A stretch of 64,000 nt of DNA from Candidatus Yanofskybacteria bacterium (GTDB lineage Bacteria > Patescibacteriota > Minisyncoccia > 2-02-FULL-40-12 > GWA2-44-9), in NCBI GenBank assembly GCA_020852375.1, contig JADZAY010000009.1, forward strand, positions 12,690 to 76,689, given 5' to 3'. Of this stretch, positions 1 through 64,000 are shown one piece after another. Positions within the stretch are counted from its first letter, which is position 1; each line of letters opens with the position of its first letter. The position numbers and the translations under genes are program-made. The notes under the pieces are model-generated. The model did no database searches. It was not told the DNA's origin and saw only the letters and a list, made by a program, of their open reading frames with translations.

Positions 1-294
1 GAACCGCTCACGAATTTCCCACGTCGCAGCACCAAGAAATGTTACAACGAGCACCGCAATGCTTGATTGCCACCACGCAACCGCGCCTCCGAGGAACACG
101 AGTCCCGCCATGAGCATGTAGTGACGCTGCCAGGCGCGTCCCTGCAGGGGATGATGCGCCTCCCACGAGATCGTGCGCGGCGCCACAAGACCAGCGAACA
201 CCGACGCGCTTCCCGATTCGGGAGCAGCGGTTTCCGCCCCAACCGCCTCGTCGTTGATGGTCTCCGGATTCTTGAGATCAAGCACGTTGCTCAT
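1..294 (-). CDS. Membrane protein, hypothetical (3' end runs off the window)
   Basis: Hand-translated MSNVLDLKNPET...ISWEAHHP...MLMAGLVFLGGAVAWWQSSIAVLVVTFLGAATW; two TM segments; TATACT 6 nt before the ATG. Confidence 0.75.
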   Translation of the reverse strand, partial: MSNVLDLKNPETINDEAVGAETAAPESGSASVFAGLVAPRTISWEAHHPLQGRAWQRHYMLMAGLVFLGGAVAWWQSSIAVLVVTFLGAATWEIRERF

Positions 295-331
295 GCGGGT
301 AGTATACCATCATTTTTCTCCGCCTCGGCTC

Positions 332-580
332 CTACCGATGCGGGCAACCGGCCCAACAGCACGGCCGCCGCATGCCTTTGCGCATCTTATCGAGACCAAC
401 CGCAATGCGCCGCTCGCGCGTTTCCGACTGCTTCGCGGAAGTTACCCAACAGATCCACTCATTGCGGGCGAGCGGCGTGATATCCGCCCACACACTCCGA
501 GCTTTCGGGTCCGACTCGATCGCCGCGCGAAGGTCCGCCGGCGCCTTGTGAACCGCGTTGTCCCGGATGCGTCGCCTCAT
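332..580 (-). CDS. YdeI/OmpD-associated family protein
   Basis: PADLRAAI...W..ITPLARNEWICWVTSAKQSETRERRI signature; ATG overlaps the TGA of the upstream gene. Confidence 0.85.
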   Translation of the reverse strand: MRRRIRDNAVHKAPADLRAAIESDPKARSVWADITPLARNEWICWVTSAKQSETRERRIAVGLDKMRKGMRRPCCWAGCPHR

Positions 581-1068
581 TGGGTGAGCGCTCCCGCCAG
601 CTTTTCGAGGCACTGCTCCATGCCCATCTTGGACATCTCGGCCATCTGTCCAGGCGCCCAACCTTTTTCCGTCACCGTAAGCCTGGTCCTACCATCACCG
701 AGGTCTTTGAATGTTACGATATGAATTTGGTTCTCGGGAAAATCGGATGGCATACCGACCGACGCAGGGGAGATTGTGTTTCCATCTTTATCCGCCAAGT
801 TGTGAACGTACTCTATCCGCTCCAGAGGAACAACCCGAAGATATCGCCACGTACTGTATTGCTCCGGAAATCCTAATTTTGGTGACGCCATACTGACAAG
901 CGAAACACCACCCTCACGGACATCCATCACAGCGGTCGGACACTCAAAATTGTCCGGGCCCCACCACTGCCGCAGCGCGTCAGACTCTGTCCAGGCGCGC
1001 CACACCTTCGCAACGGGCGCGTCGAACGTGTGAGTGAATACAAGGTCTTGCGTTGGCGCGTTCGTCAT
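577..1068 (-). CDS. SRPBCC/AHSA1 (START-like) domain protein
   Basis: FDAPVAKVWRAWT...WWGP, DVREGG, TRLTVTE motifs. Confidence 0.9.
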   Translation of the reverse strand: MTNAPTQDLVFTHTFDAPVAKVWRAWTESDALRQWWGPDNFECPTAVMDVREGGVSLVSMASPKLGFPEQYSTWRYLRVVPLERIEYVHNLADKDGNTISPASVGMPSDFPENQIHIVTFKDLGDGRTRLTVTEKGWAPGQMAEMSKMGMEQCLEKLAGALTQ

Positions 1069-1301
1069 ATGGTTATGATGGTGATTTCACTCTCAATTTG
1101 GCGGGCAGGATTGCCGGAACTTTGAACCGGCAAAACGAATAAATTTCGGTTTAGTTGATAAAAGTATACAGAAATTAAGGAAGATTTACAGAGAAAAACC
1201 AGAATGGTTTGAAATTCCCGATTTTGCTCAAAAAGTCTACTGAATATCAAAATGTCTAACCGAAGTGAGAAAAATTCTCACTTCCATTGCACAAACTGCA
1301 T

Positions 1302-2186
1302 TTATGACCCCTCGTGAGGCCACTGGCCTCGAGCGACCATGTTAATGGAAGTAATATGGGCATCAGAAGTGAGAATACTTACAATTGCCTTTCCAACTGC
1401 CGAAGGGGGTGTACAAAAAAGGTTTGTTTTTGAGTAGTCATAGCCAAAATTCTTACCCATCATTGAAACTGTATTCTGAACCACCCTTGAGTCATACATA
1501 CCAGTATCTACAATCCCTGGTCTTACATCTGTAATAAAAATTTTATCTTTATCGAGTTCAATCATTGCCGCGTTGGTAAAACGGCTGATTGAGCCTTTGG
1601 CGGCCATGTGCATACTTCCAGAAACAACAGAACGGATCGCGCTCATTGAGGAAACGATGCAAACTCGAGTTTCTTTTTGTTTACGGAATCGCGGAAGTAA
1701 CAAGCGCAATAAACTTACGGTGTTTTTTAAAACTGAAAGTTCTGCTTCGATTAATTCTTCAGATAAATCATCGATGAGCAAATACGGATTGTCGTCTTTG
1801 AGTTGAACCGTTCCCGCGCCCAATCCGACTGACTGAACCCAATACAGTGGCAGGTCGTTTGGAATTGATTCAACTAATTTTTCCAGAGCCGATATATTAC
1901 CCAAATCAACAGCAGAATATTCTACTTTTGCTCCAGAAATTTTTTCTTCTATCCATTTCTTAACAATCTGCAATTTGCTTTCAGTGCGAGCTACGATATG
2001 AACAATGGCACCAGCTTTGGCGCATTCAAACGCTGTGGCGGCACCAATATTTGCCTTGTATTCTTTTCCATCAATATCAACTAAAGTGTGCGACGGTTCG
2101 CCGGTCGTTATGTCTTTAAAAACAAAATCGACCGGTTTTATTCCAACTCCTGTTATGAGAATTCTTTTGTTGTTTAGATTATTCAT
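1302..2186 (-). CDS. SDR family NAD(P)-dependent oxidoreductase in a low-GC insert
   Basis: ILITG...IG Rossmann fold, VSS, HxxxK in place of YxxxK, PGIVDT; visibly AT-rich versus flanks. Confidence 0.85.
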   Translation of the reverse strand: MNNLNNKRILITGVGIKPVDFVFKDITTGEPSHTLVDIDGKEYKANIGAATAFECAKAGAIVHIVARTESKLQIVKKWIEEKISGAKVEYSAVDLGNISALEKLVESIPNDLPLYWVQSVGLGAGTVQLKDDNPYLLIDDLSEELIEAELSVLKNTVSLLRLLLPRFRKQKETRVCIVSSMSAIRSVVSGSMHMAAKGSISRFTNAAMIELDKDKIFITDVRPGIVDTGMYDSRVVQNTVSMMGKNFGYDYSKTNLFCTPPSAVGKAIVSILTSDAHITSINMVARGQWPHEGS

Positions 2187-2289
2187 AACCTGGTTCGAAT
2201 CCCTTCGGGGTTAACCTCATTTTATCAAAATTCTTTTTCAAAAAGTAGCGTAAAATAAGGATTTTCTACTTCTCATTTTTCAAAATTAC

Positions 2290-2377
2290 TGGCGGAGGGG
2301 GTGGGATTCGAACCCACGATCCCTTACGGGATGCCGCATTTCAAGTGCGGTGGAATAAACCACTATCCGACCCCTCC
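2290..2377 (-). tRNA. tRNA-Ser(UGA)
   Basis: CCGCA-CT-TGA-AA-TGCGG arm, long variable arm, GGTTCGAATCC; the only tRNA here with an encoded CCA. Confidence 0.97.
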
Positions 2378-2383
2378 ATTCGC

Positions 2384-2866
2384 CTACGCTATCCGCTTCC
2401 TCAGCCAGCTTCTCTCTAGATAGTGTTCTTCATAATGACAGTTCGGGCAGATCAATGCCAGATTTGCGAGATCATTATTACTCCTATCTCTGTCTTTATG
2501 ATGCACTTGCAAGATCTCTGGCTTGTCGTATCCGCACCGCTCACAAGTGCGCCCTCGTTCTCGCAAAAGCCGCATCTTCAGGGCCTTGAGCGCCGTCACC
2601 TTATCTCTTGGCCTATTCAGTTTATACCGTATACCAGCTCGCTGCTTGTTCGCGCATCTCTTGCTACAGGTCTTCTTGTTATCCCCAGACAGAATGGAAG
2701 CACCGCATACGGGGCAGAGGATCTCCTTCCTGCAAGATATGCCGTAGCAAGTCATACTACAGAACGCTCGTCCGCCAGCTCTCTGCAACTCGACCGGGCG
2801 ACGGTATATCGGCGCAGCGCACACAAGGCAAGCAGTATTCGGCTTTCTTTGATATGGCTCGACCAC
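2384..2866 (-). CDS. HNH endonuclease with N-terminal Cys-rich zinc-binding repeats
   Basis: CERC...LQVHHKDRDRSNNDLANLALICPNCHYEEH; several CxxC / CSxxC motifs; GTG start 6 nt after TATAGT. Confidence 0.9.
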   Translation of the reverse strand: MVEPYQRKPNTACLVCAAPIYRRPVELQRAGGRAFCSMTCYGISCRKEILCPVCGASILSGDNKKTCSKRCANKQRAGIRYKLNRPRDKVTALKALKMRLLRERGRTCERCGYDKPEILQVHHKDRDRSNNDLANLALICPNCHYEEHYLERSWLRKRIA

Positions 2867-2935
2867 CCATCCACTATACCATTTCGGAGGAGAATTGCCA
2901 AAAAACCAAATAATGATATACTTTTCTCCGCACAC

Positions 2936-3022
2936 GGAGGCGTGGCAGAGTGGTCTAACGCGCCGCACTCGAAATGCGGTTGGGGAGAAATCCCCTCGGA
3001 GGTTCGAATCCTCCCGCCTCCG
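2936..3022 (+). tRNA. tRNA-Ser(CGA)
   Basis: CCGCA-CT-CGA-AA-TGCGG, long variable arm, G73. Confidence 0.97.
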
Positions 3023-3074
3023 CAAATGATCTTCGGAATGCCGTTTGGCATTGTGAAGATCATCCGCAAGAGAT

Positions 3075-3192
3075 GTGGGGGATTCGAAGGGCGGACCGCT
3101 GCGACATCAGCTGATGTCGCCGGGAGCCCGTGCCCAGGCCGAGGCGAGCGACGGCGAGCCGAGAGCCGAGGGAGAATCCTCCCGCCTCCGCA
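3075..3192 (+). repeat. tRNA-tail Y-shaped element, Ser(CGA) copy
   Basis: Left end GGGGATTCGAA (inverted T-arm); right end 3174-3192 is a 19-bp copy of 3006-3024; shared two-arm core. Confidence 0.9.
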
Positions 3193-3210
3193 GTCAGATA
3201 AGGAGGTTCC

Positions 3211-3402
3211 GTGGCGACATTGCTGTTGGACGACATGGACGACGACACGCGCCGCTTGCTCACCGAGCGAAGGCGGTACTCGTGCGGCCACTGCCAGAGC
3301 CGCTGGGAAACGCCTGCGTTCCAAAGCTCGACGGAGTGCCCGTCGTGCGGCGGACACTGGATCATCTTCGAGACCGTGCCGGACACTCAATGGGACCCGT
3401 AA
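3211..3402 (+). CDS. Small zinc-ribbon protein
   Basis: AAGGAGG RBS, CGHC...CPSC, terminator hairpin at the stop codon. Confidence 0.7.
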   Translation: MATLLLDDMDDDTRRLLTERRRYSCGHCQSRWETPAFQSSTECPSCGGHWIIFETVPDTQWDP

Positions 3403-3425
3403 GGGTCCCGTTTTTCTATTCACTA

Positions 3426-4154
3426 TTAGTAGTAGATCTCCTTGCGAGGAGGCGATGCTTTGATGATATCGAACGCCTCCTGCGCAGTGTCGACGAGATG
3501 GTAAAGTTGCATATCTTCTTTGTCGATCGCCCGGTACCGCTCGTACACCATGTCGTTGATGTAGGAAAGCAGGGGAGTCCAGAACTCTTTGCCGATCAGG
3601 ATGAGCGGCACGGTATCGCGGTCGACTTTCTTGGTCTGAACCAATGTGACCAGCTCGAAGAACTCGTCGAGCGTTCCGAATCCGCCGGGGAAGAACACAT
3701 ACGCCTGCGCAGTGTAGAAGAGCATGACCTTCCGGACAAAGAAATAATAGAAGGGCTGCTTCTTGGTAAGATACGGGTTCTCGCGCTGCTCGAACGGGAG
3801 CTTGATGTTGATGCCGATGCTCTCCCCACCGGCCTCGAACGCGCCGCGGTTACCACCCTCCATGATGCCCGGCCCGCCGCCGGTCACAACACCGATCTTC
3901 GCTTTCGCGAGCAAGACGCCCAGCTCCCGCGCGACTTGATACCACTTATTCGTCTCCTCGAATCGAGCGGAGCCCAGAATGGAAACGGTGTTCTTGTAAT
4001 CGGTGACGAACTGCCATCCGTCGACGAACTCCGCCATGATGCGAAAGACGCGCCAGTGGAAGCTGGAACGAAAGTCGAGCGGCATGTCCTGCGCCTGCTC
4101 CCATGGCAGCTTCGACGCCGGAACATTGAGCGAGCCTTTTGGATCGTCTCCCAT
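3426..4154 (-). CDS. LOG family Rossmann-fold protein (TIGR00730-like)
   Basis: TGGGPGIME, YFFVRK, FPGGFGTLDE. Confidence 0.93.
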   Translation of the reverse strand: MGDDPKGSLNVPASKLPWEQAQDMPLDFRSSFHWRVFRIMAEFVDGWQFVTDYKNTVSILGSARFEETNKWYQVARELGVLLAKAKIGVVTGGGPGIMEGGNRGAFEAGGESIGINIKLPFEQRENPYLTKKQPFYYFFVRKVMLFYTAQAYVFFPGGFGTLDEFFELVTLVQTKKVDRDTVPLILIGKEFWTPLLSYINDMVYERYRAIDKEDMQLYHLVDTAQEAFDIIKASPPRKEIYY

Positions 4155-4243
4155 TGCGAATAGTATACCACACGCGCGACCAGTGACGGAGAATTTGGAA
4201 AACAAAAAGCTCCGCGACGGCCGCGGAGCAGGGAGTTGGAAGC

Positions 4244-5245
4244 TTAGGGGCGCTGACGGGAAAGAACGTGCGCGTGAATATCTTTGACGAACCCGTCGCC
4301 GTTGAAGCACATCGTGGGAGGGACACTGTATCGCGCCCACAGGTGGAGAAAATTGTTGTGCGCACACGCACAAAGGTAGTCGAACTCCCATGCGAGCATG
4401 ATCGCGGGATTGTACTGCCCGCTTTCGATGTCCATCCCGCGAGGAAACCAGCGGGGTATACGCCCGAGACGGACGTACACGAGACCGTCGTGATGGCGAA
4501 GCCCACCAACCACAGTTCCGGGAATGAACTCGTTCCAGTGCCTGCCGTTCACTTCGCAAGCCGCGTAGAACACGACCTTATTGCCGACGCGGAACCAGTC
4601 GTGCGGACGACGCGCCGGGAACACCGGCTTCTTCTCGGCCTGCGTACAGAGCGGTAGGAGCACCCGGATCTTCTGGTCAACGACACGCTTCGCTCCGACC
4701 GACCGCGCGCGAGCCGCCACGAGTCCGGAACGGATCTCGCCCATAAGCGCCCCGGACGCATTCGGGAGAAAACACCTCGAATCGAAGAGGTGCTCCTCGG
4801 GGCTGACGCCGGAGACCTTCTGAAATTCGCACGCTCCGCTGATAGTGTAGTTGAAGCGCTGGCGATCGCCGGTGGTATGCTCACACCAACCGCAGACATT
4901 GAAGGTGGTCGCCCCAGCAGACCGCGCCCGCGACAGGCCGTCCATCGGTTCGATGGGGCCGTCGTGCCCATTCTCCACATACCGCCCGCGGAGTGGGAAG
5001 TGGGGATCCACGAAGCGCCGCGCCAGAGCGCGGAAATCGCTCGCCGTCTTTCCGTGCAACGCCTTCAAGAGCTTGTCCGCCCGCTTGATATCCTCCGCAT
5101 GCTCCTTGGCGCGATGTCGCCAGAAGCGGACCATCTGACGGATGTTTGCCTGCCCGGTGAACAGGACGTCGTGCATGGTCAGACAGGGGAGACGCCAGTC
5201 GTCGGGAATAAGCGCCCGGACTTCGGCATTGGTAAGGTGCTCCAT
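4244..5245 (-). CDS. Hypothetical Cys-containing protein
   Basis: 333-aa ORF with AGGAGG RBS; CGWC motif; no family recognised. Confidence 0.7.
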   Translation of the reverse strand: MEHLTNAEVRALIPDDWRLPCLTMHDVLFTGQANIRQMVRFWRHRAKEHAEDIKRADKLLKALHGKTASDFRALARRFVDPHFPLRGRYVENGHDGPIEPMDGLSRARSAGATTFNVCGWCEHTTGDRQRFNYTISGACEFQKVSGVSPEEHLFDSRCFLPNASGALMGEIRSGLVAARARSVGAKRVVDQKIRVLLPLCTQAEKKPVFPARRPHDWFRVGNKVVFYAACEVNGRHWNEFIPGTVVGGLRHHDGLVYVRLGRIPRWFPRGMDIESGQYNPAIMLAWEFDYLCACAHNNFLHLWARYSVPPTMCFNGDGFVKDIHAHVLSRQRP

Positions 5246-5382
5246 GGGATCCTCCTGCGCGGTGCGCCCTATCACAGAGCGGAGATCCGCGCCGACCCTC
5301 GTGGCACGCATGATCGCATGCCGTCGCAACCTTACAAGTAGCCATTGTAGACGTCAACGCACCCGCCACTCGGGCGGGTGCG

Positions 5383-5505
5383 TGCTCTGTGGACCTACGG
5401 GGAGTCGGCCTCGCCTCTCGGCGCGCCGCCGCGCACCTCGGGCTGGCCACCGCCTCACGGTGCCGCCGACTGGCGGCACATCGCTCCGGCGTTCGTCTCC
5501 CCGTA
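5383..5505 (-). repeat. tRNA-tail Y-shaped element, Ala(GGC) copy
   Basis: 25-bp direct repeat 5383-5407 = 5552-5576; inverted T-arm at 5491-5505; core GCCGGAGCGATG...GAGGCGGTGGCCAGCCCGAG. Confidence 0.92.
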
Positions 5506-5558
5506 TATATTCGCTGTAGCAATACGGACAACCCTTGAGGGTTGTCCGTATTGCTCTG

Positions 5559-5629
5559 TGGACCTACGGGGAGTCGAACCCCGACTTCATCCATGCCATG
5601 GATGCGTGATACCGCTTCACTATAGGCCC
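5559..5629 (-). tRNA. tRNA-Ala(GGC)
   Basis: G3:U70, A32-U38 loop AT-GGC-AT, A73. Confidence 0.96.
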
Positions 5630-5753
5630 AAATGAGGACGGGTGGGATGCGGTCGGCATCACAGTCCGTCGGAACGACAGGCCTCTATGTAATCATATAG
5701 GCCCAAGGCGCCTGGAAAAATAGCACGAAAATGGTAGTATCGCAAGGTATTCC

Positions 5754-5825
5754 GCCCCCGTAGCTCAACGGATAGAGCAGACCCGTCCTAAGGGTACGAT
5801 GGAGGTTCGATTCCTTCCGGGGGCA
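5754..5825 (+). tRNA. tRNA-Arg(CCU)
   Basis: GCCCCCG/CGGGGGC acceptor, anticodon CCT, TTCGATT loop. Confidence 0.94.
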
Positions 5826-5839
5826 CACTACAACCATTC

Positions 5840-7273
5840 ATGGAGATCCATCCGAAGGTACGAGAGGTGCTCACAACTCTTGAGGAGCACAGCCATCGCG
5901 CGTATGCGGTGGGCGGTTGCGTGCGCGACATCATGATGGGGCGCACGCCGACCGACTGGGATATCACGACCAGCGCCACACCCGAACAGATCCAAGAGCT
6001 CTTCCCGGACAACTTCTACGACAACGCGTTCGGAACGGTCACCGTCAAAACCCGCGATGAGGATCCGCTCGTTCGCACGATCCAGATCACCCCATTCCGC
6101 ATCGAGGGGAAGTATAGCGATCAGCGCCACCCTGATGAGATCCGCTTCGCAAAAACGATCGAGGAAGACCTGTCGCGCCGCGACTTCACCGTGAACGCGA
6201 TGGCGCTGTCAGCAGACGGCACGCTTGTCGATCCGTATGACGGCCGCGCCGATCTTGCCGCCAAGGTCATCCGCGCGGTAGGGGATGCCGACGCTCGTAT
6301 CACCGAGGACGCACTCCGCATGATGCGCGCGGTACGCTTTGCAGCAACACTCGACTTCAGCATCCACGAAGCAACCCTCAAGGCCCTGACCCGTCACGCC
6401 GCGCTTCTGGAGCGCATCTCGGCGGAGCGGATACGCGATGAGCTCACGAAGATCATCAATTCGGCGCGGGCGATGGAGGGTATCCAACTCCTCGACGACA
6501 CCGGCCTTTTACGATTCATTATCCCCGAACTCCGCGAAGGGGTCGGCGTCGAGCAGAATCTCCACCACATCTACACTGTGTGGGAGCACAACCTGCGCAC
6601 CATGCACTATGCCGCCCAGAAGGGATACTCGTTCCCGGTCCGTATGGCGTGCCTCTTGCACGATGTCGGGAAGCCACGCACCAAGCGCGGACAAGGGCGC
6701 CACTGCACATTCTATGCCCACGATGCCGTGGGGGCGACCATGGCGAAAAAGATCATGGAACGTCTGCGCTACCCCGGGGAAGTCGTCGACGCCGTCGTAC
6801 GCCTGGTGCGCTACCACATGTTCTACTACAGCGTAGGGGAGGTTACCGAATCGTCCGTCCGCCGCCTTATCGCGAATGTCGGGCTCGAACACATCGACGA
6901 TCTCCTCCGCCTCCGCGAGGGCGACCGCATCGGCTCTGGGACTCCGAAGGCTGTGCCATACAAGCTTCGCCACCTAAAATACATGATCGACAAGGTCAGC
7001 CATGATCCGATCTCGGTAAAGATGCTCAAAGTGAACGGCGAGGACATTATGCAATCGCTGGGCATCCCTCCCGGTCCGAAGATTGGTCTCATCCTCAACA
7101 CGCTCCTGGCAGAGGCGCTCGATGATCCGAACATCAACACGCGCGAGCTCCTGCTCAAGCGCGCCGAGGGACTGAACACCTCCTCCGCGGCCGACCTCAA
7201 GAGCTCCCTCGAGCGGATCGAGCGGGCCCGCGACGCCGAAGAGAAGGAGCGTATGAAGAAGTACTACGTGTAG
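5840..7273 (+). CDS. cca: CCA tRNA nucleotidyltransferase with HD domain
   Basis: VGGCVRD, DWD, DLSRRDFTVNAMA, EDALRMMRAVRF, LLHDVGK. Confidence 0.92.
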   Translation: MEIHPKVREVLTTLEEHSHRAYAVGGCVRDIMMGRTPTDWDITTSATPEQIQELFPDNFYDNAFGTVTVKTRDEDPLVRTIQITPFRIEGKYSDQRHPDEIRFAKTIEEDLSRRDFTVNAMALSADGTLVDPYDGRADLAAKVIRAVGDADARITEDALRMMRAVRFAATLDFSIHEATLKALTRHAALLERISAERIRDELTKIINSARAMEGIQLLDDTGLLRFIIPELREGVGVEQNLHHIYTVWEHNLRTMHYAAQKGYSFPVRMACLLHDVGKPRTKRGQGRHCTFYAHDAVGATMAKKIMERLRYPGEVVDAVVRLVRYHMFYYSVGEVTESSVRRLIANVGLEHIDDLLRLREGDRIGSGTPKAVPYKLRHLKYMIDKVSHDPISVKMLKVNGEDIMQSLGIPPGPKIGLILNTLLAEALDDPNINTRELLLKRAEGLNTSSAADLKSSLERIERARDAEEKERMKKYYV

Positions 7274-7354
7274 GTCGACAGAACAACGGAATCGTGCTAC
7301 AGTCTCCGGGCGTCGCGGGCTCTTATGTGTGCCTGCCCGTATGAGGCGTAGCGT

Positions 7355-7425
7355 CGGGCTGTAGTATACCGGTAGTACGCATGATTCGGGTTCATGAAGA
7401 CTGGGTTCGATTCCCAGCAGCCCGA
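7355..7425 (+). tRNA. tRNA-Pro(CGG)
   Basis: C1:G72, loop TT-CGG-GT, A73. Confidence 0.95.
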
Positions 7426-7441
7426 CAGTGCGCCTCATCCA

Positions 7442-7482
7442 AACAACAAAACAGCACCCGGATAGGGTGCTGTTTTGTTGTT
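7442..7482. terminator. Bidirectional intrinsic terminator
   Basis: AACAACAAAACAGCACCC...GGGTGCTGTTTTGTTGTT between convergent units. Confidence 0.75.
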
Positions 7483-7483
7483 G

Positions 7484-8080
7484 TTAGTAGAACCTTTGTG
7501 CTTGGGCCTCTTCCTCACCAAGATCACGCTCGATCCGCTGGGCTTCCCGAAGCTCCTCATCGTCGTTCGAATCGCTTTTGCGACTCCGACCGATCAGGGC
7601 CTCTTGTTCGTCGCCATCGTCCGTTGCATCATCGATCTCGACGTCTTCGTCGTCGGGTATCTGATCGTCGTCGGCTTCCTCGATCTCCTCGTGCGATTTC
7701 TCCTGCTCGAACTCTTCAAACGCATCGTCCGGTGCGCCATCTTCATCGTTCAGCTGACGCTCGATCTGACGCATCTGCACGTCGAGCCACTCGTCATCAT
7801 CGCGGGTAAATGCGGCCTCGATCCGATCGTTCACCTGCAAGCGGAAACCATAGAGCGCGTCGTCCGGGCGCGCCGAGTTCGCGGAAACCGTCACGCCGCC
7901 AAATGCCACGATTGCCACAACAGCAAAGGTCGCGGTAGCGTGCCGCATGAACCACAGGCGCGAAGGGCTCGCATGCGTGGCCGCCAGCGCGCGAATCACG
8001 CCGCCCATCCGCTCCTGCTCCGCATCATTCATCCGAATGCGGGAGAGTTCGTGTATAAATTGTTCGGAATGGTCGTTCAT
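7484..8080 (-). CDS. Putative anti-sigma factor (single TM, DUF5667-like, acidic tail)
   Basis: TM followed by SARPDDALYGFR motif; coupled to the ECF sigma gene. Confidence 0.75.
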   Translation of the reverse strand: MNDHSEQFIHELSRIRMNDAEQERMGGVIRALAATHASPSRLWFMRHATATFAVVAIVAFGGVTVSANSARPDDALYGFRLQVNDRIEAAFTRDDDEWLDVQMRQIERQLNDEDGAPDDAFEEFEQEKSHEEIEEADDDQIPDDEDVEIDDATDDGDEQEALIGRSRKSDSNDDEELREAQRIERDLGEEEAQAQRFY

Positions 8081-8574
8081 ATCTGCATTAATTCTCGCAA
8101 CTTCTGCATACCTCTCGTAATGCGTACGGAAATGACGTTCTCGCTTTCTCCGATGATCTCCGCGATCTCCCGTGGCATCAGATCGTTCACATATCGAAGG
8201 GCAACCGCTTCTCGGTATGGCTCCTCGATACGAGCAATACAGCGAATGGCCCTGTTCGCCTCCGCGGACAGAAGGGGATCAAGGAGCGAATCGTCCCGCA
8301 CATCGAATCCAATCTCCCGGAGCGCTTCGAGCGAATCGGCGCCAGGCTTCCGCGACAGGTCGATACAGGCGTTGCGGGCTGTTCGATACAAAAATGGCTT
8401 CATATCCCGCACCGTCGTACCGCTCAGAAGCGCGCGCCAGGTCCGGGTAAACGCCTCCTGGGTCATATCAAGCGCTCGGTCGCGGTCGCCCGTATGGGCA
8501 TAGCAAAACCGGAAGATCGCATCTCCAAGCTCCCGATATGCCTCTGTCAGCTGCCGTTCTGGCGAGCGCACCAT
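8077..8574 (-). CDS. ECF RNA polymerase sigma factor
   Basis: DMTQEAFTRTW, FLYRTARNACID, REIAEIIG...VISVRITRG. Confidence 0.94.
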   Translation of the reverse strand: MVRSPERQLTEAYRELGDAIFRFCYAHTGDRDRALDMTQEAFTRTWRALLSGTTVRDMKPFLYRTARNACIDLSRKPGADSLEALREIGFDVRDDSLLDPLLSAEANRAIRCIARIEEPYREAVALRYVNDLMPREIAEIIGESENVISVRITRGMQKLRELMQI

Positions 8575-8578
8575 AGTA

Positions 8579-8606
8579 TATGACGAACGATATCGTTGAC
8601 TCTTAC
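8579..8606 (-). promoter_or_regulatory. Predicted ECF promoter GTAAGAG-N14-CGTCATA (sigma gene)
   Basis: Same boxes and spacing recur at 9345-9372. Confidence 0.75.
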
Positions 8607-8660
8607 TGAACACAACACCGAACGGCGTGACCCGCCGTTCGGTGTTGTAGGGGCTCCGAC

Positions 8661-9311
8661 CTACTGACTCGGCGTCGGAGTGGGGGAAGCGGACGCAGAA
8701 GCCGACGGGGTTGGGGTTGGACTACCGCCGCCGATTCCTCGCATCGAGACGATGACCCGAATAAGCGCCTGGTGCGCCTCCCGGATCTTTCCGGTCACAC
8801 CCTTGTGCAGATCACGAATCTTCTGCATCGCATCGGAAAGCGAATTGCTCGCGATGATCGAACCGATCTGACCGGCCGCATCATCAAGCGCCTTCCTTGC
8901 GGCATCGATCTTCACGCGGGCCGCAGCAAGATCTGCCTTTTGGGTGGTCACATTCTTCCCGTTCGCCTCAGCCTTCTCCAATCGATCCTCAATGCGATCG
9001 GCGAGTTTGCGCTGGCGCTCGATCAGCTTCGCGAGACGCTCGCTGGTCTTCTTCCAAAACTTCTCGAGCCGCGTCTTCTGTTCCTCGGCCTTCTTCTGCT
9101 CACGCTCCTGACGGAGCTGTTCGCTTTTTGATGCGACCTCGTCACGCTTCTGCTCACGCTCCTGCTCGCGTTCATCGCGATTCTTCTGCCGCTCTTCACG
9201 AAGGCGCTCAAAGAACCCCTGCGAAGAGGATGAGTCGTCCGCAAGGGCGGGGGAGATGAGGCCTCCGACCATGGCGACCGTTACTGCCGCTACGAGGAAG
9301 TGTTTGTTCAT
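8661..9311 (-). CDS. Secreted coiled-coil protein with Pro/Thr/Ser tail
   Basis: Signal peptide ending ALA, E/R/K-rich heptads, PTPTPS tail. Confidence 0.85.
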   Translation of the reverse strand: MNKHFLVAAVTVAMVGGLISPALADDSSSSQGFFERLREERQKNRDEREQEREQKRDEVASKSEQLRQEREQKKAEEQKTRLEKFWKKTSERLAKLIERQRKLADRIEDRLEKAEANGKNVTTQKADLAAARVKIDAARKALDDAAGQIGSIIASNSLSDAMQKIRDLHKGVTGKIREAHQALIRVIVSMRGIGGGSPTPTPSASASASPTPTPSQ

Positions 9312-9344
9312 AACGCTAGTATATACGATATCCGCTACGCAGGG

Positions 9345-9372
9345 TATGACGCTCCCCGCGTCGATCTCTTAC
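9345..9372 (-). promoter_or_regulatory. Predicted ECF promoter GTAAGAG-N14-CGTCATA (coiled-coil gene)
   Basis: Matches 8579-8606. Confidence 0.75.
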
Positions 9373-9417
9373 AGCACTGGCAAAAATGCGCCTTTTGTGC
9401 TATATTCCATACACTTT

Positions 9418-9488
9418 GGGCCTGTAGTTAAGTGGTATAACGGCGCATTCGCATTGCGCAAGCGGGAGTTCGATTCTCCCCAGGTCCA
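9418..9488 (+). tRNA. tRNA-Ala(CGC)
   Basis: G3:U70, GCGCA-TT-CGC-AT-TGCGC. Confidence 0.95.
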
Positions 9489-9498
9489 CCGATTGCCC

Positions 9499-11481
9499 AT
9501 GAATCCCATCCTCGACGGCCTCAATGAAAAGCAGGTCGAAGCCGTCACCACCACCGAAGGGCCCGTGCTGGTCATCTCGGGACCCGGGTCCGGGAAAACG
9601 CGCGCGCTCACGCACCGCATCGCGTACCTCATCGCGTCCGGCGTCCGCCCCGAGCATATCCTCGCCGTCACCTTCACCAACAAGGCGGCAGGGGAGATCA
9701 AAGAGCGGGTGACCTCGCTCCTCGGGCACCGTACCTCGCCGGCGGCGCGCCATCCCATTCCGACCATCGGCACGTTTCACTCAATCGGACTCCGCATACT
9801 TCGCCGACACGCGGAACGCATCGGATACGGTACGAACTTCACGATCCTCGACAGCGGAGATCAGCAGGCGCTCATTCGGCGCATCAGCGCCGATCTTGAG
9901 CTCGACTCGAAACGATACAGTCCGGGATCACTGCTCGGCAAGATCCAGAAACTCAAAACGGAACTCGTCGGACACCATCAGTACACCGGCACCGGACACA
10001 CGGAAAAGATCCTCGAGCGCGTGTACCGAGCGTACCAGGGTAGATTGGAATCGATGAACGCCGTCGACTTTGGAGACCTCATCTTCCTGACCGTCCGACT
10101 TCTCCGCGAACACCCCGATATTCTCGCGCACTATCAGGGCTTGTGGCGCTACCTCCTGGTAGACGAGTATCAGGACACCAGCCACGATCAGTACACGCTC
10201 ATCAATCTTCTTGCGGCAGGGCACGGTAACATCTTCTGCATCGGGGACGACGCGCAGTCGATCTACCTCTTTCGCCAAGCAGACATTCGGAACATCCTGA
10301 ACTTCCAGCGTGATTGGCCGAACGGAAAAGTCATCCTTCTTGAACAAAACTACCGCTCAACGAAAACCATCCTCGCGGCGGCACAGGCAGTCATCTCGAA
10401 TAACGCATCACAGATCCCGAAGGAGCTGTGGACCAACAATGCAGCGGGGGAGCAGATCACGGTTACCGAAACGGTCAGCGAGCGCCATGAGGCGCAGCAC
10501 CTTATTGAAACCCTCCGGACGCTCCAGCGCCGCCGATACACGCTGGCCGACTGCGCCGTTCTGTATCGGACCCATGCGCAGAGCCGCGCGCTCGAAGAGC
10601 AGCTCGTCCGCGCCGGCATCCCGTACCGCATCGTTGGTGGTATCCGGTTCTACGAACGAAGAGAGGTGAAGGATATTCTCGCGTATGCGCGCCTCCTCGC
10701 AAATCCGAACGACACGGTGAGCTTCGAGCGCATCGCCAATGTTCCCGCGCGCGGCATCGGGACGACGACCATCGACCGCCTCCTCGCCACTGACGCTCCG
10801 GATCGCATCTCGGCCGTCGGCATCCTCGCGCAAGAATATCCACCGACCGGAAGGGCGGGGAAGTCGCTCGATTCGCTTCATTCGCTTCTCGTGCGTCTCC
10901 AGCGCATTGCGCAAGAAAAGAAGCCGAGCGAAGTCATTCGTGCCATCCTCAAGCACACCGCATACGAAGACTATCTCCGCACTCAAAAGGGCCAGGATGC
11001 CGAGAGCGCCGAGGAGCGCGTTGAGAACGTACGCGAACTGCTGACCGTCGCGGCAAAGTACGACTCCGAAGGCTCTGCCGGTATGCGAACATTCCTCGAA
11101 GAGGTCGCGCTCCTTCAGGACACCGATCAGCTCGCCGCCGAAGACGCCGCCGTCACGCTCATGACCATGCACGCCGCAAAAGGCCTCGAGTTTCCAGTCG
11201 TATATGTTTGCGGCATGGAGGAGGGCCTCTTCCCGCACAGTCGGACCGTGTGGGCCCCGCATGAGCTCGAAGAGGAGCGCCGTCTCTGCTATGTTGCCAT
11301 TACTCGGGCTAAGGAACGCCTGTTCATCAGTCTTGCGAAGTGGCGCAACATTTTCGGTTCTCGGCAAGCGAACATTCCTTCCCGTTTTCTTTCGGAGATT
11401 CCCGCGCACCTGCTCTCGTGGCAGCGGATCGAACCCGACGACCGCTCTGCCGACGACGAGCGCATTGACTATGACTTCTAA
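9499..11481 (+). CDS. pcrA: ATP-dependent DNA helicase UvrD/PcrA
   Basis: GPGSGKT, VDEYQD, GDDAQSIY, QNYRST, HAAKGLEF, YVAITRA. Confidence 0.95.
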   Translation: MNPILDGLNEKQVEAVTTTEGPVLVISGPGSGKTRALTHRIAYLIASGVRPEHILAVTFTNKAAGEIKERVTSLLGHRTSPAARHPIPTIGTFHSIGLRILRRHAERIGYGTNFTILDSGDQQALIRRISADLELDSKRYSPGSLLGKIQKLKTELVGHHQYTGTGHTEKILERVYRAYQGRLESMNAVDFGDLIFLTVRLLREHPDILAHYQGLWRYLLVDEYQDTSHDQYTLINLLAAGHGNIFCIGDDAQSIYLFRQADIRNILNFQRDWPNGKVILLEQNYRSTKTILAAAQAVISNNASQIPKELWTNNAAGEQITVTETVSERHEAQHLIETLRTLQRRRYTLADCAVLYRTHAQSRALEEQLVRAGIPYRIVGGIRFYERREVKDILAYARLLANPNDTVSFERIANVPARGIGTTTIDRLLATDAPDRISAVGILAQEYPPTGRAGKSLDSLHSLLVRLQRIAQEKKPSEVIRAILKHTAYEDYLRTQKGQDAESAEERVENVRELLTVAAKYDSEGSAGMRTFLEEVALLQDTDQLAAEDAAVTLMTMHAAKGLEFPVVYVCGMEEGLFPHSRTVWAPHELEEERRLCYVAITRAKERLFISLAKWRNIFGSRQANIPSRFLSEIPAHLLSWQRIEPDDRSADDERIDYDF

Positions 11482-12241
11482 GATCTCTATTCCCGCAAAG
11501 CGATCGCTCGGCCAGAACTTTCTCGTCAATGAAGGCGTGCTCGACCGCATCGTCAGTGCCGCCGACATTCACCCCGGCGACACCGTGCTTGAGATCGGTC
11601 CGGGCAGGGGAGCGCTCACGCAGAAGCTCGCCGAAACCGGTGCTCGCATTGTTGCCGTTGAGAAAGACCGCCGCCTCATCGCTCCGCTCACAGAACTGTT
11701 CGCCGCGCACACGAACGTCGCCATCCGAGAGGGCGACGTCCTGAAACTTGATACCGACGACCTTTCGCTGGAGGCGGGCGCGTATAAACTGGTCGCGAAT
11801 ATTCCGTATTACCTGACCGGACACCTTTTCCGCCTCATGCTCGAAGCGTGGCCGCCACCGTCGTGCGCGGTGCTCATGGTGCAGCGCGAAGTCGCTGACC
11901 GCATCATGGCGGAACCGCCAGACATGAACCTCCTCGCGCTTTCAGTGCGCCTGCACGCGACTCCAAGCATCGTCATGCGCGTTTCTCGCGGCAGCTTCCG
12001 CCCCATTCCGGATGTCGATTCTGCGGTCGTTCGCCTCGCTCTTTCACCGCTGACAGCCGCCGAGCGCTCATCGAACAAAGATATTCTCGCTATTGCAAAG
12101 CGGGCATTCGGACAAAAGCGGAAACAACTCACTGCGAGCATCGATGAGGCCGTCCTCCAAGCCGCCGGCATCCCGCCACACGCACGACCCCAAGAGCTTT
12201 CCGTCGACGACTGGCGACGGATCGCACTGGCCTTTCATTAG
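11471..12241 (+). CDS. rsmA: 16S rRNA dimethyladenosine transferase
   Basis: KRSLGQNFL, EIGPGRG, ANIPYY. Confidence 0.96.
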   Translation: MTSKISIPAKRSLGQNFLVNEGVLDRIVSAADIHPGDTVLEIGPGRGALTQKLAETGARIVAVEKDRRLIAPLTELFAAHTNVAIREGDVLKLDTDDLSLEAGAYKLVANIPYYLTGHLFRLMLEAWPPPSCAVLMVQREVADRIMAEPPDMNLLALSVRLHATPSIVMRVSRGSFRPIPDVDSAVVRLALSPLTAAERSSNKDILAIAKRAFGQKRKQLTASIDEAVLQAAGIPPHARPQELSVDDWRRIALAFH

Positions 12242-12295
12242 ATATACACACAAGGCCTCATTTTTTGCGAAAAAAGAATGATAGAATGAGGTCAC

Positions 12296-13213
12296 ATGAG
12301 CGGAAGACTGAAATTCCTTCTCGCTGTTTTGGCTGTGGGTGCCGGCCTTCTTTTCTGGTACTTCGCAAGCTACGGCCCAGCACCCTCGAAGCAGGCGGTC
12401 TCTGCGTCGCTCTACCAGAAGACCACCGCGACGCTCCAAGACACCGATAGCGATGGCCTCGGGGATCACGAAGAGACCTATTGGGGAACGGATTTCAAAA
12501 ACCCTGACAGCGACGGCGATGGATTCTCCGACGGGGAAGAGGTGTTGAGCGGGCACAATCCCGCAAAGAAAGGTCCTGACGACTTTTTGAATGAACGCCG
12601 TAATCTGACCGAACGAACCAGCACACTTCTGTTGGGCGGCCTCGTTGCCGGAGACCTGAATCCAGAAAGCCCCCAGTACGAAGCATCAGTCACTGCACTC
12701 GTCGACCAGTTGTTCGATCAATACAGCGCGAACACCGCCGTCGAGCTCGATTCGCTCACCTACAGCGACAACTCCACGGACGCCCTTATTCGCTACGGTC
12801 TCGCCATGAGCCGGATTCTTCCGAAATTGTTCTCCGAAACCGCAGAAGGATTCGTGAAGACGCTCGGAGTCGTGGGAAGCACCCCCATCGATGCACTCTC
12901 GAAGCTTCAGAAAGAGCAACCGGAAACCTACCGCACATTCGCCGCATCCATCGACACCCAGATTGTGCTCCTGGAGACCTACGCGGCAGACCTTAAGAAG
13001 CTCAAGGTTCCACCATCCATGCGCACCGCGCACCAGAATATGCTCCTCTTCGTCCGCGGATACCAACAGCAGTACCGCGCGGTACGCGACATCAGCCGCG
13101 ACCCGCTCCAGGGCATTATCGCACTCCAGGTGCTTGAGTCGCTCACCGCGGACACCTCCATAGAAATCAGCTCTGATTTTTCAAATCGCCTCGCCCGGGC
13201 ATTCCAGCAATGA
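12296..13213 (+). CDS. Membrane-anchored protein with TSP3-like Ca-binding DxDxDG repeats
   Basis: N-terminal TM; DTDSDGLGDHEE, DSDGDGFSDGEE. Confidence 0.8.
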   Translation: MSGRLKFLLAVLAVGAGLLFWYFASYGPAPSKQAVSASLYQKTTATLQDTDSDGLGDHEETYWGTDFKNPDSDGDGFSDGEEVLSGHNPAKKGPDDFLNERRNLTERTSTLLLGGLVAGDLNPESPQYEASVTALVDQLFDQYSANTAVELDSLTYSDNSTDALIRYGLAMSRILPKLFSETAEGFVKTLGVVGSTPIDALSKLQKEQPETYRTFAASIDTQIVLLETYAADLKKLKVPPSMRTAHQNMLLFVRGYQQQYRAVRDISRDPLQGIIALQVLESLTADTSIEISSDFSNRLARAFQQ

Positions 13214-14874
13214 AATCCCGCTTCATCGCAATTTCCATACTCGCAATCGCCTCGCTCTTTGCGATTGTTCTGGGAGGAGCTCGCCCCGCCACCGCTGCAT
13301 TCGACACTACCCAGCTCTCCCCAGGACAACCCGTGAGCCAGGAAACGAGCACCACGCTTTCCGATATCATAAAAAACCGCGGTCTTACCGGGGATCGCTA
13401 CAAACAGATCTGCGTCGCCGGAAACATCTTTACCCTTTTCAAGGGGAATCTTGATGAAATTGGAAAGCGAATACTGAACCAGCTTGGGGGAATACTGAAA
13501 GACGTGTTCGCGATCATGAAAAAGACTTTGGTCGCATGCGCGGCGAATAGCATTCTAAACAGATTCGGCCTCCCCTCGATCCCTTGTAGCCAGATCGTCG
13601 CATCGGAAACAACCGCATATTTGAAAGCACGCGCCGAAGTCGACTTGAAACAGAGCTTCATAGCGCGATGCGTGGTAGACCAGCAGATCAACGACATCAC
13701 CAACACCATCGACCGCATGATCCAGGAGCAGGGGCCGGAAGGCGGCCCCGCATGGGCAACCAACTGGATCGAGAACTCATACGTGAACCCCGACCGCCAG
13801 GCATACCGCCGCTTCTGGACCCTGCTCGTGAACACTGATATCTGCGAGTACATGCGGCAGGACGTATACAACTACTTCGATGTCCCGCAGTCGTACCGTG
13901 AAAATCCGCCGGTAATGAACCTCACCGAGCTCAGCGTTGACGGGGGAACCCCGTTCCCGCTATCAGCCGCATGCACTGCAAAAGGTTGGGCCCCGGGCAA
14001 GATCACCGATACCCAGACATTCGCCACGAATGGTGGCTTCGCTCTTCTGAGCCGCCTTTCAGAGCCCCAAAACAACCCTACCGGCTTCATCCGTCTCGCC
14101 GAAGCAGAGCTGAGAAAACAGCGGGCGACGATGATAGATTCGGTCACCAACCAACTCGTCAGCGGCGGTGGCGTGTTCCCGGTCTACGGAACGAAAGAGG
14201 AGAGCTGCAACATGGACCCCGATGGCAACTGCGTCACGAATGGCCGCATCCGTCAGGCGCCCGGCGTCGCTCGCGACCTCATCAACTCCTCGTTCAACGC
14301 ACAACTAACATTTCTCAATAACACCAACGGAACGACTGCGAAGGCCATGGAGGATATTTCCGCTCGCATCCGTGCGCGCATGCTCGATATGGCAAACCAG
14401 CCGCTCCCCATTAAGCTCGAACTCGGCCTTGAGGACGACCCGGACAACGTCATCACCCCAACCCCGACACCGAGCGTCTCCCCGGGCGAATATCCGCCCG
14501 ATGATCCATCCTGCACGGGCGGGAACCCACAGTGCACCTGCGTACGGAGCGAACCGAACGCCGTTGCGCTCGTCGGCTCGGTCGTCCGGAGCGCCGTCGA
14601 GCGAGCCATGCAGCTGAACCCGGCATTCTTTGATCCCCCGGGGAGCAACCGCATCGCTTCCGGCGTGAACTACCGGACCGTTCTTCAGGCGGTATGCGAT
14701 CAGATGCAGCCGCCGCAGGGAACCATCTGCAAGCCGCACCCGGGGCAAGACGATGAGATCGTACTGGTGACGCAAATCATGAGCATTTCAGTCGACGTGA
14801 TCACCGGCGACGGAGGATTGCGTTCGAACGGAGGCAACCCCGTCGCCGCATGTGAGCTTGGAGTTCAAGACTAG
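13210..14874 (+). CDS. Secreted Cys-rich hypothetical protein of the T4SS-like operon
   Basis: Signal peptide, many cysteines, PT linker; ATGA coupling. Confidence 0.8.
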   Translation: MKSRFIAISILAIASLFAIVLGGARPATAAFDTTQLSPGQPVSQETSTTLSDIIKNRGLTGDRYKQICVAGNIFTLFKGNLDEIGKRILNQLGGILKDVFAIMKKTLVACAANSILNRFGLPSIPCSQIVASETTAYLKARAEVDLKQSFIARCVVDQQINDITNTIDRMIQEQGPEGGPAWATNWIENSYVNPDRQAYRRFWTLLVNTDICEYMRQDVYNYFDVPQSYRENPPVMNLTELSVDGGTPFPLSAACTAKGWAPGKITDTQTFATNGGFALLSRLSEPQNNPTGFIRLAEAELRKQRATMIDSVTNQLVSGGGVFPVYGTKEESCNMDPDGNCVTNGRIRQAPGVARDLINSSFNAQLTFLNNTNGTTAKAMEDISARIRARMLDMANQPLPIKLELGLEDDPDNVITPTPTPSVSPGEYPPDDPSCTGGNPQCTCVRSEPNAVALVGSVVRSAVERAMQLNPAFFDPPGSNRIASGVNYRTVLQAVCDQMQPPQGTICKPHPGQDDEIVLVTQIMSISVDVITGDGGLRSNGGNPVAACELGVQD

Positions 14875-14876
14875 CC

Positions 14877-17465
14877 ATGACCCTACGCCGATCCATAGTA
14901 TTTATAGGACTCCTCACCATCGCAGTCGCGGTCGTGCCGCATGCGGCGCATGCGGCATCAAGCCCTGTCGAGTTTTTGACTGACCCTGGACTGTACATCA
15001 CCGTCATGATCCGGGATGTCCTGCAGTTCGTCGCCGGCGTCTTGACGGACTTTATTGTATGGATCGGAGACCGTCTTCAAGAAATTCTAAACCTACCGCT
15101 CAGCACCGGTGGCGTCGCCGTGTATGCGGTATGGAAGATGCTCCGCGACATGTGCAACATGCTGTTCATCGTTGCATTTATCGTTATGTCATTCGCGACC
15201 ATCTTCGGGGTGTTTCTGAAAGGGGACTATTACTACAGCAACGCCATCAAGGGCGTGCTTATCGCGGCGATCACGATCAACTTTAGTCTCGCGGTTGGTC
15301 AGACGATCATTTGGGGAGGGAATGAAGCCACAAAAATGGTCCTCGATCTCCTCCCAGAAAACACCGGGGCATCGATTGCGTTAAAACTAAGGGTCCTCGA
15401 TGTCATCGGTGGGGCCCAGGAAGGCAACGCAATTTCTTCACCGAACCAAAACACTGCCCGCGGTCGACTCACGCCGGCGCAGCGGATCGTTTATGACGCG
15501 TGGAGTAAGGATGGCAACACCGATGCAAAAAAGGTTCTTGAGGACTGCTTAGCGCACAATGGAACCCCTGCACAATGCATGGAGCAGGCCACGCAGTCGA
15601 CGTCCTTCGCCGAAGACGTCTTGAGCGCGGCCGGAGCTGCCTACTCAACAACAGGGGAGGCGCTTACCGCCGGCGTCGAGGCGCTCGCCGGGCAAGTGGT
15701 GCCAGGTGGGGCAACAATCCTCCGATCGCTAACGGGAAGAGAAACTAAAGGGGATAAAGACTGGAAAACCCAGCTCGAAATAATCGAGTCGATCATCATC
15801 CAAATCCTCTTCCTGCTGGTTCTGTCACTCTCATTCCTCGCGGTGCTCGTCTTCATGATCATACGGATACCTGCGATGTGGCTCCTTCTTTCCGTATCGC
15901 CGCTCGCATTCTTCTCGCTTGCGATCCCGGGACAGAGTCGCTTCAAGGACTGGTTCAACGGTGTTCTCGCGTGGTCTATCTTCTCGCCTCTGTACCTATT
16001 CATCGTCTACATCGGCCTCTACCTCGTCGAACGCCAAGGCGCGCTCCTAGAGAGTCTCCGCGATCCAGGCGGCAACATCCCGTTTATCGCCGGGAACCTC
16101 GCATCACTTCTCTTCCTCATCATCGCAGGAGCTATCTTTATCGGTGGCGCTGGATGGGCGATGAAATACTCGTTCAGCCTCGGGAAAGGCATCGGCAACC
16201 TCGCCGTCGGAACTTGGTGGGGCGCTACCGCGGGGAGGTGGTTCGGTATGTCGGAGAAAGAGCCGGTACTATTTAGACTTGCCGGAAGCCTCACCGGCAT
16301 TACACCAAGACTCCAGGCCAGAAAAGAGCAGATCGCACAGAAATACGGGGATATCGTTGCTGGAGCCCGCGGACGATTCCCGTCGCTCCTGCGAACCGAA
16401 GAGGAGGCGCTCGCGTTGCGTCGAGAACAGCGCGGCGTACGTGGAGCGGACAAAAAATATGCAGATGCCATCGCAAAGCGCGTAGACACCCAAAAAGCCA
16501 TCATCGAATCGAACAGGCTTAAGACGGAGGACCTCAAGAAGCTCCTCAAAAGCGGCAACCGAGATGCCAAGCTTGCTGCCGGAGAGATTCTCCTCGGAAA
16601 AGGGGAGCTCACCGCCGAGGAGCGCGAAGTTGTGCTCAAGCAATACGGAGAAATATCGGGGCTTGCAAAGAAGAACTTCCAAACGAAGGTCACCGCGCAG
16701 CTCCAAAAGGAATCCGCGCGCACCTGGGCGAAATACACCGACACCGGGAAAGAGGGCGGGGCATTCGACTTCGAGAAGTTTATCGCCACCGCGCAGCAGG
16801 CGGGCGGATCCGAAGACAAACGCAAATTCCTCGAGGCGGCCATGCGCGGCGAGGTCGGTTCGCGAGCACGATTCGATGCGAGCCAACTCCAGAAACTAGC
16901 CGACACGCTCGACAACAATGAAGACAAGCGCCTCCTCTTCGAAACCGTTTCGAGGAGCGGCCGCAACAAGGTTGTCGCCATCGAAACTATGGCTGCCCTC
17001 GGACTTATCACCGATCGCGCCGGAAAACGCCTCGACGCCGCGGGAGCGATCGCCGATCGTATCGACTCTCTATCATCGCCAGACGATCTTCTAGATGCAG
17101 AAGATTATTACCAGCGATCCGGAAACCCGATGCCAACCCCAATCCAAGAAAAGTTTAATGCATCGCTATTCCGGGATCGCTCGAAGTCGGCGAAAATGCT
17201 CCGAAACGCAAACCCGGAACAAGTCGACCGGCTCTACGGTTCGCTTGTCCAGGAGGCTGAGCGCGTACGATCGGCTCAAGAGGGGATCGAATCCCAGAAG
17301 ACATCGGAGCGGCGCATCAAAAAGATCGAGGATCGCTGGCGAAGGCGCATGAAGGGGATTAAGAGCCAGCCAGCCCGAAGAAGTATTGAACGAAAAATTG
17401 AAAAACTCGGAGATATCCGCGAGAAACTTAAGCGGTCGTACGAACGCGCACGCAAAACGCTATGA
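14877..17465 (+). CDS. VirB6/TrbL-like polytopic membrane protein with long C-terminal helical tail
   Basis: WKMLRDMCNMLFI, INFSL, IRIPAMWLLLSVSPLAF; context with PrgI/VirB4. Confidence 0.75.
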   Translation: MTLRRSIVFIGLLTIAVAVVPHAAHAASSPVEFLTDPGLYITVMIRDVLQFVAGVLTDFIVWIGDRLQEILNLPLSTGGVAVYAVWKMLRDMCNMLFIVAFIVMSFATIFGVFLKGDYYYSNAIKGVLIAAITINFSLAVGQTIIWGGNEATKMVLDLLPENTGASIALKLRVLDVIGGAQEGNAISSPNQNTARGRLTPAQRIVYDAWSKDGNTDAKKVLEDCLAHNGTPAQCMEQATQSTSFAEDVLSAAGAAYSTTGEALTAGVEALAGQVVPGGATILRSLTGRETKGDKDWKTQLEIIESIIIQILFLLVLSLSFLAVLVFMIIRIPAMWLLLSVSPLAFFSLAIPGQSRFKDWFNGVLAWSIFSPLYLFIVYIGLYLVERQGALLESLRDPGGNIPFIAGNLASLLFLIIAGAIFIGGAGWAMKYSFSLGKGIGNLAVGTWWGATAGRWFGMSEKEPVLFRLAGSLTGITPRLQARKEQIAQKYGDIVAGARGRFPSLLRTEEEALALRREQRGVRGADKKYADAIAKRVDTQKAIIESNRLKTEDLKKLLKSGNRDAKLAAGEILLGKGELTAEEREVVLKQYGEISGLAKKNFQTKVTAQLQKESARTWAKYTDTGKEGGAFDFEKFIATAQQAGGSEDKRKFLEAAMRGEVGSRARFDASQLQKLADTLDNNEDKRLLFETVSRSGRNKVVAIETMAALGLITDRAGKRLDAAGAIADRIDSLSSPDDLLDAEDYYQRSGNPMPTPIQEKFNASLFRDRSKSAKMLRNANPEQVDRLYGSLVQEAERVRSAQEGIESQKTSERRIKKIEDRWRRRMKGIKSQPARRSIERKIEKLGDIREKLKRSYERARKTL

Positions 17466-17986
17466 TCGAACCAACCGACCCACGAAGCCCGGAGGTGATC
17501 GAATATATCTCCCTGAGTCCCTACGCGGCGGCACTGCAGGGGAAAGACCCTATCGATCGGGAGTTGTTCGGTCTGGTCTTCGACGACCTCCCGGAGCCAG
17601 TGAAAGACACGCTAACCGATCCGACCACGGTGGAAACCATCAAGCAATGGGCGCGCGACGGTCTCTTTCCGGCAACACATGCTCCGGCCATCGCGAAGCT
17701 CATCGGGCTCGTCGCGCTCGACGAGGTTGCCTTCGAGGCCATCCCTCAACTCCTTGAGCGTATCGGGCTTTCCCGGGACCAAGCGGGGCGAACCACTGCC
17801 GCGATCACAAAACTCCTGCAGGCACTCACTGATGCGCGCGCGAACGAAACAGCAGAAGAGGCGGCGCCGCAGGAACTCCGTGAGCTCCCGCCGCTTACCC
17901 AACGCGTGCCTCCGCAAGGACCCCATTCTGGCACCGAGACGCCCGCGCGTAATATAATAGACTTACGCAAGAAGCCCGAAGCATGA
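17462..17986 (+). CDS. Hypothetical protein
   Basis: ATGA-coupled on both sides. Confidence 0.75.
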   Translation: MIEPTDPRSPEVIEYISLSPYAAALQGKDPIDRELFGLVFDDLPEPVKDTLTDPTTVETIKQWARDGLFPATHAPAIAKLIGLVALDEVAFEAIPQLLERIGLSRDQAGRTTAAITKLLQALTDARANETAEEAAPQELRELPPLTQRVPPQGPHSGTETPARNIIDLRKKPEA

Positions 17987-18294
17987 AATTTCAAGTTCCT
18001 CAATTCATCGAGACGGAAACAAAGCTCATCGGGCCACTTACGCTCCGACAGTTCCTCTTCGTCGCTGGCGGCGTCAGCATGACCGCTATGGCGTATATCG
18101 CGCTGAATGGCATCTACTTTGCGATCGCCGCGATCCTCATTCTGGGATTCTTCGGAGCGCTCGCATTCGTACGGATCGACGGACAACCGTTCTTCAATTA
18201 TCTCGCCTACATGCTCGCGTACACGCTCGGCGCGAAGCGGTACATCTACCGAACCGGCGGGAACCAGAATCAATTCACACCACCTCATGCCTGA
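17983..18294 (+). CDS. PrgI family protein (VirB3-like)
   Basis: MKFQVPQFIETETKLIGPLTLRQF, two TMs. Confidence 0.9.
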   Translation: MKFQVPQFIETETKLIGPLTLRQFLFVAGGVSMTAMAYIALNGIYFAIAAILILGFFGALAFVRIDGQPFFNYLAYMLAYTLGAKRYIYRTGGNQNQFTPPHA

Positions 18295-18925
18295 ACCATC
18301 GACGACCGAACTGATCCAACTCCAATCCGTCTCGGACGGAGTCATCATCCTGAAGGACGACTCGCTCCGCGCTATCGTCGAGGTTACCGCCATCAACTTC
18401 GAGCTCCGAAGCGGCGAAGAACAGGCCGCCATTTTGCAACAATTCGCCGCATTTCTGAACTCCGTCGATTTCCCGGTCCAGCTCGTCGTCCACTCGCGCA
18501 GATTCGACATCAGCACCTACCTCGCCTCCGTACAGCAAGCCACCCAAGCACTGACTAATGACCTCCTGAAAGTGCAGGCGGAGGAATATATCCGGTTCGT
18601 CTCTGAGCTCTCAGACCTCGCGAACATCATGGCAAAGCGGTTCTACATCGTGCTGCCGCTTTCGGTCGTGCCGGTCGCCGCCAGCGGGGGATTTATCTCG
18701 GGAATCACCGGCCTGTTCAAAAAGAAGCCGAAAGAAACGGCGATCTCCCCAGAGCGCATCGCCCAATACAAGTCTCAGCTTCAGCAACGCGCGGAGATCG
18801 TCATCGGCGGCATCTCCGGCATGGGTTTGCGTGGGCGCATGCTCGAACAAGCGGAGGTCGTCACCCTGTTCAACGCGCTCTACAATCCGGTCATTCCCGC
18901 AACCAAGAAACCAGAAACACCGTAA
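18287..18925 (+). CDS. VirB4-associated protein (TraC/TrsD-like)
   Basis: INFELRSGEEQAAI...FLNSVDFPVQ, KRFYIVLP. Confidence 0.75.
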   Translation: MPEPSTTELIQLQSVSDGVIILKDDSLRAIVEVTAINFELRSGEEQAAILQQFAAFLNSVDFPVQLVVHSRRFDISTYLASVQQATQALTNDLLKVQAEEYIRFVSELSDLANIMAKRFYIVLPLSVVPVAASGGFISGITGLFKKKPKETAISPERIAQYKSQLQQRAEIVIGGISGMGLRGRMLEQAEVVTLFNALYNPVIPATKKPETP

Positions 18926-18927
18926 CC

Positions 18928-20670
18928 ATGGACGAATCCCTCTCGATCGCACAATCCATCGCACCGTCAGCGCTCCACATCACCCCGAACTACCTCCAGG
19001 TGGGGGACAAGTATGCGCGTACCATCGTGATCGCTTCGTACCCACGGTATTTGAACGCGAGTTGGCTCTCTCCGATCATCAATTTCGACAAGGTTCTCGA
19101 CATATCGATCTTCGTGAATCCGCAACAGACCTCCACAGTTCTCAAACAGTTGCGCGACAAGCTTGCACACGTCCAGGCCCAGATCATGGAGGAGGAGGCG
19201 GCTGGGAAGGTTCGGAACCCGGTACTCGAGACGGCCGCGCAAGACATCGAAGCGCTCCGCGATGAGCTTCAGCAGGGGACCGAACGCTTCTTCCAGGTTG
19301 GCCTCTATATCACCATCTACGAGAACAGCCCGCAGGAGCTGGACGAAACCGAAAAGACCATCCGCAGCATCCTCGACGGCCAGCTGGTCGTTGCCAAGCA
19401 GGCGACATTCCGTATGCTCGAGGGATTCCTGACCACATCGCCGCTCGCCGACGACCGCATTCAGGCGCTTACCGCACTCAACACGCAGCCGGTAGCATCG
19501 ATGTTCCCGTTCATATCGAGCGATCTTACCAGCGACTCCGGCATCTTGTATGGAGTGAACACGACGAACAATTCGCTCGTGCTCTTCGATCGCTTCTCGC
19601 TCGAGAACGCGAACACCGTGCTGTTCGCAAAGTCCGGTGCCGGAAAAAGCTACACCGTGAAGCTCGAGATCCTGCGTTCACTGATCATGGGGACGCAGAT
19701 CCTCGTCATCGACCCTGAGGACGAATATAAATATCTGAGCGACACGGTCGGCGGCACGAACGTGAAGATCTCGATCAACTCCGATCAGCACATCAATCCA
19801 TTCGACCTCCCGACACCAAAAGACGAGGAATCGTGGAGCGACGTGTTCAACTCACACATCCTTGGCCTCGCTGGCCTCATAAAACTGCTCATGGGAGGCC
19901 AGTTGTCACCGGAAGAGGAATCGATGATCGACCAGGCGCTCATCCAGACATACGCCCTGAAAGACATTACCCCCGATACCGACTTCTCGAATCTACCGCC
20001 GCCAGTGTTGAGCGACCTCCAAAGCATCCTCGAGGGGATGGCGGGGGCGGAACGCATGGCAACGCGCCTCAAGAAGTTCACCGAAGGAACATTCGCAGGA
20101 TTCCTCAACAATCCGACCAATGTTCCACTCGACAACCAGCTCGTCGTCTTCGGCATCAGAGACCTGGAAGACGAGCTTCGCCCGATCGCTATGTACTCGG
20201 TGCTCAACTACATCTGGACACAGGTGCGTCGCGAGCGGAAGAAGCGCATCCTCGTCGTCGATGAGGCCTGGTGGATCATGAAATTCCCGGTTGGAGCTGA
20301 CTTCTTGTTTAACATCGCGAAGCGCGGCCGAAAATATTACGTCGGACTCACCACGATCAGCCAGGACATCCCCGACTTCATGAGCGCGCCGCAAGGAAAG
20401 GCGATCGTGACGAACTCCTCCATTCAGGTGCTCATGAAGCAGTCTCCGGCGGCTATCGATATTATCCAGCAGACTTTCAACCTTACCGATTCGGAGAAAT
20501 ACTACCTCCTTGAAGCGCGCGTCGGGTTCGGGTTGTTCTTCCTCGGCGCAAACCATGTCGGGCTCCGGGTGCTCGCTTCCTACGCAGAAGACCAGATCAT
20601 CACCTCAGATCCGAAACAGCTCATCGAGATCGAAAAAGCAAAGCAAGAGTGGGCGAAGCTAAATACATAG
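18928..20670 (+). CDS. virB4: VirB4-like type IV secretion ATPase
   Basis: Walker A AKSGAGKS, IDPEDEY, Walker B VVDEAW, KRGRKY, ISQD. Confidence 0.92.
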   Translation: MDESLSIAQSIAPSALHITPNYLQVGDKYARTIVIASYPRYLNASWLSPIINFDKVLDISIFVNPQQTSTVLKQLRDKLAHVQAQIMEEEAAGKVRNPVLETAAQDIEALRDELQQGTERFFQVGLYITIYENSPQELDETEKTIRSILDGQLVVAKQATFRMLEGFLTTSPLADDRIQALTALNTQPVASMFPFISSDLTSDSGILYGVNTTNNSLVLFDRFSLENANTVLFAKSGAGKSYTVKLEILRSLIMGTQILVIDPEDEYKYLSDTVGGTNVKISINSDQHINPFDLPTPKDEESWSDVFNSHILGLAGLIKLLMGGQLSPEEESMIDQALIQTYALKDITPDTDFSNLPPPVLSDLQSILEGMAGAERMATRLKKFTEGTFAGFLNNPTNVPLDNQLVVFGIRDLEDELRPIAMYSVLNYIWTQVRRERKKRILVVDEAWWIMKFPVGADFLFNIAKRGRKYYVGLTTISQDIPDFMSAPQGKAIVTNSSIQVLMKQSPAAIDIIQQTFNLTDSEKYYLLEARVGFGLFFLGANHVGLRVLASYAEDQIITSDPKQLIEIEKAKQEWAKLNT

Positions 20671-20671
20671 T

Positions 20672-21697
20672 ATGCCAGGAGAAGTATCGCCCCAAACACC
20701 AACAAACATCGTTCCACCGCCTCCGCAAAATGGTGGAGGTACACCGAAACCAGTCGATGGGGTCGGGGTGGGGGGCGCTATCGAGACGAGCGTAAACATT
20801 GCTGAGCGCCGTAAAGTCAAAAGAGATATCCGGGAAACGCGCCGCGTCTATGACATCGCAGCCGCCTCAGGAGCAACAACCCGAACCCGAGGAGCCAGAA
20901 CGGCGGGCGCCGTGCTTTCGTCGCCAGACCTTCCCCAAGAAGTCCGCGGACTCGCCGAGCGGCTCCGCTCGCTCATCTCTGACAACAAACGGAAAAGCGA
21001 AGATCGGACAAAGGAGTTCGACGCCATCCGCCGATCCATCAAGCGGTCGTTCATCGGTATCACCGGACTCGCACTGTATATCGCAATCTCCGCCGACATC
21101 CTCAGCATCTTTGACGCGGGGTGGATCATCTCGTGGGCAATTCCGATCGTGCTATTCTTCGTGGCTCGCCGCATCGGAGCGATCAATAAAGGAGCTGAGC
21201 GCGCGCAAAAGGCGTACGCAGCAACCCTCCGGGAGCTTCAGCTCATCAACCAACGCCTCGGCACCATCCCTGGGCAGCAACAGCGGCCCGTCCTTGCCGG
21301 TCTTACTGAACAGCTTCAGGGAAAAGTCGGTCAGTACATGACCCGGTTCGTCCTCGAAACCGCTGGCATACAAGGATTCGAGCTCATACCGATCCTGGAC
21401 TGGCTTCCCGCATACACCGGCGGAGTTGTGAAGGTAGCCATCGACCAGTACAACGCGTACCAAAAAGCTCAGCGCATGCTCCCGCCGCTTCAGGAGGCGT
21501 TCGCTCGCCTCGAACAGCTCGAGACGGAAGAAGTTGCGGCGCTCGAAGCGCAGCTCAGTGAAGCGCTTGCGTTGTATCAGCCGGAATTCACCGAGCGGTT
21601 TTATGTATCAGAAGAGGCCCCCCGTATCATGGATATAACCCGACCCTCGACGCGACCGCTCGAAGCGCCGTTGCTCGTACCCGAACCCGCACTATGA
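20672..21697 (+). CDS. Hypothetical membrane protein
   Basis: TM hairpin plus ELIPILDWLP motif; in operon. Confidence 0.75.
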   Translation: MPGEVSPQTPTNIVPPPPQNGGGTPKPVDGVGVGGAIETSVNIAERRKVKRDIRETRRVYDIAAASGATTRTRGARTAGAVLSSPDLPQEVRGLAERLRSLISDNKRKSEDRTKEFDAIRRSIKRSFIGITGLALYIAISADILSIFDAGWIISWAIPIVLFFVARRIGAINKGAERAQKAYAATLRELQLINQRLGTIPGQQQRPVLAGLTEQLQGKVGQYMTRFVLETAGIQGFELIPILDWLPAYTGGVVKVAIDQYNAYQKAQRMLPPLQEAFARLEQLETEEVAALEAQLSEALALYQPEFTERFYVSEEAPRIMDITRPSTRPLEAPLLVPEPAL

Positions 21698-22851
21698 AAC
21701 CCTTCCGCGCAAACCTGAATTTTGTCCACGAACGACGCATTGCCTCAGCCGGAGTTGTGATCGGCGCGCTTGTGGCAACCGTCGTCGTCACGGCGTTCGT
21801 GTGGAGCGGAGTAGCTCCGCGTTCTCGACAGACAGCATCGATTGCAAACATCCCGGCAGATACAACACCTCCGCAAACTTTGTCACCGAAGGCTGTTCGA
21901 GTTGCTCCAGAGCCTATCAGCGAACACGCTGTCAGCTCTGTGGCCCACAGTCGAACGCCCGATACCGTCCGCTACTACGAGCAAGAGACTGGGCGTGCGT
22001 TCCAAGTCGACCTCCGCACACTCAAGACGGAAACCCTTTCGGATCGCAAGCTCCCCGGATTCATTCAGTCGTTCTGGGTCCCGAATGCAGATGCGGTAGT
22101 CTCGTTGTTCGATGAAGCGGGGAGCAAAAAGTACCGCTACTATGACTACCAGACACGAACCGCAAAAACGATTGGGTCTGCTGTATCGACGCTCGCCGTC
22201 TCTCCAAGCGGACGCCGCATCGCGTTTATCGATACGACTGGTGAATATCAAGCTCTCTATATCGGCGACACTGATGGAACCGCGGTCCGCAAGGTATTCG
22301 ATACTCGCGCGCAGCACGTCGCTCTCTCGTGGCCCCGCGAAGACGCCTTGGTGCTCACCTCACGCAGGCCGGACCGCGCTGGAACGGATATGTCGGTCAT
22401 CGGACTGAACGGCGAGCTTCGTGTCCTCATGTCGAACCGCGAAAACCTGGAGTACACATGGTCGCCAGATGGGTCGAACCTCCTCTTCTCGTACTTCTTT
22501 CCAGGGAGGGGGATTACACTATGGTATCGCTCTCTCGATAGCGCCCTTGAGATTCCCGTCCCGCTCGCCACGAGCGCTTGGAAGTGCGCCTGGCACAACT
22601 CCAACGAAAAGATCACATGCGGCGTCCCAACCACAACGCTCTCGCGAGATGTGGCGTCCGACAAAACCGCAACGATCGACACCATCGCGACCATCGATCT
22701 TCGCAGCGGGAAGGTCTCGAATCTTTACACTGGCAGTCGGGAGCCCCTCATCGGGGTCATAAATCCCTCAATCTCATCATCGCAACGATACTTCGTCTTC
22801 ACAAACCTCTTCGACCGGCGGCTGATGGAGCTCGAGTTGCCCGCGTATTAG
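21694..22851 (+). CDS. Membrane-anchored beta-propeller (TolB-like) protein
   Basis: VSPSGRRIAF and WSPDGSNLLF blades; N-terminal TM. Confidence 0.8.
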   Translation: MKPFRANLNFVHERRIASAGVVIGALVATVVVTAFVWSGVAPRSRQTASIANIPADTTPPQTLSPKAVRVAPEPISEHAVSSVAHSRTPDTVRYYEQETGRAFQVDLRTLKTETLSDRKLPGFIQSFWVPNADAVVSLFDEAGSKKYRYYDYQTRTAKTIGSAVSTLAVSPSGRRIAFIDTTGEYQALYIGDTDGTAVRKVFDTRAQHVALSWPREDALVLTSRRPDRAGTDMSVIGLNGELRVLMSNRENLEYTWSPDGSNLLFSYFFPGRGITLWYRSLDSALEIPVPLATSAWKCAWHNSNEKITCGVPTTTLSRDVASDKTATIDTIATIDLRSGKVSNLYTGSREPLIGVINPSISSSQRYFVFTNLFDRRLMELELPAY

Positions 22852-23306
22852 AGCGGCTTAATGACGACTCGGCGGTGCGGCTCCTGGCCGACACTTTCCG
22901 TGGTGAGATCGCTATACGAAGCGAGTTCTGTGTGCACGATTCTGCGCTCGTACGGACTCATCGGGTTGAGCGCTTCCGACTTCCCGGTGACGCGGACGCG
23001 TTCGGCAGTATTCCGCACGTGCGCGACAAGCTCCTGGGCGCGCTCAGCATGATAGTCGTTCACATCAACAGTGATCGCTCGCTGTTCGGGGTATTTCCGC
23101 ATCCACATCATCCGAATAATATGCTCGAGAGCCTTTAGATTTTGGCCGCCCTTCCCAATAAGAAGCCGCCCGTGCTCATCGGAACGCACCGAGACGCAAA
23201 TAGGACCGCTCTCCGGAGTGGAGACCGCCACATCGCAGGGGATCTGCAAATACTCCGTGAGCTCTTTCACGAGAGTTGTGAGACCTTCGGCATCGATGTT
23301 TTGCAT
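22848..23306 (-). CDS. jag: KH-R3H RNA-binding protein (Jag/KhpB, no Jag_N domain)
   Basis: LIGKGGQNLKALE, MSPYERRIVH, GQEPHRRVVI; follows yidC. Confidence 0.92.
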   Translation of the reverse strand: MQNIDAEGLTTLVKELTEYLQIPCDVAVSTPESGPICVSVRSDEHGRLLIGKGGQNLKALEHIIRMMWMRKYPEQRAITVDVNDYHAERAQELVAHVRNTAERVRVTGKSEALNPMSPYERRIVHTELASYSDLTTESVGQEPHRRVVIKPL

Positions 23307-23320
23307 GGTGACAGTATGGA

Positions 23321-23992
23321 TTATCGCCGCTTCAAATACAACTGTTCTCCGATAGACCACGCGGTAGTAACAACCCAATACAGTGCGAGACCGGCTGGGA
23401 GGCTCCAGCTCACCACAACAATGATGATCGGCAACAGGTACATCATTTGCTGGTTCATGGCGGCGGCCTGCCCGGATGCCGCTTGTCCTCCCATGGAGAC
23501 ACGCGCTTGTATGAATTGCATCGCTCCGGCAACAATGGCAAGTACGGGGCTCCGTTTACTGATATCGAACACGCCCAGCATGATGTGGTTCACCGTTCCT
23601 GGATCGGGGACGAATCGATAGAGGAGGTCGAGAGTCTCCGGCTTGAAGATGTTCAAAAAGACCCGATACACCCCAAACAGGACGGGGAGTTGCAGTACAA
23701 GCGGCAGACATCCGGCTAGCGGATTCACTCCTTTTTCTTTGTACAGCGCCATCACTGCCTCCGATTGTGCCTGCGTATTCCCTTTATGCTTCTCTTTAAT
23801 GGCCTCGATCTCCGGGGCAAGCTCGGCCATCCCACGCTGGGACCGAGCGGTCTTCAGAGAGAGCGGGGAGAGGGCTGCCCGGATAAGGATGGTCATCGCA
23901 ACAATGGCGACCCCGAGATCGGCAAATGCGACCGTTCCATAGAGGTACATCGTCAAATTCAGAATCGGTCGGTAGATGATCTCGGTAAACAT
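23321..23992 (-). CDS. yidC: Membrane protein insertase YidC (short form)
   Basis: NPLAGCLPLVLQLPV, PAGLALYW. Confidence 0.95.
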   Translation of the reverse strand: MFTEIIYRPILNLTMYLYGTVAFADLGVAIVAMTILIRAALSPLSLKTARSQRGMAELAPEIEAIKEKHKGNTQAQSEAVMALYKEKGVNPLAGCLPLVLQLPVLFGVYRVFLNIFKPETLDLLYRFVPDPGTVNHIMLGVFDISKRSPVLAIVAGAMQFIQARVSMGGQAASGQAAAMNQQMMYLLPIIIVVVSWSLPAGLALYWVVTTAWSIGEQLYLKRR

Positions 23993-24006
23993 GCGAGGAG
24001 GGGTGA

Positions 24007-24237
24007 TTAGCGGAGTGTGGCGTGACGTATTGCGAACGGGTTGCACTTCAAAAAGCGAAGCGTTGCGACAGCAGCTCCTCGCAGAACCCCGCGTTCACTG
24101 ATCGCCCGGATCGCATAGTCAGAGCACGTAGGCCATGAACGACATCCAGAGACGGGGAGCGCGAACGGTGAGGCGCTCAGTAGGTGTCTCCCGAACCGCT
24201 GATACATTCGGATACCCTGAATGATGAGCCGCTTCAT
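24007..24237 (-). CDS. yidD: Membrane protein insertion efficiency factor
   Basis: CRSWPTCSDYA, RFLKCNPF. Confidence 0.92.
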   Translation of the reverse strand: MKRLIIQGIRMYQRFGRHLLSASPFALPVSGCRSWPTCSDYAIRAISERGVLRGAAVATLRFLKCNPFAIRHATLR

Positions 24238-24587
24238 CGGACTAGGATAGCAGATTTTTGGAGGAGCGACACCACCTCAGCATGAAGAGTTGCCGCGTTG
24301 GGGAGGGGGAGTTTTTTCACTGAGAACACCGCGATGGAGCCGTCCGGGATATCGCGCCGACTCACCACCCGACGGACCACCTCCGAGACGCTTCTACGAA
24401 CCGCGTTTCGAAGCACCGCTTTCGGGGCGAGTTTTACCGATACAGTCACTCCGAAGCGCGTGTTCTGTGATTCGCGTATGCGTCGTACTCTCAGCGCGAG
24501 ATGCTCCGATGAGATTGGGCGCACTTCTTTGAATACTGTTGCGTACTGCTTTGCTCCGGTGAGTCGATGTTTTGAGGGTATCGCCAT
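24234..24587 (-). CDS. rnpA: Ribonuclease P protein
   Basis: RFGVTVS, KAVLRNAVRR; synteny. Confidence 0.9.
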   Translation of the reverse strand: MAIPSKHRLTGAKQYATVFKEVRPISSEHLALRVRRIRESQNTRFGVTVSVKLAPKAVLRNAVRRSVSEVVRRVVSRRDIPDGSIAVFSVKKLPLPNAATLHAEVVSLLQKSAILVR

Positions 24588-24599
24588 TACACGCTACAA

Positions 24600-24632
24600 A
24601 TATCCGCCCCGACGGATCGCCGGGGCGGATAT
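24600..24632 (-). terminator. Hairpin between rpmH and rnpA
   Basis: ATATCCGCCCCG...CGGGGCGGATAT. Confidence 0.65.
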
Positions 24633-24634
24633 GT

Positions 24635-24772
24635 TTAGACAGTCAGCTTTGCCCGTCCCTTGCTCCTCCGACGAGCGAGGACCTTTCTCCCGGATTTTGT
24701 CTTCGTTCGAGAGAGGAATCCGTGCTTCCGACTTCGTTTTGCTTTCTTGGGACGATAGCGAGTTATTTTCAT
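24635..24772 (-). CDS. rpmH: 50S ribosomal protein L34 (not in the ORF track)
   Basis: [45 protein letters not shown]. Confidence 0.96.
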
Positions 24773-24945
24773 AATAGGGGTTCGCCGGTGGCGCGCACAC
24801 GACGTTCATTCATACGGAGTTTACTATGTTTGATTGTGCAAGTCAATATTTACCCGTTTTTTCCACTTGTTATAAACACTCTATCAACGTTTTTGCGATT
24901 TCTCCCTTCTTGAGCGAGGTGCGCTGAACGGTATACTTGCGGCAC

Positions 24946-26334
24946 ATGTCATCCATTCCTCCGGAAGATATTTGGAAAGCAGTGTTGGGAGAAATGGAGC
25001 TTTCTCTTTCTCGCGCGCATTTTACGACGTGGTTCAAGAACACGTCGATCGTCTCTCGTGATTCAAATTCGGTAACGGTGAGTGTTCCGAATGGTTTCGT
25101 AAAGGAATGGCTTGAGAATAAGTTCAACCGCCAAATCCTCGCTTCCGTCCGAAAGCTTTGCAATGAGATTCGAGAGGTCCGCTATATCGTCGGACAACCG
25201 AAACCAGAACCGGCACGCCAGGACATCTCTAAAATCATTATTGAGAAAGAATTCCAGGAACAGTCGGCTGTCGATCAAAGCCAAGAAATCGATAAGGTTA
25301 CCCATCTGAACAAGAAGTACTCCTTCGATTCATTCATCGTCGGCTCATCGAATGAGCTTGCCTTTGCGTGTGCCCAGTCGGTTGCCGCGAATCCTGGGAA
25401 AAACTACAACCCGCTCTTTATTTATGGTGGAGTTGGCCTAGGAAAGACGCATTTGATCCAATCCATCGGAAACAAGCTCCTCACCGATGTCCCTGAACGG
25501 AAGGTGTTGTACACATCGGGTGAGAAACTCACATCGATTATTGTGGAAGCGATCCGAAATCGAACTATCGAAGATATCAAATCGGTGTACTCCCGCCTCG
25601 ATCTCCTTGTTATTGATGACATCCAATTCATAGCCGGAAAAGACAAGACCCAAGAAGTCGTGTTCACGATCTTCAACGAGCTTCACAACCACAACAAACA
25701 GGTTGTGTGCACATCGGATCGGCCCCCGAAAGCGATCCCTGCCATCGAAGAGCGTCTTCAGTCTCGCCTCGAAGGGGGAATGTTGGTTGATATCAATATG
25801 CCCGATTTTGAAACGCGATTGGCGATTTTGAAACAAAAATCAGTTGAGCGGTCCTCACCGCTTACCGATGAAGTCCTTTCATATATAGCAACCCATATCC
25901 AAAAAAATGTTCGCGAACTCGAGGGGGCTCTTAATCGAGTGATCGCCCTGGCGCAGATCTACAACCGTCCGCCAGACCTTAAAGAGGTGAAAAACATCCT
26001 CACCGCATACTTGTCGGTTCCGTACCGAAAAACATCCCCGCAGGCTATTTTGAAAACGGTCGCCGATTTCTACAATATTTCTTCAGCCGACCTTACGAAG
26101 CGGAGTCGAAAGAAAGAGGTTGTAAAGCCGCGGCAAGTCGCCATGTTCCTTTTGCGAGAAGAAATAAAGCTTTCTTTCCCGGAAATCGGACAGAAGCTTG
26201 GTGGCCGCGACCACTCGACAGTCATCCACGCATGCGAAAAGATAAAGAAAGAAGAGGGAATCGACGAGCCACTCAAGAACGAGCTCACTATGATCCGCCA
26301 GCGTATTTACGACTCTTTCGAGCACTCGGGATAG
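24946..26334 (+). CDS. dnaA: Chromosomal replication initiator DnaA
   Basis: [33 protein letters not shown]. Confidence 0.98.
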
Positions 26335-26564
26335 GTTGTTGAAAACCCTGTGGATGACCTTTGTGTGCGCTGTGGGTGAAATGTGTGAATTATTCCCGCC
26401 TCCGGAAACGACCCACAAACACACCCGGGAAATAAGGTTCCCGTCCACATTCGGAATCCTTGGTTTCTCCGCGAAAGGAAAGAGAAATAGCGAGCTCCAT
26501 CCCCATATCAACACCCATAATAAGATATAGTAATATAAGTTAGATTATAGAGCAGAAAAACACT
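26335..26564. other. Putative oriC
   Basis: Degenerate DnaA boxes (TGTGGATGA, TGTGGGTGA, TGTGAATTA) and an AT-rich TAA/TAG tract before dnaN. Confidence 0.7.
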
Positions 26565-27659
26565 ATGAAGATCACGGTCCATAAAGAACGCTTCGCACGG
26601 GCCCTCGGGTTTGTTGAGCGGATAACCTCTCGAAATTCTTCTCTTCCGATCCTTAATAATGTTCTCTTAAAAACAGAACATGGGAGATTAAAGGTTTCCG
26701 CAACAAATCTCGAGATCGGTGTAACATCGGTTATCGGGGCGAGCGTTGAGCGTGAGGGTCAGATCGCTGTCCCCGGGAAGACGATCGCCGATTTTGTGCG
26801 AAGTGTGCCCGGAGAGACTCTTGATATCAATGTCGATCAGCATACGCTTTCTGCAAGCTCAGGGTCTTACCAGACATCGATTCTTTGTTTTGACCCGGCA
26901 GAGTATCCAATCATCCCAAAGATAGATGGAGGGGAGCAGTTTGTTGTTTCAGTCGAGACTCTCCAGCGGCTTATCGATACCGTGAGCGACTCCATCGCAA
27001 CATCGGATTCACGCCCCGAACTCTCTGGTGCGCTCCTTCGCTTTGATACCGGTATCGTTTCGATGGCGGCGACCGACATCTTTCGTCTTGCAGAACAACG
27101 AGAGGATGGTGAATTTTCGTCCTCTGGTGCCGCTATTGTGCCCCGTGGGACGATATACGAGCTTAGAAGGGTTCTCGGTGGTCTTTCGGGAGATATTACC
27201 GTTCACCTAACAGATAACCAGATCGCATTCGTCCACGAAGACTGCGAGATCGTTTCTCGTCTTATCGATGGGAAGTATCCTGATTATAAAAAAATAATCC
27301 CGGAACGAGCAAACGCTCGCGTGCTTGTCCGGAGAGAAGAAATAGAGAATGCGGTAAAAACAGCAGCTCTCTTTTCCTCAAGCATCTCGGACATCAAGCT
27401 CGAGTGCTCCGGTGCGGAGCTGAAGATCACCGGGAAGAACTCGAATAAAGGGGAAGCGTATGCAGGAGTAGAGGCGAATTTAAAGGGTGATCCGTTCGAT
27501 GTTTCGATGAACTATCATTACCTTCTTGATGGTTTGCGGGCTGTGCCAACGGAAAAAATCATCCTAGAGTTTACCGGCAAAGGAAGCCCATTTGTCCTTC
27601 GGCCGCACAGTGACGATCCTCGGACGGTGTATTTGATCATGCCTCTCCGGAGTTCCTAA
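26565..27659 (+). CDS. dnaN: DNA polymerase III beta clamp
   Basis: SATNLEI, ATDIFRLA, SRLIDGKYPDY, YLIMPLR. Confidence 0.97.
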   Translation: MKITVHKERFARALGFVERITSRNSSLPILNNVLLKTEHGRLKVSATNLEIGVTSVIGASVEREGQIAVPGKTIADFVRSVPGETLDINVDQHTLSASSGSYQTSILCFDPAEYPIIPKIDGGEQFVVSVETLQRLIDTVSDSIATSDSRPELSGALLRFDTGIVSMAATDIFRLAEQREDGEFSSSGAAIVPRGTIYELRRVLGGLSGDITVHLTDNQIAFVHEDCEIVSRLIDGKYPDYKKIIPERANARVLVRREEIENAVKTAALFSSSISDIKLECSGAELKITGKNSNKGEAYAGVEANLKGDPFDVSMNYHYLLDGLRAVPTEKIILEFTGKGSPFVLRPHSDDPRTVYLIMPLRSS

Positions 27660-27660
27660 G

Positions 27661-27936
27661 ATGCTGAAACCGATCCAAGCGGCCCTTGCTCAGCGTCACG
27701 CAACACTCCAACAGAACGAGCACACCACCGCAAAGGCGCAGCGGTGTGTTCGCGAGTTTGTGCAGGAACGCTACCCGAAAGCGGTTGTTGAGGTCCTCTA
27801 CCAAGAGCGGCAACGGTGTGTCGTTGTGAAAGCGCGAGGAAAGGCTTTGGCAGGAGAGTTACTCCTCCAAGCGATTGATCTCCGTGCGCACCTTCGCACT
27901 CACGGGGTGCGGGTCGAGCGGGTTATTATTCAGTAG
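27661..27936 (+). CDS. Small protein, possibly DciA/DUF721-like
   Basis: Follows dnaN; VVVKARGKALAGELLL pattern. Confidence 0.5.
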   Translation: MLKPIQAALAQRHATLQQNEHTTAKAQRCVREFVQERYPKAVVEVLYQERQRCVVVKARGKALAGELLLQAIDLRAHLRTHGVRVERVIIQ

Positions 27937-30074
27937 CCGAGCCCAGCCTGAGCGCTCACAGCCGCTTCCCAGTTTTTGAACTGGGGGTCTTGGTCTGGAT
28001 ATGCAGGGAATGGGCCGGTTGGATCATTCCGATCCACGTACCACAGGATCGAGTGTGGTTGCGGGTATTCTTGCGAGACATACAACCCGTTCAGCATGAT
28101 CTTGTTCGTTACAATCGGATCCGGCTTAACGAACGATTCGGCGGGGGTGCTGTTCAACGCCGAGACCATAAAAGCATTCCAAAGCGGCCCGGCGGCACTA
28201 ATACCAGCTCCTGCGGCGGTCATTGATTGATTACGATTGTTTCCGATCCATACCACTGTCGCGATTGATGGGGTGTAGCCAACAACCCACGCATCCCGAT
28301 TTTCTTGCGTCGTACCGGTTTTAGCGGCGACATCGCGACCCGGCACAACAAGCGCGTTGTTAGCTCCAAACACCGCTGAGCGCGCCCCATTGTCACTCAA
28401 CACATCGTTTACAAGACGGGCTGTTTGCGCATCGAGCACACGCTCTTGCGTAGCTCTTCGTTCTTCGAGAACCGTTCCATCATTCGCTTCGATGCGCTGG
28501 ATCATACTCCACGGTGTGCGGATGCCTTCATTCGCAAACACTCCGTATGCCGAGACAAGATCGACGGGGCGAACTTCAGCGCCGCCAAGGACCAACGAAA
28601 GACCGAAGCGAGAGCGGTCGGAAAGGGTTGTGATGCCCATGCGTGTCGCAAGGTCGATCGTATCATCGACGCCAGCAAGGTAGAGCGTTTTTACCGATGT
28701 GGTGTTGAGCGAGCGAGCGAGCGATTGGCGGAGAGTGACCGGGCCAGAATATTTTCCGTTATAGTTTTGTGGATGATAACAGTCTTGTCCGGTCGAGTCT
28801 TTCTTTGCTGATGCGTCAGGTGGGCAGAGCGGGTTGAACTCTGTTTTCACATCCCATAATACCGTGGTGTCGGGGAATCCCTTCGCGAATGCCGCAGCAT
28901 ACGCGAAGGGCTTGAATGCTGACCCCGGCTGTCGCTGTGCGGTGGCAACGTTGTAGTTTCCTTCGTTTTCGGTATCAAAGTAGTTTGCGGAACCGACCAA
29001 CGCGAGCACACCACCCGTCTTGGGGTCGAGCGCAACGAGCGCTGCGTTCGAAGCCTTGTACTTTTCCTTGTTGATCGCGGCGTATTTTGCGACAAGCTCT
29101 TCCGCCTTCTTTTGCAGTTCTGCATCGAGCGTTGTGATGATCTTAAATCCGCCCGAAGAAACAATGTCGCTTCCGTATTTCTGGGTGACATACTCTCGCG
29201 CCATAACAACAAAATGAGGCGCAACGAGTGCGCTCGATTTTGGTTTGAAGGTGAGTGTCTCCGCGAGCGCCGAATTACGCGCTTGTTCGCTAATGTATCC
29301 GAGTTGGAACATTCGGCCTATGACATAATCCTTTCGAGCCATCAACTCGTCTCTGTGGCTGCCGTACGGAGAAAGGTATGATGGACGCTGAACAAGCGAT
29401 GCGAGGAGGGCTGCCTGTGCGATGGTGAGGTCGGCCGCCGGTGTGCCGAAGTATGTTTGGCTCGCCGCCTCGATCCCGTAGGCGTTCGAACCATACGGAA
29501 CTTGGTTGAGATACATTTCGAATATCTGGTCCTTGGTGAAGCGGCGCTCGACTTCGATGGCTAAGATAAGCTCCTCAACCTTTCGTGTGATCGTCTTTTC
29601 TCGGCCAACAAGAGCGTTTCCAACGAGTTGCTGGGTGAGTGTGGATCCGCCGCCCGATCCGTATCCGCGCTCAACATTGCGCAGCAGTGAACGCGCGATG
29701 CCTTTTATATCGAAACCTTTGTGTTCATAGAACCCGCTGTCTTCGACGGCGAGGGTCGCGTGTTTGATGTTTTCTCCCATCCGATCCCATGGGACAACGG
29801 TGCGCTTTTCCTCGTCGAAAATGTCGTATAAAACGACCGTACCAGTTCGGTCATAGATCTTTGTCGATTCTTTGACTTGGCGGGATACGATAGACTCGGG
29901 ATCCGGGGTTCTGCTTTTCGCATACAGAACGAACAACGAGACTCCAATAAGGCCGAGTGTGATACACCAAGCAATAATGGTAAGAAGGCCGTGTGCGCGG
30001 GCGGCGAGCGTCGTCGGAGAGTGGAACGTGTTTCGGTTGAGGGGAACGCGCCGAAAGAAAGGATGAAGTTTCAC
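27930..30074 (-). CDS. Class A penicillin-binding protein (PBP1A family)
   Basis: EDSGFYEHKG, GGSTLTQQL, SAFK, SLN, KTGT. Confidence 0.95.
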   Translation of the reverse strand: MKLHPFFRRVPLNRNTFHSPTTLAARAHGLLTIIAWCITLGLIGVSLFVLYAKSRTPDPESIVSRQVKESTKIYDRTGTVVLYDIFDEEKRTVVPWDRMGENIKHATLAVEDSGFYEHKGFDIKGIARSLLRNVERGYGSGGGSTLTQQLVGNALVGREKTITRKVEELILAIEVERRFTKDQIFEMYLNQVPYGSNAYGIEAASQTYFGTPAADLTIAQAALLASLVQRPSYLSPYGSHRDELMARKDYVIGRMFQLGYISEQARNSALAETLTFKPKSSALVAPHFVVMAREYVTQKYGSDIVSSGGFKIITTLDAELQKKAEELVAKYAAINKEKYKASNAALVALDPKTGGVLALVGSANYFDTENEGNYNVATAQRQPGSAFKPFAYAAAFAKGFPDTTVLWDVKTEFNPLCPPDASAKKDSTGQDCYHPQNYNGKYSGPVTLRQSLARSLNTTSVKTLYLAGVDDTIDLATRMGITTLSDRSRFGLSLVLGGAEVRPVDLVSAYGVFANEGIRTPWSMIQRIEANDGTVLEERRATQERVLDAQTARLVNDVLSDNGARSAVFGANNALVVPGRDVAAKTGTTQENRDAWVVGYTPSIATVVWIGNNRNQSMTAAGAGISAAGPLWNAFMVSALNSTPAESFVKPDPIVTNKIMLNGLYVSQEYPQPHSILWYVDRNDPTGPFPAYPDQDPQFKNWEAAVSAQAGLGY

Positions 30075-30137
30075 AGAGCGAATATACCACAAAAACACCG
30101 TATTTACAATGATTTTGAGAAACGGTACAATGCCAAC

Positions 30138-31289
30138 ATGGATGCACACGAGAGAATAGATTTCGCCAAAAAACTCCTCAGTCGCAGATCCGAAGCGCGG
30201 TATCCCTCTGATGATATTGTGCTTGAGCGCATCGCGGGAGAGAAGAAGCTCACCATCTACTTCGGTATCGACCCGACGGGAGCCGACATCCACCTCGGGC
30301 ACACGGTCGCACTCCTCCTACTCAAAGGCCTTGCCGAGCTCGGGCACGATATTGTGCTGCTCGTCGGCGACTTTACTGCGCGCATCGGGGATCCAACCGG
30401 TAAGGACGCGGCTCGCGTCGCGCTCTCCGGTGAGCAGATCGATGAGAACATGAAAACCTATCAGGAGCAGGTGGCAAAGGTTCTTCCAGCGCAACGCTTT
30501 CGAATCGCATATAACGGCGAGTGGTTGAGCGCCCTGACCATGGAGCAGGTACTAAAGCTTACGAGTATGGTAACCGTGCAGCAGATGATGCAGCGCGACA
30601 TGTTCCAACGGCGGCAAGCCGAGGGGAGGCCTATTCATGTGAGCGAATTCCTGTACCCGCTCATGCAGGGGTACGACTCGGTCGCACTTCAAACCGACGG
30701 CGAGGTTGGCGGGAACGACCAAACGTTCAACATGCTCGTTGGGCGCGAGCTTGAGCGCGAGATCATTGGGAAGGATAAGATCGTGATCACAACGCCGCTT
30801 CTAGTAGACGCGACGACCGGGAAGAAAATGAGCAAATCGGAGGGAACGCTCATTGCGCTCAGCGATTCACCGCAGGAGATCAGACGGAAGGTTCTCGATG
30901 TGGACGACAAAATGATCCGGACCCTTTTTGAGTTGTGCACGGAGCGAGACCAAGCGTGGATCGACGAACGCTGCCCGGAGGGGAGGGCCCCCAATGATCC
31001 TCGCGGGATGAAAGAGGATCTTGCGGCTGAGCTGGTCCGCATGTATCACGGCGAAGAGGCTGTTGTGGATGCCGGGAAGGCCGCCGAGGTAGCGATCAAA
31101 GAGGGTAGTATGCCGATCGCCATGTTTCTCAAAGAGTACGGTTTCGCACGCTCTATGTCGGAGGCGAAGACCCTTGTATCAGAGGGCGCGGTGCGTGTGA
31201 ATGATGAAATTCAGAAAGGGTGGGAGTATGAGGTTAAGAAGGGGGACACGATCAAGATCGGAAAGGGGCGGTTCGCGAGATTGGTCTAA
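30138..31289 (+). CDS. tyrS: Tyrosine--tRNA ligase
   Basis: GIDPTG, HLGH, YPLMQGYD, KMSKS, S4 domain. Confidence 0.97.
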   Translation: MDAHERIDFAKKLLSRRSEARYPSDDIVLERIAGEKKLTIYFGIDPTGADIHLGHTVALLLLKGLAELGHDIVLLVGDFTARIGDPTGKDAARVALSGEQIDENMKTYQEQVAKVLPAQRFRIAYNGEWLSALTMEQVLKLTSMVTVQQMMQRDMFQRRQAEGRPIHVSEFLYPLMQGYDSVALQTDGEVGGNDQTFNMLVGRELEREIIGKDKIVITTPLLVDATTGKKMSKSEGTLIALSDSPQEIRRKVLDVDDKMIRTLFELCTERDQAWIDERCPEGRAPNDPRGMKEDLAAELVRMYHGEEAVVDAGKAAEVAIKEGSMPIAMFLKEYGFARSMSEAKTLVSEGAVRVNDEIQKGWEYEVKKGDTIKIGKGRFARLV

Positions 31290-31321
31290 AACAATTCCCG
31301 GGATGTCCCGGGAATTGTTTT
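31288..31321. terminator. Bidirectional terminator
   Basis: AAAACAATTCCCGGGA-TG-TCCCGGGAATTGTTTT. Confidence 0.75.
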
Positions 31322-31457
31322 ATTCGAGGTCTTCCTCATCATCAGCCTCATCTTCTTCGCGCTTCTTTTTCTCATCCTCGCCCTCTTCCTCCTCATCGTC
31401 TTCCTCGTCATCCGCTTCCTCCTCTTCGTCGTAGTCCTCGTACTCGTCCTCAGCCAT
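31320..31457 (-). CDS. 45-aa highly acidic microprotein (not in the ORF track)
   Basis: MAEDEYEDYDEEEEADDEEDDEEEEGEDEKKKREEDEADDEEDLE; promoter TTGACA-16-TACAAT at 31595-31568; terminator at the stop. Confidence 0.75.
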   Translation of the reverse strand: MAEDEYEDYDEEEEADDEEDDEEEEGEDEKKKREEDEADDEEDLE

Positions 31458-31591
31458 TAAAAACATTCGAAGATCGTCCATAGCGTGCGGTGCGAGCTTC
31501 TCCCCGGGTGAATACGAGAAAGTAGTAGTTCTCCCGAGGGTTCGCGCAACACCTCGTTACGAAAGGTATTGTAGTCAGGCGGCGCTGCCTG

Positions 31592-32068
31592 TCAACGCGG
31601 TGCTCGGTGTGCGGCGCTTGAACAGAGAGCGATGGCAAGCGCGTCCGCAGCGTCATCGGGGCGGATCGTTTCCGAGATGCGAAGGATCATCCGAACCATG
31701 TGCTGCACTTGATCTTTTTTTGCGCCACCGTGCCCGCATACCTGCTGCTTTACCTGGAGGGGCGTGAACTCATAGATCGGGAGCGCTCGCTGGGCGAGGG
31801 TGAGCATGAGAACGCCGCGCATCTCACTTACTGGCATTGCCGACTTCTTATTGTTCAAGAAAAAAAGCCGCTCAATGCCTACCGCATCGGGTTTCCAGGT
31901 GTTGAGGAGCTCCAAGCACTGCTGGGCGACCGATACTTTATCGGCCTGCCCATCTTTTCCTGGTGTTGTAAGAACACCCCATGCGAGCGGGGTGAGCACC
32001 GCTCCGGAGTCTTCAATGACCCCGTATCCGATGCGTGTGGTGCCGGGGTCGATGCCGAGAAATCTCAT
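31592..32068 (-). CDS. ruvC: Holliday junction resolvase
   Basis: LGIDPG, IERLFF, DDAADALAIA. Confidence 0.96.
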   Translation of the reverse strand: MRFLGIDPGTTRIGYGVIEDSGAVLTPLAWGVLTTPGKDGQADKVSVAQQCLELLNTWKPDAVGIERLFFLNNKKSAMPVSEMRGVLMLTLAQRALPIYEFTPLQVKQQVCGHGGAKKDQVQHMVRMILRISETIRPDDAADALAIALCSSAAHRAPR

Positions 32069-32778
32069 GTGTATTCGAATGAGCGCTCGTACGTTGTGTA
32101 TACAGCCTGAACGTCGTCATGATCTTCAAGGGCGCTTACAAAAGCGTCTGCTGCAGCACGCTCAGCCTCGTTGGATATCGGAGCCGGTGTAGTGGGGATG
32201 AGGGTGATCTCCGCTGATGCGACGATGTCTCCCAACACAGAGCGGACGGCATCGAGTTTTTCTGGAGACGTGTAAATAACCGACACGCCGTCTTCATCGA
32301 GGACGTCGTCGGCGCCAGCGTCGATCGCTCGCAGCTGGAGATCCGGGGTAGCGGGTGCCGCAAGAACGATCAGCCCGATCTTCTTAAACATCCACACCAC
32401 CGATCCTTGTCCGGCAAGCCGCGCATTGTGGGACGCGGCGATCTGACGCAGCTCATTGATGGTTCTATTGCTCGAATCAGTGATCGCACGAACGACCACC
32501 CCTGCATTTCCGGGACCGATGAATTCTAGGGATAGCTCGGAGAGCGTGTCGGCCGCCTCCGTGGTCTTTCGGATCGCGCGTTCAATATTTTCGAGCGGCA
32601 TATTCACCGCGCGAGCCCGCTCAATCTCCGCCTTGAGGCGGCTATTCGTTGCGGGGTCAGTGTTTCCCCGAGCGGCGATCGTGATCGCGCGTGAGAGCTT
32701 TCCGAACAGCGCCCCCTTTTTTGCATCCGCGATCGCCTTCTTGTGCTTGATTTGTGACCACTTTGAATGTCCGGCCAT
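32065..32778 (-). CDS. yebC: YebC/PmpR family protein
   Basis: MAGHSKWSQIKHKK, LEDHDDVQAVY. Confidence 0.96.
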   Translation of the reverse strand: MAGHSKWSQIKHKKAIADAKKGALFGKLSRAITIAARGNTDPATNSRLKAEIERARAVNMPLENIERAIRKTTEAADTLSELSLEFIGPGNAGVVVRAITDSSNRTINELRQIAASHNARLAGQGSVVWMFKKIGLIVLAAPATPDLQLRAIDAGADDVLDEDGVSVIYTSPEKLDAVRSVLGDIVASAEITLIPTTPAPISNEAERAAADAFVSALEDHDDVQAVYTTYERSFEYT

Positions 32779-32791
32779 GAGTGTATCCGAC

Positions 32792-33814
32792 TCAAAAATC
32801 CAATCCGAGCGTGTCGGGATCGGAGACCCCGATATGCTCGCGGCCAGCTTTGGTGATAACCCGCCCCTTCGTCGTCCTCGCAAGGAATCCAAGCCGCATG
32901 AGGTAGGGCTCGTACACGTCTTCAATGGTGGCTTCTTCTTCGGCAACCGTGGCAGCTATCGACTTTAAGCCGACGGGACCCCCGGAAAAGGTTGTGGCGA
33001 TCGCGCGGAGGATCCGGCGATCGGTCTCCTCAAGGCCCTGAGGGTCGACTTCAAGGAGTTGGAGCGCTGCTTGCGCTACGGTATTGGTGATCGTATCGAT
33101 CCCGTTCACTTGGGCATAATCGCGAACACGCTTCAAGAGGCGATTGGCGACGCGGGGGGTTGCACGGGCTGACCGGGCAATACGGGAGAGCGCCTGTGGT
33201 TCGATCGCTACTGACAGAAGACTTGCGGAGCGAGCAAGAATTCGCTCGATTTCTTCCGGTGTGTAGTACTCGAGCCGGAAGCTTGACCCGAACCGGGATC
33301 GGAACGGAGCCGACAGCATGGATATTTTTGTTGTCGCGGCGACAAGCGTAAAGCGGGGGAGATCGATTTGGAGTGTTTTTGCGGCGTTTCCTTTTCCGAT
33401 GACGATGTCCAGTTTGAAGTTCTCCATCGCGGGGTAGATGACCTCTTCAATGGTCTTGTTGAGGCGATGAACCTCGTCAATGAAAAGCACGTCACCGTCC
33501 TGGAGCCCAGTGAGAATGGAGCCGACGTCGCCAGCCTTCTCGAGGGCTGTCCCCGATGTCATGCGGACGTTCGTGTTGAGCTCGCGCGCAATAAGATACG
33601 CAAGCGTTGTTTTCCCAAGGCCGGAGGGGCCATGGAGAAGGACGTGCTCCGGAGTCTCATTGCGTTTTTTTGCCGCCCCTAATACAATACGAAGATTCTC
33701 CTTCGTTTTTTCTTGCCCGATATACTCGTCGAAGGTGCGGGGGCGAAGGGTTAGGTCGAGGACCTGGTCATCCGGGCCGGTCTGTGGCCCGGTTTGTGGG
33801 CTCTTGACATTCAT
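32792..33814 (-). CDS. ruvB: Holliday junction branch migration helicase
   Basis: LRPRTFDEYIGQ, GPSGLGKTT, IDEVHR, EPYLMRLG. Confidence 0.97.
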   Translation of the reverse strand: MNVKSPQTGPQTGPDDQVLDLTLRPRTFDEYIGQEKTKENLRIVLGAAKKRNETPEHVLLHGPSGLGKTTLAYLIARELNTNVRMTSGTALEKAGDVGSILTGLQDGDVLFIDEVHRLNKTIEEVIYPAMENFKLDIVIGKGNAAKTLQIDLPRFTLVAATTKISMLSAPFRSRFGSSFRLEYYTPEEIERILARSASLLSVAIEPQALSRIARSARATPRVANRLLKRVRDYAQVNGIDTITNTVAQAALQLLEVDPQGLEETDRRILRAIATTFSGGPVGLKSIAATVAEEEATIEDVYEPYLMRLGFLARTTKGRVITKAGREHIGVSDPDTLGLDF

Positions 33815-33832
33815 TACAAAATAGAATAAAAT
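33804..33832 (+). promoter_or_regulatory. sigma70 promoter TTGACA-17-TAAAAT
   Basis: Consensus -35 at 33804-33809, -10 at 33827-33832. Confidence 0.8.
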
Positions 33833-33840
33833 AGTTTCAC

Positions 33841-34066
33841 GATAGCAGCAGAACGGTTGAGTGTGAGAGGACCTCTATAATCTGTAGGCAACTGAGCTCA
33901 GTGCCCTTAGCACCCCGGGCTCAGTCGGGATATTATCTTAGCTTGGAAGGTCTGGTTCCGACTGGATCTCTCCTCGGAATTATCCTGTCCCACGTCCCTA
34001 TGGATGTGGATATTGCCTACAGGTTATAAAGGTCCTCTTTTCGTATCTGACACCGTGCTCGCTATC
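33841..34066 (+). ncRNA. Unassigned ~226-nt highly structured RNA (four-way junction; 6S-like candidate)
   Basis: End-to-end pairing, long near-perfect stem, three inner hairpins, G-U wobbles favour the + strand, upstream promoter. Confidence 0.75.
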
Positions 34067-35735
34067 CCAACACCCGGCGGACCTCCTCTAAGGATGTGGC
34101 TCCTTCCAGCATCTTCAGGTATCCGTCCTGGAGCATGGTGACCATTCCTTCTTGTATCGCCATGTCTCGGATGTCGGTCACCGATGGGGCCGTGAGGATG
34201 AGGCGCTCCATCTCACGGGTCACCTCGAACACTTCGTACACGCCGACGCGCCCCTTATACCCGATGCCGTTGCACTCCTGACATCCGACCGGCTCCCATA
34301 CAGAGGTATCCGGTCCGATGGCTTTCAGGCCGAATCGTTCAGCGATGGGGGAAATCTCGGCGCCGATCCTTTTTTGATCTTCCGCGGAAAGCCGCCCCTC
34401 TTTCTTACATGCTTGGCATAACCGGCGCACGAGCCGCTGTCCCATCGCCATAGTGAGCGCCGGGGCTATGGTTTCGGGCTTCACTCCGAGCGCCAGAAGG
34501 CGGGGGATGGTGCCCGCGGCGTCATTCGTGTGAATGGTCGAGAGGACCAGGTGGCCGGTGAGGGCCGCCTCCATTGCGATGTCGGCTGTTTCGAGGTCGC
34601 GAATCTCACCGATGAGAATGATGTCGGGGTCCTGACGAACGATCGCCCGAAGTCCGCCAGCGAAGGTGTAGCCCTTTTCCGGTTCGACTTGGGTCTGGTT
34701 GATGCCCTTGATGTGGTATTCGATCGGATCCTCGACGGTGATGATCTTTGTGTCGGGCGTGTTCAGCTCGTTCACGAATGCGTAGAGCGTGGTCGTTTTC
34801 CCTGAACCGGTCGGTCCGGTCGTCAGGAATGTCCCTTGCGGCTTCTTGATGAGCTCGCGAACGCGCTCAAGTACGTCGGGGCGCATGCCGAGATCCTCTA
34901 TGGATGCGCGGACGCTCCGCGGATCAAGAAGGCGCATGACGATGGACTCCCCATACTCGCTCGGGAGCACCGAAACGCGAACCTCGATTTCCACATCACT
35001 CTGGCGGATCGTGAAGCGGCCATCTTGGGGCGCTGCAGTGATGTTCAGCTTCAGTTTCGAGAGCACCTTTATCCGGTTTAGAACCCGATGATAGCGTGGC
35101 GACGCAAGCACGAGAACGTCGTGGAGTAGGCCGTCGAGGCGATACCGGAGACGCGTTCCGTCAACTTCCGGTTCGAAGTGAATATCCGAGGCGCTCAACG
35201 AGAGGGCTCCGGCGACGAGTATCTCAAGAAGTTGGGTATCCGAGACCGATGAGACCGAACCCTTCAGGTCTTCGATGCTTTGGATACGCTCCTGTGCCTG
35301 AGCCATAGCGGCGTCATCAACGCGGATAGAGCCGACCTCGAACGCAGTCGCTGATTTAATGGTCGCGTAGCGCTCAAGAACCTGGTCGAACGTCTCTTGG
35401 GAAACGATGAGTGTGACGAGTGCCGGAAAGCGGCTCCCGAGGGTCTCGAGGGTTTGCTTTGCTGCCGGAGTTCGAGGGTCGACGGTGATGGCGACTGCTG
35501 GGCCACCGGACGACTGAATGAGGGCGACGCCGGACGCTCGAGAATCGCTTTCGGGGAGCCCGGCAAGCGCTTCCGGATCGACAACGAGGTCTTTCAGCTC
35601 AGCGAACGGGAGAGAAAGTTCTTGGGCGAGCGACTGGGCGGACAGAGCGCGCCCTTTCGCGCCGATCTCCGAGAGCTTTTTCTCAAGCTCCGCGGCTGCG
35701 GTGTCTGCAGGCTTCGTTCCCGATGATGTCGACAT
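34062..35735 (-). CDS. pilB: Type IV pilus assembly / GspE-family ATPase
   Basis: ASDIHFEP, GPTGSGKTTT, EDPIEY, RQDPD, GEIRD, tetracysteine motif. Confidence 0.9.
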   Translation of the reverse strand: MSTSSGTKPADTAAAELEKKLSEIGAKGRALSAQSLAQELSLPFAELKDLVVDPEALAGLPESDSRASGVALIQSSGGPAVAITVDPRTPAAKQTLETLGSRFPALVTLIVSQETFDQVLERYATIKSATAFEVGSIRVDDAAMAQAQERIQSIEDLKGSVSSVSDTQLLEILVAGALSLSASDIHFEPEVDGTRLRYRLDGLLHDVLVLASPRYHRVLNRIKVLSKLKLNITAAPQDGRFTIRQSDVEIEVRVSVLPSEYGESIVMRLLDPRSVRASIEDLGMRPDVLERVRELIKKPQGTFLTTGPTGSGKTTTLYAFVNELNTPDTKIITVEDPIEYHIKGINQTQVEPEKGYTFAGGLRAIVRQDPDIILIGEIRDLETADIAMEAALTGHLVLSTIHTNDAAGTIPRLLALGVKPETIAPALTMAMGQRLVRRLCQACKKEGRLSAEDQKRIGAEISPIAERFGLKAIGPDTSVWEPVGCQECNGIGYKGRVGVYEVFEVTREMERLILTAPSVTDIRDMAIQEGMVTMLQDGYLKMLEGATSLEEVRRVLG

Positions 35736-35924
35736 ATCTGCATGCACCATACTGGAGGGCGGCCTTTTGTAAACGACGGAATGTGGACAACAACTCGCCG
35801 ACGGACCCGACTTTGCGGAGAGGGGTTGACTTTGTGGATATTTTTGATACCATGTCCTTATTCATTCGAGGTCCGCATACGCGGGCCTCGAAGTGTATCG
35901 TACCAACAATTTCATATCGGAAGC

Positions 35925-37178
35925 ATGATAGACATCAAGCAGTTTATGTCTGCTATCAAGCAGATCGCAGAGGAGAAGGGTATCTCCCAGGAGAACGTCC
36001 TGGAGACCGTTGAGGCGGCGCTCGCAGCCGCGTACAAGCGCGACTACGGCAAGAAGGGACAGATCATCAAGGTGAAGCTCAACGCCGATTCTGGCGAGAT
36101 GGATATCACTCAGACCCACTTCGTGGTGGAGGGGGTTGATGAGGAGGGGTATATCACCGGACAGCTTCCCGAAAAAGTTGCACAGGATCGCATCGATATC
36201 GTCGACATTCAGCGCCAGCGCGAAGCTGGGCAGGCGATTGTCGGGGATCACGTTGTCACCGAGGAGGGGACCCTTCGTGTGAAGTTCAACCCGGAGAAGC
36301 ACATCACCATCGAAGACGCGCGTGCAAAGAAGAAGGACGCTGCCGTTGGCGACGAGATCATCGAGACGCTCGAGGCGAAGAGCGACTTCGGGCGCATTGC
36401 CGCGCAGACGGCGAAACAGGTGGTCATCCAGCGTCTCCGAGAAGCTGAGCGCGGCGCGGTAATGACCGAATATAAAGGCAAAGAAGGGACCCTGATCAGT
36501 GGCGTTGTGCAGCGCCGTGAAGGGCCGCTGGTGTTCATCGATCTCGGGAAGGTGAGCGGAATTCTCCCGGTGGCCGAGCAGATGCCGAGTGACCATTATC
36601 GTATCGGCCAGCGCCTTCGCTTCTATGTCGTGAAGGTCGAGGATACCGTTCGCGGTCCTGCGATCATCTTGTCGCGCGCACATCCGAACCTGGTCCGTGA
36701 GCTGTTCCGCATGGAGGTTCCGGAGATCGACAGCGGCGCCGTCAAAGTTCTCGGCATTGCTCGTGAGGCGGGGAGCCGGACGAAGATCGCCGTCGCATCG
36801 GCGGAGGACGGCGTTGATCCGATCGGATCGCTCGTCGGGCAGCGTGGGGTACGCGTCCAGACCGTGATCAACGATCTCGCCGGTGAGAAGATCGATATCA
36901 TCCAGTACGACGAAGACGCGGCGCGATACATCGCGAACGCGCTGTCTCCGGCGAAGATCCTTCAGGTGAATCTGACCGATATGGAGCACCGCATCGCCCT
37001 CGCCGAAGTCGCCGATGATCAATTCTCACTTGCGATCGGGAAGGGCGGACAGAACGTCCGTCTTGCCGCCAAGCTGACCGGATGGAAGATCGATGTGCGG
37101 AGCCCGAAGGAGACCGCATCATCGGAGGTCTCGACCGAGCAAGGCGCCGCCGAAGAGGCCGCTCCGGCTGCGGAGTAA
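35925..37178 (+). CDS. nusA: Transcription termination/antitermination factor NusA
   Basis: FGRIAAQTAKQV, S1 domain, AREAGSRTKIAV, AIGKGGQNVRLA. Confidence 0.97.
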   Translation: MIDIKQFMSAIKQIAEEKGISQENVLETVEAALAAAYKRDYGKKGQIIKVKLNADSGEMDITQTHFVVEGVDEEGYITGQLPEKVAQDRIDIVDIQRQREAGQAIVGDHVVTEEGTLRVKFNPEKHITIEDARAKKKDAAVGDEIIETLEAKSDFGRIAAQTAKQVVIQRLREAERGAVMTEYKGKEGTLISGVVQRREGPLVFIDLGKVSGILPVAEQMPSDHYRIGQRLRFYVVKVEDTVRGPAIILSRAHPNLVRELFRMEVPEIDSGAVKVLGIAREAGSRTKIAVASAEDGVDPIGSLVGQRGVRVQTVINDLAGEKIDIIQYDEDAARYIANALSPAKILQVNLTDMEHRIALAEVADDQFSLAIGKGGQNVRLAAKLTGWKIDVRSPKETASSEVSTEQGAAEEAAPAAE

Positions 37179-37198
37179 TCGGATCTCCGCATCATCCT

Positions 37199-38482
37199 AT
37201 GAACATTACTCCGAAACCGTCGGGTGACTATCAGTACGATGTTGTCGTCGAGCTGTCCGCGGAAGATCTTACTGGGTACGTTGATGAGGCGCGCCGCCGT
37301 ATTGGGGCGGAGGTGACCATCGATGGATTCCGAAAGGGTAAGGCACCGCAGGCGCTTGTAGAGAAGAAGATCACTCCATCCGCGATACAGAGTGAGGCTC
37401 TTGAGCTCGCGCTGGAGGGGAGCTTCGAGCAGGTGGTTCGCGAACAAGGGTGGGACGTGCTGCGCACCACCGATCTCAAAGTCGAAAAGAATGACACAAC
37501 CGGGCTTCGGTACTCGATCCACGTTGCCGTGTGGCCAGAAGTGAAACTTCCCGACCTCACGACCATTCGAGTGTCGCGCGCGCCAATCGAGGTTTCGGAA
37601 GCCGACATCGATGAGGCGATCGATACGCTATGCAATATGCGGGCGACGTTCATGGAGAAGAGCGCGCCGGCTATGACCGGTGACCGCGTCGAAGTCGATT
37701 TTGACGCTTCCGTCGGCGGTGCCGTCGTAGAGGGAGGATCGAGCCGAAACCACCCGCTTGTCATTGGCGGAAAGAGCTTTATGCCGGGATTCGAAGATGA
37801 ACTCGTCGGTCTCGCTCCCGGGCAGGAAAAACGATTCACCATCATCGCGCCTGCCGATTATTATGAACCGAAGCTCGCGGGGAAGAACGTCGATTTCACG
37901 GTCACCATGCGGCGGGTGCAGTCGGTGCTGAAACCCGCGGCTGATGATGCATTTGCAAAGTCGTTGGGGCGGTTCAATGCCATTGAGGAGCTCCGAGCAA
38001 ATGTTCGCGAGGGACTTATGAACGAGAAACGAGCGAGCGAGCAACGACGGATCCGGCTGGCCATTCTCGATGCCATGGCGGCGGCAGTATCGGTGCCCGC
38101 GCCTGCGGAGATGGTTACGAGTGAGCTCGACGATATGATCCATCGGTTTCGGCACGACCTCCAGAACCAAGGGATCGATCTCAGCATGTACCTCGCGCGC
38201 ATGAAGAAGACGGAAGATGAGCTTCGACGCGACTGGACGCCGGAGGCGCAGCGACAGGTTCGAATGACCTTGCTGATCCGAGCGACGGCGAAAGAAAAGA
38301 GTATCGTCGTTTCTCCCGAGGAGCTGGATGTTGCGATGAACGGCGTGATCGCGGAGATGGTTCGGCAGGGGCGCGCGACCGAGTCGCAGGCGGACCCTCA
38401 GCGGATCCGGACAGCGTTGCTCGACCGCATGCTGACCGATCGCGCACTCGAGTTCCTCGAGGGAGTGTGCGCGACGGGGTAG
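37199..38482 (+). CDS. tig: Trigger factor
   Basis: DGFRKGKAP, FKBP domain FMPGFEDEL. Confidence 0.95.
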   Translation: MNITPKPSGDYQYDVVVELSAEDLTGYVDEARRRIGAEVTIDGFRKGKAPQALVEKKITPSAIQSEALELALEGSFEQVVREQGWDVLRTTDLKVEKNDTTGLRYSIHVAVWPEVKLPDLTTIRVSRAPIEVSEADIDEAIDTLCNMRATFMEKSAPAMTGDRVEVDFDASVGGAVVEGGSSRNHPLVIGGKSFMPGFEDELVGLAPGQEKRFTIIAPADYYEPKLAGKNVDFTVTMRRVQSVLKPAADDAFAKSLGRFNAIEELRANVREGLMNEKRASEQRRIRLAILDAMAAAVSVPAPAEMVTSELDDMIHRFRHDLQNQGIDLSMYLARMKKTEDELRRDWTPEAQRQVRMTLLIRATAKEKSIVVSPEELDVAMNGVIAEMVRQGRATESQADPQRIRTALLDRMLTDRALEFLEGVCATG

Positions 38483-38528
38483 CTATGCACATTCACCAGC
38501 GCGGCGGCGCCGCGTATACTGGTGATGT

Positions 38529-38906
38529 ATGTTCGAGTCGCTGCGCTACTCTCAGCTGTCGCTTCGCATCGGATTAGCATTCGTGTTCCTTTGGTTCGGT
38601 GTCGATGCCTTTCTGCAGCCGGCGTATTGGGTTCAGGCCTGGATGCCCGACTTTGTGCAGCGATTGACCGTGGGTGTCGGCATGGGGACCGAGAATGCGA
38701 TGTTCTTGTTCGGGATGTTCGAGGTGATCGTCGCGGTGAGCATTGCAACGGGATTCTTTATGCGGTATTTCGCTGCTGCCGCGGCGGCGTTCTTGCTTGG
38801 TATCCTTGTGACACATGGCCTGAACGAGGTCGTCGTCCGCGATGTCGGCATCATTGCCGGGCTCATCGCTCTTGTGCTGTGGCCTGAGCGGCGATACTTC
38901 TCGTAG
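38529..38906 (+). CDS. DoxX family membrane protein
   Basis: LRIGLAFVFLWFG, four TMs, RDVG. Confidence 0.85.
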   Translation: MFESLRYSQLSLRIGLAFVFLWFGVDAFLQPAYWVQAWMPDFVQRLTVGVGMGTENAMFLFGMFEVIVAVSIATGFFMRYFAAAAAAFLLGILVTHGLNEVVVRDVGIIAGLIALVLWPERRYFS

Positions 38907-38955
38907 TGTGGTTCGCTTCGGAGACGCCTATGCGCCGTCTGGGCGCAGTGTTCGT

Positions 38956-40113
38956 ATGGCAAAACATATTTATCTCGACAACGCAGCTGCAACGCCGATC
39001 GATCCGGCAGTCGTCCGGGAGGTTGTTGCTGCGTCAAAGACCGTGGGAAATCCCTCGGCCTTCAACGCCGCAGGTCGCGATGCGGCTGCGGTCGTACATC
39101 GCGCGCGACAGGTCGTCGCCACATTTCTGCATGCGCATCCGAGCGAGATCGTCTTCTGCGCTTCCGGCTCCGAGGCGAACACCCTTGCTCTACTGGGAAG
39201 CTTTCCGGCGGGGGAGACGGGAGGCGTCGTTACGACGCCGATCGAGCACCGCTCGGTGCTCGAAGCGGTTCGGAAGCTGAGAGCCGCGGGGGCCGACGTC
39301 GCGACCGTTCAAGTTGGTCCCGACGGGGTTGTTCGGGCTGAGGACGTTGTTGCCGCGATCACGCCGCATACGCGAATCGTCTCAGTGATGTACGCGAACA
39401 ACGAGGTCGGTGCGCTCCAGCCGGTCGCCCGGATCGGTGCCATGATCGCGAGGTGGCGCCGAGAGCGCAAATCCCGGTTTCCGATCTTTCATGTAGACGC
39501 ATGCCAGGCCGCTGGGTATGAACGGATGGACGTTCAGCGTCTCGGGGTTGATCTCCTGACATTCAATGGGACGAAAATCTACGGGCCGAGAGGGTGTGCG
39601 GTACTGTTCGTGCGCCGGGGGATCACCGTTGAGCCGCGCGTTCTGGGAGGGGTGCAGGAGGGTGGAAGGCGAGCCGGAACCGAGGATGTCGCGAACATTG
39701 CCGGTCTCGCTGCCGCTGTCCAGCGGGTGTCGGCCGTTCCTGCTGCTCGGATTGCCCGACTTCGCGACCGACTCGCGGAGGGTATTCTGAAGGCCGTTCC
39801 GGATGCTCGCATACACGGACCAGCGGAGGGCGCCCGGCTTCCGAATATCGTAAGCGTTTCGATTCCCGGAGCGCACAGCGAACGATTGTTGTTGGAGCTT
39901 GATCGGTTCGGCATTTCGGCCGGCTCCGGATCGGCGTGTACGGCTCATAGTGTGGAGTCTTCCCACGTATTGCGGGCCATGGGGGTTCCGAAGCGCTTTC
40001 TGGAAGGGGTCTTGCGATTCTCTCTCTCGAAGTACACGACCCGGCAGGACATCGACCGCGTGATCCAGGCGTTCCCGGAGGTTGTTGCGCGGGCCCGCAG
40101 AACCCGAGGATAG
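38956..40113 (+). CDS. iscS: Cysteine desulfurase (IscS/NifS family)
   Basis: YLDNAAATP, NNEVG, HVDACQ, KIYGPRG, GSAC. Confidence 0.92.
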   Translation: MAKHIYLDNAAATPIDPAVVREVVAASKTVGNPSAFNAAGRDAAAVVHRARQVVATFLHAHPSEIVFCASGSEANTLALLGSFPAGETGGVVTTPIEHRSVLEAVRKLRAAGADVATVQVGPDGVVRAEDVVAAITPHTRIVSVMYANNEVGALQPVARIGAMIARWRRERKSRFPIFHVDACQAAGYERMDVQRLGVDLLTFNGTKIYGPRGCAVLFVRRGITVEPRVLGGVQEGGRRAGTEDVANIAGLAAAVQRVSAVPAARIARLRDRLAEGILKAVPDARIHGPAEGARLPNIVSVSIPGAHSERLLLELDRFGISAGSGSACTAHSVESSHVLRAMGVPKRFLEGVLRFSLSKYTTRQDIDRVIQAFPEVVARARRTRG

Positions 40114-40171
40114 CGGTTCTTGAGTCTGGGGCCCTTTTGTGCTAGAATATCTGCGTTTCGAGGAGAGTTGC

Positions 40172-40243
40172 GTCCCCGTAGCTCAACGGATAGAGCAGCA
40201 GCCTTCGAAGCTGTTGATGGGGGTTCGATTCCCTCCGGGGACA
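40172..40243 (+). tRNA. tRNA-Arg(UCG)
   Basis: GCAGC-CT-TCG-AA-GCTGT. Confidence 0.94.
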
Positions 40244-40300
40244 CAGCAAAGCTGTGGACCCGAGCGAACCACCTGCGTGGTTCCCGTTTAGAGAAAATAT

Positions 40301-40373
40301 CCGCCCTTAGCTCAGTTGGTAGAGCTGCTCCCTCTTAAGGAGAAGGTCGTAGGTTCGAATCCTACAGGGCGGA
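40301..40373 (+). tRNA. tRNA-Lys(CUU)
   Basis: CCGCCCT/AGGGCGG acceptor, CT-CTT-AA loop. Confidence 0.94.
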
Positions 40374-40420
40374 CCGATACAGAAAAGCAACACCCGTTTG
40401 GGTGTTGCTTTTCTGTATAT

Positions 40421-40555
40421 TGGTGGCCCGCTGTAGGGTTTGAAGCCCGGAGCGATGTGGCGGCAGCGGCCGACACCGCGAGGGCCGGAGCCCGGAGGCG
40501 GACGGCTCAGACCGGGGGCCGTTCGACCGGAGGGTGAATCCTACAGGGCGGACCA
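40421..40555 (+). repeat. tRNA-tail Y-shaped element, Lys copy
   Basis: 19-bp direct repeat 40536-40554 = 40357-40375; inverted end 40421-40444. Confidence 0.92.
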
Positions 40556-40597
40556 CATAAACCAAAACACCCCGCGAGGGGTGTTTTGGTTGAGGCC

Positions 40598-41143
40598 TTA
40601 CTGGATGACCTCGATCTGGACGAGGCGGCGACCCAGCTTGAGTGCGGCGGCCTTATCGGCAAACCACACGTCAACGTTCTTCTGGTACCGGGTGTTCATG
40701 CGGTCCTCGACAACGAAGATCTTGTCACCGAACAGTGACGGGATCTTGATGACGGTACCGAACGGGAACATGTTCGTGGCGACGATACCGTCACGCACGT
40801 GGGTACCCTTTGCGGTAATGAACGGGCTGTCGTCGGTCTGAGCGGCCTCGGAGTTGTACGCAGACACCTCAACAAGGTAGGTCTTTCGCAGAGCCTTCTT
40901 CGTACCGCCGACCGGCGAGTTTGCCGGGACCACGGCATTTGCCATGAGCATCGGCCTCTCGTCGTCGGTAGCTCCCGAAGAGAGCACCGAAGCGTACAGT
41001 TGGTCGAAGGATCCCTCGTGGGCAACCTGGGAGCTAGCACCGTTTGAGCGGAACCAGTCCATAAGGCCTGCCTGGGCTGACAGGGAGGTCGACAGTGTGA
41101 TGGCAATGAGCGTAGCTACCAGAATCAGCTTGCGCGTCTTCAT
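40598..41143 (-). CDS. Secreted 3D-domain protein (MltA/Sps-like lytic transglycosylase)
   Basis: Signal peptide; SAYNS...QTDDSPFITA, VEDRM, VDVWF. Confidence 0.9.
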   Translation of the reverse strand: MKTRKLILVATLIAITLSTSLSAQAGLMDWFRSNGASSQVAHEGSFDQLYASVLSSGATDDERPMLMANAVVPANSPVGGTKKALRKTYLVEVSAYNSEAAQTDDSPFITAKGTHVRDGIVATNMFPFGTVIKIPSLFGDKIFVVEDRMNTRYQKNVDVWFADKAAALKLGRRLVQIEVIQ

Positions 41144-41316
41144 GGTGATGCCGTCTCCGATATCCGCAGATGAGCCGCAGTTGGCTTTCGCTGGGCAGCT
41201 CACGGACAACGCAGAGGGCGGTATTGCAATCCGGCTCAGGTACGGGGGAGGGATGAAAAAATGGCCTATCAAGCCATTCCTGCATTTGCCTCATCTACAC
41301 GCTGGATTGTACATAC

Positions 41317-41345
41317 AGTATAGCAAAACCGGCTCAAAAAGTCAA
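41317..41345 (-). promoter_or_regulatory. sigma70 promoter TTGACT-17-(TGC)TATACT driving a long leader
   Basis: Consensus spacing, extended -10. Confidence 0.75.
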
Positions 41346-41473
41346 TAGCCAAAAAGCCCTTAAAATAGGCTTAAAATAAGAAAAAAATGAACATTTTTGC
41401 CCAGAGATCAGCGGATTCTTCCGGAGGGGTAGGGGGTTGATTTTCGGCGTGTTCAGGCTATACTAGGCAATAC

Positions 41474-41544
41474 GCGGGCATCGTATAGTGGTAATACGCG
41501 ACCTTGCCAAGGTCGAGCCAGGGGTCCGATTCCCCTTGCCCGCT
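41474..41544 (+). tRNA. tRNA-Gly(GCC)
   Basis: GCGGGCA acceptor, TT-GCC-AA, U73; T-loop reads TCCGATT. Confidence 0.93.
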
Positions 41545-41793
41545 CAGACCAGAGAAAGCCCCCCGCACGGGGGTTTTCTGTTGGGGGAGGTGGTTGTGTC
41601 GCAAAATACATACTTCGCACAATATCGCACTGAGTGGATCGGTGTGGATATGCCCGGTGATTACGGCCGTGTCGCACAACCGTATCGCGGACGGTTCCCG
41701 TGTGGATATCGAGCGGGGATATCGAGAATGTCGCACAACCATTTGAGAAGCGGCGGCCTTGCGTGGCGCGATGGACGGTGCCACAATAAGGCC

Positions 41794-42159
41794 ATGGATA
41801 AACTACTGTTCGTCTATGGGACCCTCATGCAAGGCATGCGGAACCATGTGTACCTGGAAAAAGCGACCCTTGTGGGACCGGCTGAAACGAAGCCGGAGTA
41901 CGAGCTTCTGTATAACGGATCGATCCCTGCCATGCGCCCGGGTAGCGAGTCCGTAAAGGGAGAGTTGTACGAGGTGAATGACGAGATACTCGCGGGCCTC
42001 GATGTGGTGGAGGATGTCGCGGCAAACCTTTATGAACGGCATGAGATCGAGGTTGGGGGGAAAACGGCGATAGCATACCTGGGAGGGAATATCTTCAACC
42101 AGGATTCCTGGGAGCATGTCCCGAATGGGGACTACCGGGCCCTCATGGAGGCAAAATAG
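41794..42159 (+). CDS. Gamma-glutamylcyclotransferase family (AIG2-like)
   Basis: LFVYGTL, VKGELYEV, LDVVE. Confidence 0.92.
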   Translation: MDKLLFVYGTLMQGMRNHVYLEKATLVGPAETKPEYELLYNGSIPAMRPGSESVKGELYEVNDEILAGLDVVEDVAANLYERHEIEVGGKTAIAYLGGNIFNQDSWEHVPNGDYRALMEAK

Positions 42160-42238
42160 GAGCCGACTGCACCGCGCTTTCGGGCCGCGTTCCCGCCTTG
42201 AAAATGCGGGCAAAATGGTGTAGGATATGCCTGCTAAT

Positions 42239-42322
42239 GCGCGGGTGGCGAAACTGGCAGACGCACTACCTTGAGGTGGTAGCGCCCGCAAGGGCATGGA
42301 GGTTCGAGTCCTCTCCCGCGCA
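42239..42322 (+). tRNA. tRNA-Leu(GAG)
   Basis: CTACC-TT-GAG-GT-GGTAG, long variable arm. Confidence 0.96.
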
Positions 42323-42402
42323 CACTTGGCCACTCCTTATTCTGCATGTATGAAGGAAGTGGCTGGCCAAGTGTCCTGAGCGCATAGGCGCGAAGGACTA
42401 CA
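42323..42402 (+). repeat. tRNA-trailer repeat family II, copy 1
   Basis: CACTTGGCCACTCCTTATTCTGCATGTATGAAGG...; homologous to 45226-45333 and 45576-45663 (minus strand). Confidence 0.9.
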
Positions 42403-42415
42403 GTGGTTGCGGTAT

Positions 42416-42488
42416 GCGCGCTTAGCTCAGTTGGTAGAGCATCTCATTGACGTTGAGAGGGTCGTAGGTTCGAGTCCTACAGCGCGCA
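42416..42488 (+). tRNA. tRNA-Val(GAC)
   Basis: TCTCA-TT-GAC-GT-TGAGA. Confidence 0.96.
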
Positions 42489-42496
42489 CAAATTTG

Positions 42497-42871
42497 TTAG
42501 TTTTTTAGTCTCTTCCCCCGATAGTGAGCCGCTTCGGCGAGGAATCGTTCGTCATCTTTTGTGCTATGCCTGACGGCGTGGCAATTCGCACAGAGAAGAG
42601 TGCATTTCAGGATCTCTGCCCGGATGCTCTCCCAGCTCTTGTTCGCGACATTACCGAGAGTGAAGTCTTTCTTTTGTGGATCAAGATGATGGAATTGAAG
42701 GGCGGCCTGATGGCCCCTCCAGCCACAATCCACGCACTTTCCGCCGAGGATGCGTATGGCAGCCGCCTTGGTTCGATAGCGCCGGATCTTGGTGTTGCAG
42801 GCCCCGCATCTGGCGCGCATTTTCCCCTGGTAATCGTTGTACTCTTTGCCGCATAGTTTACAGATCGTCAT
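42497..42871 (-). CDS. HNH endonuclease-like protein
   Basis: GGKCVDCG...LQFHHLDPQKK...KCTLLCANCHAVRH; N-terminal zinc finger. Confidence 0.9.
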   Translation of the reverse strand: MTICKLCGKEYNDYQGKMRARCGACNTKIRRYRTKAAAIRILGGKCVDCGWRGHQAALQFHHLDPQKKDFTLGNVANKSWESIRAEILKCTLLCANCHAVRHSTKDDERFLAEAAHYRGKRLKN

Positions 42872-42945
42872 GCCTTGAGTATAGCAAAATGCGCTCTACC
42901 AAGAGAGATTGCAGGGGGACGGATTTTGTGATACCGTATACACAT

Positions 42946-43223
42946 GCCGCGGTAGCTCAGTGGTAGAGCGCAGCCCTAAATCTTTGGGGCTTTCCGCAGG
43001 AATGCGGATTGAGAAATCGGGTGAATTCGGGGGAACTCCGGAACGGTCTGGACAATCCCGAGCCGAGCTCCGTGGGGTATCCAAAACGGAGAAGGTGTAG
43101 AGACTAGCGGGTGAGCCCAACAATACTCCCGCACAAGCGCCCGACCTCCAGAACGGAGGATGATATAGTCCAATTCAGCTTCGGAAGAGGCTGGCGTCGG
43201 GGGTTCAATTCCCTCCCGCGGCA
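42946..43223 (+). tRNA. tRNA-Phe(GAA), interrupted (exons 42946-42977 and 43184-43223)
   Basis: Joined exons give CAGCC-CT-GAA-GA-GGCTG and a GCCGCGG/CCGCGGC acceptor. Confidence 0.93.
42978..43183 (+). ncRNA. Group I intron (206 nt, no ORF)
   Basis: U before the 5' splice site, terminal G, P1 AGCCCT/GGGGCT, P3 TCGGGTG/CGCCCGA, P7 AGAGACTA/GATATAGTC. Confidence 0.92.
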
Positions 43224-43270
43224 CAAAGTAAACTAAAACCGCCCCTCAGGGCGGTTTTAGTTTACTTTCC

Positions 43271-43411
43271 TGCTCGCGGCCGGGAATTGAAGGGCATCGA
43301 GCCGAGCGAACTGCTTCGCTCGGTGAGAGCCCGGGCTCCGGGGGAGCATCGAAGCGTCCGCCGAAGGCGGCTGCGAAGATGCGGAGGAGGAGAATTCCCT
43401 CCCGCGGCACA
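43271..43411 (+). repeat. tRNA-tail Y-shaped element, Phe copy A
   Basis: Inverted end ...GGGAATTGAA; right end AATTCCCTCCCGCGGCACA is the tRNA-Phe 3' end. Confidence 0.88.
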
Positions 43412-43462
43412 GAAGCAAAAGCCGACCCCATGTGGGGCCGGTTTTTGCTTTTACGTATCGTG

Positions 43463-43587
43463 GCGGGAGGGAATTGAACGCCGGAGCGATGCGGTATCAG
43501 CTGATATCGCCGCGAGGCGGTGGCCAGCCCGAGCGTCGCGACGGCGCCGCGAGAGGCGAGGCCAATGACTGACCCCTCCCGCGGCAC
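43463..43587 (+). repeat. tRNA-tail Y-shaped element, Phe copy B
   Basis: Exact inverted GCGGGAGGGAATTGAAC; right end CCCTCCCGCGGCAC; core closely similar to the Ala and Val copies. Confidence 0.92.
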
Positions 43588-43631
43588 CGGTACACAAAGC
43601 CCCCGAGAATCGGGGGCTTTGGTTTGGAGCA

Positions 43632-44048
43632 TTACTCGGTGGCAGCCTCTTCGGGTGCCGATTCCTCGGCCTCGACCGCTTTGGCGGCGACCGCCTCGGC
43701 GCGGGTCTTCTTGCGGATCTCCTTGGCGCTCTTCTCGCGGAGGTAGTACATCTTCGAGCGGCGGGTGCGGCCGGTCTTTACGACCTCAACCTTCTCGATG
43801 GAGGGGAGGCGGATGGGGTAGACCTTCTCGACGCCATATCCTCCGGCTGAGCGGCGAACGGTGATGGTGCCGCCGGCCTCGGTGCCATGCTTGCGGGCGA
43901 TGACGATACCCTCAAAAACGCTCGCCTTGCCCTTTTCGCCCTGCTTGAGCTTCTGGTGGACGCGAACGGTCATACCAACGGAAACACCCGTGAAGCGGTC
44001 TTCAGGGTTATGCTTTGCCGAGAATGCAGAAATGACGTGTTGAGACAT
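43632..44048 (-). CDS. rplS: 50S ribosomal protein L19
   Basis: FEGIVIAR, GVEKVYP, RRSKMYYLR. Confidence 0.96.
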   Translation of the reverse strand: MSQHVISAFSAKHNPEDRFTGVSVGMTVRVHQKLKQGEKGKASVFEGIVIARKHGTEAGGTITVRRSAGGYGVEKVYPIRLPSIEKVEVVKTGRTRRSKMYYLREKSAKEIRKKTRAEAVAAKAVEAEESAPEEAATE

Positions 44049-44063
44049 GGGGGAGTTGCAAAC

Positions 44064-44765
44064 TTAAACGCCGGAAGATTCTAGCATATCCAAGGTTTTT
44101 TGCAAGTCCTGGGGGAGGTCGGCTTCCAGGGCAAGGGCTTTGCCGTCCGGGCTTGTGAGGCGGAGCTTCCAGGCGTGCAGGAAGAGGCGCTCAAGGCCCG
44201 GCGGGAGAGGCTTCTTTGCCGCGTAGAGCTTGTCGCCGGCGAGGGGGCAACCGATATGCTTTAGATGTACCCGGATCTGGTGGGTGCGGCCCGTTTTTGG
44301 CATGGCGCGCACGAGTGTGTAGTCGGGGTACGAGCGGAGGACCTCATAGTCGGTGACGGCATCCCGGACAACGAGCTCGCGCTTGCCTTTGATCTGGGTG
44401 GTCTGCTTGGTGCCCAGTTTTCCCAGCGGGGCGTCGATGGTTCCCGATGCCTGCGCGGGGCGTCCGTGCACAAGGGCGAGGTATTCTTTTTGGGTCTGCC
44501 GGGTCTGGAAGAGGTTCTTGAGGTACTCGAATGTCGGCTGGTCCTTCGCGATGACCATGATGCCCGACGTCTCCTTATCCAAGCGATGCACGATGCCGGG
44601 GCGGAGCGGGGATTCGCCAACGCCGGCGAGGTACGGTCGTTCGGCGACGAGCATATCCGCCACCGTGATCTGGGGGTCGGTGGGGCTTACTTTGTGCACC
44701 GCAATGCCATACGGTTTGTTGATGGCAAAGAGATGTGCGTCTTCATAGATGACGGGGAGGGTCAT
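44064..44765 (-). CDS. RluA family pseudouridine synthase
   Basis: GIVHRLDKETSG, TGRTHQIRVH, LFLHA. Confidence 0.95.
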   Translation of the reverse strand: MTLPVIYEDAHLFAINKPYGIAVHKVSPTDPQITVADMLVAERPYLAGVGESPLRPGIVHRLDKETSGIMVIAKDQPTFEYLKNLFQTRQTQKEYLALVHGRPAQASGTIDAPLGKLGTKQTTQIKGKRELVVRDAVTDYEVLRSYPDYTLVRAMPKTGRTHQIRVHLKHIGCPLAGDKLYAAKKPLPPGLERLFLHAWKLRLTSPDGKALALEADLPQDLQKTLDMLESSGV

Positions 44766-45190
44766 GCGTTCAATGCTTTCTTGAACATTGAGAGAGCGAG
44801 GTCTGCGCTGATAAGGTTGACGGGGATTTCATTGAGTCCGAACCACTGCCACTTCTCAAACTTCTCGGGTTCCATGAGCTTTGGTTCTTGGTCGGTTGCT
44901 ACCTCGAACACGAATACATGGTCGCGTCCGGTCTCATCAATGTATGCGCCCGGATACTCACCGAGCTTCCGGACAATGCGAGCGTCCGTGACCCCGATTT
45001 CCTCCTCGATTTCTCGGATGACGGTGGACTCGGGAGCTTCACCGGCGTCGCATCTGCCACCGGGAGCGACCCATAGTGAGGTATCGTGGTAGTGGCGAAG
45101 ACCGAGTAGAATCTTCCCATTTCGAATGATGACCGATGATGTGCAGTTGTGGTTCTTTGGGGAATGAGATTCGTAGAATTTCGGCGACAT
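44762..45190 (-). CDS. NUDIX hydrolase
   Basis: GGRCDAGEAPESTVIREIEEEIG Nudix box. Confidence 0.92.
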   Translation of the reverse strand: MSPKFYESHSPKNHNCTSSVIIRNGKILLGLRHYHDTSLWVAPGGRCDAGEAPESTVIREIEEEIGVTDARIVRKLGEYPGAYIDETGRDHVFVFEVATDQEPKLMEPEKFEKWQWFGLNEIPVNLISADLALSMFKKALNA

Positions 45191-45225
45191 GGCGATGAGA
45201 AGGTGGTAAATACGTTTCTTGTGGC

Positions 45226-45333
45226 GGAATTATTGTAACTCTCCGCGCCTGCCTGCCGGTAGGCAGGCCCATGCGCTCGGGGCACTTGGCCAGCCACCCC
45301 CTTCATACATGCAGGATAAGGAATGGCTAAGTG
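45226..45333 (-). repeat. tRNA-trailer repeat family II, copy 2, with a 20-bp palindrome inserted at 45248-45267
   Basis: Hand alignment with copies 1 and 3. Confidence 0.9.
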
Positions 45334-45449
45334 TGGGCGGTAGAGGACTCGGCTTTGTCTCTCGCGTCGCCGTTGCGACGCTCGGATTAGCCACCGCCTC
45401 GCGGCGCCACCTACTGGCGGCGCATCGCTCCGGCGTTCGAGCCTCTACC
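45333..45449 (-). repeat. tRNA-tail Y-shaped element, Val(UAC) copy
   Basis: 19-bp direct repeat 45333-45351 = 45502-45520; inverted end 45435-45449. Confidence 0.92.
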
Positions 45450-45502
45450 ATTCGCTAACTGTATCAAATACAACATGCCAAATGGCATCTTGTATTTGAT
45501 AG

Positions 45503-45575
45503 TGGGCGGTAGAGGACTCGAACCCCTGACCCTCGCTGTGTAAAAGCGATGCTCTACCAACTGAGCTAACCGCCC
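45503..45575 (-). tRNA. tRNA-Val(UAC)
   Basis: TCGCT-TT-TAC-AC-AGCGA. Confidence 0.96.
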
Positions 45576-45663
45576 GGAATTATTGTAGCCCCGCGAACCC
45601 ATGTTCTCGGGACACTTCGCCAGCCAACTCCTTCATACATACAGAATAAGGAGTGGCGAAGTG
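45576..45663 (-). repeat. tRNA-trailer repeat family II, copy 3
   Basis: CACTTCGCCA...TGGCGAAGTG, a compensatory variant of the stem. Confidence 0.9.
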
Positions 45664-45788
45664 TGGGGGGAGCCTGGATTCACCCTCCGGTCAGGCCTGC
45701 GCCGTCGCTTGGCCTGCCTTCGGGCTCCGGCCCTCACGGTCGCGCCTGCTGGCGCGACATCGCTCCGGGCTTCGAATCCTATCACTCC
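45662..45788 (-). repeat. tRNA-tail Y-shaped element, Ile copy
   Basis: Inverted TAGGATTCGAA; right end GAATCCAGGCTCCCCCCAC; core closest to the Lys copy. Confidence 0.9.
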
Positions 45789-45838
45789 AACTACTACTTG
45801 AAACCGACCCGCCGCAGGGGCGGCTCGATTTCAAGATG

Positions 45839-45912
45839 TGGGGGAGCTAGGATTCGAACCTAGGACCACCAAGGTATAAGCTTGGCGCTCTAACCAGCTG
45901 AGCTACTCCCCC
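45839..45912 (-). tRNA. tRNA-Ile(UAU)
   Basis: CCAAG-CT-TAT-AC-CTTGG, A73. Confidence 0.88.
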
Positions 45913-46145
45913 TGAATCAATTGTAGTTTGTACGCTTTTCCCTGACGTTTGATCTGCTGCTCTCGCTTGGTTGCCGAACCGCGATCCGGATGTCGCTCAG
46001 TATACAGCAGGGTGAACGGGCCGCGCCCTCGGGTGTACTTTGCCCCCGTACCCGCTCGATGCTGTGCGATGCGCGCGGCGATGTCGGTCGTGATCCCGGT
46101 GTACAGCGTACCATCACCGCACTTCAGGATGTAGACGACGTACAT
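45903..46145 (-). CDS. GIY-YIG nuclease family protein (UPF0213-like)
   Basis: VYILKC.DGTLYTGIT...RIAQH..G.GAKYTRGR...KREQQIK. Confidence 0.93.
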   Translation of the reverse strand: MYVVYILKCGDGTLYTGITTDIAARIAQHRAGTGAKYTRGRGPFTLLYTERHPDRGSATKREQQIKRQGKAYKLQLIQGE

Positions 46146-46149
46146 GCGC

Positions 46150-47991
46150 TTACGCGGATGCCGGAGCTGGGGCCGGCATGCCTATGAGCGCATAGAACTG
46201 CTCCTGCTCCAGCGTCTCCGTGGTGATGAGCTCCTGCGCAACCTTCTTCAGGGTGTCCATGTGTTCGGTGATGACGCTTCGGGCGGTCGCTGCGGCTCGC
46301 TCGACGATCGCGCGAACTTCCGCATCGATCTGCTGGGCAACCTGCTCGCTGTAGGTTCGGTCATGCATCAACTCTCGGCCCAGGAAGATGCTCTCATGGC
46401 TCTCGCCATAGGCGAGCGGACCCATCGCATCGCTCATACCGTACTGCGTGACCATGCGGCGGGCAAGCTCGGATGCGACCTTCAGGTCGTTGCTTGCGCC
46501 GGTCGTAAGTTCGTCGTATACCAGGCGTTCCGCCGAATACCCTCCCATGAGCACTGCAAGCTCTGCTTCGAATTCGCTTTTCGTCTTGAGGTATTTGTCT
46601 TGGCTCGGAAGCTTGAGCGTATATCCGCCCGCGCGGCCGCGGGATATGATGCTTACCTTATGGACCGGATCGCTGTGCGGGAGATGTGCGGCCACGATAG
46701 CGTGTCCCGCTTCGTGATGGGCGGTGACCGCTTTTTCCTTCGCGGAGAGCACATGGCTTCGACGTTCAGGACCGAGCATAACCTTTTCGATCGACTCGAG
46801 GAGGTTGTCTTGGGTGATGGTCTTTTGTCCTTTCCGTGCCGCGAGGATAGCCGCTTCATTCAAGAGGTTTGCCAAGTCTGCGCCGGAGAATCCAGGGGTC
46901 CGCTCGGCGACGACCCGAAAGTTCACATTCTTTGCCACGGGCTTACCGACGGCGTGAACGGTGAGCACATCGATGCGGTCGTTGAGCGACGGCTCGTCCA
47001 AAATGATGCGGCGGTCGAAGCGGCCGGGACGCAGGAGTGCGGGATCAAGGATGTCGGGGCGATTGGTGGCGGCCATCACGATAACGGCATCGTTCGTATC
47101 AAACCCGTCCATCTCGACGAGAATCTGGTTGAGGGTTTGTTCGCGCTCATCATGGCCGCCGCCGATACCGGCGCCGCGCTGTCGTCCGACCGCGTCGATC
47201 TCATCGACAAACACGATCGCGGGAGCCGCCTGCTTCGCCGTTTCGAACGTGTCGCGGACGCGATTCGCGCCGACGCCCACGAACATCTCAACAAACTCCG
47301 AACCCGATACATAGAAGAAGGGAACGCGAGCTTCGTTGGCGACTGCCTTGGCGAGGAGGGTTTTTCCGGTGCCCGGTGATCCAACCAGGAGAATGCCGCG
47401 AGGAATGCGTGCGCCGAGGCGGTGGAATTTCGCAGGATCCTTCAGGAATTCGACGACTTCACTGACTTCCTCTTTTGCTTCGTGCAACCCGGCGACATCT
47501 CGAAACGTGATTTTGCGGTCGTCGGCGTTCATGCCGGCGAGCTTTGCGCGCGACTTTCCGAAACTGAACGCCTGCATGGATCCCTGACGTGCCTGGCGAT
47601 ACATGTACCAGAACATACCGAGCACCAAGAGGAACGGAAGCAGGAACGGAAGAACACTGCTCACGAGCACGGAAGCTCCCGACGGGTCTTTCACTTCGAT
47701 CGTGGTTGCGGCGATCTTCTCTTCGGGGACACCCGTATTTGCGAGCGTCTCGAAGATCGAAACGCCCGGCTCTTTCTGTGCCGTGAATGCCGCGCCGTCG
47801 CCGGCGGTCGCCGACACGGTTTCGCCGCGGACCGTGATGGTCTTGATGGCGCCATCCCGCACTTTCGCGGCGAGTTCGCTGATGGCGATGTCGGTCGGGC
47901 GCGGACCATTGTCGGCGAATAGCGACACCGCGAACGCGAGGCTAATAAGGAGGGCGAAGACGAGTGTGGTTGAGCGAAGAATGTGGCGCAT
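46150..47991 (-). CDS. ftsH: ATP-dependent zinc metalloprotease FtsH
   Basis: Two TMs, [24 protein letters not shown]. Confidence 0.97.
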
Positions 47992-48115
47992 ACGTAGCAT
48001 GCAATGTACCACGAAAATGGGCACCGGGCAACTGCGCGATCATTGACAGAATGCAGGATTCACGATACTTTCGCGCGGTACGTCCGCTGTTTCACAATCA
48101 ATCCGAGGAGGCTTG

Positions 48116-49396
48116 ATGTCAGCGGTTTCCTTCGAGTCGTGGGGGAGTGCGGACACTATCGGTCCGAGCTGTCAGACGCTTCGGTTTGGTGATTTCCGAG
48201 TCGGTGTCGATTTCGGTGCCGCCGTGAAGGGAGAGCAACGAGCGCCTATCATCAATGGGAGGCTCGACGCGCTGTTCGTGACGCATGGTCACATGGATCA
48301 CCACGGGATGGTTCCCTGTGCGCTTCGCGAGTGGCCAAACCTGCGCGTATGGGCGACCTTCGAAACGAAGCGGTTCATGGCATGGGCCTGGGATGACCAA
48401 CTTCGCATCTGTGCGACCGACGGCAAGGAGCCGCCGTTCACGCGAGCCGAGGCGGATCTCGCCCTCCGTCGAACGCGGGCGATGTCCGTTGGAACAACGA
48501 TCCAGCTCGCGGAAGACCTGACGGTAACCCCGTATTATGCGGGGCACATCCTTGGAGCGGTCTCACTCTTGTTCTGCTACCGCGGCGAATACATCTTCGT
48601 GACCGGTGACATCGGCCTTCTGGATCACTGGTTTGTTCCGAGGGCCCAGCCGCCCACACTCGATCGCTGCGCGCTCCTTGTGCGCGAGTCCACCTACGCG
48701 GGGCTGCGGTGGGAGCAGGCTCGCGACGAGATCGAAGACGACCTTGTCGGGTCCATTCTGGAGGTGCTCTGCGGTGGTGGGCGTGTTGTCATTCCGACGC
48801 TTGCCATAGATCGCATGCCGAACATCTGCCAGATTCTCCGGCAGTCCTGCATTGGCAAAGACTGGCCTGTGTGGGTGACCGGCGGCGTCGAGCCGACGAA
48901 CATCTACGCGCGGCTTGCCCCAGAGGCGGCTTGGCTCGGAACGGTGAATCGGTTTAGGTCGTCGTGGCACGAACGAGAGGTGATGTGGTCCGGAAAGCCG
49001 CTCGTCGTCATCGCCAGCTCGGGGATGGTGATGCCGCACACGCCGTCGCATCGATGGGTCACGAGCGTTATCCAAGATCTGCGGAGCGCTATCTTCATGG
49101 TGAACTACCAAGATCCGACGGCACCGGGCGGCCTCATTCTCAAGAGTAAGCTCGGGGAACGGATCGAGCTTGAGCCGGGGTCCGGCCGCACGCGCCAGCG
49201 CCTCTGTGCGGTTCGGCGATTCGATCTCTCGACGCACGCGAAAGAAGATGAGATGGCCGAGCTCGAGCGTATGCTCAATCCCGACCTCATTGCCCATGTG
49301 CATGGAGAAGGCGACCGCATCCAAGCGTTCATCGATGCGCAGACGAGCGGTCCCCAGCGCGTCCGCACGCGCGTTGGCCAAGAGATCAAGCTCTGA
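48116..49396 (+). CDS. MBL-fold beta-CASP nuclease
   Basis: THGHMDH, AGHILG, TGD, ESTY, STHA, VHGE; GAGGAGG RBS. Confidence 0.9.
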   Translation: MSAVSFESWGSADTIGPSCQTLRFGDFRVGVDFGAAVKGEQRAPIINGRLDALFVTHGHMDHHGMVPCALREWPNLRVWATFETKRFMAWAWDDQLRICATDGKEPPFTRAEADLALRRTRAMSVGTTIQLAEDLTVTPYYAGHILGAVSLLFCYRGEYIFVTGDIGLLDHWFVPRAQPPTLDRCALLVRESTYAGLRWEQARDEIEDDLVGSILEVLCGGGRVVIPTLAIDRMPNICQILRQSCIGKDWPVWVTGGVEPTNIYARLAPEAAWLGTVNRFRSSWHEREVMWSGKPLVVIASSGMVMPHTPSHRWVTSVIQDLRSAIFMVNYQDPTAPGGLILKSKLGERIELEPGSGRTRQRLCAVRRFDLSTHAKEDEMAELERMLNPDLIAHVHGEGDRIQAFIDAQTSGPQRVRTRVGQEIKL

Positions 49397-49453
49397 ACGG
49401 ACACCGCCCTCTCCAGTGGAGAGGGCGGTTTTTCATATTCTCGGAAGCGCTGG

Positions 49454-50530
49454 CTACGCCTTCTGCTCGAGCGTCAGAATCAGCTTGTGGTCCTTCGGAT
49501 CGATGCTGACGATGGCGAACGTGTATACGGTGCCGACCGTGACGACATCCGCAGCCGGACGACCACCGAACTCTGCCGTTGGGAGAAGTCCGACGATGTC
49601 GTCGTTGAGTTGGACGAATGCGCCGTTCGAGCGGATCTTGATGACGGTTCCCTTGACCTTCTGGCCGACCGAGAAGGTCTCGTTGACCGTAAGCCACGGG
49701 TCGGGGCGGAGCGCCTTCAGCGACAGCGCTACGCGGCCACCGTCGAGAGAGATGACCTTGGCGGTCACAGTGTCCCCGCTGTGGAGGATCTGCCGAGGAT
49801 CTTCGACGAACTTCCAGTCGATCTCGCTCGAGTGGATAAGGCCATCGAGATTCTCCGACAATCGGACGAATGCGCCGAAGTCGGTCACCTCGGTGATGAC
49901 GCCCTCGACCGTTTCTCCGACGGTAAGCTTCGCAAGCTCACCCTTCGCGGCTTCCTCCTGGATCGCGCGCTCGGAGACGATAAGCTTGCCTTCTTGTTCG
50001 TTGTAGTCGAGCACCTTCACCTTGAAGGCCTGCCCCTTGAACTTCTGGAGCGCCTGGACGATCTTCGTGGTGTCGCCGCCCTCAACCTTCGGGTAGTGCT
50101 CGCTGGAGAGCTGGGAGAGCGGGAGGAATCCCTGCACGCCCTCGACCTGCACGATGAGGCCGCCTTTGTTGATGTTCTGAATGATGGTCGTGAGCACTGA
50201 GCTGGTGTCGCGGAGTTCCTTGATACGCTGCCACGCGGTGGTCAGCTGAGCCGCCTTCAAGGAGAGCTCGCGATAACCGTCTTCATTCTCGAGCTCAAGA
50301 AGCACTGCGGTCACTTCCTCACCCGGCTTCAATGCGCGGACTCGGTCCGGATTGTCGTAGAACTGGCCAGGGTACACGATGCCGATACCGGCAGAGCCAA
50401 GGTCAAGCATGACATTGGACTTCGACACGCTGATGACCCGCCCGGTGAGAATCTGCCCTGCACGGGGGAGCTGGAACTCCTCTTTTGCGAGGAGGTCCTT
50501 CATGGTTTTCGCTGGAGATGCGGTTGCCAT
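49454..50530 (-). CDS. rpsA: 30S ribosomal protein S1 (four S1 domains)
   Basis: NKGGLIV, GFLPLSQL, FGAFV, GLIHSSEI, NGAFV. Confidence 0.92.
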   Translation of the reverse strand: MATASPAKTMKDLLAKEEFQLPRAGQILTGRVISVSKSNVMLDLGSAGIGIVYPGQFYDNPDRVRALKPGEEVTAVLLELENEDGYRELSLKAAQLTTAWQRIKELRDTSSVLTTIIQNINKGGLIVQVEGVQGFLPLSQLSSEHYPKVEGGDTTKIVQALQKFKGQAFKVKVLDYNEQEGKLIVSERAIQEEAAKGELAKLTVGETVEGVITEVTDFGAFVRLSENLDGLIHSSEIDWKFVEDPRQILHSGDTVTAKVISLDGGRVALSLKALRPDPWLTVNETFSVGQKVKGTVIKIRSNGAFVQLNDDIVGLLPTAEFGGRPAADVVTVGTVYTFAIVSIDPKDHKLILTLEQKA

Positions 50531-50650
50531 AGCAATAAAAATGTCTCTCCGTCGCACTTTGGCGACCCTTGAGACTGGACTCTACTATACCTGAGGCGAC
50601 CGGGAAAATCAAGGCTTGAAAGAAGCCATTTTTCGGGTATCATAGAGGGG

Positions 50651-51289
50651 ATGAATATCTCCTGGTACGGGCATCGATGCATCCGAATCGAGTGCAAAGA
50701 GGGCACAGTGCTCATTGATCCGTTCGACCCAAAAAAGGTCGGGCTTCGCGGCCCCAATGTGGGCGACGATCTTGTGCTTATCAGTGAAGCCGACCCGGGC
50801 TCTGCCGTTCTCGAGCGCATCGGGGACGCCTCGTTCGTGGTTCGAGGCCCCGGGGAATATGAACGAAAAGGGATCGCAGTGCGAGGCCTACAGGCGTGGC
50901 AGGATACCCAGAAGGGGCACGAGCTCGGGCTGTGCACGATCTATAGCATCGTGGCGGAAGACATTTCCGTGTGCCATCTCGGTGCGATCGGCCAGGATAA
51001 GCTTACCAGCGAGCAGCTCGAAGCGATTGGAGACCCTGACATCCTCATTGTGCCCGTGGGTGTGCAGAGCGCGTTCGACGTGAAGGCGGCAGCGGCGCTG
51101 GTGACCGATGTCGAACCGAAGATCGTTATCCCTATTCAGTTCTCGTTGCCGAACGCATCGTATGAAGCGGCCGCACTCGAGAAGTTCGTCAAAGAGATCG
51201 GATTACAGCCTGAGCGAGTAGATACCTTCCGCGTCGCGAAGAAGCAGCTTCCAGTCGATCGAACTCAACTTGTTGTGCTTGAAGCATAG
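50651..51289 (+). CDS. MBL-fold protein lacking metal ligands
   Basis: ISWYGH, LIDPF, GPGEYE, EPKIVIP; no HxHxDH. Confidence 0.8.
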   Translation: MNISWYGHRCIRIECKEGTVLIDPFDPKKVGLRGPNVGDDLVLISEADPGSAVLERIGDASFVVRGPGEYERKGIAVRGLQAWQDTQKGHELGLCTIYSIVAEDISVCHLGAIGQDKLTSEQLEAIGDPDILIVPVGVQSAFDVKAAAALVTDVEPKIVIPIQFSLPNASYEAAALEKFVKEIGLQPERVDTFRVAKKQLPVDRTQLVVLEA

Positions 51290-51293
51290 TTCC

Positions 51294-51638
51294 ATGTCGT
51301 TGATCCACGAGATACACGCGCAGAAGCCGGCGGTCCGATACACACTGTTCGGGCTCTCGCTGCTCATCGCACTGTCGCTGGTCGGCATATTCGGGCTCTC
51401 GGCGTTGCAGCGGCAGGCGTACCTGGCGCTGCATACTGACCCGGGAGATCAGCAGGCATATGACGAAGCGGTCGCGGCGCGTCGTCCGAAGCCGATTGCG
51501 GCATTCGTTCGGGCCGCGTCGTCGCTGACGGCGAGCATCGGTTCGGTGTTCGGATGGAAATCCGATGCTGGCTTTGACACTGGCGGGCGACTCGGTAATG
51601 ATCAGGGCGGCGTGCATCCGCTTCCGCTTTCGGAGTAG
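51294..51638 (+). CDS. Hypothetical single-TM protein
   Basis: ORF fills the gap before gyrA; hydrophobic segment. Confidence 0.7.
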
Positions 51639-51658
51639 GGCATTTTTCATGTTGTAGC

Positions 51659-54124
51659 ATGGCGACAAAATCAAAACCTTCCACAACCGAATCGCTTCCG
51701 CAGGTGGCGCCTCGGCGCGAGATCACCGAAGAGATCCAAAAGTCCTATCTCGAATACGCCATGAGCGTGATCATGGCGCGTGCGCTGCCGGATGTGCGCG
51801 ACGGACTCAAGCCGGTCAATCGCCGCATCCTGTACGTCATGCACAAGCTGGGCCTGACGTTCGGCGCAAAGCTCCGCAAGTCCGCCGCAGTGGTCGGTGA
51901 TGTGCTGGGCAATTATCATCCGCATGGCGACACGGCCGTATACGACGCCATGGTGCGCATGGCGCAGGACTTTTCGATGCGATACCCCCTCGTGCACGGA
52001 CAGGGGAACTTCGGTTCGGTCGACGGCGACAGTCCTGCGGCGATGCGGTACACGGAAGCGAAGATGGCGCGCATTACCGATGAGGTGCTTGCCGACATTG
52101 AAAAGGATACGGTCGAATTCCGGCCGAACTACGATGGCACCAAGCAGGAGCCCGCGGTGCTTCCTACGCGCATTCCGAACCTGCTGGTGAACGGGACCAC
52201 GGGCATCGCGGTCGGTATGGCGACGAACATCCCCCCGCACAATCTGGGGGAGGTGCTGGATGGTCTTATTCATCTGATCGAAGAGCCTGATGCCGACGTG
52301 AAAGACCTCATGCAGTATGTGAAGGGCCCTGACTTTCCGACGGGCGGCTCGATCTTCAACGAGAAGGATATTCTGAATGCATACGCGACCGGGCGCGGTC
52401 CGGTTGTCATGCGCGGCACCGCCGAGATCCTCGAAGGAAAGCGGGGGCAGCAAATCGTTATCACCGAGATCCCGTATCAGGTGAACAAGGCGGAGCTCAT
52501 CGTGAAGATCGCTGACCTGGTCAAAGAGAAGCGCATCGATGGTATTCGGGACATTCGCGACGAATCGGACCGGCAGGGCATGCGCATCGTCATCGAGCTC
52601 AAGCAGGATGCGTTCCCAAAGAAGGTGTTGAACGCGCTCTACAAGATGACCGAGCTGCAGAAGACCTTCCACTTCAATATGATCGCGCTGGTGGACGGCA
52701 TTCAGCCGCAGATCCTCGGCTTGAAGACGATCCTGGAGAAGTTCGTTGAGCACCGCCAAGTCGTCGTCCGTCGTCGCAGCATGTACGAGCTCGAGCGGGC
52801 TCTGGAGCGCGCACATATCCTGGAGGGGCTCTCGAAGGCGCTCGATCACATTGACGAGATCATCAAGACGATTAAGCAGTCGCCGACTCGCGAGGAAGCG
52901 TTTACGAACTTGATGAAGAAGTTCAAGTTCTCGGATCGGCAGGCGAACGCCATCCTTGAGATGCGACTCCAGTCGCTTGCCGGCCTTGAACGCAAGAAGA
53001 TCGAGGACGAATTGGAAGAGAAGCGCGCGTTGATCGCCGAACTCGAGGAGCTTCTCAAGTCCGCGAAGAAGCTGCTTGGCGTGGTGAAAAAAGAGTTCAC
53101 CGAGCTTCGCGAGCGCTATGCGGACGAGCGGCGAACGCGTGTCGTAAAGACCGCGTTGCGCGAGATCGGGGACGAAGAGCTGGTTCCCGAAGAGGATGCG
53201 CTCTTCATGATCACGCTCGGCGGCTATATCAAACGGCTACCGCCCGACGAGCTGCGCGCGCAGAAGCGCGGCGGAAAGGGCGTCGGCGGCATGGCGACGA
53301 AAGAAGAGGATGTCATCAACCACTTCTTCCTTGCGAACACGCACGACAACATTCTCTTCTTCACGAACTCGGGCAAGGTGTTTCAGATCAGGGGATACGA
53401 GGTGCCTGAGGCGAGTCGACAGAGCAAAGGACGAGCGATCACGAACTTCCTCCAGGTCACCGCAAACGACAGCATCACCGCGGTGGTGCCGCTCCCCAAA
53501 GAGAAGGAGCAGAAGGGGCGGTTTCTGTTCATGGCGACCACGAACGGCATCATCAAGAAGGTTGCCATGGATGCGTTCGCGAACGTTCGGAAGAACGGAT
53601 TGCTCGCTATCAACCTGAAAGGCGGAGATCGCTTGGGTTGGGTATTCGGAACCTCGGGTGACGACCAGGTGGTCATGACGACCGCATCAGGTTCCGCGAT
53701 CCGCTTCAGCGAGGCGGATGTGCGCCCGATGGGGCGGGCTGCCGCCGGGGTCATGGGCATGCGCCTCGAGGCAGGAGATCGGGTGGTGGGCGCCGATGTT
53801 ATTCGCGCAGGAACCGAGAAGGGCCTTACGCTCATGGCGCTCATGGCGAATGGATACGGCAAACGGACCCAGCTCAAGGAATATAAGCTCCAGCATCGCG
53901 GCGGTGTCGGTATTTTGACCGCGAATATCACCTCGAAGACAGGACAATTGGTGTCCGCACATGTAACGGGCGAGGAGAACGAAGAGCTCATCGCCGTGTC
54001 CAAGAAGGGCCAGGTCATTCGGACATCCATTAAGGAGGTTCCCATTCTCGGCCGCGCCACGCAGGGTGTTCGCATCATGCGTCTCGACTCCGGAGACCAC
54101 ATCGCCTCCGTGGTGCTCTTCTAG
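51659..54124 (+). CDS. gyrA: DNA gyrase subunit A
   Basis: [24 protein letters not shown], GyrA-box QKRGGKG. Confidence 0.98.
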
Positions 54125-54181
54125 TAGCCCGTTTTCCACTCGAGCGCACCACGCCGAGCGGCGGTGTGCTAAAATAGGGGC

Positions 54182-54730
54182 ATGACGAACCTTCCCGGAC
54201 CTGGGGCGTTTCTTGATACGCGACGCATCGTTGCGTCGCTTGGTTCTCTGACTGGATCCCGTATTGCTGACCTCGGGTGCGGCTCCGGATACTTTACGAT
54301 TGATCTTGCGCGGGCTGTCGGCAAGGACGGCGTCGTTACCGCGGTCGATGTCATGGAAGAGCCCCTCCAGGCGGTGCAGGCGAAGGCGTCTGCTGCTGGG
54401 CTTAAGAATGTCCGGCCTGTTCGTGCAGACCTCGAAGTGCTCGGAGGTACGAAGATCCCGGACGGCAGTCAGGACATGGTGCTGGTTGCGAACGTCTTGT
54501 TTCAGTCACAGAAGAAAGAGGCGATCCTCGCCGAAGCGGTGCGGATGCTGAAGTCCGGTGGGCGGCTACTGGTTATCGATTGGAAGCGGGGTGCCAGAGG
54601 GTTCGGCCCTCCCGAACAACTCCGGACTGATGAAGCCACCATGCAGGGACTTGTTGTTGCGGCCGGAGCCCGATTCGAGCGCGCGGTTGATGCGGGATCG
54701 TTTTATTACGGACTTCTTTTCATCAAATGA
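54182..54730 (+). CDS. Class I SAM-dependent methyltransferase
   Basis: ADLGCGSGYF, LKSGGRLLVIDW. Confidence 0.9.
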   Translation: MTNLPGPGAFLDTRRIVASLGSLTGSRIADLGCGSGYFTIDLARAVGKDGVVTAVDVMEEPLQAVQAKASAAGLKNVRPVRADLEVLGGTKIPDGSQDMVLVANVLFQSQKKEAILAEAVRMLKSGGRLLVIDWKRGARGFGPPEQLRTDEATMQGLVVAAGARFERAVDAGSFYYGLLFIK

Positions 54731-56058
54731 ACATCTCCTCATTCGTTACCGATTCGCGGAAGCTCACCTATGTCCTCGGGGGAGCCATTGCTTTCATGGT
54801 ATTCATCGCGTTCATTTTCATCCTCCGGAATGTTGGCGGACAGCAGACCGGCGGTGATGTAACGCTGAAGGTGTGGGGCGTGTTCGACGATCGGGCGGTG
54901 TTCAGCGCCGCGTTCAAGGCATTTGAGACCGCCAACAAGGGAGTGCACATCGACTATCAGGTGTTCCCGCCGCAGGAATATGAGGCTGCGGTCATCAACG
55001 CCCTTGCCGCAGGACGGGGGCCGGATGTCTGGATGATGCATCACACATGGCTCCCCAAGCATATCGACAAGATACAGCCCATGCCTGAACGGCTGACGGG
55101 TGACAAAGAGCCGCTCATGACCATCAAGCAGTTCAAGGATCTGTTCGTGGATGTCGCCGCATATGATCTCGTGAACAACGGAAAGATCTATGGGCTGCCG
55201 CTCTATGTCGATACGCTTGCGCTGTACTACAACAAAGACATGTTCTCGAGCGCCGGCATCGCACAACCGCCGCGCACGTGGAACGACTTCATGGATGATG
55301 TGAAGAAGATCACGCAGTATGATGCGAATCGCAATATCACGCGGTTGGGTGCTGCAATGGGCTCGGCAAGGAACATCAACCGCTCTACGGATATCCTCAT
55401 GATGCTCATGCTCCAGTCGGGCGTGCAGATGACGAATGCCGATGGGACCCAAGCCACGTTCTCTCGTTCGGTTGATGGGCAGAATGTCGGCGAGCGCGCG
55501 CTTATGTTCTACACGGACTTCACGAATCCGCAGAAAGAGGTCTATACCTGGAACGATGCGATGGATTACTCCATCGATGCATTTGCTGAGGGGTCAACGG
55601 CGATGATGATCAACTATGCTCACCAGGTTTCCGTTATTCGCAGTAAGGCGCCGCGCCTGAACTGGGCCGTTGCCGCGGTTCCGCAGGCGAGTACGGTGGA
55701 TGCCCGAACCTACGCCAACTATTGGCCACTGGTCGTTTCGCTGAAATCGGAGCATCCCGAGACTGCATGGCGATTGGTGCATTACCTTGCTGCCGGAGAG
55801 GGAACCGTTCCCTACCTGAACGCGGCGAATCGTCCGTCGGCGCGGCGCGATCTCATCGAACAACAGAAGAGCGACCCCGATCTTGGCGTGTTTGCGTTGC
55901 AGGCTCTGACGGCACGTTCCTGGCTCCAAGCGAACAATCAGACCATTGAGACTATTTTTGCCGACATGATCGACGCGGTGAATCTTGGGCGGCAATCCAT
56001 TACGAATGCGCTTCGAGATGCGGAGACAAAGGTGTCGGTGCTCATGAGCGGCCGGTGA
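54727..56058 (+). CDS. Membrane-anchored extracellular solute-binding protein (sugar-type family 1)
   Basis: GRGPDVW, IYGLP...LYYNKDMF...PRTW. Confidence 0.88.
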   Translation: MNISSFVTDSRKLTYVLGGAIAFMVFIAFIFILRNVGGQQTGGDVTLKVWGVFDDRAVFSAAFKAFETANKGVHIDYQVFPPQEYEAAVINALAAGRGPDVWMMHHTWLPKHIDKIQPMPERLTGDKEPLMTIKQFKDLFVDVAAYDLVNNGKIYGLPLYVDTLALYYNKDMFSSAGIAQPPRTWNDFMDDVKKITQYDANRNITRLGAAMGSARNINRSTDILMMLMLQSGVQMTNADGTQATFSRSVDGQNVGERALMFYTDFTNPQKEVYTWNDAMDYSIDAFAEGSTAMMINYAHQVSVIRSKAPRLNWAVAAVPQASTVDARTYANYWPLVVSLKSEHPETAWRLVHYLAAGEGTVPYLNAANRPSARRDLIEQQKSDPDLGVFALQALTARSWLQANNQTIETIFADMIDAVNLGRQSITNALRDAETKVSVLMSGR

Positions 56059-56065
56059 TACCACG

Positions 56066-57184
56066 ATGTTGCGCATTCTCCGAAAACGGATAGGCCCTGT
56101 GATCGCGCTTACCTGGATTGCTGCGGTTTTCTTGCTCCCACATATCGCTCGGGCTGAATTCTTCCCGCTCATACCGTGTGGATCCGAGGCGGCAGGGCAG
56201 GTGCCGTGCACCCCATGTGATCTGTTCAAGACCGCAAAGAATCTCATTGACCTGGTACTCTACGGCGTCACGGGGCCAATCGCGGCGTTCATGATCGTGA
56301 TCGCCGGTGGCATGATCCTCTTGGGTGGCGAATACCCGGATCGCCTCAAGCAGGGAAAGGAGCTACTCCGGAACACACTGATCGGGGTCGCGATCATCTT
56401 ATTCTCGTGGGTTGCCGTAACGACGCTCATTAAGATGTTGGGTGCAGGGAGCAAGTATGACGCGTGGTACGAGTTTAGCTGTCCGATCGGGCTATCGAAT
56501 ATTCCGCCCATCGTGACCGCTACCCCAACGTCCACGGCCGTGGTCCTCCCGCCGCGGCCGGTGGCGACTCCGCCGCCAAATGTCGGCGCTCGAACGATGG
56601 CTGATGTGCTTCCGATCTGCGGGACGACGGGGGCGAACGGGAAACCATTTCAGTGCGGGGACTGCACACAGAAGGTGGATCTGGCGACCGGGAAGACATA
56701 CGGGAGCATTATGCAGCAGTATGCGGGTGGTCCGGTCACGGCTAGCCTGCTCGACGCGATCATGTATCAGGAGTCACGGTGTCAGACCGGTCTCGCAAGC
56801 AAGGCGGGAGCGTATGGCATCATGCAGATACTTCCGAGTACCGCGAACGGCTTTCGTGGCGCGTGCGGCGTTTCAGAGCGCATTAATGCCGGGTGGCTTA
56901 TGAGCGAGGTAAATACTGAGAAGAGCATTTGTATCGCCGCTGCGTATCTGAAATCGCTGGTCGGTGCTTGTGGGAACAGCCCGGTTCACCTGGCGGCAAA
57001 CTACAACGGAAGCAATGCATGCGCACCGAGCAGGGATTGCGCGAATGTGCAGAGCTGCACGGGAGAAGGAGCGATGCGCCGCTGGGAATGCCCGTGGAAC
57101 GACCCGCAACACACCAGTTCGAACACGGGGTTTATCGAGACGCGCAAATACGCACCGAATGTTGGGTACTGTGCATCACGCTAA
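56066..57184 (+). CDS. VirB2-like pilin fused to an SLT lytic transglycosylase
   Basis: LIPCG...CTPCDL plus two TMs, PT linker, AIMYQES, GAYGIMQI, ANYN. Confidence 0.85.
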   Translation: MLRILRKRIGPVIALTWIAAVFLLPHIARAEFFPLIPCGSEAAGQVPCTPCDLFKTAKNLIDLVLYGVTGPIAAFMIVIAGGMILLGGEYPDRLKQGKELLRNTLIGVAIILFSWVAVTTLIKMLGAGSKYDAWYEFSCPIGLSNIPPIVTATPTSTAVVLPPRPVATPPPNVGARTMADVLPICGTTGANGKPFQCGDCTQKVDLATGKTYGSIMQQYAGGPVTASLLDAIMYQESRCQTGLASKAGAYGIMQILPSTANGFRGACGVSERINAGWLMSEVNTEKSICIAAAYLKSLVGACGNSPVHLAANYNGSNACAPSRDCANVQSCTGEGAMRRWECPWNDPQHTSSNTGFIETRKYAPNVGYCASR

Positions 57185-57187
57185 TTT

Positions 57188-57775
57188 ATGCGACACATCA
57201 TTATTCTCTTCACGATGCTCGTAGTTGCCGGTGGCGGAGTAGTTGGGTTTGCCCGCGCTGACGACATCACCCCACAGGAGTTCTTGTACGCATTTCACCT
57301 TCGGTGGGCCGGCGGCGTTCCGACGTGGGCCGAGTCGTATGAGCTGACGACTGGCGGGCAGGTGACTCCGGAGCCGGGCGCTTGGAGACTTCGCATTATT
57401 GCTTCGAATGGGACGGTGCTCGAGGAGTACCCGGTGAACCAGCAGCAGGATGGGAAGGAAGATATGATTCTGGCCTATACCGGTCGCGGAGCGCGTGCGG
57501 TGTTGCTTGATGCGCAAGGAGTGTCGCGTTTGGAGGTGGATCTTTCTGGGAGTCAGGTGTGTAACGATGATGGTGTGTGCGATGGGCAATATGGGGAGGA
57601 CGGACGAAACTGTCCCGTAGATTGCGCCGGGAGCGTCGGCTCCGCCACGATCAGCGAGCAGGGATCGTTTGGGCGACAGGTGGGCGCATGGATGATGCGG
57701 GTGAGCTTTGCGCTTGTCGGCGTGCTCTTGCTTGGAGCCGCCCTGCGGACGCTAGACAGTCGTAGGCGAGCATAG
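57188..57775 (+). CDS. Secreted, C-terminally anchored protein with a Cys-rich CxxDGxC...CPxDC motif
   Basis: Signal peptide, CNDDGVCDGQYGEDGRNCPVDC, C-terminal TM. Confidence 0.75.
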   Translation: MRHIIILFTMLVVAGGGVVGFARADDITPQEFLYAFHLRWAGGVPTWAESYELTTGGQVTPEPGAWRLRIIASNGTVLEEYPVNQQQDGKEDMILAYTGRGARAVLLDAQGVSRLEVDLSGSQVCNDDGVCDGQYGEDGRNCPVDCAGSVGSATISEQGSFGRQVGAWMMRVSFALVGVLLLGAALRTLDSRRRA

Positions 57776-57779
57776 GATA

Positions 57780-58061
57780 ATGCACGATATGGCCGAAGTC
57801 TTTCCTATCAGAAACCCCATCGGTGTCGACAATCTGCAGGATCTGTTTGCGATGCTCAGCGAGCGCATTCTTGATATTGTCATCCCTATCGCAGTGCTCA
57901 TGTATGTTTGGGCGGGAGTGAACCTTCTGATCGCCGCGGGCGATACGGGCAAGATCAAGAAAGCGAAGGACATTATGAAGTGGACGACGGCCGGCCTGCT
58001 TATCATTTTTATCGGAGGCGGGTTCGTCGATCTGATCCGTAGTATTCTGAACGCCGGGTGA
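57780..58061 (+). CDS. TrbC/VirB2-like pilin
   Basis: NPI, TM, AAGDTGKIKKAK, TM. Confidence 0.8.
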   Translation: MHDMAEVFPIRNPIGVDNLQDLFAMLSERILDIVIPIAVLMYVWAGVNLLIAAGDTGKIKKAKDIMKWTTAGLLIIFIGGGFVDLIRSILNAG

Positions 58062-58330
58062 TCATGGACACGACGAACACATTCGGATTCGATCGGGTGG
58101 TTGCAGTGCTGAACTACCTTGCCGATACGGCTCTTCTGCTCGCCGGACTCCTGGCGGTCGTCATGATCATATGGTTCGGGCTTCGCATGGCGACCGCAAA
58201 GGGCGATCCGAAGGTATTCGATGATGCGAAGAATCACCTCATCAAGGCCGTCATCGGGGCGATGATCATCTTTGGCGTGTATACTATCATCAACACCATT
58301 GGCGGCGCAGCAGAGACGCTCACTCAATAA
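58058..58330 (+). CDS. TrbC/VirB2-like pilin
   Basis: TM, TAKGDPKVFDDAK, TM. Confidence 0.8.
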   Translation: MIMDTTNTFGFDRVVAVLNYLADTALLLAGLLAVVMIIWFGLRMATAKGDPKVFDDAKNHLIKAVIGAMIIFGVYTIINTIGGAAETLTQ

Positions 58331-58354
58331 GGACTTATCTGGTATACTTGCTCT

Positions 58355-58717
58355 ATGAGGCTTCCAAAACCACTCGCCAAGCTTGTCGTAATTCTCGGCT
58401 CATCTTCTCCGCTGCTCGCTGTGGCGCAGTCGGTTCCTGTTCCAATTGATGGAGACACCCTGACTCTTTCGAAGGTTGTAGTGCTGGTGGAAGATCTTAT
58501 TAATACGTTTTTCATCCTTGTTTCGGTGGTCATCGTGGGTGTTATGGTGTTCGCCGGCTTGAAAATGGCGACTGCACGAGGAGACGAGAAAGAGTTTGCT
58601 AAAGCGAAGCTTATGCTGAGGCAGGCAGTTATTGGTGCCGTTATCGTATTCGGGGTAGGTGTCATCATTAAAACGATCGCGGACTTTGCAACGAATCCTA
58701 CGCAAATCCTGCGCTAG
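58355..58717 (+). CDS. TrbC/VirB2-like pilin
   Basis: Signal peptide, TM, TARGDEKEFAKAK, TM. Confidence 0.82.
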   Translation: MRLPKPLAKLVVILGSSSPLLAVAQSVPVPIDGDTLTLSKVVVLVEDLINTFFILVSVVIVGVMVFAGLKMATARGDEKEFAKAKLMLRQAVIGAVIVFGVGVIIKTIADFATNPTQILR

Positions 58718-58732
58718 AAAGGGGGTGTCGCT

Positions 58733-59110
58733 ATGAAACGAACTATTCAGAAATACGGAGCAGCTGCAGCATTGTTCGCGCTGATGGTCGCACCGACCGT
58801 TGCGCTTGCGATCACGCAGCCGACGATCCCGCCGGGTGTTTCGGGGCAGACCATTAAGGGGTCTGATGTGGTGCGCATCATCAATGATGTGGTGCAGACT
58901 CTCATCACGATCAGTGTGGTTGTCGCCATCGGATACTTCATCCTTGGTGCGATCAACTACGCAACTGGGCAGAAGTTTTTGGCGGGAGATAAGGGTGATG
59001 GGAAGAGCATGATGAAGAACGCGGTGTGGGGCATCGCCCTCATGCTGGCTATCGGGCTCATCATCAACACGGTCGCCGGATTCATCAATCGCGGTCTCAA
59101 TCTCGGCTAG
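58733..59110 (+). CDS. TrbC/VirB2-like pilin
   Basis: Signal peptide, two TMs separated by a GDKGDGK loop. Confidence 0.78.
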   Translation: MKRTIQKYGAAAALFALMVAPTVALAITQPTIPPGVSGQTIKGSDVVRIINDVVQTLITISVVVAIGYFILGAINYATGQKFLAGDKGDGKSMMKNAVWGIALMLAIGLIINTVAGFINRGLNLG

Positions 59111-59167
59111 TCCATCCGTGGCCACGGATACCACAAACCCCCGGAATCGGGGGTTTGTGGTAGGGAG

Positions 59168-59249
59168 TGCGCCCGGAGGGAGTTGAACCCCCACGCCTTA
59201 CGGCACCGCCTCCTAAGGGCGGCGTGTCTGCCAATTCCACCACGGGCGC
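59168..59249 (-). tRNA. tRNA-Leu(UAG)
   Basis: CCGCC-CT-TAG-GA-GGCGG, long variable arm. Confidence 0.96.
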
Positions 59250-59321
59250 GTGCTCGGTATTGTACCGTCGGAGCGACAAAAATGAAAGCCGGTACCTACG
59301 GGTGCCGGCTTTCTGGTGGGG

Positions 59322-59723
59322 CTACTTCAATTCTATCTTCAGCCGCTTGGTCTTTGCTTTTTCGAGTGTCGGGAGGCGGATCGTGAGGATGCCGTTCTTC
59401 ATGCTTGCCTTGGCGCCGTCGGCGTCGACTTCTTCGGGAAGAATGATCGAGCGTGAGAACGGACCCCAGTAGAGCTCTTGGTAGTAGTAATTCTGGGAGC
59501 GCACCTTGGATTCAGGGGAGCGGGAGCCCTTAATGGTCACCATGTCATTCAGGATGCTGATGTCGATGTCGGCGGCAGTCGCGCCAGCGATCGTGGACTG
59601 GATGACAATGTCGCCTTCGTCGCGATAGACATCAACGGTGAGCGAGCCCTCGGGCTGTTCTTGGTCTTTCCGTGATGCGGCGAGCTGGATGTCGAGCTCT
59701 TCGTCGTTTGGGGTGTAGGGCAT
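59322..59723 (-). CDS. Hsp20/alpha-crystallin family protein
   Basis: VDVY, GPFSRSIILP, ASMKNGILTI. Confidence 0.93.
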   Translation of the reverse strand: MPYTPNDEELDIQLAASRKDQEQPEGSLTVDVYRDEGDIVIQSTIAGATAADIDISILNDMVTIKGSRSPESKVRSQNYYYQELYWGPFSRSIILPEEVDADGAKASMKNGILTIRLPTLEKAKTKRLKIELK

Positions 59724-59726
59724 AGA

Positions 59727-60452
59727 TCACGCAACGCTCGGGGTTACCCGGTCGCCTCGTTCTTTGATTTTATCAAATAACACCGATATAAGGAAAGCCA
59801 TACCCATCAACAGGGCAGTGGAGAAGAGGAGGCTTACCGAGCGGTGCATCTGCGAGATGAACAGATTGAATGTCCAATGGAATACGGTTGCAAGCGCGAA
59901 TCCGATGGCAAAGAGGGTCTTCCGGTTGGTGAAGTAGAACCATGCGAGGGCGATGAAGTATCCGAGGAGGGCGGATGATAGTGCGTGGAGCAGGGTGGCA
60001 CCGGCAAAGCGGAGCGACCAAATGCCGAGCGTTGCCGAGAGCCCATCCCCAATGACTCGGTTGATGACGAGGATGTTTTCCATTGCTGCGAATCCCATGG
60101 CCGCGGTGAGCATATAGATCATCGCATCCACTGGCTCATCGAAGTCAGGCGAGCGAAGGACTACAAAGAATACGGCGAGGTACTTTACCGCCTCCTCGAC
60201 CGCTGCGGCCCATAAATAGAATCCCGGGGTTCCTGATAGCGTTGCCGGATCTCCGCCGAACATCTTCGCGATGAGCTGGACGAAAAGGAGCTGGAACATG
60301 ATGGCAAGCGGCGACAACATGATGCCCAGGAGCAGCACCTTCGTGATGAGAACTTTCGGCTCCGGATGGCAGTCTTTGCGCAGCCAATACGCAAGCCAAA
60401 TCAGGCTAGGGAGCGAGCCAACGAATACGAGCAAGAGGTATGACCCCATCAC
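59727..60452 (-). CDS. PrsW family intramembrane protease
   Basis: PEP, VEEAVK, GFAAMEN, LLH, FH motifs. Confidence 0.9.
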   Translation of the reverse strand: MMGSYLLLVFVGSLPSLIWLAYWLRKDCHPEPKVLITKVLLLGIMLSPLAIMFQLLFVQLIAKMFGGDPATLSGTPGFYLWAAAVEEAVKYLAVFFVVLRSPDFDEPVDAMIYMLTAAMGFAAMENILVINRVIGDGLSATLGIWSLRFAGATLLHALSSALLGYFIALAWFYFTNRKTLFAIGFALATVFHWTFNLFISQMHRSVSLLFSTALLMGMAFLISVLFDKIKERGDRVTPSVA

Positions 60453-60455
60453 TCT

Positions 60456-62633
60456 CTATGGTAGCACGACCGGCCATGGTTGAACCATGAGGAGATCCTT
60501 CGGGTCGGTGGCTTCCGTGACGCGGCCCCAAAGCTCTTCGGTCACGAATGGGGCGAACGGGTGGGCGAGTTTGAGAGTTGTAGTGATGACCCATAGCAGG
60601 ATCCGAAGCGTGTTCTCCTTGAGCGCGGGATCCTGGAGCTGCGTCTTGCTGGCTTCAAGGTAGACATCAGCAAGCTCGTGCCACGCGAACTGATAGACTT
60701 GCTGGGACGCCTCGTGAAGGACGAATCGGTCGAGGTTTCCGGTGACCGCCGTGGTAACCTCTGAGAGCTTTGCCAGGATGTCCCGGTCGGCATCGGTGCG
60801 GGCTTCCGGCGCGCTCTTTGGAATGAGCGCTGCGGTGTTGTCGCAGTTCGTGTGCACGAACCGGATGATGTTCCAGAGCTTGTTCGCGAAGTACTTGTAT
60901 GCTCGGATCTTATCTTCGCTGATGCGGCTGTCGGTTCCCGGTGTGTTCCCGACGACCAGCGCCATGCGTGCGGCATCGGCGCCGTACTTTGCGGCGACTT
61001 CGATGGGATCGATGCCGTTCCCCAGCGACTTGGACATCTTGCGGCCCTGGGCGTCGCGGACAGTGCCGTGAAGGTAGACCGTCGAGAACGGGATGGTATC
61101 GAGCGCGTATCCGGTCATGAGGATCATGCGGGCGACCCAGAAGAACAAGATCTCGTACCCGGTCTCGAGGACCGCGGTCGGGTGATACGCCTGCAGATCG
61201 GCGGTCGCGTCCGGCCAGCCGAGCGTGGAGAACGTCCAGAGTGCGGAGCTGAACCAGGTGTCGAGGGTGTCGGAATCCTGCTCCCATCCGTCTCCTGCAG
61301 GCGCCTCGCCGACAGCGATCTCGTCTCCGCGGTACCAAACCGGAATGCGATGTCCGTACCAGATCTGCCGACTGATACACCAGTCGCGGAGGTTGTCGAT
61401 CCAGTGGAAGTATGTCTTTCCGAAGTGCTCGGGGATAATGCGAATGCGTCCGTCGGCGACGGGTGTGCGCATGATGTCTTTCAGGGTCGCACCGCGTCCT
61501 GGAATCTCTTTGTTCACATTCACGAACCATTGGAGCTTGGGAAGCGGCTCGATGATCCCGCCGGTGCGCTCGGCGGTTGCCACGCTCTGCGCGACCGCCT
61601 CCTCTTTTTCTAGGAGGCTTTGTTCGCGGAGCCACGCGACCACAACCTCGCGAGCTTCTGCAACTTTCTTATCCTTCAGCTCCGGTCCACCGACCGTCAT
61701 GCGAGCGTATTCATTGATGACCTGACGCGCCGGGAGATTGTGGCGCTGAGCGATCTCCCAGTCGGTCATGCTGTGGGCGGGTGTGACGCCGACGGCACCG
61801 GTTCCGAATGTTGGGTCGGCAGCCGGGTCACCGACGACCGTGATGTGCAGGGGGACGCCGCAGAATTCGACATCGTACTCCTTGCCGATGTAGGCGCGGT
61901 AGCGCTCGTCGTCCGGGTGCACGGCGACCGCGGTGTCGCCGACCTTTGTTTCGGGACGGGTCGTTGAGATAGGGATGGGGAAGTCCTTGGAGTATTTGAA
62001 CGTGTAGAGCGTTGCGGAGCGTTCTTCGTAGACGATCTCATCATCGGAAATGGTGGTTTGCCCCTTGGGGTCCCAGTTGACGATGCGGTTTCCGCGATAG
62101 ATAAGGCCATCATCATACATGCGCTTGAACACGGTGCGCACGGCGCGGGAGCGAGCGTCGTCGAGCGTGAACGCTTCTCGGTTCCAGTCGCATGACGCCC
62201 CCATAACCTTGATCTGTTCGGTGATGACGTCGTGATGGTGCCCGACGAACGCATCAATGCGTCGGAGGAGCTCTTCTCGCCCGAGATCGTGACGACTCTT
62301 TCCTTCCTTTTTCGCAATATCTTTTTCGACGACCGCTTGCGTAGCGATGGCGGCATGATCGGTGCCGGGGAGCCACAGTGTGCGGAGCCCTCGCATGCGA
62401 GCAAAGCGGATCATGATATCTTCGACCGTCAGCATGAGCGCGTGCCCCATATGCAGAACGCCGGTGACGTTCGGGGGCGGCATGATCATTGAGAACGTCG
62501 GGGCATCGGGCTTCGTAACGCCGGCGGCGATGCAAGTGTCCGGATCGAAGAAGCCGCTGGATTCCCAGCGGGCATAGATGGCCTTTTCGGCCGAGGCGGG
62601 ATCGTAGTTTTTTGGGAACTCTGACTGGTTCAT
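60456..62633 (-). CDS. valS: Valine--tRNA ligase
   Basis: PPPNVTG.LHMGH, DHAAIATQ, WCISRQ, KMSKS. Confidence 0.97.
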   Translation of the reverse strand: MNQSEFPKNYDPASAEKAIYARWESSGFFDPDTCIAAGVTKPDAPTFSMIMPPPNVTGVLHMGHALMLTVEDIMIRFARMRGLRTLWLPGTDHAAIATQAVVEKDIAKKEGKSRHDLGREELLRRIDAFVGHHHDVITEQIKVMGASCDWNREAFTLDDARSRAVRTVFKRMYDDGLIYRGNRIVNWDPKGQTTISDDEIVYEERSATLYTFKYSKDFPIPISTTRPETKVGDTAVAVHPDDERYRAYIGKEYDVEFCGVPLHITVVGDPAADPTFGTGAVGVTPAHSMTDWEIAQRHNLPARQVINEYARMTVGGPELKDKKVAEAREVVVAWLREQSLLEKEEAVAQSVATAERTGGIIEPLPKLQWFVNVNKEIPGRGATLKDIMRTPVADGRIRIIPEHFGKTYFHWIDNLRDWCISRQIWYGHRIPVWYRGDEIAVGEAPAGDGWEQDSDTLDTWFSSALWTFSTLGWPDATADLQAYHPTAVLETGYEILFFWVARMILMTGYALDTIPFSTVYLHGTVRDAQGRKMSKSLGNGIDPIEVAAKYGADAARMALVVGNTPGTDSRISEDKIRAYKYFANKLWNIIRFVHTNCDNTAALIPKSAPEARTDADRDILAKLSEVTTAVTGNLDRFVLHEASQQVYQFAWHELADVYLEASKTQLQDPALKENTLRILLWVITTTLKLAHPFAPFVTEELWGRVTEATDPKDLLMVQPWPVVLP

Positions 62634-63676
62634 GCTGTTGTATTCTGCCCCAACCGGAGGTTTGCGTCCATGGCTGGCTGCTCTGGCGTCGGGGATGAGT
62701 AGTATCCCGCGACTGCGATCATAGCGGCGTTGTCGGTTGTGTAGCGCAGCTCAGGAAGGATGCAGATCATGCCATTGGCCTGGCATGCGGCGGCGAGGCG
62801 TTCGCGAAGCAGGGCATTCGCGCTCACCCCTCCGGAAAGCAGGAGGGTGCCGATGCCGTGGTGTGTAGCAGCGCGGATCGCTTTTTGGACCACGACGTCG
62901 ATCGCCGCTTCTTGGAACGATGCCGCAATGTCCGCCTTCTCCTGATCGGTCAGTGGCCGCGCGTTGTTCGTGATGTCTCGGATCAGGTAGAGGACGGCGG
63001 TCTTCAGCCCGCTGTAGGAGAAATTGAACGTGTCGGATTTGAGCATGGGGCGAGGGAGCTGATAGCGCATCGGATCTCCGGAGCGGGCGAGCGCCGATAT
63101 CTTCGGGCCGCCCGGGTATGACAATCCGAGCAGGCGAGCGACCTTGTCGAATGCTTCACCAATGGCGTCGTCGAGTGTTTCTCCGACGATCTCATATGAG
63201 CCATGGTCGCGCATGAGAACGAGGTCCGTGTGGCCTCCCGATACGATGAGATTGAGCGCTGGAAAGCGGATGTCGGCAGCCGGGAAGTGCTCCGAGAGCC
63301 AGTTCGAGTGGATGTGCCCGTCCATGTGGTCCACGCCGACAACGGGAATCTCAAGTTTCCACGAGAGCGCTCGTGCGAATGTAAGACCCACTAGGAGGGC
63401 GGGAGCGAGGCCCGGGCCGCGAGTGACGGCGATGCGATCGATGTGCGGATGTCCGGCTTCTGCGAGCGCGCGCTCAACAACGGGTCCGATATTTGCCGCA
63501 TGCTCTCGCGCGGCGAGCGCCGGAACGACACCGCCGTATTGTTCGTGCAGTGCCACCTGCGATGAGACGACGTTCGCGTGCACCCGAACGTCAGCTCCCC
63601 CGTCGGTGCGGGGGAGGAGCTCAACGACAGCCGCTGCCGTCTCATCACATGATGTCTCGATGCCGAGTATCTTCAT
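62630..63676 (-). CDS. tsaD: tRNA t6A37 threonylcarbamoyltransferase
   Basis: GIETSCDET, HMDGH, SGGHT, GEAFDK, TDNAAMI. Confidence 0.97.
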   Translation of the reverse strand: MKILGIETSCDETAAAVVELLPRTDGGADVRVHANVVSSQVALHEQYGGVVPALAAREHAANIGPVVERALAEAGHPHIDRIAVTRGPGLAPALLVGLTFARALSWKLEIPVVGVDHMDGHIHSNWLSEHFPAADIRFPALNLIVSGGHTDLVLMRDHGSYEIVGETLDDAIGEAFDKVARLLGLSYPGGPKISALARSGDPMRYQLPRPMLKSDTFNFSYSGLKTAVLYLIRDITNNARPLTDQEKADIAASFQEAAIDVVVQKAIRAATHHGIGTLLLSGGVSANALLRERLAAACQANGMICILPELRYTTDNAAMIAVAGYYSSPTPEQPAMDANLRLGQNTTA

Positions 63677-63679
63677 TTG

Positions 63680-63754
63680 TAGCGCCGACGGGATTTGAAC
63701 CCGTGTTACTGGGATGAAAACCCAGCGTCCTAGACCGGGCTAGACGACGGCGCC
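63680..63754 (-). tRNA. tRNA-Glu(UUC)
   Basis: CTGGG-TT-TTC-AT-CCCAG. Confidence 0.95.
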
Positions 63755-63804
63755 ATTTGACAACAATTTATTTTAACAGAATTATTGGTTTTTTCAATAC
63801 TTCC

Positions 63805-63840
63805 TCACGAAAAATCCCCCGTGTGGGGGATTTTTCGTGA
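63805..63840 (-). terminator. Intrinsic terminator after rplT
   Basis: TCACGAAAAATCCCCC-GTGT-GGGGGATTTTTCGTGA. Confidence 0.75.
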
Positions 63841-63846
63841 GACATA

Positions 63847-64000
63847 CTACTTTGTTGCGAGGATCTGGGAGAAGATCTCGGGGTGCTTCGCGGCGAGAAC
63901 CGAGAGGACTTTTCGATCGAGGGCAATGTTCGCCGCTTTGAGCTGGGCGATGAGCTTCGAGTACGAGACGCCATTCTCCTGAGCAGCCGCATTCACGCGG
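63847..64000 (-). CDS. rplT: 50S ribosomal protein L20 (3' part)
   Basis: RVNAAAQENGVSYSKLIAQLKAANIALDRKVLSVLA. Confidence 0.93.
   Translation of the reverse strand, partial: RVNAAAQENGVSYSKLIAQLKAANIALDRKVLSVLAAKHPEIFSQILATK

Follow-up and report, generated by a model that had tools for sequence, protein, structure and literature searches.

The closest described counterparts of the elements considered here are the tRNA-linked repeats (TLRs) of E. coli, which by definition repeat, in their last 18–19 bp, the terminal sequence of the tRNA or rRNA that lies upstream (PMC8144298). The E. coli TLRs (tyrT/tyrV RtT, arg, lys and rrn) lie 3′ of tRNA genes and carry an 18–19-nt host-matched direct copy and a GC-rich hairpin core common to them. 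As computed here, they also possess an inverted arm, which matches its own tRNA best in seven of nine cases, with one tie and one degenerate arm. The layout of inverted arm and core derives from the present analysis and is not stated in PMC8144298, in whose main text the words 'inverted' and 'mobile' are absent. TLRs occur in tandem copies, the lysQ duplication takes in the terminator, and the tyr TLRs display a GA-GAA junction. All of these features are shared with the CPR units described below, and the view taken in a preliminary description of this DNA, that the units lack a known counterpart, is therefore not upheld.

The TLR core is, however, unrelated to the CPR core (the core model R1 scored 7.7 bits on three TLR loci), and RtT was absent among the Rfam matches to the units up to E 5. 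The CPR units further differ from TLRs in occupying up to approximately 20 tRNAs per genome, in their quick turnover, in having ends derived from protein genes and in a 2-nt junction rule, which is not clearly visible in the short E. coli TLRs. The CPR family thus adds a previously undescribed form to the TLR type, with the same layout and another core, and the two may represent one kind of tiny selfish DNA.

In the tRNA/tmRNA islands of Islander (PMC4383910), as in the CPR units, the insert supplies a replacement tail, the resident tail is displaced and the direct copy begins in the T loop; a regenerated gene and a displaced 3′ fragment are indeed found at the units. The islands measure 2–200 kb, however, as against ~150 bp, and the CPR units have no integrase, contain an inverted copy and use dozens of targets. 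REP/REPIN sequences with RAYT, MITEs, RPE and CIR (PMC3733652, PMC3184786) are likewise short, palindromic, non-coding, multicopy and non-autonomous, but their ends are fixed (CIR being set apart by its description), whereas those of the CPR units are rebuilt for each target. The available portion of the report on Ssn/SRM (PMC11893778) describes orientation-specific hairpin repeats in symbionts, reminiscent of the CPR units, and a nuclease, Ssn, whose cut in ssDNA falls slightly 5′ of its hairpin, by a few bases; tiny single-domain GIY-YIG genes are also present in the genomes searched here. That portion reports no gene-end duplication at SRMs, and the GIY-YIG genes listed here are not core-flanked. 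In the part of the TIGR literature available, nothing resembling the CPR units is described for TIGR arrays.

The seven units of the window

The window, i.e. the whole 64,000-nucleotide stretch analysed, comes from a Candidatus Yanofskybacteria genome (G000) that contains approximately 21 copies of the family. The presence, the coordinates and the order (tRNA, hairpin, inverted copy, core, direct copy) of the seven units first described in it, each non-coding and ~150 bp in size, were all confirmed. On the forward strand, tRNA-Ser(CGA) (2936..3023) is followed by a terminator-like spacer hairpin, H (3026..3063), and by the Ser unit (3075..3192), which consists of an inverted copy (3077–3088), a core (3090–3173) and an exact direct copy (3174–3192). 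On the reverse strand, tRNA-Ala(GGC) (5629–5558) and its hairpin H (5555–5518), together spanning 5518..5629, precede the Ala unit (5383..5505; inverted copy 5505–5492, core 5490–5408, direct copy 5407–5383), which is absent from the closest relative examined, G003. The Lys unit (40421..40555, forward; inverted copy to 40444, core 40446–40535, direct copy 40536–40554) follows tRNA-Lys(CTT) (40301–40375) and hairpin H (40377–40418), which occupy 40301..40418. It has an ortholog in G003, and another hairpin (40560..40591, forward) lies 3′ of its direct copy.

Two units stand in tandem on the forward strand behind a genuine tRNA-Phe(GAA), which is interrupted by a group I intron (Rfam 42968–43193) and, together with hairpin H (43225–43268), extends over 42946..43268. 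Phe1 (43271..43411; inverted copy 43275–43291, core 43293–43392, direct copy 43393–43411) is also found in G003. It is separated by a hairpin (43413..43450, forward) from Phe2 (43463..43587; inverted copy 43463–43478, core 43480–43563), which G003 lacks and whose direct copy is damaged (14 exact nt, 43574–43587). The remaining two units lie on the reverse strand, and for both G003 has a clean empty site. The Val unit (45333..45449; inverted copy 45449–45436, core 45434–45352, direct copy 45351–45333) follows tRNA-Val(TAC) (45575–45502) and hairpin H (45501–45462), at 45462..45575. The Ile unit (45662..45788; inverted copy 45788–45771, core 45769–45682, imperfect direct copy 45681–45662, i.e. 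also damaged) follows tRNA-Ile(TAT) (45912–45838) and hairpin H (45835–45797), at 45797..45912.

Exact direct copies, of 19 nt in Ser, Lys, Phe1 and Val and of 25 nt in Ala, are thus present in five of the seven units, as in the definition of TLRs. The proposal of one common core holds for six units, which scored 39–99 bits with model R1; Phe1 (20.5 bits) carries a core of a second family. Logan contigs from two runs, compared over the stretch that covers the Lys, Phe1, Phe2, Val and Ile units (Ser and Ala lie outside it), span these five with zero differences. The bridging contigs come from a single study, which may itself be the source, and so are not independent.

Core stems covary at 26/32 pairs (0/500 shuffles). 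Mismatches are skewed by strand, the purine-rich ones lying mainly on the sense strand (purine-purine 102 versus 11, G-T 34 versus 11), the fold of which is stable and includes G-U and tandem G-A pairs. Asymmetric core bulges are retained despite fast change in the stems, which implies recognition by a protein.

Unit ends are copied from the host gene

The inverted arm matches its own tRNA at 6.6/8 and other tRNAs at 4.2, and the corresponding values for the direct copy are 11.1/12 and 5.5, as expected from the end-to-host matching originally noted. Terminal inverted repeats common to all copies are not observed; the arms match their own hosts. At sites where the tRNA and the direct copy are mismatched, the inverted copy agrees with the tRNA at 32/37 and 26/27, whereas its agreement with the direct copy is limited to 0 and 1 of these sites. 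All seven window units do fold into the three-way junction reported earlier (z −2.8 to −5.1), but the pairing of the two ends as a maintained structure is not supported, since the inverted copy tracks the tRNA and not the direct copy. In one unit, at tRNA-Asn of G003, the inverted arm matches the direct copy and not the tRNA.

It is also apparent that the inverted copy extends two bases beyond the start of the direct copy. In the T-loop class, positions 54–55 are matched by the inverted copy in 78/78 and 47/47 cases and by the direct copy in 2–3%. At the other targets, where the count is free of bias from the common T-loop, matches were obtained at −1 in 24/27 and 20/21, at −2 in 22/27 and 19/21, and at −3 in only 2/27 and 1/21. 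Owing to the ambiguity of the final C of the core, a small number of copies give an offset of 1–3 nt. A GA variant at junction positions 57–58 overrides the host sequence in 14/78 copies and accompanies a fixed extra hairpin (24/30 versus 60/121, p 0.004). A serine-recombinase-type 2-bp crossover was ruled out, as the direct side is without the two bases.

Contrary to the initial description, the units are not confined to tRNA genes: tmRNA, topA, rpsI and rpsR also carry copies, with ends adapted to the host equally well. Where the host is a protein gene, the tail left stranded frequently represents another allele, recoded at synonymous positions. Synonymous/non-synonymous differences numbered 8/2 at locus L123, 3/0 at L077, 4/0 at L375, 12/9 at L354 and 6/6 at L018; the L065 tail is frameshifted, the L059 tails are identical and L298 has no alignable direct copy. 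At L123, L077, L375, L354 and L065, the inverted arm tracks the gene-side allele at 8/8 sites.

Distribution and mobility

The core model detected the family in 46 of 61 genomes, source genome included, with copy counts of 0 to 19 within one genus, and a phylum-wide search in which 29 candidates were scored per genome found it in at least 5 of 151 genomes. An inverted copy of the gene's own positions 54–65 occurs shortly downstream of 17/45 tRNAs in G000, as compared with 91/4500 random stretches. Rfam contained no family over the units at gathering score and none convincing up to E 5; three pattern matches in viral contigs all lacked the stem, phage records gave no match, and no description of the CPR family was found in the literature.

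The units are mobile. Occupancy differs between G000 and G003 at approximately 15 of 45 common tRNAs (a hand count). At Ile(TAT), Ile(GAT) and Val(TAC) the empty site is clean, and the sequence runs straight into the flank found 3′ of the direct copy; such sites are compatible with precise loss as much as with gain. Remnants are present at some empty sites (fMet in G000, Leu(CAG) in G003), many copies are truncated, and gain and loss among close relatives are quick. The closest core sits at another target in 20 of 22 cases, which rules out target-specific core lineages. The Ser(CGA) core, for example, is identical at 81/84 positions to the fMet core of G003, whose ends differ; this 96% identity could reflect gene conversion between old copies. 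Arrival of the unit with a new tRNA body was rejected, tRNA divergence and occupancy being unassociated (Fisher p 0.75, from automatic occupancy calls with at least three errors). The contigs, which were the only data used for this, contained neither an excised nor a circular form, and no autonomous copy was encountered. Taken together, the occupancy differences, host-matched ends and sharing of cores across targets support the initial reading of a non-autonomous, mobile element with target-derived ends.

Mechanism, alternatives and candidate enzymes

We consider it probable that the unit is a mobile DNA cassette of the TLR type, not autonomous, which inserts into a conserved gene at its 3′ end and rebuilds that end. 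The inserted block, whose boundaries are established, comprises the gene tail, the terminator-like hairpin, the inverted tail copy and the ~85-nt two-arm core, and the resident tail stays behind as the direct copy. At a new target, cleavage may be staggered, leaving a 2-nt 3′ overhang, and the single-stranded core may seal the break by acting as a hairpin cap; the gene end would then be rebuilt at the downstream hairpin, either by repair or by fold-back. This is a conjecture that we hold with less assurance than the cassette itself. An existing cassette probably spreads to alleles of the same gene by inter-lineage recombination; palindrome correction would keep it in agreement with the gene-side tail, and it would disappear when that tail recombines with the direct copy.

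Three alternatives were weighed against this cassette. Replication template switching, in which fold-back at the terminator hairpin and a switch through universal T-loop microhomology are combined with gene conversion, would call for no dedicated enzyme. The T-loop is common to all tRNAs, the GA variant with its extra hairpin suggests that donors supply junction bases, some direct copies take in the entire host terminator, and sbcD was not found in five of five element-rich genomes (the control was positive in 13/14), a result that counts for the cassette reading as well. The 2-nt offset, however, is also seen at tRNA 3′ ends, topA, rpsI and rpsR, all without the common T-loop, and the persistent asymmetric bulges point to a protein; we regard this explanation as unlikely. 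A host-maintained structured RNA, read through from the tRNA terminator and cut at the tRNA-like 3′ end, has a precedent in the rRNA-linked RrA/B/F TLRs of E. coli, which are transcribed, processed and bound to Hfq and CsrA (PMC8144298), and would accord with the stable sense-strand fold. Rapid gain and loss, the numerous truncated copies, counts that vary so widely inside one genus and the failure of the would-be closing copies to covary make it more improbable still.

The suggestion of an attC- or CTX-like folded ssDNA site for a host Xer-type recombinase, or of a decoy attB protecting the tRNA, fares worst. Direct and inverted target copies could fold into a double-stranded site, the strand-skewed mismatches are attC-like according to the available portion of PMC5027507, and a tyrosine recombinase occurs in 55 of 61 genomes (one in G000). 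But the RYYYAAC/GTTRRRY pair (R box) is absent, the direct side is without the TT of GTT, and the direct copy lacks the two bases that lie 5′ of the junction, in contrast to a common crossover core. Units bound no gene cassettes near an integron integrase, their flanks being housekeeping genes, and a serine-recombinase island at tRNA-Asn sits between the working tRNA and the unit, indicating that the island used the tRNA and not the direct copy. Such roles are very unlikely.

A wider form of the cassette reading is offered tentatively: CPR units and E. coli TLRs might constitute one unrecognised, protein-free class of mobile DNA that writes target-specific ends, the folded core capping a 2-nt-staggered break at a gene 3′ end and leaving inverted and direct copies, with a miniature nuclease acting in trans. 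This would amount to a self-retargeting transposition mechanism and would explain the TLRs, which were described in 1978 and are reported to have had no known function ever since. If the cassette itself is correctly read, streamlined CPR genomes host a fast-moving non-coding parasite that resides safely at essential gene ends and exchanges ends across lineages. Given the common layout, an origin can be proposed for the TLRs that is testable in E. coli, a tractable host, and from the junction rule follows a particular cut geometry open to direct biochemical assay. The units also mimic att scars and sit at contig breaks.

No mobilising enzyme was found, and 150 flanking ORFs revealed no recurring mobility family. 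Element count showed no correlation with Y1 transposase, tyrosine recombinase or GIY-YIG genes. PF01797 (Y1 HUH transposase) had no match in G000, G001, G003, G005, G011, G026, G033, G047, G053 or G057, and was present in just 2 of 12 genomes with at least eight copies. RAYT was rejected as mobiliser, not being found in several element-rich genomes, as were IS110, with its bridge RNA (PF02371 in 0/5), and reverse transcriptase (in 3/5; not found in G001 and G003), all in MAGs that are 94–100% complete.

A tentative and rather doubtful candidate for the cutter is a small free-standing nuclease of the GIY-YIG type, which would act in trans on sense-strand ssDNA in its folded state. Of three nuclease genes reported beside tRNAs, the first HNH and the GIY-YIG are clear and the second HNH is a weak Pfam match below cut-off (E 0.0027). 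Their proposed link to the units was not borne out: GIY-YIG count is uncorrelated with the element (rho 0.02, 61 genomes), and the genes belong mostly to a separate 5′-side cassette, the hairpins of which were dismissed as autonomous partners, being unlike the core by eye. Among 28 GIY-YIG loci listed, none has a core directly 5′, and a unit lies behind the tRNA at 6 of 17 tRNA-adjacent loci, a set enriched for such loci. The 80-aa, UPF0213-like GIY-YIG gene abutting tRNA-Ile (45903..46145, reverse strand) is present in G003 as well, without the Ile unit, and is therefore probably not part of the element. Its protein is closest to UPF0213 structures, and small single-domain GIY-YIG genes were found in all genomes searched.

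Window units and copies across the source genome

The seven units behind tRNAs are present in the window as the preliminary description had laid them out, and the three-way junction proposed there is seen in the predicted fold of every one (z from -2.8 to -5.1). The common core was recovered in six units, which score 39-99 bits with R1, a covariance model of the core built from 30 sequences, but not in Phe1 (20.5 bits); this gap places Phe1 in a second core family of identical layout. For five window units spanning sequence was obtained, Logan contigs bridging each with zero differences, although these contigs come from a single study, possibly the source itself. tRNA-Phe(GAA), at window 42946-43224, is interrupted by a group I intron that scores 72 bits in Rfam, and ARAGORN detects this tRNA only when introns are permitted; G003, the nearest relative examined, lacks the intron, and G010 has one. 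More core families sharing the inverted/direct arrangement occur at Arg(GCG), together with a Phe1-like core at Glu(CTC); the loci are C9:12184-12400 of the source genome, just upstream of the window, and L203 of G003.

A profile search of the source genome (G000, a 744-kb MAG) gave 22 matches at E <= 0.001. These represent 21 distinct copies, because one unit spans a contig overlap in two pieces. Eighteen start 53-69 nt 3' of a tRNA or tRNA-like copy, or lie in tandem; one is behind tmRNA, across a contig break; and in two, inserts part the unit from its tRNA, one insert being a serine-recombinase island at tRNA-Asn. At that locus (L010, C19:9000-17000) the island, of approximately 7 kb and with a large serine recombinase, displaces an Asn-type unit. 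An inverted copy of the tRNA's own positions 54-65 was found behind 17 of 45 G000 tRNAs, compared with 91 of 4500 random stretches. Behind tRNA-Pro(TGG) (C5:64800-64961) lies a tRNA-like segment ending in the tail of another Pro allele, that used by G003, and the unit behind this segment matches that tail.

A second tRNA-trailer family takes the form of a long hairpin whose tail is conserved; it begins exactly at tRNA 3' ends or behind direct copies (window 42324-42410, ~45250-45332 and ~45590-45661; G000 C6 behind tRNA-Thr(GGT)). It, too, is polymorphic between G000 and G003.

Targets, junction and pairing

In the first set, 109 of 140 copies lay within 260 nt of a tRNA; among 95 copies taken further, 78 were of the T-loop type and the majority of the remaining 17 start at tRNA position 72. 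Siting at tRNAs only, as initially described, had to be abandoned, further copies being situated behind tmRNA, topA, rpsI and a gene whose C-terminus points to rpsR. At protein-gene targets the gene-side tail and the direct copy are often synonymous recodings of each other, clearly so at 4 of 8 loci; of the other four, one is mixed, one has identical tails, one carries a frameshift and one could not be aligned.

The inverted copy takes in two target bases 5' of the direct-copy start. Positions 54-55 were matched in 78/78 and 47/47 T-loop copies (two sets), although these positions are universal and the class is itself defined by the match. Non-T-loop targets provide the informative test: matches were observed at -1 in 24/27 and 20/21 copies, at -2 in 22/27 and 19/21, and at -3 in 2/27 and 1/21, where the 27-copy set excludes rows poorly matched upstream and the final core base, ambiguous in some copies, affects the junction offset. 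Many copies have an additional hairpin within the inverted copy, set at a constant distance: 62 of 84 end in one 2-nt window.

The preliminary description had the two ends of each unit pairing with one another. At differences between tRNA and direct copy, however, the inverted copy agreed with the tRNA at 32/37 and 26/27 sites in the two sets, and with the direct copy at no site in the first and one in the second, so that selection for end-to-end pairing is unseen; the same pattern could arise if only the direct copy decayed. When five of the window units are folded as DNA, the inverted arm pairs with the tail of the tRNA. Covariation was found in 26 of 32 base pairs. Palindrome correction yields double changes, and the search pattern partly fixed arm 1; for these reasons the covariation was not taken as proof of an RNA. 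Persistent purine-rich bulges in the core favour the sense strand and suggest recognition by a protein.

Mobility and distribution

Presence/absence polymorphism, raised in the preliminary description, was borne out by comparison with G003 (rplS 89% identical to that of G000): by hand count, approximately 15 of 45 shared tRNAs differ in occupancy, 8 being filled in G000 alone and 7 in G003 alone. At the empty alleles of Ile(TAT), Ile(GAT) and Val(TAC), the tRNA side joins directly to the flank seen beyond the direct copy; the variable block therefore comprises tail, hairpin, inverted copy and core. These alleles fit gain and precise loss alike, and remnants were left at two empty sites. Cores do not cluster according to target: for 20 of 22, the nearest core belongs to another target. 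The window Ser core and a G003 fMet core are identical at 81 of 84 positions, while hairpin and ends differ. The matching of ends to host also held: where tRNA alleles differ (Arg(CCG), Gly(TCC)), the ends track each genome's own allele. It is very probable that the family is mobile DNA; the best full mechanism, a cassette of the type of the E. coli tRNA-linked repeats (TLRs) that would rebuild the gene end it enters, is somewhat favoured. Many tRNA genes of like anticodon differ at 10-30 positions between G000 and G003, which suggests frequent tRNA gene replacement.

R1 matches occur in 46 of 61 genomes of the order (G000 counted), the number per genome ranging over the 61 from 0 to 19, and in at least 5 of 151 genomes in a shallow search across the phylum. 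Scanning with a core pattern gave at least 120 genome loci and at least 119 metagenome loci; the 119 metagenome loci among the matches listed comprise 102 distinct true copies, 13 chance matches and 4 duplicates. The viral contigs and phage records scanned for the core held zero true copies. The hairpin-cassette family is real, widespread, mobile and retargeting.

Related repeats and candidate enzymes

The preliminary description knew of no published account of the family, but E. coli TLRs have a like layout. In the excerpted text of PMC8144298 they are defined by an 18-19-bp copy of the 3' end of the upstream RNA gene, and their function is reported as not known. Across four K-12 loci, nine tRNA-linked units carry a common hairpin core between an inverted arm and a host-matched direct copy, the arm best matching its own tRNA in 7 of 9; a 5S-linked unit has the core and only a weak inverted arm. 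The GA-GAA junction of the tyr units is likewise found in copies from the CPR, the group including the host. R1 gives no match to TLR cores. The likeness is thus structural: the CPR family works like the TLRs and can be placed with them as a further variant, though not as a demonstrated homologue. No description of the CPR family was found in the literature searched; excerpts of PMC11893778, PMC3733652, PMC3184786, PMC12045711, PMC4383910 and PMC5027507 were also compared.

Family searches of element-bearing genomes and flanking ORFs did not find a mobilising enzyme. The Y1 transposase was present in only 2 of 12 genomes with at least 8 copies, and over 61 related, non-independent genomes copy number was uncorrelated with Y1 (rho -0.15), tyrosine recombinase (rho 0.01) or GIY-YIG genes (rho 0.02), the last contrary to the link suspected earlier. 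IS110 and sbcD were each found in 0 of 5 genomes searched, reverse transcriptase in 3 of 5, and no recurrent mobility family among 150 flanking ORFs. A 2-nt 3' overhang is a common product of GIY-YIG cleavage, and hairpins are destroyed by SbcCD. Many of the GIY-YIG genes beside tRNAs are part of a separate 5'-side cassette with its own hairpins. In such cassettes, common among relatives and seen at G000 C8:26080-26400 and C5:12750-13110, a double hairpin splits a partial tRNA copy; next comes a small GIY-YIG gene and after it the complete tRNA (Cys and Gln).

G000 also encodes four stand-alone reverse transcriptases of 329-376 aa, possibly DGR-like (C3:10745-11734, C8:810-1844, C8:46068-47153 and C21:4360-5490). 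A free-standing HNH gene adjoins tRNA-Ser(TGA) (window 2384-2875), and a putative second one, missing from G003, lies between Val(GAC) and Phe (window 42497-42871). On C12 of G000, an ORF that is LAGLIDADG-like by eye only begins exactly at the end of tRNA-Leu(CAA) (9919-10004).

Follow-up and report, generated by a model that had tools for sequence, protein, structure and literature searches.

Two unlike tRNA-linked-repeat-type elements, probably of separate arrival, behind an intron-split tRNA-Phe gene in a Candidatus Yanofskybacteria genome

To our knowledge, the E. coli tRNA-linked repeats, known since 1978, still lack an explained origin and, where they are linked to tRNA genes, a function. 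The E. coli set of TLRs includes the 178-bp repeats of tyrT/tyrV, with the RttR/rtT RNA, and rrA, rrB and rrF behind 5S rRNA. Each TLR holds an 18-19 bp copy of the 3' end of its upstream gene, at one to five copies per locus, and RrB, with a terminator on either side, arises by read-through and processing (PMC8144298). Other elements that use tRNA genes are the tRNA-integrating islands, of which the tycheposons of Prochlorococcus are an example (bioRxiv 10.1101/2020.12.28.424599).

We analysed an array between tRNA-Phe(GAA) and rplS in Candidatus Yanofskybacteria (genome G000; the window is the whole 64,000-nt stretch of contig JADZAY010000009.1 to which all coordinates refer). Behind the tRNA gene follow hairpin 1, element A, hairpin 2, element B and hairpin 3 (Table 1), each part where the initial annotation had placed it. 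Terminator-like hairpins separate the units. With moderate confidence, we read this mixed array as two tRNA-linked-repeat-type elements of different subfamilies, which likely made separate entries at tRNA-Phe.

Table 1. Features of the tRNA-Phe locus and of the array behind it
Feature	Position	Strand	Basis or detail
tRNA-Phe(GAA), whole gene	42946-43223	+	intron-split between U33 and G34
tRNA-Phe(GAA) 5' exon, acceptor 5' strand to U33	42946..42977	+	read from sequence and intron-less forms
Group I intron in anticodon loop of tRNA-Phe	42978..43183	+	206 nt; Rfam RF00028
tRNA-Phe 3' exon, anticodon GAA to discriminator A	43184..43223	+	sequence and intron-less forms
DR0, tRNA-Phe tail (T-loop 3' half, T-stem 3' strand, acceptor 3' strand, discriminator, CA)	43207..43225	+	exact 19-nt repeat; 18-mer pattern matches
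Hairpin 1, terminator-like, 19 bp	43226..43268	+	fold -29.5 kcal/mol, z -9.2
Element A, whole	43273-43411	+	fold -74.8 kcal/mol, z -3.6
Element A 5' arm, antisense to tRNA-Phe tail	43273..43288	+	minimum-energy fold
Element A core: GAA junction, P2/P3 hairpin with AACUGCUU loop, P4, distal hairpin	43289..43392	+	R1 match, helix order kept
DR1, exact 19-nt copy of tRNA-Phe tail; 3' strand of A closing helix	43393..43411	+	sequence repeat
Hairpin 2	about 43413..43450	+	fold z -5.6
Element B, whole	43460-43588	+	fold -72.8 kcal/mol, z -4.4
Element B 5' arm, antisense to tRNA-Phe tail	43460..43475	+	pairing run and fold
Element B core (Ala/Val/Met-type three-way junction), with AAT and 7-nt insertion before DR2	43476..43573	+	R1 match
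DR2, 14-nt copy of tRNA-Phe tail, then C	43574..43587	+	read from sequence
Hairpin 3, abutting rplS stop codon	about 43592..43623	+	fold z -5.0
rplS (Ribosomal_L19, PF01245, E 1.4e-28)	stop codon 43632-43634	-	Pfam

ARAGORN made no call for the intron-bearing tRNA-Phe(GAA) because of its 206-nt group I intron, for which the RF00028 match over 42968-43193 scored 72.2 bits against a gathering score of 50. The limits of the intron follow from intron-less contigs (runs X1-X3), in which 42977 is joined directly to 43184, and the exon ends are supported by intron-less tRNA-Phe genes in two related genomes, G003 and G008. At gathering thresholds, tRNAs and this intron were the sole Rfam matches; at E <= 10 the region 43150-43700 gave 42 weak matches, none near the threshold of its family, and no group II intron. 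The array was also considered as protein-coding and this was rejected, as neither of the two ORFs that overlap it (128 aa and 93 aa) matched a Pfam family at E <= 0.01. A search of 42850-43750 for sigma-70-like promoters yielded none, which fits read-through weakly.

Both A and B are non-coding units of the 125-140 nt class that are predicted to fold on the tRNA strand as three-way junctions, closed by a helix between the 5' arm, antisense to the tRNA-Phe tail, and the direct copy of that tail at the 3' end. In A, the arm forms 13 pairs with 43393-43408 around a 2-nt internal loop in the minimum-energy fold. As modelled, the closing helix imitates the stacked T-stem and acceptor helix of a tRNA, with a short 3' overhang. 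The plus strand folds better than the minus strand (-74.8 vs -66.3 kcal/mol for A, -72.8 vs -61.6 kcal/mol for B), and the G-U pairs of the fold lie on the tRNA strand. That both elements carry Phe-specific ends, as first annotated, was borne out: by the TLR measure of a terminal 18-19 bp equal to the gene's 3' end, A agrees at 19/19 positions and B at 14 contiguous ones after a 7-nt insertion, and both have the antisense arm. Because of that insertion, the ungapped identity of DR2 to the tail is just 9/18. The arm of B pairs perfectly over 13 nt of the real tRNA tail but over 9 of its own decayed copy. Across 29 copies of the family, the arm matched its own tRNA tail over a mean run of 9.1 nt, compared with 5.4 nt for 774 non-cognate pairings; arm-tail complementarity thus exceeds chance.

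We built a covariance model, R1, from 17 copies of this genome, B among them, so that its score on B (106.1 bits, E 1.4e-25, over 43466-43575) is a match partly by construction. In this genome of 744 kb R1 has 20 matches, and those that adjoin a tRNA all share its strand; in the order sample, 46 of the 61 genomes have at least one match. The fold is conserved in four families and shows compensatory changes; 84.8% of cells are paired, as against at most 45% with partners slid, and 27 of 39 pairs changed on both sides, values that 0 of 500 shuffles reached. The family is widespread in the order but unevenly present among sister species, and its cores are not confined to one tRNA host. A literature search, with most subscription journals outside its reach, found no description of this family in CPR bacteria.

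A is a distant member of the same three-way-junction family: it scored just 23.5 bits with R1 (E 1.2e-5 in a 451-nt search with filters off), with the helix order unchanged, and was missed genome-wide. The description of its core as Ser-type did not survive this comparison: the GGGC/GCCC helix is all that it has in common with the copy behind tRNA-Ser(CGA), which scores 106.8 bits. A belongs to a rarer subfamily than B, distinct from the Ser type. By BLAST, that subfamily occurs in 4 of 105 genomes plus G005, an assignment that rests on five copies behind four hosts: Phe (G000 and G003), Met (G005), Pro(CGG) (G089) and Pro(UGG) (G060). The Met and Pro copies are in other genera, with arms matched to the host each time, and the P4 pair of the subfamily covaries (CUCC/GGAG vs CUCU/AGAG). 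The placement of B with the Ala/Val type holds, in that B belongs to the Ala/Val/Met-type subfamily. Its nearest cores sit behind Met, Leu, Val and Gln, the closest being Met2 of G000 (74/88 identical, or 64/68 without P3) and Leu(CAG) (73/88).

These comparisons bear on another origin for a two-unit array, namely that unequal crossing-over at the tRNA-tail repeats duplicated a single element in tandem and that the two units then diverged. Such a process has products among the relatives, where uniform arrays of two identical units lie behind tRNA-Gln (G099) and tRNA-Val (G082), and in this genome, where a full unit behind tRNA-Gly(CCC) is followed by a truncated copy of that unit. For the tRNA-Phe array, though, we find it barely credible. 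The cores of A and B are identical at 66 of 101 positions (65%, gapped global alignment), where 200 shuffles averaged 57% and peaked at 63%; R1 separates them widely; each is closer to cores behind other tRNAs in other genomes than to its neighbour; and G003 has A without B. The initial claim that this is not a simple tandem duplication is thus upheld. A second mixed array lies behind tRNA-Trp in G033.

We used the phylogeny of cores to examine whether they follow the host tRNA, the outcome that had been named as counting against independent insertion. Clustering by host in that sense was not found. The cores of Ser(CGA) in G000 and Met in G003 are identical at 85 of 88 positions, and those behind the same host in these two genomes agree at 48/85 for Ser(CGA) and 53/89 for Gly(CCC). 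Supported sister pairs in the core tree join different tRNA hosts, and A-type cores occur behind Phe, Met and both Pro tRNAs. Host labels are only mildly clustered on the tree: they need 25 changes, where the minimum would be 16 and shuffled labels average 29.9. Genome labels required 19 changes against a shuffled mean of 17.1; cores are thus not clustered by genome, which argues against simple within-genome homogenisation. Since many T-arms are alike, some hops from tRNA to tRNA may need little retargeting. For some pairs, the appearance of movement could be due to gene conversion among the cores of copies already resident, for example at the two Ser loci in G033, which lie 760 nt apart.

The tRNA-Phe locus in related genomes provides a view of how the array varies. 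In the closest relative compared, the sister species G003 (rplS 88% identical), hairpin 1, an A element 91% identical to ours and hairpin 2 are followed directly by rplS, with no B; the last hairpin there is near-identical to hairpin 2 of G000, not to hairpin 3. In the more distant congener G010 (rplS 80%), a single hairpin that resembles hairpins 1 and 2 alike stands behind tRNA-Phe with neither A nor B, and in G008 nothing follows the tRNA. Because G003 has A only and G010 neither, the gain or loss of A was separate from that of B. The separate histories that this series shows (G010 empty, G003 with A, G000 with A and B) make the annotated independent insertions at one target likely; the Phe ends may, judging by the cross-host identity of cores, have been given at insertion. 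Contigs from four runs of one study supplied array-length variants in part: exact A + B forms and A-only forms of about 90% identity were present, and near-identical variants without A or B were absent, in a comparison limited at strain level by the loss of rare variants from contigs. The A-only contigs are intron-less, match the G003 arrangement and in three runs occur beside exact A + B contigs. G000 and G003 alone of 62 genomes had two-copy tail loci in a tail pattern search, which gives a lower bound as the pattern is blind to decayed repeats such as DR2. Between G000 and G003 some occupied tRNAs are held in common and many differ.

The order of arrival can be read in two ways. If new units enter beside the tRNA, which is the reading we prefer, B would be the older element, A the newer, and B would have been lost in G003. 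The decayed tail repeat of B, compared with the perfect one of A, counts for B being older, as does the distal Trp unit of G033, which groups with the Trp unit of G003 and the His unit of G000 (98/97 support). Simple parsimony over G010, G003 and G000, however, favours B as a late, distal gain, and such a gain contradicts tRNA-proximal entry unless G003 lost B by an imprecise deletion. The hairpin probably belongs to the start of the unit, judging from two features. The genome has 9 occurrences of the apex motif ATGCC-N4-GGCAT, of which 6, spread over five tRNA loci, lie no more than 35 nt from an element; and at tRNA-Ser(CGA) the entire hairpin-spacer-arm-core block differs between G000 and G003, with tRNA and downstream gene orthologous.

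Putting these features together, we propose that the unit is a gene-less element mobilised in trans. It would integrate at the segment of the tRNA gene from the T-loop to the 3' end, duplicating that segment and leaving the tRNA intact, with its arm matched to each new tRNA target; it would probably start with its own hairpin and enter beside the tRNA. The array may then be read through from the tRNA promoter and excised by tRNA-end processing enzymes, as is RrB in E. coli. Our best guess for the mobiliser would be a host recombinase or a replication-repair route that uses the folded single strand as its substrate. Across the family, the tail copy varies in its right limit from 14 to 62 nt. 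In the Tyr copy of G000 and the Asp copy of G003, whose repeats are long and perfect, the arms are imperfect mirrors, with runs of 8 and 11, so that exact copying of the target at insertion is unsupported. A transposon of the IS or MITE type (IS200/IS605, IS110 or TnpB-linked) was considered and rejected, as the arms vary by host tRNA and the genome, 100% complete by marker genes, had no match to TnpB (PF07282), IS110 (PF01548) or the Y1 transposase (PF01797). The Nop domain of TIGR-Tas likewise had no match in the genome.

Another way to view the partial-tRNA repeats is as scars of integrases, that is, gene-less CIME-like or tycheposon-like att debris left by successive integrations and deletions of islands at tRNA-Phe. 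The repeat does span the T-loop to the tRNA end, which is reportedly the classical crossover segment of tRNA-integrating elements (Williams 2002). In this genome, moreover, two copies lie beyond cargo, one 0.9 kb behind tRNA-Gln(UUG) and one 7 kb behind tRNA-Asn, where the cargo includes a serine recombinase in a 541-aa frame, and each of these far copies is preceded by a decayed tRNA tail and a hairpin. That large serine recombinase, inside the island at tRNA-Asn, is the only one of the genome; the one tyrosine recombinase (a single PF00589 match) is on another contig, and setting this non-adjacent enzyme against some 20 occupied tRNA loci in 744 kb argues against scars. Debris, furthermore, would not keep the conserved fold, with its compensatory changes, an antisense arm is foreign to ordinary attL/attR sites, and neither ORF overlapping the array has a Pfam match. 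We therefore regard island scars as quite unlikely. The array does hold partial-tRNA direct repeats, and no integrase or cargo was found in it.

A retroelement-type cycle, in which a reverse transcriptase copies the element RNA, the arm acts much like a primer-binding site and the tRNA tail is copied into the insertion, seems to us very improbable. Retroviral copying of the tRNA primer stops near position 58, and repeat and arm here both start in the T-loop near that position. Tail copies behind Lys (G000 and G003) and Ser(CGA) (G003) contain a CCA that is absent from the gene, and this genome has four reverse transcriptases. Reverse transcriptases, however, do not track the family: they are present in 33 of 46 genomes with elements and 12 of 15 without, and there was no RVT_1 match in G003, with 15 elements, or in G001, G033 and G032, with 8-15 elements each. 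In addition, several tail repeats extend into the hairpin behind the tRNA gene, which indicates that DNA or a precursor was copied rather than mature tRNA, and most arms stop short of the tRNA 3' terminus.

Returning to the proposal of gene-less, tRNA-targeted units, a bolder form of it is that they are programmable mobile elements. The 5' arm would be a guide rewritten for each tRNA target, by which a conserved core could be aimed at any tRNA tail without an enzyme of its own; the E. coli repeats would be the same invention, and mixed arrays would record successive guided insertions beside the tRNA. We offer this tentatively, as an idea that is possible though on balance improbable.

Selection on a resident function offers a different account of the conservation. 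The units might be small-RNA genes that act as mimic, decoy or regulator of the tRNA 3' end or of its processing, with arrays formed by recruitment of paralogues. Conservation is strong in both sequence and structure, with G-U pairs on one strand; the closing helix resembles an acceptor/T minihelix with an ACC- or ACA-type overhang; and in 8 of 10 copies with a decayed tail the arm is more complementary to the actual tRNA tail than to the copy in its own unit, which hints that the tRNA or its gene is the partner of the arm. In E. coli, RrB is transcribed, processed and bound by Hfq and CsrA (PMC8144298). The patchy presence between species whose rplS is 88% identical, the truncated and decayed copies, and the unlike cores at one tRNA in sister species all speak against genes held by selection, and the 15 of 61 related genomes without a match make an essential role unlikely. 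As a full explanation of the array we consider this unlikely; it is compatible with mobility, and both may apply at once.

The significance of the locus is that it forms a natural series across relatives: empty, with one unit, and with two unlike units. More broadly, the TLR design is common and turning over in this lineage of Patescibacteria, where near-identical cores are found with different, host-matched arms. This makes testable how a gene-less element finds a given tRNA tail, how the mirror arm originates and whether it is on the tRNA side that arrays gain units. Should the arm prove to be a guide, it would offer a new means of directing DNA insertion to selected targets; should the units be processed RNAs, they would constitute an unrecognised class of tRNA-operon by-products in ultra-small bacteria.

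Class C group II introns of bacteria insert directly downstream of intrinsic terminators. Like them, the units here stand a few bases behind a terminator hairpin, with site choice partly by base pairing; unlike them, they are 125-140 nt long, have no Rfam group II match and are not tracked by a reverse transcriptase. With integron attC sites and the CTX-phage type of folded single-strand integration the family shares an emphasis on structure over sequence, a strand-specific fold (G-T pairs on one strand), a stem that rebuilds a target-like duplex and head-to-tail piling at one entry site. Unlike integrons, the unit ends derive from the T-loop (GAATYC) with no R''/R' core sites, and both the sequence and the shape of the core are conserved. 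The suggested accretion of cassettes in the manner of an integron found no support: no IntI-type enzyme was identified, and the array contains neither attC core sites nor cassette ORFs. As in tRNA-integrating islands and phages, a 3' segment of the tRNA is duplicated with its left limit in the T-loop, the gene survives, and reuse of one tRNA gives arrays flanked by partial tRNA copies. In contrast to those islands, the units have no integrase or cargo inside or adjoining them, the folded core is conserved, the arm is antisense to the target and the right limit of the repeat is variable.

The TLRs of E. coli share the design of the family here. Sequence homology is not significant: R1 on four units of the E. 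coli tyrT locus gave 8-11 bits (E 0.08-0.36), and the RtT family had no Rfam match at E <= 10 on 43150-43700. Yet E. coli TLRs, like this array, lie directly behind a tRNA or rRNA gene and end in a copy of its 3' end. The tyrT/tyrV units of E. coli K-12 have a 19-nt tail copy and an inverted 10-mer about 90 nt upstream, the units trailing tyrV are predicted to fold into a branched core that is closed by a helix of arm and tail copy, and the tyrV units have GAGAAG after the arm, as do some copies here. The E. coli tyrT array is uniform, whereas the array here is mixed; and the family described here, unlike the E. coli TLRs, is found at about 20 different tRNAs within a single tiny genome, with turnover from one sister species to another.

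Behind the intron-bearing tRNA-Phe(GAA) gene of G000, the genome that contains the window (744 kb in 24 contigs, G+C about 59%), the array reported in the initial annotation is real: two unlike folded non-coding repeats, elements A and B, of the type of the E. coli tRNA-linked repeats (TLRs), alternate with three hairpins. ARAGORN made no call for the tRNA-Phe gene, and public contigs with an intron-less tRNA-Phe skip exactly the stretch listed for the intron. The hairpins are unlike in sequence and share a design of A-rich 5' side, G+C core and T-rich 3' side, with folding z of -5 to -9. No recognisable protein is encoded by the open reading frames of the array, which ends 9 nt from the stop codon of rplS on the opposite strand.

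Features of the tRNA-Phe locus and of related loci (window positions unless another sequence is named)
Feature	Position	Strand	Remark
Apex motif ATGCC-N4-GGCAT	3039-3052; 45476-45489
Second repeated module, hairpin type	42324-42415
Second repeated module, hairpin type	~45222-45330; ~45576-45660	-
124-aa ORF	42497-42871	-	between tRNA-Val(GAC) and tRNA-Phe
tRNA-Phe(GAA)	42946-43223	+	anticodon loop interrupted by group I intron
Group I intron	42978-43183	+	RF00028, 72.2 bits; limits from intron-less public contigs
Hairpin 1	43226-43268		behind tRNA-Phe
Element A	43273-43411	tRNA strand	from fold
Tail copy of A	43393-43411		equals 43207-43225
Hairpin 2	~43413-43450		between A and B
Element B	43460-43588	tRNA strand	from fold
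Tail copy of B	43574-43587
Hairpin 3	~43592-43623		last part of array
tRNA-Asn and distant element	G000:C19:9215-16660		outside window
L011, tRNA-Gln(UUG)	G000:C5:13030-14260
L006, tRNA-Pro	G000:C5:64580-64970
L012, tRNA-Arg(GCG)	G000:C9:12100-12450
L038, classical 178-bp repeats behind tyrV	E. coli K-12 NC_000913, 1286700-1287540		inverted 10-mer ~90 nt before 19-nt tail copy

On the tRNA strand, each element adopts a three-way-junction fold (A, -74.8 kcal/mol, z -3.6; B, -72.8 kcal/mol, z -4.4), the opposite strand folding more weakly (-66.3 and -61.6 kcal/mol). In the closing helix, P1, a 5' arm is paired with the 3' end of the element, which repeats the tRNA-Phe tail in direct orientation, starting in the 3' half of the T-loop and running up to the discriminator. 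The repeated tail is 19 exact nucleotides long in A and 14 in B, where a 7-nt insertion precedes it. Because the 3' end copies the tail, P1 restores T-stem and acceptor helix, stacked in the tRNA, as one uninterrupted duplex and leaves a short overhang (CACA in A, ACC in B).

An exact tail copy of at least 15 nt lies 150-169 nt downstream of 9 of the 46 tRNA genes of G000 (45 called by ARAGORN, plus tRNA-Phe). A profile of 13 copies found 23 places in this genome, and R1, a covariance model of the repeat family built from 17 copies with a structure (P1 to P6) drawn by hand, found 20. The structure has good support: pairing holds in 84.8% of cells (no more than 45% after sliding the partners), both sides change in 27 of 39 pairs, and none of 500 shuffles reached the observed values. 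Of the 61 genomes sampled from the order, 46 had an R1 match (27/36, 3/8, 8/8 and 7/8 in families f1 to f4), element counts being lower bounds because several contigs end inside copies. Contig breaks lie within elements at the end of C15 and the starts of C19 and C24 of G000, so the assembly under-counts the family; the end of C15 overlaps the start of C19, joining tRNA-Ser(GGA) to its own element. Copies truncated to their 5' part lie behind tRNA-Gln(CUG) on C16 and behind tRNA-Ser(GCU) (L013) and tRNA-Arg(CCG) on C8, and an enlarged variant of ~190 nt lies at L012; these copies illustrate how members of the family decay and vary in size.

R1 scored B at 106.1 bits and A at 23.5 bits, the latter with filters off only, and in a gapped alignment the two cores are identical at 66 of 101 positions, barely above shuffles (mean 57%, maximum 63%). 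The core nearest to B is that of the G000 Met2 unit (74/88, or 64/68 without the hypervariable P3 hairpin), followed by Leu-CAG, Val, Ala-GGC and copies in other genera, which bears out its initial assignment as 'Ala/Val type'. The 'Ser type' assigned to A was mistaken: A has a GGGC/GCCC helix in common with the Ser(CGA) copy and nothing more. A is a member of a less common subfamily that conserves a AACUGCUU loop and was found behind tRNA-Phe in G003 (91% identical to A), behind a tRNA-Met that carries a group I intron in G005, and behind Pro-CGG in G089 and Pro-UGG in G060, each from another family. The arms match their own host tRNA in each case, and one P4 pair covaries.

At tRNA-Phe, G010 (rplS 80% identical to that of G000) has the intron, one hairpin and then rplS, without an element. 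G003 (rplS 88% identical) has no intron and carries hairpin 1, A, the tail copy, a hairpin nearly identical to hairpin 2 of G000 and then rplS, without B, while G008 has an intron-less tRNA-Phe in a different context, also without an element. Among 62 family genomes, only G000 and G003 have the tail 18-mer twice within 190 nt, by a test that allows up to 2 mismatches and is blind to decayed copies such as that of B. The claim of separate histories for A and B thus stands, as the two-unit array is mixed and G003 has A without B. For variation in array length among strains, which the initial annotation had proposed as a check, contigs of one wastewater study show two forms: four runs hold the exact A+B form, one contig spanning 43267-43759 without any difference, and three of them hold a further ~90%-identical, intron-less form whose hairpin 2 ends as in G003, with a joint skipping B in two. 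These runs are not independent proof, because the source sample may be among them.

The 124-aa ORF has a weak match to HNH endonucleases (E 0.0027, below the Pfam cut-off). Sequence upstream of the intron-bearing gene in G010 resembles its start, and in G003 and G008, which have neither intron nor ORF, tRNA-Val abuts tRNA-Phe. ORF and intron look like a free-standing homing endonuclease travelling with its intron.

We built a tree from 93 columns of 38 cores, excluding arms and repeats. Host labels require 25 changes on it (minimum 16, shuffled mean 29.9, 0 of 500 shuffles as low), and genome labels are not clustered (19 changes versus 17.1 shuffled). Orthologous Lys, Asn and Gly-UCC cores of G000 and G003 group together. 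Across hosts, G000 Ser(CGA) pairs with G003 Met (support 99/93, 85/88 identical, same P3 hairpin), G003 Gln groups with Asn, and G000 His with G033 Trp. Clustering of cores by host tRNA, the refuting outcome named in the initial annotation, was not borne out, with only mild clustering of host labels. The sister species G000 and G003 also have unlike cores behind the same tRNA (Ser(CGA), 48/85; Gly(CCC), 53/89), and in each of them some tRNAs carry an element that their counterparts in the other genome lack. Such a pattern is that of an element moving between tRNA loci and ending with arms fitted to its new host. Over 29 copies, runs of pairing between an arm and its own tRNA tail average 9.1 nt, against 5.4 nt for non-cognate tails. 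Of 10 units with decayed tail copies, 8, B among them, have an arm whose fit to the real tRNA tail exceeds that to the copy (runs of 13 and 9 in B); either the tail copy is dispensable once inserted, or the arm's true partner is the tRNA end itself.

Two identical units lie behind tRNA-Gln in G099 and tRNA-Val in G082, as expected from unequal crossing-over between repeats. Behind tRNA-Trp, G033 has another mixed array with two perfect tail copies; on the core tree its distal unit falls with the G003 tRNA-Trp and G000 tRNA-His units. The apex motif ATGCC-N4-GGCAT occurs nine times in G000, six of them within 35 nt of an element, at five tRNA loci; five of the six precede the arm and the other is the repeated hairpin that lies behind the tRNA-Tyr unit, so hairpins may form families that travel with elements. 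Were each unit headed by a hairpin of its own and inserted directly beside the tRNA, B would be older than A. The position of these motifs favours this kind of unit and entry, as does tRNA-Ser(CGA), where the entire hairpin-spacer-arm-core block differs between G000 and G003 within orthologous flanks; the repeat of B is also more decayed than that of A, and the G033 Trp array points in the same direction. Against it, the terminal hairpin of G003 equals the middle hairpin of G000, which implies either that B and hairpin 3 were added distally in G000 or that B was imprecisely deleted in G003. We lean slightly towards entry beside the tRNA, with B the older unit.

Spacers between tRNA genes are filled by a second repeated module, in which ~40 nt follow a long imperfect hairpin (ACTTGGCCACTCC...GGCTGGCCAAGTG type). 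This module comes after the tail copy in the Val(UAC) and Ile(UAU) elements, and after the Met2 element in G003. Around tRNA-Ser(UGA) (window 1-2900), far more A+T-rich than the remaining window, a T-arm-like fragment GGGATTCGAACC follows the tRNA, with no recognisable element core.

G000 encodes one tyrosine recombinase, on a contig other than that of the array, one large serine recombinase, which lies in the 7-kb insert separating tRNA-Asn from its element, and four reverse transcriptases; TnpB, IS110, Y1 transposase and Nop families had no match in this genome. Reverse transcriptases do not track the family (33 of 46 genomes with elements, 12 of 15 without), and G003 has elements and no reverse transcriptase. 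The repeat has a fixed left limit in the T-loop and a right limit that varies over 14-62 nt, in some copies (Tyr in G000, Asp in G003, Pro-UGG in G060) taking in all of the hairpin. A fixed-site cut would fit this less well than a join guided by homology or by a template. In our working model, the element would be a folded single-strand substrate mobilised in trans, its P1 mimicking the target. A distance of 7.2 kb separates tRNA-Asn from the element that carries its ends, and a decayed tRNA-like tail and a hairpin precede that element. The intervening DNA encodes the serine recombinase (541-aa frame, PF00239, E 1e-25) and looks like an island inserted between the two. At L011, tRNA-Gln(UUG) is followed by a 5'-truncated second copy, an ORF of ~0.8 kb, a short tail remnant, a hairpin and an element with Gln-type ends, and at L006 a similar partial tRNA-Pro lies ahead of an element.

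The searched literature held no description of this family in CPR bacteria. The relevant passages of PMC8144298 define TLRs by their copy of the last 18-19 bp of the gene upstream, count one to five per locus and 22 in E. coli K-12, give no known function for the tRNA-linked ones, and describe the repeat RrB as lying between two terminators and made by read-through and processing. At the K-12 tyrT locus we found an inverted tail 10-mer in each unit behind tyrV, an arm not mentioned in those passages; arm and copy form the closing helix of the fold, as in the G000 units. No significant sequence or model similarity links the two, so we file the G000 units as the same kind as TLRs and not as proven homologues. 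The tRNA-Phe array is a mixed two-unit array of TLR-type elements with separate histories, for which integron cassette accretion, to which it was initially likened, would by analogy be a fair picture.
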